Shown here: piece after piece, positions 1 through 25,634 of the stretch
How the letters are laid out: each line of letters opens with the position of its first letter
How positions within the stretch are numbered: the stretch's first letter is position 1
DNA from: Selaginella moellendorffii
Taxonomy: Eukaryota > Plantae > Lycopodiophyta
Reading direction: 5' to 3'
Assembly: GCF_000143415.4 (NCBI RefSeq)
Contig: NW_003314496.1
Coordinates: 4,226 to 29,859 of the forward strand
DNA: 25,634 nt
Translations under genes and position numbers: made by a program
Notes under the pieces: model-generated
The model's input: the letters and a program-made list of their open reading frames with translations, nothing else
Databases searched by the model: none
What the model was told of the DNA's origin: nothing

Positions 1-485
1 GACACAGATGCAAGGAAGGAAGAGATTCTCGGTCCCGTGATCCTTCTCTACTCATACAAGTAAGCTCTCAAAGTTTCTTAGCTCCTAAAGTTCTTATTTA
101 CTCTTTTTTCTCTCTCTAAACTAAAATGGTGGTGACACAGTGATTTCAAGGAAGCCGTGAAGGAAGCTAACAACACGCATTACGGTCTCCAAGCCAGCGC
201 CTTTACGCATGATCTAAACAAGGCCTTCTATGTGTTTGAGCACATAGAGGTAGCTTTGTGTTTGAGATATAGAAAGTATTGATTGTTTGTTTGATGATTA
301 TTCGATCTTCACAAGCTGGAGGAGTTTGCCTCAATGATTCGCCAAGCATGCGCGTTGATAACCAGCCATACGGTGGGATCAAAGACTCTGCAATCCAACG
401 AGACGGTGTCAAGTACGCGATGGACGACATGCTCGAAACCAAAGTTTTAGTAATGCACAATGTAGGCAACGCGTCTTACTTTTGA
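1..485 (+). pseudogene. Aldehyde dehydrogenase (ALDH21-like) 3' fragment, copy 1; exons <1-59, 141-249, 315-485
   Basis: Spliced translation ...EEILGPVILLYSY/NDFKEAVKEANNTHYGLQASAF...EHIE/AGGVCLNDSPSMRVDNQPYGGIKDSAIQRDGVKYAMDDMLETKVLV matches the ALDH C-terminal motifs. Intron 60-140 is GT-AG. The last intron (250-314) ends in CAA instead of CAG in the phase needed, and the conserved K.SG..REG motif is altered to KDSAIQRDG. Confidence 0.85.
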
Positions 486-559
486 TCAAGCTCGAGCTCG
501 AGCTTTTGAGAACAGTAAATACAGTCTATCCACAAATGATTGCCGAGTTGTCCTCGTTT

Positions 560-1624
560 GCTAGCTCGCTCTCTAGCACCATCAACCTTTTACCTTTAGG
601 ACAGAGAATGCTTGTCTATAAGCTCCTGGGAGAAGGTCCATAGCTTGTGAGCGAGCTCGGGATCTCTGCCATAAGCACTACAGTTGGATTTGTTGAAATC
701 CACGAAGTATTGCCCGGTGACGTCCTTGAGGCTTGGATGTAAAGCCGTGTGGCACGTCGTAGCAGCGTCCTGAGAGATCAATCACGTTTTAGTCACGAAA
801 AACTTCCAGATAATTGGGAGAATTCTTCTTACCTGTGGCACATTTTTCCAAAGGAAGCTGGAGAAGAACTTGAGAACCCCTGCACGAAGATCAAAGGGCT
901 ATAAGTAACCGAAAGCTCACTCGCTCTTTAGCACCATCAACCTTTTACCTTTAGGACGGAGAACGCTTGTCTATAAGCTCCTGGGAGAAGGTCCATAGCT
1001 TGTGAGCGAGCTCGGGATCTCTGCCATAAGCGCTACAGCTGGATTTGTTGGAATCCACGAAGTATTGCCCGGTGACGTCCTTGAGGCTTGGATGTAAAGC
1101 CGTGTAGCACGTCGTAGCAGCGTCCTGAGAGATTGATCACGTATTAGCCACGAAAAACTTCCAGATAATTGGGAGAATTCTTCTTACCTGTGGCACATTT
1201 TTCCAAAGGAAGCTGGAGAAGAACTTGAGAACCCCTGCACGAAGATCAAAGGGCTATAAGTAACCGAAAGCTCACTCGCTCTTTAGCACCATCAACCTTT
1301 TACCTTTAGGACGGAGAACGCTTGTCTATAAGCTCCTGGGAGAAGGTCCATAGCTTGTGAGCGAGCTCGGGATCTCTGCCATAAGCGCTACAGCTGGATT
1401 TGTTGGAATCCACGAAGTATTGCCCGGTGACGTCCTTGAGGCTTGGATGTAAAGCCGTGTAGCACGTCGTAGCAGCGTCCTGAGAGATTGATCACGTATT
1501 AGCCACGAAAAACTTCCAGATAATTGGGAGAATTCTTCTTACCTGTGGCACATTTTTCCAAAGGAAGCTGGAGAAGAACTTGAGAACCCCTGCATGAAGA
1601 TCAAAGTTCTATAAGTAACCGAAA
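560..1624 (-). repeat. Tandem array of 3 x 355-bp units, each holding the last two exons, intron and stop codon of the SDR gene
   Basis: Minus-strand stop codons recur at 596, 951 and 1306 (period 355). The unit junction reads ...GTAACCGAAA|GCTCACTCGCTC... Confidence 0.95.
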
Positions 1625-2170
1625 ACAATGACGAGGCTAACAGACAAACTCATTATGTAGAATGTGTGCCGCATCAAAGGCGACATTATAAAACCTGGTG
1701 AGCAGCATTGGCTGTGATGTCAACTCCTTTGGCATAATCAGCGAAAGAGAAAGCATTGACGAAAGAGAAAGGTGGGAGAGATTTCAAAGCATTAGACAAA
1801 TACCTTGAATCTCATTGCCAGTTCTTTGGCATGGAGGATGTTCACGAGCTTGGATGGACTGTATGCTCTACTGTCGGAGTACCTTTTGGAAGAAAAAAGG
1901 AAGAATGTAAGCTCACGAGAAAAGAAAGTCGTTTGGTACCAGGCTTTGTCATTAAGGTGTGAGAACTGGATTCCACCGCTGTAAGTGTGATGGAGGAGAG
2001 GTTGACAATTCTTCACTGGATGCCACTTTCCTTAGCGGTCTCCATCATTTTGTCCAGGACCAAGTTTGTGAAAAGAAAATGGCCTAGAAATCACAACAAA
2101 TGAAAGAAAAGAGTCAAGACTCCCGAAAAATTCCATGGCGCATACCCACAGATGGTTTGTAGCGTAATAT
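1306..2170 (-). pseudogene. Short-chain dehydrogenase/reductase (Tic32/retinol dehydrogenase-like), 5'-truncated, copy 1
   Basis: Exon pieces YATNHL / GHFLFTNLVLDKMMETAKESGIQ*RIVNLSS / YSDSRAYSPSKLVNILHAKELAMRFK (YxxxK motif) / GVDITANA.H / VLKFFSSFLWKNVPQ / DAATTCYTALHPSLKDVTGQYFVD...LWTFS. In-frame TGA at 2013-2015, apparent 1-bp loss in the HPG codons, and no Rossmann N-terminus. Confidence 0.85.
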
Positions 2171-2399
2171 CTAGAGGTTCACAAGTCGCTGGTGGCTTGT
2201 GAACAGCCATAATAACCGTTTCTTAAACCTAAAACCAAGCTCTTTGCCACCATGTCACAATCCTCACCATTGCTTTGGAGCGTCACAGATCTGGATCGTT
2301 GAATCAAGAGCATCTGCCATAAGAAAAAATGGATATTCTAAAAATGGAATATGTGACGCCGATGCCAAAATAGCAACTTTAAATAAAGAGTTTGACTAG

Positions 2400-5300
2400 C
2401 AGAGAGACCCCAGCTCCGCTGGGAGATATAGCATACCTAAGATAAATAAATCTTCTTTTCTAATTTTATTATATACAAGGTTAAATTTATCAGATGCATT
2501 ATAATTTATTATCAGATAAATGATCAAAAAAATTATCAGATAAATGATAAATGATAAATCATAGACGAGTTATAATATAGTGATATAAAATTTACATTGT
2601 GAGTTCCAAGGAAGAATGGTGGATTATATGCAACCAAAAAGAATGACTCACTAGATGATACAAAAAAGTTTAAATAAAGGAAAAAGGTTTTTAAACAAGA
2701 GTTTTTGCAATTAGTTAAAGGTCTTAGGATACTTAGGGTTAAGTATATTTAGGTTTGAGTAGTATTTATATATAATTTATTGTATTAATGTTCTAAATTT
2801 TTTTTGTATTTTTAGATTAATAATATTTTGGTTTAGATTATATCTTTAAATAAATCTAAATTATAAACTGAAAGTATCTATAAATTAGTTATATATTAAT
2901 GTGTTACCAAATTTCAAGTTATAATTCTGTTGTGAATATACAAGTGACAATAGAAATGATGAATAACATGCATTATTCCCCCTTTCAATTATATTTTGAG
3001 ACTCTTGGTAGAGAAGCTCTCATATCCAAAGCTTGATTTTAGAGCTTGATATAGTTTATCTCTGGGAGATATAGCATACCCAAGATAAATAAATCTTCTT
3101 TTTATAAATTTACAATTTTAGAAATTTGGATTTTATATAAAGTTCGATTTATCTAAAATTTTCTGCTATTCATCTCTAAAGAAATGCACAATAATGCAAA
3201 TAGATAATAATGCAAGTGTTGGGGAAGATAAGATCATTTTTAATCATCAATAAATTTGAATTTGATGTTTCATTGCCTTTATAAAAAAGGTGCACAACCC
3301 TAAACACACATGCAGGATTTTTGCCTTGCTTGAAAAGCACTTGACTTTTCACAAAACAAAAAAATCATAGACTACCAAAAACAAAATAGCTTAGTTTGGA
3401 GAAATTTTAATTTTAATTGCATACTGAGTTAAATTATTTTTATCTGAACTATAATGATGCCTCTAACATTCATATTTTACTAAAGAATAATAGAATTTCT
3501 ATTATCTGTGGTTTTATATTTTTAAACATACATAAATAAATGTATCTAGCTTGCTACCATATTTATATTAAACCTCATAAGCCAACAGTGGAGAATAGTT
3601 TACATTCTAGATTCTAAATCAGACTAATATTCTTTTATCTTCATCCAAATATAATAATTACATCAGAGATATAATGTTTGTATTAAGACAAATCTGTATT
3701 AAATCTTAATGATAAAACTATGAATTCATGTCTCATATATGACATGGTATCTAATATGGTATAAGATATCTCATACACATACAAATATCAAATCCATTTC
3801 TTAATAATATCTAAAAATTTAACAAAGTCTTTTATGTTTTTAATTAGTCTTCTTGCTCATAACCTTACTTTAATCTACCAGCAGCTTTACATGAGTTTTA
3901 TCTTTTGCCTCAATATTGACACGATGATTTATTTGCTATAGTTAAACCATATGGTTTACATAAGTCTTTTGATCTTGCTCTAGATTTGTTCTGCATATGT
4001 ATTATCTCAATTGCTATCAGAACATAAGGAAAATATCTTGTTAGTTCAAAATGGTAAATTAAGTATTTAAAAGAATAAAAGTTAATGGTTTCTTGATAGA
4101 GAAAAATTATATGTCACATTTATGAAAAACATACAACTCCTCTGGGAATATATAGAAATAATATTTTTTAAAATACTTTTATTAGCTGTTTTATAAAATA
4201 AAAATTATTAATACACCAACATGCTCTACCAATAAATCAAGAGTGTGTAAGACATTTTGTACCTATTAAGTCCTCTATTTTCAATTATAATATAAGATAT
4301 TGTTATAGACACTAATTTTTTATATTCTATTTTAATATATTTTTTTTTCAATTAAATGTTTTCAAAAAAGTATATATAATTAAATCTCCATAATTACATA
4401 GCATGTTTTTTGTTTATGTTCTTTTTATATTTGTATTTGACATCCTCCCCATTCATAATATTTATATTTATACATTTAGGAGTACTAATTAAAAGTTAAA
4501 GTATTTTATTATTTATCATTATCATTGTTTATGGATATAGTTTAATATAAAAAGAATGCTAATATGAATTAAGTTTATTATCTCTAAAGCTTCTTTTTTT
4601 AAATTTAAATTTATTGCATTTAACAATGTTATTGAGACTAAAATGTTTCAATGAAAAGTAAGGTTATACTTGGATATTAGGGTATTGATGATATATAATC
4701 ATTTATGTCCTAAACCATAACATATCAGAAAATTTAAGAATGTTTCATAGATGTAATTTAATAATATTAAGAGTTTAGGAATCACATTTTTTAGATGGTT
4801 TCCTTTTGTATTGTGTCTAATGTTGTCTCAATCATATTTTTTTCTATACGTCATTATATTTATTTATTTTTTCAATGTATCAAAGAACACATTATTAGTC
4901 TTAAAAAACGTATTATAACTTTATGATTTTACACAGATCTTAGAGTATATATGAGCTAACCAACAACTCTATGTGAATAGATTAATTGATGAATCTGTAA
5001 TAAGTATCATAAGATTATTCATAAAATTAAACCTACTTTATAAGATAAAATAATAAGTAAATGTATCTAGATATTCACACTATATTATAGGTGTTTGAAA
5101 AGAGGTACATCCAAATATAATAATTATATTGGAGATATAATGTTTGTATTAGGACAAACCAGTACTAATGCTTTATGATAAAACTATGCATTCCAATTTA
5201 AAAATACATTACTATTAAATGATTCAACACTACTTACTATTGAAAAACTATATAAACGGACACATTATTACATTCTTAAAATATATTATAAAAATATTAA

Positions 5301-6100
5301 TATTTTAAATATAAACATGGATCAGACACATTACTATGTAAATATTAATGTTGATATATTTTTTATAAAAAACTATATAATGTCATTAAAAATATAAATA
5401 TTTAATTATTTATTGTTACATATTTATTTTATAAAAAACATTGTAGTAGTAAATTTATCATTTGTGAGTAAAGTCTTACTATTGTATTTTATTCTCAATA
5501 CTTCATCATTTTATTGTATTAAAATTTACATTGTTGATAGTTAAATTTTAAAGAATTTTTAAAAGTTAAAATTGTATAGTTAGATATCATTTTGCTATGT
5601 TAACAAAAAATATATTGATATTTACTATACTTTTCAAATAATATAAACTATATTAATGACATTTAAGTCAAGTATAACAATTATTTATCAAAACATTTAT
5701 AAAAATAATATTTACAGGTATTATGTATTTTAATTTTATGATGAATGTTAGAAAACTCTACTCTTGAAGACTAAATATGATTTAAGAAATTAATTTTACT
5801 TATACAAGTCCTCCAAAACTAATCACATTTTTTAAATTTACTCAACTATATGTATGTTTTGGATATTTATATCATCAACAATTTCTCTGAATAGAAAAAT
5901 AAATTAGTTTGTAACATAATTAGTAATTTATATTTCAAAACAATAGCACTCTTTTATTTTCTTTCTTGTTTCAAATACTCCACTATCTGGTTTTTAACTA
6001 AGAATCTATACTTTAAATATTAATTGTTTTTTTGATACTCAAATTTATGATTCAGTAATGGTTTATATATTTCTCATCTTGTAAAACCCATCTATAACAC
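2400..6100. repeat. Very AT-rich non-coding region built from dispersed repeats (probably non-autonomous TE remnants)
   Basis: Motif GGGAGATATAGCATACCCAAGATAAATAAATCTTCTTTT at ~2420, ~3063, ~10383, ~18212 and ~19117. 3640-3722 resembles 5107-5190, and 4425-4636 resembles 18650-18864. No ORFs. Confidence 0.6.
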
Positions 6101-6128
6101 TCAAATTCTATTGCCACTATCTACATCC

Positions 6129-7052
6129 TTGGAGTTGAGGTGGGAATATGTTGATATTGTAAATGGACTTAGCATATATAACAAAAGCACCACAAGGGAT
6201 TCTATCGAAGCAGCCAGTTGTGTATTCACATGCAGCATCTTTACGTGAGAGGTGGCCTTTACAAGGAGGTATCTGACACTCATATTTAAATTCTATTGTA
6301 TTCTTTGTTCTCAAATCAAGCTTTGATCTAATGTATCTGGTGCTGGTTGTGTAGGTGAAGGCCGCATTGATTGCTGCCTTTAAGAAACTCAAAGGTGGAG
6401 ATCCTCGCCAAGATGACACGTCCATCAGGCCCATGATATCCAAGTCGTCGGCAGCTATAGTGGAGAAGAGCGTGAACGAGGCAGTGAAGGCAGGTGCCAA
6501 ACTTCTAGTTGGTAGTAAGCAAAGGGGAGCTTTCATGGAGCCAACGATCCTGGAAGACGCTCCCTTTGACACAGATGCAAGGAAGGAAGAGATTCTTGGT
6601 CCCGTGATCCTTCTCTACTCATACAAGTAAGCTCTCAAAGTTTCTTAGCTCCTAAAGTTCTTATTTACTCTTTTTTCTCTCTCTAAACTAAAACGGTGGT
6701 GACACAGTGATTTCAAGGAAGCCGTGAAGGAAGCTAACAGCATGCATTACGGTCTCCAAGCCAGCGCCTTTATGCATGATCTAAACAAGGCTTTCTATGT
6801 GTTTGAGCACATAGAGGTAGCTTTGTGTTTGAGATATAGAAAGTATTGATTGTTTGTTTGATGATTATTCGATCTTCACAAGCTGGAGGAGTTTGCCTCA
6901 ATGATTCGCCAAGCATGCGCGTTGATAGCCAGCCATACGGTGGGATCAAAGACTCTGCAATCCAACAAGAGGGTGTCAAGTACACGATGGACGACATGCT
7001 CGAAACCAAAGTTTTAGTAATGCGCAATGTAGGCAACGCGTCTTACTTTTGA
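6129..7052 (+). pseudogene. Aldehyde dehydrogenase (ALDH21-like) 3' half, copy 2; exons ~6129-6268, 6355-6626, 6708-6816, 6882-7052
   Basis: Frameshifted LEL-GGN (TTG GAG TTG A GGT GGG AAT, 6129-6147) and degenerate catalytic-Cys region GFYRSSQLCIHMQHLYV, then GDPRQDDTSIRPMIS...EPTIL...EEILGPV, YGLQAS and PYGGIKDS. GT-AG introns at 6269-6354 and 6627-6707. Same CAA acceptor defect at 6881 as in copy 1. Confidence 0.88.
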
Positions 7053-7126
7053 TCAAGCTCGAGCTCGAGCTTTTGAGAACAGTAAATACAGTCTATCCAC
7101 AAATGATTGCCGAGTTGTCCTCGTTT

Positions 7127-9608
7127 GCTAGCTCGCTCTCTAGCACCATCAACCTTTTACCTTTAGGACAGAGAATGCTTGTCTATAAGCTCCTGGGAGA
7201 AGGTCCATAGCTTGTGAGCGAGCTCGGGATCTCTGCCATAAGCGCTACAGCTGGATTTGTTGGAATCCACGAAGTATTGCCCAGTGACGTCCTTGAGGCT
7301 TGGATGTAAAGCCATGTAGCACGTCGTAGCAGCGTCCTGAGAGATCGATCACGTATTAGCCACGAAAAACTTCCAGATAATTGGGAGAATTCTTCTTACC
7401 TGTGGCATATTTTTCCAAAGGAAGCTGGAGAAGAACTTGAGAACCCCTGCATGAAGATCAAAGGTCCATAAGTAACCAAAAGCTCACTCGCTCTTTAGCA
7501 CCATCAACCTTTTACCTTTAGGACAGAGAATGCTTGTCTATAAGCTCCTGGGAGAAGGTCCATAGCTTGTGAGCGAGCTCGGGATCTCTGCCATAAGCAC
7601 TACAGTTGGATTTGTTGAAATCCACGAAGTATTGCCCGGTGACGTCCTTGAGGCTTGGACGTAAAGCCGTGTAGCACGTCGTAGCAGCGTCCTGAGAGAT
7701 CAATCACGTTTTAGTCATGAAAAACTTCCAGATGATTGGGAGAATTCTTCTTACCTGTGGCACATTTTTCCAAAGGAAGCTGGAGAAGAACTTGAGAACC
7801 CCTGCATGAAGATCAAAGGTCCATAAGTAACCGAAAGCTCACTCGCTCTTTAGCACCATCAACCTTTTACCTTTAGGACGGAGAACGCTTGTCTATAAGC
7901 TCCTGGGAGAAGGTCCATAGCTTGTGAGCGAGCTCGGGATCTCTGCCATAAGCGCTACAGCTGGATTTGTTGGAATCCACGAAGTATTGCCCGGTGACAT
8001 CCTTGAGGCTTGGATGTAAAGCCGTGTAGCACGTCGTAGCAGCGTCCTGAGAGATCAATCACGTTTAGTCACGAAAAACTTCCAGATAATTGGCAGAATT
8101 CTTCATACCTGTGGCACATTTTTCCAAAGGAAGCTGGAGAAGAATTTGAGAACCCCTGCATGAAGATCAAAGGTCCATAAGTAACCAAAAGCTCACTTGC
8201 TCTTTAGCACCATCAACCTTTTACCTTTAGGACGGAGAACGCTTGTCTATAAGCTCCTGGGAGAAGGTCCATAGCTTGTGAGCGAGCTCGGGATCTCTGC
8301 CATAAGCGCTACAGCTGGATTTGTTGGAATCCACGAAGTATTGCCCGGTGACATCCTTGAGGCTTGGATGTAAAGCCGTGTAGCACGTCGTAGCAGCGTC
8401 CTGAGAGATCAATCACGTTTAGTCACGAAAAACTTCCAGATAATTGGCAGAATTCTTCATACCTGTGGCACATTTTTCCAAAGGAAGCTGGAGAAGAATT
8501 TGAGAACCCCTGCATGAAGATCAAAGGTCCATAAGTAACCAAAAGCTCACTTGCTCTTTAGCACCATCAACCTTTTACCTTTAGGACGGAGAACGCTTGT
8601 CTATAAGCTCCTGGGAGAAGGTCCATAGCTTGTGAGCGAGCTCGGGATCTCTGCCATAAGCGCTACAGCTGGATTTGTTGGAATCCACGAAGTATTGCCC
8701 GGTGACGTCCTTGAGGCTTGGATGTAAAGCCATGTAGCACGTTGTAGCAGCGTCCTGAGAGATTGATCACGTATTAGCCACAAAAAACTTCCAGATAATT
8801 GGGAGAATTCTTCTTACCTGTGGCACATTTTTCCAAAGGAAGCTGGAGAAGAACCTGAGAACCCCTGCATGAAGATCAAAGGGCCATAAGTAACCGAAAG
8901 CTCACTCGCTCTTTAGCACCATCAACCTTTTACCTTTAGGACGGAGAACACTTGTCTATAAGCTCCTGGGAGAAGGTCCATAGCTTGTGAGTGAGCTCGG
9001 GATCTCTGCCATAAGCGCTACAGCTGGATTTGTTGGAATCCACGAAGTATTGCCCGGTGACGTCCTTGAGGCTTGGATGTAAAGCCGTGTAGCACGTCGT
9101 AGCAGCGCCCTGAGAGATCAATCACGTATTAGTCACGAAAAACTTCCAGATAATTGGGAGAATTCTTCTTACCTGTGGCACATTTTTCCAAAGGAAGCTG
9201 GAGAAGAACTTGAGAACCCCTGCATGAAGATCAAAGGGCCATAAGTAACCGAAAGTTCACTCGTTCTTTAGTACCATCAACCTTTAACCTTTAGGACGGA
9301 GAACGCTGTCTATAAGCTCCTGAGAGAAGGTCCATAGCTTGTGAGCGAGCTCGGGATCTCTGCCATAAGCGCTACAGCTGGATTTGTTGGAATCCACGAA
9401 GTATTTCCCGGTGACGTCCTTGAGGCTTGGATGTAAAGCCGTGTAGCACGTCGTAGCAGCGCCCTGAGAGATCAATCACGTATTAGTCACGAAAAACTTC
9501 CAGATAATTGGGAGAATTCTTCTTACCTGTGGCACATTTTTCCAAAGGAAGCTGGAGAAGAACTTGAGAAACCCTGCATGAAGATCAAAGTTCCATAAGT
9601 AACCGAAA
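7127..9608 (-). repeat. Tandem array of 7 x ~355-bp SDR terminal-exon units
   Basis: Stop-codon positions recur at 7163, 7518, 7873, 8227, 8581, 8936 and 9291. The ORF track shows the repeated peptide (D/G)AATTCYTALHPSLKDVTGQYFVD. Confidence 0.95.
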
Positions 9609-10134
9609 ACAATGACGAGGCTAACAGACAAACTCATTATGTAGAATGTGTGCCACATCAAAGGCGACATTATAAACCCCGGTGAACAGCATTGGCTGTG
9701 ATGTCAACTCCTTTGGCATAATCAGCGAAAGAGAAAGCATTGACAAAAGAGAAAGGTGGGAGAGATTTCAAAGCATTAGACAAATACCTTGAATCTCATT
9801 GCCAGTTCTTTGGCATGGAGGATGTTCACGAGCTTGGATGGACTGTATGCTCTACTGTCGGAGTACCTTTTGGAAGAAAAAAGGAAGGAAAGTCGTTTGG
9901 TACTAGGCTTTGTCATTAAGGTGTGAGAACTGGATTCCACCGCTGTAAGTGTGATGGAGGAGAGGTTGACAATTCTTCACTGGATGCCACTTTCCTTAGC
10001 AGTCTCCATCATTTTGTCCAGGAGCAAGTTTGTGAAAAGAAAATGGCCTAGAAATCACAACAAATGAAAGAAAAGAGTCAAGACTCCCGAAAAATTCCAT
10101 GGCGCATACCCACAGATGGTTTGTAGCGTAATAT
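9284..10134 (-). pseudogene. SDR (Tic32-like), 5'-truncated, copy 2
   Basis: Same exons as copy 1, shared TGA (9977-9979), 1-bp deletion near 9307 that frameshifts the final exon (IDSVLRPKG), and the same truncation point. Confidence 0.85.
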
Positions 10135-10618
10135 CTAGAGGTTCACAACTCGCTGGTGGCTTGTGAACAGCCATAATAACCGTTTCTTAAACCTAAAACC
10201 AAGCTCTTTGCCACCATGTCACAATCCTCACCATTGCTTTGGAGCGTCACAGATCTGGATCGTTGAATCAAGAGCATCTGCCATAAGAAAAAATGGATAT
10301 TCTAAAAATGGAATATGTGACGCCGATGCCAAAATAGCAACTTTAAATAAAGAGTTTGACTAGAAGAGACCCCAGCTCTGCTGGGAGATATATCATACCC
10401 AAGATAAATAGGTCTTCTTTTTCTAATTTTATTGTATACAAAGTTAAATTTATCAGATGCATTATAATTTATTATCAGGTAAATGATAAATCAGAAATCA
10501 TAGATGAATTCTCAATAAAAAATTTAGTTATAATTCTATTGTTGTGAATATTCAAGTGACAATAGAAATGATGACTAACATATATTATTCCCCCTTTCAA
10601 TTATATTCTGAGGCTCTC

Positions 10619-11766
10619 TGTAAGGAACCAACTCGCCGAGGTGTCGTAGGCTAAGGGAACCCCGAAAGCATGACCAAAATGACAAAGAGTTCATCGGATG
10701 GGACCAAGTCAAAGATCGAGTCCAAGACCGACTCTAGGACCGAGTTCGAGATAGAGTCCGGAATCGAGTCCAAGACCGACTCGGGGACCAAGTTCGAGTC
10801 CGAGTTCGAGACCGAGTTCGAGACGGAGTCCGAGATCCGAAATCGGGTCCGAGACCGAGTCCGAAGTCGAGTCCGAGGTCGGGCCCGAGATCGGGTCCGA
10901 GATCGAGTCCGCGATCGAGTCCGAGACCGAATCCGAAGTCGGATCCGAAATCGGATCCGAGATCGAGCCAGAGACTAAGTCCAAATACTAATACGGGTCA
11001 AGGGGTGAAAGCCCAAAGCGTGCGTCCCCCAGGGGGGGGGGGCTGCAGGGGGTTCCAAAAGTATAGTAGGGATAGTGAGGTCCAGGAACCAGTTTTGAAG
11101 GGACTCTCCAGTTGGGCTTCCAAACCGACTTGAGGTTGGGACTGGGACTAAGGGGCCTTGGGTGGGAGTGAGCATGGACTTGGCTGGTGCCGGAGGGGCC
11201 ATCCAAGGAAGTGCTCAAGAGCAGCTCCCACTCCCGAAAGGGAAACCGATTGCGGTGCTCCCGGCTCATGTGGAGTGGTGCCCCACTTGAGTACCATGCG
11301 GCTCATTGGTCCTCGCCCTTCCTAGGGGCTTGGGCCTTCCTTCGGGATGGAAGTGGGGGGCGAGAGGTACCCATACCGGGCCGTTAGGCCACGGTGTTTC
11401 GCCCCGGCGTCCCGAAGCAAGTGTTGCACTCAAGACTTGGGATTTAGAGGGTCCCATGATCAAGTCTTGTGGTACCAAGGGATGTTAGGAACCTGGAAGC
11501 TTGGTGTGCTTGGCTGCTTGTGCTTGCGGGGAGTGTAGCCGAACCTTAAGTCCAGTCTAACCCGGGGAGGGGGATTGGGAGTGATTTGGGAATCCGTGGA
11601 AGGATGGCTAACACTCCGTTGCTCGTGCAGTGAGTAGCTGAAACCAAGTAGGAGCTGGTACCATAGGCGAGAACCTTGGCAAGGGAACTTAGCAAAAGCC
11701 AAGGCAGTGTTGGACGGATAGACGAGGTAAGCTGGCAAATTGGAAAGGAAAAATTTGTGGCTTACA
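10619..11766 (+). repeat. 5' LTR
   Basis: Direct repeat of 17003-18150 (offset 6384). Only four substitutions found by eye (10790, 11383, 11423, 11638), all transitions. Confidence 0.97.
10712..10976 (+). repeat. Degenerate hexamer array (GAGTCC/GAGACC/GAGATC/GAGTTC variants) inside the LTR; second copy ~17096-17360
   Basis: 6-bp periodicity is visible directly and produces the low-complexity ES/RD-rich spurious ORFs. Confidence 0.9.
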
Positions 11767-11769
11767 ATT

Positions 11770-11781
11770 TGGTATCGGAGC
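11770..11781 (+). promoter_or_regulatory. Primer binding site for initiator tRNA-Met
   Basis: TGGTATCGGAGC, 3 nt after the LTR end; one mismatch to the canonical plant TGGTATCAGAGC. Confidence 0.92.
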
Positions 11782-14700
11782 CTTTTCCTCAGTTCTAGCG
11801 AAGGATAGAGGCGGATTGCTGGGAGATGGCAAGGGCAGGGCGTAAGCGAACCCAGGCGGAGACGGAACCTCTGCCAGAGCTGGAGCCTCCGGTCGAACAA
11901 GAGGCTATGGATGAGGAATCTTTGCATGAGGAGGACTCCAGTGAGGAAACCTCCAAACAGGAGTCCGGTGGCGAGGTTTGGTCGTCCAAGGCTCGATTGG
12001 ACGTGCTAGAAGGACAGTTGGCACAGACCAATGCCCTGCTGTAAACTCTCGTACGCAAGCTAAAGCGTGACGAGAGGCGGAAGAAAAAGAAAAAGACTGC
12101 GGATGCTGGCAGCGCAGAAGGTGCGGATCTTTCGGCCGGGACTGAGGCAAAACCAGACAAGGTCGAACAGACCGAAGTGGAATCAGTCCCTCAGGCAGTT
12201 CCCAAGTACAAACCAAAGCCCCCACCGGTCTTCAAGGGAGTGAATGACTATAAGGTGGTGGAGGATTGGTTTTACGATATGGAGGACTACTTCCGAGCGT
12301 TGCGGTTACCAAGCTCGGAGAAGGTCCCATGTGCAAAACCATACTTGGCAGATAATGCCAAGTCTTGGTGGAGAACAACGGAGGCCAACGAAGGACCGGT
12401 GGTCACTTGGGACATGATGAAGGCGAGGATCCGCGCAACATATGTTCCTCCGAATGCCACTCTGCATCTGAGGGATGAACTGAGTAGGCTGAAACAGACA
12501 GGAACCATCCAGGAATATGTGAATGGGTTCATGGCAAAGAGGATACTTGTCACGGACATGGGGGATATGGATGCGTTCCATGCCTTCATATCAGGTTTGC
12601 AAACCTGGGCTCGCGGCGAGGTGATGAGGTGGAACCCGACCAACTACAAGGAAGCGTTGGATGCGGCCATCAAGGTGCATTTCAACGATAACCTGCGAAA
12701 GGGGAACACGACGGGGTCGGGATCCACATTTAGCAAAGGGGCCAAACCAAAGGGAACGTATAGCAAGGGGAAATTCAAAAGGAGTTTCTCTAAGAATGAG
12801 TCCTCGGGGTTCCGGAAAGGCAAATCCGGTGGCCAGCGAGCGAGTACTTGGGGGAGTCAAGCGAAAAAGGACAAACCCACGGATAAGAAGGTCAAGTCGT
12901 ATAGCAGTGTGGGAAACAACGTATGCTACAACTGCGGCGAAGCGGGACACTTCTCGAGGGAATGTCCCTACCCGAAGAAGGCCAGAGCCAATATGGCCAT
13001 CAAGTCGGGTGAAGTCCAAACTGAGGTATGTGATCCAGTCCCTAACTCAAAGTTACTCATTACACGAGCAACTTTGGTAGAGAGTCGTTCGCGACATCTA
13101 CTAGCCCTCCGAGGGAAGCTCGGAGGTAGCTTTGTTAAGATCCTTATTGACACGGGTGCTTCGGATAATTTTGTGGCTGCAGACATAGTCCGGCAAGCCG
13201 GACTAACGGTGCAGCGGCTAGGCGAACCAAGGACTATAGAGTTTGTTCAGGGTAGCCAAAGCACCGATGAGGTACTTCGACAAGCGAGAGTCGAAGTGGG
13301 GACATGGAAAGTGGACATGGATTTCACCGTCTTGGATATGGCGGGATTTGACGTGATCTTCGGAATGGATTGGTTTAATTGGTTCGTGGTAGCGCTGCAT
13401 GGACAAGGTAGGAACCTTGTGGTATTGGCGAATGCCCAAGGAAGAAGATCTAGGGTGGAGGCCCAGGATCTAAAGGTAGGGCAAAGCAAGGCCAAAGAGT
13501 CATGCTTGAACCTGGTGTCCACGAGAGGACAACTCACTAAAGGAACTAAGGCAGCCTTTTTGTGCTTACTCTCGGTGAAGAGTGACAAAAAGACAAGAAC
13601 GGAAGAAGTGCCTTTAGTGATCCAGCGAGTGTTGGACCAATTCCAGGATACCATGCCGGAGGAGCTACCGGCGGGGTTGCCCCCCGCACGACCGATAGAA
13701 CATAAGATTGAGCTTGTCGAGGGCGCTGAGGCGGTGGTTCGTCCCCCCTATCGTTTGAACGAAAAAGAACTCAAGGAGCTCAAGTGCCAACTAGAGGAGT
13801 TGGTGGGCAAAGGGTATGTTAGGTTGAGCAAGTCGCCGTATGGGGCGCCGGTATTATTTGTGAAAAAGAAAGATGGATCTATGCGCATGTGCATAGATTA
13901 CCGGTTGCTCAACAAGTATACCAAGAAGAACAAGTACCCGTTGCCAAGGATTGAGGACTTGTTCGATAGGTTGGGAAAGGCAAAATACTTCTCGAGGATT
14001 GACCTAAGGTCAGGATACTACCAGATCAGGGTAGCCGAGGAAGATGTCGAGAAGACAACCTGTCGAACGAGGTATGGGAGCTTTGAGTTTTTGGTGATGC
14101 CCTTTGGGCTGTGCAATGCGCCGGCAACGTTTTCGGCGTTGATGAACCACGTCTTTGTACCCTATCTGGATCACTTTGTGGTCGTCTATATTGACGACAT
14201 CCTGATCTATAGCGAGACGCTAGAGGAGCATGCCGAACACTTGGCGAAGGTGTTTGAGAAACTAAGGGAACATAAACTGTATGCTAAAGAGAGCAAATGT
14301 GACTTTGCTCAGCAAGAGGTAAAGTTTCTCGGGCATGTGGTGGGCCAGGACGGGCTCAAGGTGGACCCGGAGAAGGTCCAAGCGATCCAGGAATGGGAGC
14401 GACCATCGAATGTACATGAGTTGAGGGCGTTCTTGGGGCTATGCAACTACTATCGAAAGTTTATCAGACACTATTCGAGAGTAGCCCTGCCCTTAACGGA
14501 TCAAACGGGAAAAGGGAAGATGGTATGGACAGCGGAATGCGAGGCGGCATTCGTCCACCTCAAAGGGAAGTTGAGGAAGGCTCCGGTGTTGGCATTACTG
14601 GACTTTGGTAAGGACTTTGAGGTAGACACGGATGCTTCGGACTTTGCGTTAGGCGCAGTTTTGAAGCAAGACAACCATCCAGTAGCGTTCTTCTCGAAGA

Positions 14701-15699
14701 AGCTGGACAAGGCTCAACGGAAGTGGCCTGCCCACGAGAAGGAATTGTTTGCGGTGGTCAAGGCGCTCAAGGAGTGGCGACACTACCTTGGGAGACACTT
14801 CAAGGTTTACACGGACAATGTGGCAGCGAAACACTTCTTGTCACAACCCGACCTGAGAGGGAAACAAGGTCGGTGGGCCAATGCCTTGGCCGAGTTTGAT
14901 TGCGAGATTCTGTACAAGCCTGGGAAGAGCAACATCGTGGCAGATGCGCTAAGTCGAAAAGCGAGCTTGAGGTTGGCGATCTCCAGCGCAACAGCAACCT
15001 TCTGGGACGATGTGCGGACAGCATATGAGAACGATGGTCTAGCACAAGAAGTGTTGTTGAGGAATCTGGAGGCACGGGAAGCTCACCAGAGAGGTGAGCC
15101 GCCAACGGAAGAGAAAACGGGCTATGCGGAACGCAATGGACTCATTTATTACAAGCAAACGAGGGTGTATGTTCCAGAAGGTGGACTAAGGAAGGTAGCC
15201 TTAGAAGAGTGTCATGACGGACCTCTTGCGGGACACGGCGGAGTGCCCAAGACAATGGGCTTACTCAAGAGGAAGTACCATTGGCCAGATATGGCTAAGG
15301 ACGTCCAAGACTATGTAAAGACATGTCCAACATGTCAGCAGGTCAAAGCCGTGACTAAGGCTAGTGGGGGCTTGTTGCAAAGCATCCCAATTCCAGATCG
15401 TCCGTGGAAATGTCTCACGATGGACTTCATCACGGGACTACCCCCAAGCGAGGGGTTCGATGCGATATTCGTGGTGGTGGACCGATTTTCGAAGATGGCA
15501 CATTTCATACCCACCACAACGGAGGTGGATGCGGAAGGTGTGGCGAAACTGTTCTTCGAACAAGTGGTTCGAGTGCGGGGAAGGCCAGAGGAGATTATCT
15601 CAGATCGAGATAAGATCTTCACTAGTAGGTTCTAGAGGACCCTCCTGGAACAGTATCGCACCAAGTTGAAATTCAGCACAGCCTATCACCCACAGACAG

Positions 15700-15746
15700 G
15701 TATGGGGTATTAAGTCAAGTTTGGTGGTCCTAACACTTCTTGACAG
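15700..15746 (+). other. 47-bp GT-AG intron in the integrase catalytic core
   Basis: CAG|GTATGG...CCTAAC...TTGACAG|AC. Removal gives AYHPQTDGQTERVN and exactly 35 residues between the second D and E of DDE. Confidence 0.85.
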
Positions 15747-16164
15747 ACGGACAAACGGAAAGGGTGAATAGGCAGCTGGAGGATTATTTGCGATGCTATG
15801 TCTCGGGAGACCAGACCGATTGGGTAAGTCATTTGGGACTTGCGGAAATGTGTTATAACAACTCACCACATTCGAGTATCGGGGTGAGTCCATGGGAAGT
15901 CATCAATGGGCGAGCTATTGAAGGTCCTGTGGAACTCGGCGTGGCCGAGTATCATGGAGAGTTACCCGCAGTGGAGGCATTCACGGCGGAAAGACTCAAC
16001 ATTTGGAATCTAGTGAGGGATTCCTTGGAACGGGCTCAACAAAGGCAAACCAAGTACGCGAACCTAAAGCGCTGGGACGTAGAGTTCCAAGCTGGGGAGA
16101 AGGTGTGGCTGAACACCAAGAACCTTAGGCTACCAAGTGGGATCAGCCGAAAGTTGACCCAAAG

Positions 16165-16216
16165 GTAAAAATGCATGTATTCCTGTAAATGAATTGATCT
16201 TGAGTTCCTTAAGCAG
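16165..16216 (+). other. 52-bp GT-AG intron just before the integrase GPY/F motif
   Basis: AAG|GTAAAA...TTGAT...CCTTAAGCAG|GT, AT-rich. Removal joins KLTQ-R-FAGPYEIEARIGKVAYRL in frame. Confidence 0.85.
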
Positions 16217-16990
16217 GTTCGCGGGGCCTTACGAGATTGAGGCACGAATCGGTAAAGTGGCTTACCGACTCCAACTTCCTCGAGAGATGGGGAAGATGCA
16301 CCCAGTGTTCCATGTGAACTTACTCAAGCCGTACTTTGAGGATCCGCTTCGCAAAGACCAAGTAAGACCTTTACCTGAGGTTATCCAAGGGGAAGAGGAA
16401 TACGAAGTCGAGGCCATCCTCAATGCGCGCAAGAGCAAGCGACAAGGACGCGAGGTGAGAGAGTTCCATGTGAAGTGGAAAGGATTTCCACACTGCGAAG
16501 CAACATGGGAACCGGAGGAGAACCTAGCGAATGCGCGAGATCTAGTGGAGGAATTTCTGCAAGGCAGAACTCTATGTACTTATGCAAAGTTCAATTAAAA
16601 ATATCAATTTGCAAAGTTGAGCAAGTGGCATATGTTGGGACCCGAAGGCGCGCCAAAGGTGAGCTAATTAGCATGGGTTAGCTAGGTCGACCAGGCGTAG
16701 GGAGCTACGCCCGACTCCCTGCGGGGATGTCGAAACCATAGACGTATTCTACAGAGGTTGGGTTCGAGTCCCAACCCCCTAGTAAAGCAAGGCTGGGTTC
16801 AAGTCCCGACCCCATACTAGGGCGTGGTGAGGGGAGGAGTATAGGGACACCTATATTCCGTTGTCATGAGCTCTTGGCCGGGGAGGCTAACTTAGGCACA
16901 CCGCTAAGTGGGGGGATGCCCCCGGAGACATGGTCAACAAGTCGTAGGATAAAAAAGAGACGTTCGATGTGGGCATCGAACTTCTTCTAT

Positions 16991-17002
16991 GGGTGGTGGA
17001 GT
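16991..17002 (+). promoter_or_regulatory. Polypurine tract
   Basis: G-rich GGGTGGTGGAGT immediately before the 3' LTR TG. Confidence 0.75.
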
Positions 17003-18150
17003 TGTAAGGAACCAACTCGCCGAGGTGTCGTAGGCTAAGGGAACCCCGAAAGCATGACCAAAATGACAAAGAGTTCATCGGATGGGACCAAGTCAAAGAT
17101 CGAGTCCAAGACCGACTCTAGGACCGAGTTCGAGATAGAGTCCGGAATCGAGTCCAAGACCGACTCGGGGACCGAGTTCGAGTCCGAGTTCGAGACCGAG
17201 TTCGAGACGGAGTCCGAGATCCGAAATCGGGTCCGAGACCGAGTCCGAAGTCGAGTCCGAGGTCGGGCCCGAGATCGGGTCCGAGATCGAGTCCGCGATC
17301 GAGTCCGAGACCGAATCCGAAGTCGGATCCGAAATCGGATCCGAGATCGAGCCAGAGACTAAGTCCAAATACTAATACGGGTCAAGGGGTGAAAGCCCAA
17401 AGCGTGCGTCCCCCAGGGGGGGGGGGCTGCAGGGGGTTCCAAAAGTATAGTAGGGATAGTGAGGTCCAGGAACCAGTTTTGAAGGGACTCTCCAGTTGGG
17501 CTTCCAAACCGACTTGAGGTTGGGACTGGGACTAAGGGGCCTTGGGTGGGAGTGAGCATGGACTTGGCTGGTGCCGGAGGGGCCATCCAAGGAAGTGCTC
17601 AAGAGCAGCTCCCACTCCCGAAAGGGAAACCGATTGCGGTGCTCCCGGCTCATGTGGAGTGGTGCCCCACTTGAGTACCATGCGGCTCATTGGTCCTCGC
17701 CCTTCCTAGGGGCTTGGGCCTTCCTTCGGGATGGAAGTGGGGGGCGAGAGGTACCCATACCGGGCCATTAGGCCACGGTGTTTCGCCCCGGCGTCCCGAA
17801 GCAAGTATTGCACTCAAGACTTGGGATTTAGAGGGTCCCATGATCAAGTCTTGTGGTACCAAGGGATGTTAGGAACCTGGAAGCTTGGTGTGCTTGGCTG
17901 CTTGTGCTTGCGGGGAGTGTAGCCGAACCTTAAGTCCAGTCTAACCCGGGGAGGGGGATTGGGAGTGATTTGGGAATCCGTGGAAGGATGGCTAACACTC
18001 CGTTGCTCGTGCAGTGAGTAGTTGAAACCAAGTAGGAGCTGGTACCATAGGCGAGAACCTTGGCAAGGGAACTTAGCAAAAGCCAAGGCAGTGTTGGACG
18101 GATAGACGAGGTAAGCTGGCAAATTGGAAAGGAAAAATTTGTGGCTTACA
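17003..18150 (+). repeat. 3' LTR
   Basis: TGTAAG...CTTACA followed by the TSD CTCTC. Confidence 0.97.
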
Positions 18151-18155
18151 CTCTC

Positions 18156-19380
18156 GCTCAAGAAGCTCTCATATTCAAAGCTTGATTTTAGATCTTGATA
18201 TAGTTTATCTCTGGGAGGTATAGCATACCCAAGATAGATAAATCTTGTTTTTCTAGTTTTACAGTTTTAGAAATTTTTCTTGTATATAAAGTTAGATTTA
18301 TCTAAAATTTTCTACTATTCATCTCAAGGGAAATGCACAATAATTCAAAAATATAATAATGCAAGTGTTGGGGAAGATAAGATCATTTTTTATCATCATC
18401 ATCCTTCTATATTTAAAAGAGCAAGGGCGACATACCATTAGATTACTGATAAAAACTAAATTATTATACAGAAGAAGAAGCTAGAAATATTAAGTTCTCT
18501 ATTTTAAGTTAGAATATATCATATTGTTATATACACTATTTTCTTCATACTATACTTTCTTTATGATTTCTGAATTCTATGTTTTCAACAAATTACATAT
18601 AATAAATTCTCTATAAGTACATAGTATTTTATTTTATTTTTATAGTATTTTTATATTTGTATTTGACATCCTCCCCATTCATAGTATTTATATACATACT
18701 TTTAAGAGTAACTAATGAAAAGTTAAAATATTATATTATATATCATTATCATTATTTCTGTATATAGTTTTATATAAAGATAATGCTAATATGAATTAAG
18801 ATTATTATCTCTATGTTTCAATTATTTTTATTCAATATTATTGCATTATAACAATGTTATTGAGGAGCTGTAATAGCTGGAGCTATTCAACTCTTCTATT
18901 GAATAGAAGAGTTGAATAGCATTGAATAGAAGTTATTTTCTATCATATTTCTATATATGATCGAAATATATCATTTTCTATAGTCACTCTATTGTACCAT
19001 CTTTGTACTACAAACTTATGTTTAATTTTAATAATGTAGTATCAAATTAATCAAATACTCTTTGTTCTATAAAGGTTTCATTTTATAGAACAAAGAGTAT
19101 GTTGAAATATCTACTGAGAGATATACCATACCCAAGAGAAATAGATCTTCTTTTCTAATTTTACAAATGTTAGAAATTATGATTGTAAACAATGTTAAAT
19201 TTATCTTAATTTTGCTACTATTCATCTCCAGAGAAATGGACAATAATGCAATTAAATAATAATGCAAATTTTGGGGAATATAAGATCATTTTTTAATCAT
19301 CATTAAATTTGAATTTGAAATTTTTTATTACCTTTTTATTAAAAAATTTATTTGAATTTGATTTTTTATTGCAAGTAGAA
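18156..19380. repeat. AT-rich repeat remnants related to 3000-3270 and 4425-4636
   Basis: Shared blocks such as GCAAGTGTTGGGGAAGATAAGATCATTTTT and GTATTTGACATCCTCCCCATTCATA. Confidence 0.7.
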
Positions 19381-19994
19381 TAGCTTTGGTAGGTGTTAGT
19401 TCTGTTTAGATCATCATGCAACGATGCTGTTTCTTATTGATAAGTATTTTTGGTTTTCTTTTCTGTTTTGTATTCAAGCAAACATAGCAATAGCACAATA
19501 GAATAGAGATTCTTGTATGTGCAAGTCACTCTTTTTTTCTGTTTTACTGTTTTCTGCCTGCATGTTTCCTTTTGAATGTTTTAAGCGTTTTTAGGACTGT
19601 GATCTAGAACAACATATAGATTTTTTTGTTTTTTACCTAATACCTTTACGAGAGAGAGCAAAACACTAAATATAATCAAACACGGAAATCATTTCTATGC
19701 CCTGAGTTAATGTACAAATATCATGTACTGAATCAAACCAAGCTCATGGCTTCAAAGGTGTGTCTATAAACACGTACATACACAACAGTTGTCTTATTCC
19801 TTCAGAAATGGCTTTTTTAAAAACAGTTCATGGCTTTGTCTGTAAGAAAGTAGAGTAGGCTGCCAATGTAGAGCTCCAATCCTTGTTCTCCACCACCTCA
19901 GCTGCCATGTACTTTGCTGTTGTGATATCTCCTAAAGGTGCTGATCACCACTTTCTCGCACATGTTTAGCTTGGAAAGAATGTTGCTCATCAAC

Positions 19995-21130
19995 TCTATT
20001 GTGTGTGGAACAAGATGGAATTCGAGGACACTTGTGCATTAGCTTTAATGTTGGAGAGCATGTTCCGTGGTGGTTTAATGCAGATTTTACTAGATAGTGG
20101 GAGCGATAACAACTTTTTTTTAGCAAAGTTTGTTGAAAAGCATGACCTAGTGACACAAGGAGTTCTTCCATGCATGGTGGAAGGTGTAGCTACCCCTATG
20201 GAGCATTTCAATGCTTATGTAAAGGGGCTGAAAGTGTTGGTTGGCAAAATTACACTTATAGAGACTTTTTATTTTGTAAATACCTATTGTGTGGATTTCA
20301 TTCTTGGGATGCCATTGGTGAATATGGAGTCAAAGATAAAGTGGAGTATTAAATATGTTCCATTGGGGTTTGGTGACATTATAAATGTGTGGTTTGGAGA
20401 GGGAATTCAGCCTCGAATTGTTATGCTCTCCATGACATCTTTGAAGTAAGCTTGTCATAATAGAAAAACACTTTTGAGTTACTTTTTGTTTGTTCTAGAC
20501 CAAAGCATGTGTGGGGGAGAGGCAAGTAAGTATTTGTTTGATGCCCTGGTCTTACTTGTGAAGAAAGACTGTTCAATGTAGATGTTTTATTGACTACTAT
20601 GCCTTGAACAAAAAGACAATTAAGGATAAGATAAGCGTGTTTCATTAGAATACAATGGCGTTAAAGATGTGTGGTTTGGAGAGGGAGTTCAACTTTCAAT
20701 TGTTATGCTTTTCACTACATTTTTGAAGTGGGTTTGTTGTAATGGAAAAATATTTTTGAGTTACTTACTGTTTGTTTTTTACTTTGGGGGATCAAGGCAC
20801 GTATGGGGGAGAAGCAGTAGTATGGGATGTACTCAACGAATTTTTTAATATTTTTCCATCTAAACTTCCTCATGGGTTGCCTCCATTATAAGGTGTGGAG
20901 CATGGGATTACGTTAGAGCTAGGGACGCAGCCAATTTACCGACATCCATTTCGGTTAAGTTATGCAGAGGAGCAAGAAGTTCAACGACAGGTCAAAGAGT
21001 TACTTGAGTTTAGATTTATTCAGTAAGTCTTTGTTTGGTGCTTCAGTCTTGCTTGTGAAGAAGAAAGATGGTTCAATGTAGATATGTATTGACTACCATG
21101 CCTTGAACAAGAAGACAGTGATGGATAAAA
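19995..21130 (+). mobile_element. Decayed Ty3/gypsy fragment (aspartic protease and start of RT), internally duplicated
   Basis: ILLDSGSDNNF...DFILGMP in ORF 20003-20449. GLPP..VEHGITLELGTQPIYRHPFRLS and [21 protein letters not shown] at 20875-21120, with stops. 20385-20520 is repeated at 20665-20815. Confidence 0.8.
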
Positions 21131-21719
21131 TGTTGATGCTGCATGTGAATGATAATATACCTTCTCAATCATATGATGATGTCCCACATGCCTACTTAGA
21201 ATAGGAAAATCTTGGTAGGTATGGAGAAAGCATGGAAATAGATCAAAGGCACCATCAATTGTAAATGATTATTAAAATCTATCCCCACAAAATAAGGAAG
21301 GTCATCCTCAAGGTGATATTAAAAATATAAATGCCAACATGGCAAGTCATCAGCAAGTGATGTAGAACTTTCAAACCTATTTCAAAGCCTTTGGATCCAT
21401 AGCTCAACCTTTGAGCCTCATGAACCTCGTCAAGGTAAATCTTACTCTGCATCTTGTGGACACTATACATCAAGTATAACAACCTTTGACAGCACAGAAT
21501 CCTTATTGAAAAAATCTAGAATAACAGGCTCATTAGAAACATGATAAAAGAGCAAAGAAGGAAGAGGAGCTTGACTTGAGGCATAGTCTAGCTCCCACTT
21601 GTGTGTGTGTCCTTGTTCTATGTCTGTCTTGGGTCTAAGCTTAAGTTTCATTCCATGCTAGTTGGTGGAGTACCCATAGCCAACCAACCTGAGGCATAGT
21701 CTAGCTCCTGCTTGCAAGA

Positions 21720-21960
21720 AATAGTGTTAGCAGTAGCCATAGAACTTCCTGGGTTATGAACAACCTCGAAATCATAATCTAAAACTTTAAATCCCACTAA
21801 GCAATACCAACTAAGTTCTTTCGCTCCAATAACAAAGTAACCGCAGCATGATCACCTTTTAGTAACATCCGAGAACCATGCAAATATGCATAAAGGTTCT
21901 CAAAACCCCAAATTATTGCTAAACACTCTTCTGTTGCGGAGTAGTTCACCTTTGACAAAT
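21720..21960 (-). mobile_element. Decayed Ty3/gypsy RNase H fragment
   Basis: NYSATEECLAIIWGFENLYAYLHG...GDHAA then YDFEVVHNPGSS.ATANTIS, resembling the NYS.TE.E.LA..W...YL.G...TDH motif. Confidence 0.75.
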
Positions 21961-22250
21961 TTATGGTTCTCAAGTTCTTTACTCGAAAGTGTGTGAATAT
22001 GCAGTACTTTTTATGCAAGGTGTTATGATCCGGAGCAAAAAGACAACGATCTAGTCTCCCTAGAGTACGCTAAACCACCTCTTGAAGTTTCTCACCACCC
22101 AACCACCCTTGAGCTACCTTAAAAGTTCCATTACATCACTGCTCTACTATGAGCCCTAAGGTTGGTTAAGTTCCTTACCATAACATGCTTTAATATACCC
22201 TTTAGCTTCCCTTTGACTGACATTGACCACATGGTCAAATTTGGCACCTA

Positions 22251-23068
22251 ACAATTCTTCCCCCAACAAAATCCTTGTCCCAAGGACTAGTTGTACTAGT
22301 GATCACCCTTTCTAGGGAACCCTAATTAAGCTTTTGATCCATCTTCTACAGCTATATACATTAAGGAGGCATTGGGCCCTTCACTTTGAGATAGTACACC
22401 TTTCAATTGGTTGATATAAAATACTAGATGACAATATCAGGTGCCTATTGACAGTTGCATTGGATAAGCCACCTTACCAATGCACTCCAGCACTTCATAT
22501 AGACCAACATATTGATAAGAAATTTTATCACTCTTCCCATTTCACAAAGGCACTAAAGTGTTTTGCCACTCACTTGACAGAAAGATCATTTGCATAAAGA
22601 CGAGATCACCCACCTTATATGAATGCTAGTAAATTGGCTGTGTCTCTGGTTCTAACATAATCCCAAGCTCCACATCTCATAATGGAGGCAACCCTTAAGG
22701 AAATTCAAATGAAAAAACATTGAAAAACTCATCGAGTACATCATATACTACTGCTTCTCCCCCCCACATGCTTTGGTCCCCTAAGTCATGAATAAATAGC
22801 AAGTAACTCAAAAGTGCTTTTCCATAACCTGCTTCAATAATATAGTGGAGAGTATAATAACTAGAGGTAGAACTCCTTCTCTAAACCACACATCTTTAAT
22901 GCCACCATACTTTAGCAAGACATGCTTAATACTCCATTTTATCTTTGGATCCACCTTCATTAACTATGACATCCCAAGAATGAAATTCATGGGAGATAAA
23001 AAGTCGCTCTACAAGTATGGTTTTGCCAACTAACACTTCTAACCCCTTTACACAAGTATTGAAATGCT
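22251..23068 (-). mobile_element. Decayed, internally deleted Ty3/gypsy (protease/RT leader fused to integrase end, PPT and probable 3' LTR start)
   Basis: 22660-23068 is the reverse complement of a relative of 20200-20910. GLYEVLECIGKVAY (GPY-like) at ~22465-22505. Minus-strand GGGGGAAGAAT followed by TGTTAG at 22253. Confidence 0.7.
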
Positions 23069-23733
23069 GAGCAATGCTCTATTTCGTTAAAGTGGGATTT
23101 ATTCAGTAAAATGGGACTAGGTACAAATTTTCAAGTATTTGAAAATGACGTGAAATTATATGTTTTTTGTCCAGGGGCTAGACATATCTGGGGCATGGTG
23201 ACTAGCACGGTGACTTTATGTCCAGACTGAGTCCATCTGGTTGTATAATAAATCTCATTGTCAAGGTGAACAAGCCGAATCTGAAACTAAAGAAGAGCGA
23301 TGGCATGTGCGCACACACTATTTGTTTGTTCATTGAGCGTGTGGTGAGCTTTCCAAGATGAACGTCATTCCTATTAGCCAGACATATCACTTAATGGTGA
23401 GAACATTTAGATATTATTCAATGTTATCTTTTTCTAACGAATCTAATTGTGAAGGTGTAGCAAGAGGTATTGCTAGTCTGGAGAAGTCATTTAACTCATT
23501 TAACCCTTAGTGTATTTTCATGAAACTAAATAACATTCATATTATTAAGGAATTTCTCTAGTACCTTTTTTTTACGACATAGAGGCTTGCATTTCTTTCA
23601 AAGGTGATTTAGTAAAAGGCCTGAGGGCACATGCCATTCTATTTCTCAGACCGGTATTAAGATATACTAGTGCAAAGGGAAAAAGGTATTTGGTGATCAA
23701 GTAAATGGCATGAGGGCACACGCCATTATAAGC

Positions 23734-23991
23734 CTAAGCGCTAGTGGACACCTCCTTTTTGGTACTCTCAGCGGTACTATCATCCTTCTCCGGGTCAGTT
23801 GTTTTGCTTTGGATTGTTGTCTCTGACGTTACTGGGGCGTTCTCGATAGTTGTTAATGTTGCCGTTTGTTCAGAAAAATGATCACCTGGAGTATAGTACG
23901 GGGAGTTTGGAAGACTTATATATTCTACATTTTCACCTATCTCCTTCTCCGTCTCCTTTTCTGCCTCACTTACAGATTTTGTGCTTGCCAT
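23734..23991 (-). CDS. Hypothetical 85-aa acidic, Ser/Thr/Glu-rich protein (MASTKSVSEAEKE...)
   Basis: Open frame with ATGG start, TATAA about 40 bp upstream on the minus strand, and higher GC than its flanks. No recognisable domain. Confidence 0.4.
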   Translation of the reverse strand: MASTKSVSEAEKETEKEIGENVEYISLPNSPYYTPGDHFSEQTATLTTIENAPVTSETTIQSKTTDPEKDDSTAESTKKEVSTSA

Positions 23992-24400
23992 GAGAACGCT
24001 CTTCACCCTAAAATATGGAGTTCGTTGTGTTATAAAAGGAAACCAACACACACGTTGCAAGGGAATGATGGTACATAAAGCACGTAAGCCCACAATATGG
24101 GTTTATGTGCCATTAATATGGGCCACACGCCATATTATTAGATTTATGCACGTGTGATTGGTAAATGCATATGTCACATCATCTTTGTTTTACCTCACAC
24201 ACTATATCAGGCCTAATGAACCATATCACATGTGCGCACATGCTATATATATGGAGAAGTATTATGCAAGGATAGAAATTCAATGCATGATTGTGGAGAG
24301 CAATGGCATGAAGCCACATGCTAAATAACATTTTAGAGAAAGATCTTGTTATTTGTTATTTGTATCATCTCACTTAGGAATGGCGTAAGGCCACATGCCA

Positions 24401-25598
24401 TCACGCCTCCTCTGATTCAGATTCGGATTGTTCACCTTGAAATAAAATACATTAGAAACTTAGTAAAGGAATATTCATGAATCTCACCTTGAACCCGGGT
24501 TATGAATGCTCTTGCTACATCTCTTGCATGGTCTGGCAAGGTGATGGTGGCACTCTGCTTCCGCATCCAACCATGCACAACATTATCCACCGATATGCTC
24601 ATGCTGGGATCCCTTGGATTCAGCACCCATCTCTTTTCTAGGCAATCGTTCGTATATCCGGAACTTGGCTTGAACCACTCCACAGTTACATTGAAGGAGT
24701 TAGTTTCTGCGTCCTCCTCTGCATCAGTGATGCAGCGCCCCACCCATATCATTTGTTTTTTATTACTGGGTCTGACAAGCACGACCATTCCTTTGCAGAC
24801 CTGTACTGGATTGAATGCTGAATCCGGCTTCTTGTTCCTCGGCCCACAATAGTGATCCTCAACATCGTTATCTGTCACTGCATTTCCAGAGGACATTGTT
24901 CCGCTACTATCTGGTGCTCTGGGTTCTGGCCAAAAGGACTCTTCCAATTCTTCATATACAACCGGCCCATTTTGGATAGCAGATATAATCTTCTCCCAGT
25001 ATTCGAGCAAAGGTTTGCACCTCTGAAAATAGGATTCTCCACCAAACACCAACCCCCTCTTCCAGAAGGCAATATGCTATCTAATCCCGGCCACTATACT
25101 TTCCTGGTCTTTGAGTCCATCCGGGTGCATCGGCCGTGGGGAACCCTGAGGAATCATAGGTTCCCCAGTTATGGGATCTCTCTTGAAGAGTTCAATGCCG
25201 TCCACTGGCAGCCACACTGTGTCCCATTCTCTCATCTTGTACCTCATCACTGGAGCACCGTCACACATGCTGAAATGAAACTGAAGAGGCTTGGAGTGGC
25301 CAATCAGCGTTTCGGATCCGTCCCTGATGTAGCCTCTTACAAACCCCTTAAAGTCTGGAACCTCTGTTAAAAGTGCAGCTTCAACAGTGCCTTTGATGCA
25401 ATTTTGGAATTCATCGTAGAGTTGTGGGAGGGTGAGGACATTGGATCGCCGGAGGGACTCTGCCAGGTGACTGAACATGGCATCGACGTCTTCATGAGTG
25501 TGCCCAACCATGAGAAAGCCAAGTGTAACCGTTTCAAATATGCCTTTGGCAACAAGCATCGCCAAGTACGCGAAGACGTACATGTTTTTGTTCTCACT
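24401..25598 (-). pseudogene. DNA transposase-like gene (Sola-type DDD / 'GHTHEDxD' family), C-terminal part, one nonsense codon, terminal 52-bp intron (24436-24487)
   Basis: ENKNMYVFAYLAMLVAKGIFETVTLGFLMVGHTHEDVDAMFS motif. ORFs 25077-25583 and 24432-25052 are in the same frame across one TAG. CAAG|GTGAGA...CTAAT...TTTCAAG|GT leads to a final exon GEQSESESEEA*. Superfamily assignment is from motif memory only. Confidence 0.65.
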
Positions 25599-25634
25599 GG
25601 ATCGTAGTAGTTGCGGGTCTTTGCTAATGTACTA

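Follow-up and report, generated by a model that had tools for sequence, protein, structure and literature searches.

Retrotransposition is classically demonstrated by the loss of introns, yet several elements have been described in which splicing is part of the life cycle. In the Ty1/copia elements BARE1 and EVADE/copia, alternative splicing of an intron located where gag and protease meet yields a Gag-only RNA, and the unspliced RNA encodes the whole polyprotein (PMC3735527, PMC12786077, PMC7197481). The BARE1 intron is 104 nt long and its removal leaves a nearly full-length RNA; it was also reported that BARE has three RNA pools and that packaging is confined to the unspliced RNA, which is uncapped and non-polyadenylated and begins at a second start site (PMC3735527). 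Ogre, a Ty3/gypsy element outside the chromoviruses, keeps in its DNA one intron of ~270 bp at the border of the protease and reverse transcriptase (RT) domains, which must be removed for full Pol (PMC6317226, PMC4408406). In foamy viruses, which are retroviruses, the major splice donor lies within the LTR, upstream of the primer binding site (PBS), and Pol is expressed from a spliced mRNA distinct from the genomic RNA; this splicing skips gag to reach pol, and integrase introns are not described for them (PMC5035957). In Cer1/CERV of C. elegans (PMC10309623) and in Penelope-like elements, which are not LTR elements and have a conserved intron in the 5′ UTR (PMC8557442), several splice sites or introns are carried through retrotransposition. 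The genome RNA of Cer1 encodes Gag-Pol, splicing gives an accessory protein, and the unspliced RNA is exported via a dedicated protein (PMC10309623). In a 2025 review, Ogre and EVADE are the only plant LTR elements named as having functional introns (PMC12786077).

The described family most similar to the locus considered here is SM1-Galahad, which is present in hundreds of copies of ~95% identity with no intact copy reported and has a consensus of 7.5 kb (Novikov et al. 2012, PMC3350952). This consensus, published without introns, has LTRs of 1076/1146 bp, a poly-G tract of 11-25, and a 13-bp tRNA-Met PBS. Its three ORFs measure 3885 bp (1295 aa, without the chromodomain), 316 bp, and 309 bp, and it is the shortest of them that encodes the chromodomain, whereas the sister family SM2-Galahad has a single ORF of 4731 bp (1577 aa) (PMC3350952). 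The strings "intron" and "splic" do not occur in the main text of that paper, nor do "intron" or "Galahad" in the text, as distinct from the figures, of its supplement, and neither of the two papers found to name Galahad together with Selaginella describes introns in it.

The window, that is, the whole stretch of DNA analysed (25,634 nt of Selaginella moellendorffii), contains a copy of a Ty3/gypsy chromovirus of 7532 bp at 10619-18150, all features of which are on the + strand. It is flanked by a 5-bp duplication of the target site (TSD), CTCTC, at 10614-10618 and 18151-18155. The 5′ LTR (10619-11766) and the 3′ LTR (17003-18150) are each 1148 bp long; the LTRs begin with TG and end with CA, and the 5′ one has 12-nt tandem repeats and a G11 tract at 11032. 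A 13-nt PBS of the tRNA-Met type, which we take to be a match to that tRNA, is located at 11770-11782, and a purine-rich tract at 16989-17002, upstream of the 3′ LTR, is the candidate polypurine tract (PPT). The element thus has the chromovirus hallmarks of TG..CA LTRs, TSD, PBS, and PPT. The near identity of the LTRs, put at about four differences by the original prediction, was confirmed at exactly 4 differences over 1148 sites, together with the TSD. At substitution rates between 1.3e-8 and 6.5e-9 per site and year, which are not specific to Selaginella, an insertion age of 0.13-0.27 million years was obtained, and ~9 substitutions are expected in the interior of the element since insertion. 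No TATA[AT] motif was found in the LTR, so no transcription start is claimed, and an Rfam search returned no matches.

Pfam domains occur in the order Gag, zinc knuckle, protease, RT, RNase H, integrase zinc finger, and integrase core, with the SH3-like domain and the chromodomain in a separate downstream piece. The order Gag-PR-RT-RH-IN is therefore present by Pfam, and the Ty1/copia order was not found. The gag region (capsid and CCHC knuckle; PF03732, PF19259, PF00098) spans 11826-13025. The rest of the protease, RT, RNase H, and the integrase zinc finger and core, up to four codons before the catalytic E, occupy 13183-15699 (Pfam); the integrase exon with the catalytic E is at 15747-16164, as placed by tblastn of relatives, and the last exon, with the SH3-like integrase C-terminus and the chromodomain (PF24626, PF00385), at 16217-16598. 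PR, RT, and RH form one open frame, and an intron of the Ogre type between PR and RT is absent. Two in-frame stops, at 12042 in gag and 15633 in integrase, were overlooked in the first reading; because of them, the present copy is dead under any splicing.

Integrase is interrupted by two short segments. I2 (15700-15746; 47 nt, phase 1, GT..AG, with a CTAAC motif) is located within the D,D35E core, between the second D and the E, and I3 (16165-16216; 52 nt, phase 2, GT..AG, 33% GC) just upstream of the GPY motif. All six relatives aligned by tblastn gave three colinear blocks in frames +3/+2/+3, with breaks at 15698/15734 and ~16165/16215. Removal of I2 restores HPQT-D-GQTE, and only then are there exactly 35 residues from the second D to the E; removal of I3 lets the reading frame continue through the GPY motif to the chromodomain (PF00385, E 1.3e-16), which is in frame only once both segments are removed. 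With both removed, a frame of 1557 codons is obtained, in which the sole stops are the two private ones of this copy. On an RNA retaining I2, translation would terminate at 15711, short of the catalytic E, and on one retaining I3 alone, at 16166. The claim that these two GT-AG inserts must be removed for integrase is thus well supported by the joining of the three homologous blocks, and both are skipped in sequenced contigs, as described below. A 5-nt direct repeat, GACAG, borders I2 (15695-15699 and 15742-15746) and has the same length as the TSD of the element; it could reflect an origin of the intron by insertion or repair, or chance, as it extends three letters beyond the AG. A self-regenerating intron arising by exon copy was considered and rejected, the border repeats being just 5 nt (I2), 4 nt (I3), and 2 nt (I0 and I1).

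At the border of Gag and protease, an intron of 55 nt (13026-13080) had been predicted. Its joint was not seen; the donor at 13026 is used, but with an acceptor at 13182, which gives I1, an intron of 157 nt (13026-13182, GT..AG) with the protease DTG at 13149 inside it. I1 is an alternative intron, because the segment is coding when kept. When it is removed, the joint reads GEVQTE, T, stop, so that Gag ends one codon past the joint, 401 codons from the ATG; it is hence a gag/protease alternative intron with a stop right after Gag, similar to the short-Gag splicing of copia-type elements (BARE1, EVADE). The acceptor at 13080 could be used in a minor form, which would likewise end Gag.

The splice sites predicted around the PBS were found as stated: I0 (11727-11792; 66 nt, GT..AG) has its donor in the LTR, removes the PBS together with the 40 terminal nt of the LTR, and is skipped exactly in a sequenced contig. 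Within 11760-11792, I0 has a branch-like CTTAC that shares bases with the LTR terminus, and the PBS lies between this CTTAC and the pyrimidine tract and acceptor. It might be speculated that binding of the primer or of Gag could compete with recognition of the I0 3′ splice site. The I0 donor is repeated at 18111 in the 3′ LTR, where it has no acceptor within the element; this donor could splice into flanking host sequence.

Donors were scored against the U1 consensus, and the branch and pyrimidine-tract motifs were likewise judged by their consensus forms. On this basis the segments have U2-type spliceosomal features, namely GT..AG ends, a branch-like motif, and a pyrimidine-rich 3′ end; three of the four donors rank in the top 5 of 314 GT sites. 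The I0 donor scores 7/9 and the I3 donor 6/9. The introns have 33-48% GC vs 51-53% in the coding sequence. At these intron lengths, GT..AG is read by chance at 36/5153, 52/5148, 64/5134, and 59/5043 positions of the element (~1 in 100 each), and all four would be expected at ~1e-8 if the product is taken under an assumption of independence. It had been claimed that all four inserts measure 47-66 nt and belong to the size class of host introns. The first part holds for 47, 52, and 66 nt but not for the Gag-border intron (157 nt); for the second, the three host introns measured (3/3), all in the aldehyde dehydrogenase fragment of the window, are 86, 81, and 65 nt, a similar class although slightly longer.

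Evidence of splicing was sought in four of the 24 sequencing runs listed: X15, a set of contigs of 25.8 Mb whose RNA status is the guess of the tool, and X22, X23, and X24, in each of which ~12% of the raw reads were scanned. Four X15 contigs matched the element and three of them carry joints, all four listed joints being GT..AG. The joint 11727-11792 (skipping 66 nt) is on a contig with a depth of 7.86 and the joint 13026-13182 (skipping 157 nt) on one with 7.73, while 15700-15746 and 16165-16216 are both skipped on the same contig of 2500 nt (depth 11.2); these contigs do not phase the junctions on single molecules, and the depth is low. Intron sequence is absent from all X15 contigs. A form that keeps I1 was likewise not found among them (depth 1.69 in that bin; contigs drop rare forms), nor was the Gag-Pol class, with I1 kept and I2 and I3 removed, or the unspliced class.

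X15 is probably RNA, because the joints remove the LTR end with the PBS and the protease DTG, which are indispensable to a working DNA copy, and because intron sequence would be expected in any DNA library when the family has hundreds of copies that bear the introns. The source of the contigs differs from the present copy in 42/1041, 52/1080, and 83/2500 letters (3-5%). In the RT, 20 of the 23 codons with differences are silent vs 36% expected (P 6e-7; 25 coding differences displayed, with 149 further rows outside the test), and therefore the X15 source and the present copy appear to be separate replicating lineages that diverged under selection on RT.

In X22, an RNA run from a separate study, one raw read in sense orientation skips 15700-15746. 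None of the junctions is covered in X23 or X24, and X22 has slight coverage near I3 without a joint. The four junctions originally proposed were thus recovered in part: all four donors are used in the X15 contigs, with the RNA status of that run guessed, and a raw read supports I2 only (n = 1), but the acceptor at 13080 was not recovered. All three raw-read runs are nearly silent inside the element. Their 64, 24, and 38 mapped reads (X22, X23, and X24, respectively) are mainly in the LTR at 11235-11591, on the sense strand, and their loose ends are identical at either side; because of these loose ends, they are assigned to another locus, where an LTR fragment of this family is within another transcript. 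A few X22 reads are antisense over 15824-16225 and 16628-17002 (integrase and the 3′ region).

With regard to the family, the present copy agrees with the description of SM1-Galahad in its length of 7532 bp, LTR of 1148 bp, G11 tract, 13-nt PBS, and Selaginella host, and it is likely a member, the assignment being made by the published description. The frame that opens with the ATG at 11826 and closes with the I2 stop at 15711 is 3885 nt, or 1295 codons, long (read past the two private stops); a second one runs from the ATG at 15848 to the I3 stop at 16166 (318 nt), and a third from the ATG at 16287 to 16596 (309 nt). The middle ORF does not match exactly, being published as 316 bp and "113 aa" vs 318 bp and 103 aa here. 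Since the published ORF of 3885 bp ends at the stop inside I2, the consensus appears to keep I2 and I3, and the inserts would thus be family-wide, as far as the ORF lengths in one paper tell. The proposal that they are a family feature and not private to this copy has accordingly gained support.

The motif at the I2 site is contiguous in 226 of 270 distant relatives and that at the I3 site in 160 of 270 (strict patterns; nine host proteins left out). Intron positions common to distant relatives were not supported: two of the 270 proteins start no more than eight residues from the I2 site, and of the 16 listed with an end close to I3, most continue through the motif. I2 and I3 were probably gained in the SM1-Galahad lineage, as this is simpler when SM2-Galahad and the distant relatives are uninterrupted there. 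Among proteins, no family member was detected, the best identity being 56% in the 120 matches listed of 1074 and 50% in the 150 listed of 10262; Gag had no matches at E 1e-8 among 1287 candidates, and an exact look-up of the ORFs of the window returned 0/7. The closest clusters examined include green-algal ones, and eight aligned relatives are 35-53% identical over RT-integrase. In searches for family DNA, one weak locus (36%) was found in metagenomes and none in prokaryote genomes or viral contigs.

Each ingredient of this arrangement has a precedent, that is, Gag-only splicing, an intron required to be removed for Pol, an LTR donor with a separate pol mRNA, and retained introns. The element resembles BARE1 and EVADE in its Gag-only splice, but its unspliced RNA lacks a complete integrase and it has an extra intron over the PBS. 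As in Ogre, an intron in the polyprotein gene must be removed for full Pol and is kept in DNA, but here there are two micro-introns in integrase, one of them within the catalytic triad. The LTR donor upstream of the PBS and the separation of Pol mRNA from the genome recall foamy viruses, and the carriage of several introns recalls Cer1/CERV and Penelope-like elements, although no accessory gene as in Cer1 was seen in the element. In a full-text search of open-access papers, there was no report of introns in the integrase core or of all four in one element; what is added here to the published SM1-Galahad is the set of introns with their joints and the Gag-only splice.

Taken together, the element is a recent but dead copy, probably of SM1-Galahad, and its four GT-AG segments are skipped in contigs from a run that is probably RNA; it is likely that in this family the fully unspliced pool serves as genome and the spliced RNAs as mRNA. 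We infer three RNA classes, for the genome, Gag-Pol, and Gag. Removal of I0 would delete the LTR end and PBS, so that the RNA could not be primed; removal of I1 would yield Gag only, as in BARE1 and EVADE; and the full Gag-Pol of 1557 codons would be made only when I1 is kept and I2 and I3 are removed, because on RNA with I2 still present translation would halt short of the catalytic E. The genome RNA would keep all four introns and could not encode a complete integrase, which therefore would always reach it in trans. The PBS intron guards only itself and cannot alone explain how the three downstream introns survive reverse transcription. Escape from splicing would likely have to be nearly all-or-none, because an RNA that kept I0 and I1 but was spliced at I2 and I3 would give rise to a family of intact copies without introns, none of which has been reported among the hundreds of copies. 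It would most likely depend on a separate, never-processed class of transcript, such as the uncapped TATA1 RNA of BARE, which is the nearest precedent, or else on capture and export before splicing. We lean, with modest confidence, towards the fuller reading of a splicing-gated LTR retrotransposon, in which micro-introns of host type were gained in the catalytic core of integrase and over the primer site, genome and messenger are mutually exclusive RNAs, as RNA open to priming would make no integrase and the mRNA for integrase would not be open to priming, and the introns were carried through hundreds of retrotranspositions by all-or-none escape.

Other explanations have to be weighed against this gated model. 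The spread of the intron-bearing form as DNA, by segmental duplication or LTR gene conversion, or the origin of the X15 contigs from a processed DNA pseudogene, would fit the segmental duplications in the window and the guessed RNA status of X15; it is very improbable in view of the 5-bp TSD, the 4/1148 LTR differences, the occurrence of the flanking repeat elsewhere in the window without the element, the raw RNA read that skips I2, and the hundreds of copies at ~95% identity (PMC3350952). A hidden intronless master lineage might instead make integrase and be the source of the contig free of I2 and I3, which would also mobilise the intron-bearing copies in trans, so that regulation by splicing would be limited to I0 and I1. 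The difference of 3-5% between the contig source and the present copy and the continuous ORF of SM2-Galahad are compatible with such a master, but we regard it as unlikely, as none of the hundreds of copies is reported to be intact and the consensus frame is interrupted at the two sites (PMC3350952), and as I2 and I3 have GT..AG ends, branch-like motifs, low GC, and exact frame repair, which for random disabling inserts would be met in ~1 in 10,000 (product of two rates).

Splicing could also be leaky and independent at each intron with no dedicated genome pool, PBS loss removing some RNAs, and intronless progeny disappearing through selection, through silencing, or because a packaging signal within an intron has gone. 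This is the known mode in Ogre (PMC6317226) and in the TATA2 RNA of BARE1 (PMC3735527); the I3 donor scores only 6/9, and the special transcript class is a postulate of the gated model. On the other hand, spliced forms dominate X15, in which no contig bears an intron, and leaky splicing should soon yield autonomous intact copies without I2 and I3, of which none has been reported (PMC3350952); it is judged doubtful, to the same degree as the intronless master.

Under the gated model, four introns in 4.5 kb, two of them obligatory for integrase, would constitute a natural reporter for the choice between genome and mRNA in LTR elements. Each genomic copy would record which introns its template had kept and could be counted from public assemblies and long reads, and comparison with the intronless sister family would give a dated intron gain. 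The model would also explain why a high-copy young family has been recorded without an intact member, and ORF-based screens would miss similar families.

Several features are found in the neighbourhood of the element. The aldehyde dehydrogenase fragment near it gave nine matches, all (9/9) to Selaginella moellendorffii proteins of 80-88% identity. A tandem array of 355-bp units in 10 copies, without an Rfam match, is located behind each of two aldehyde dehydrogenase fragments (560-1624 and 7127-9608), and the segment 1-1624 is duplicated at 6568-8190 (97%). A second copy (~90%) of the repeat at the insertion site is present, without the element, at 2928-3249. A degenerate Ty3-like remnant of protease and RT occupies 19970-23068, with an inverted partner 1.7-2.7 kb away at 72-79% identity. 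On the minus strand at 24432-25631 there are two open frames, one of which matches DUF7869 (PF25273, E 8.6e-34) and is possibly a transposon gene.
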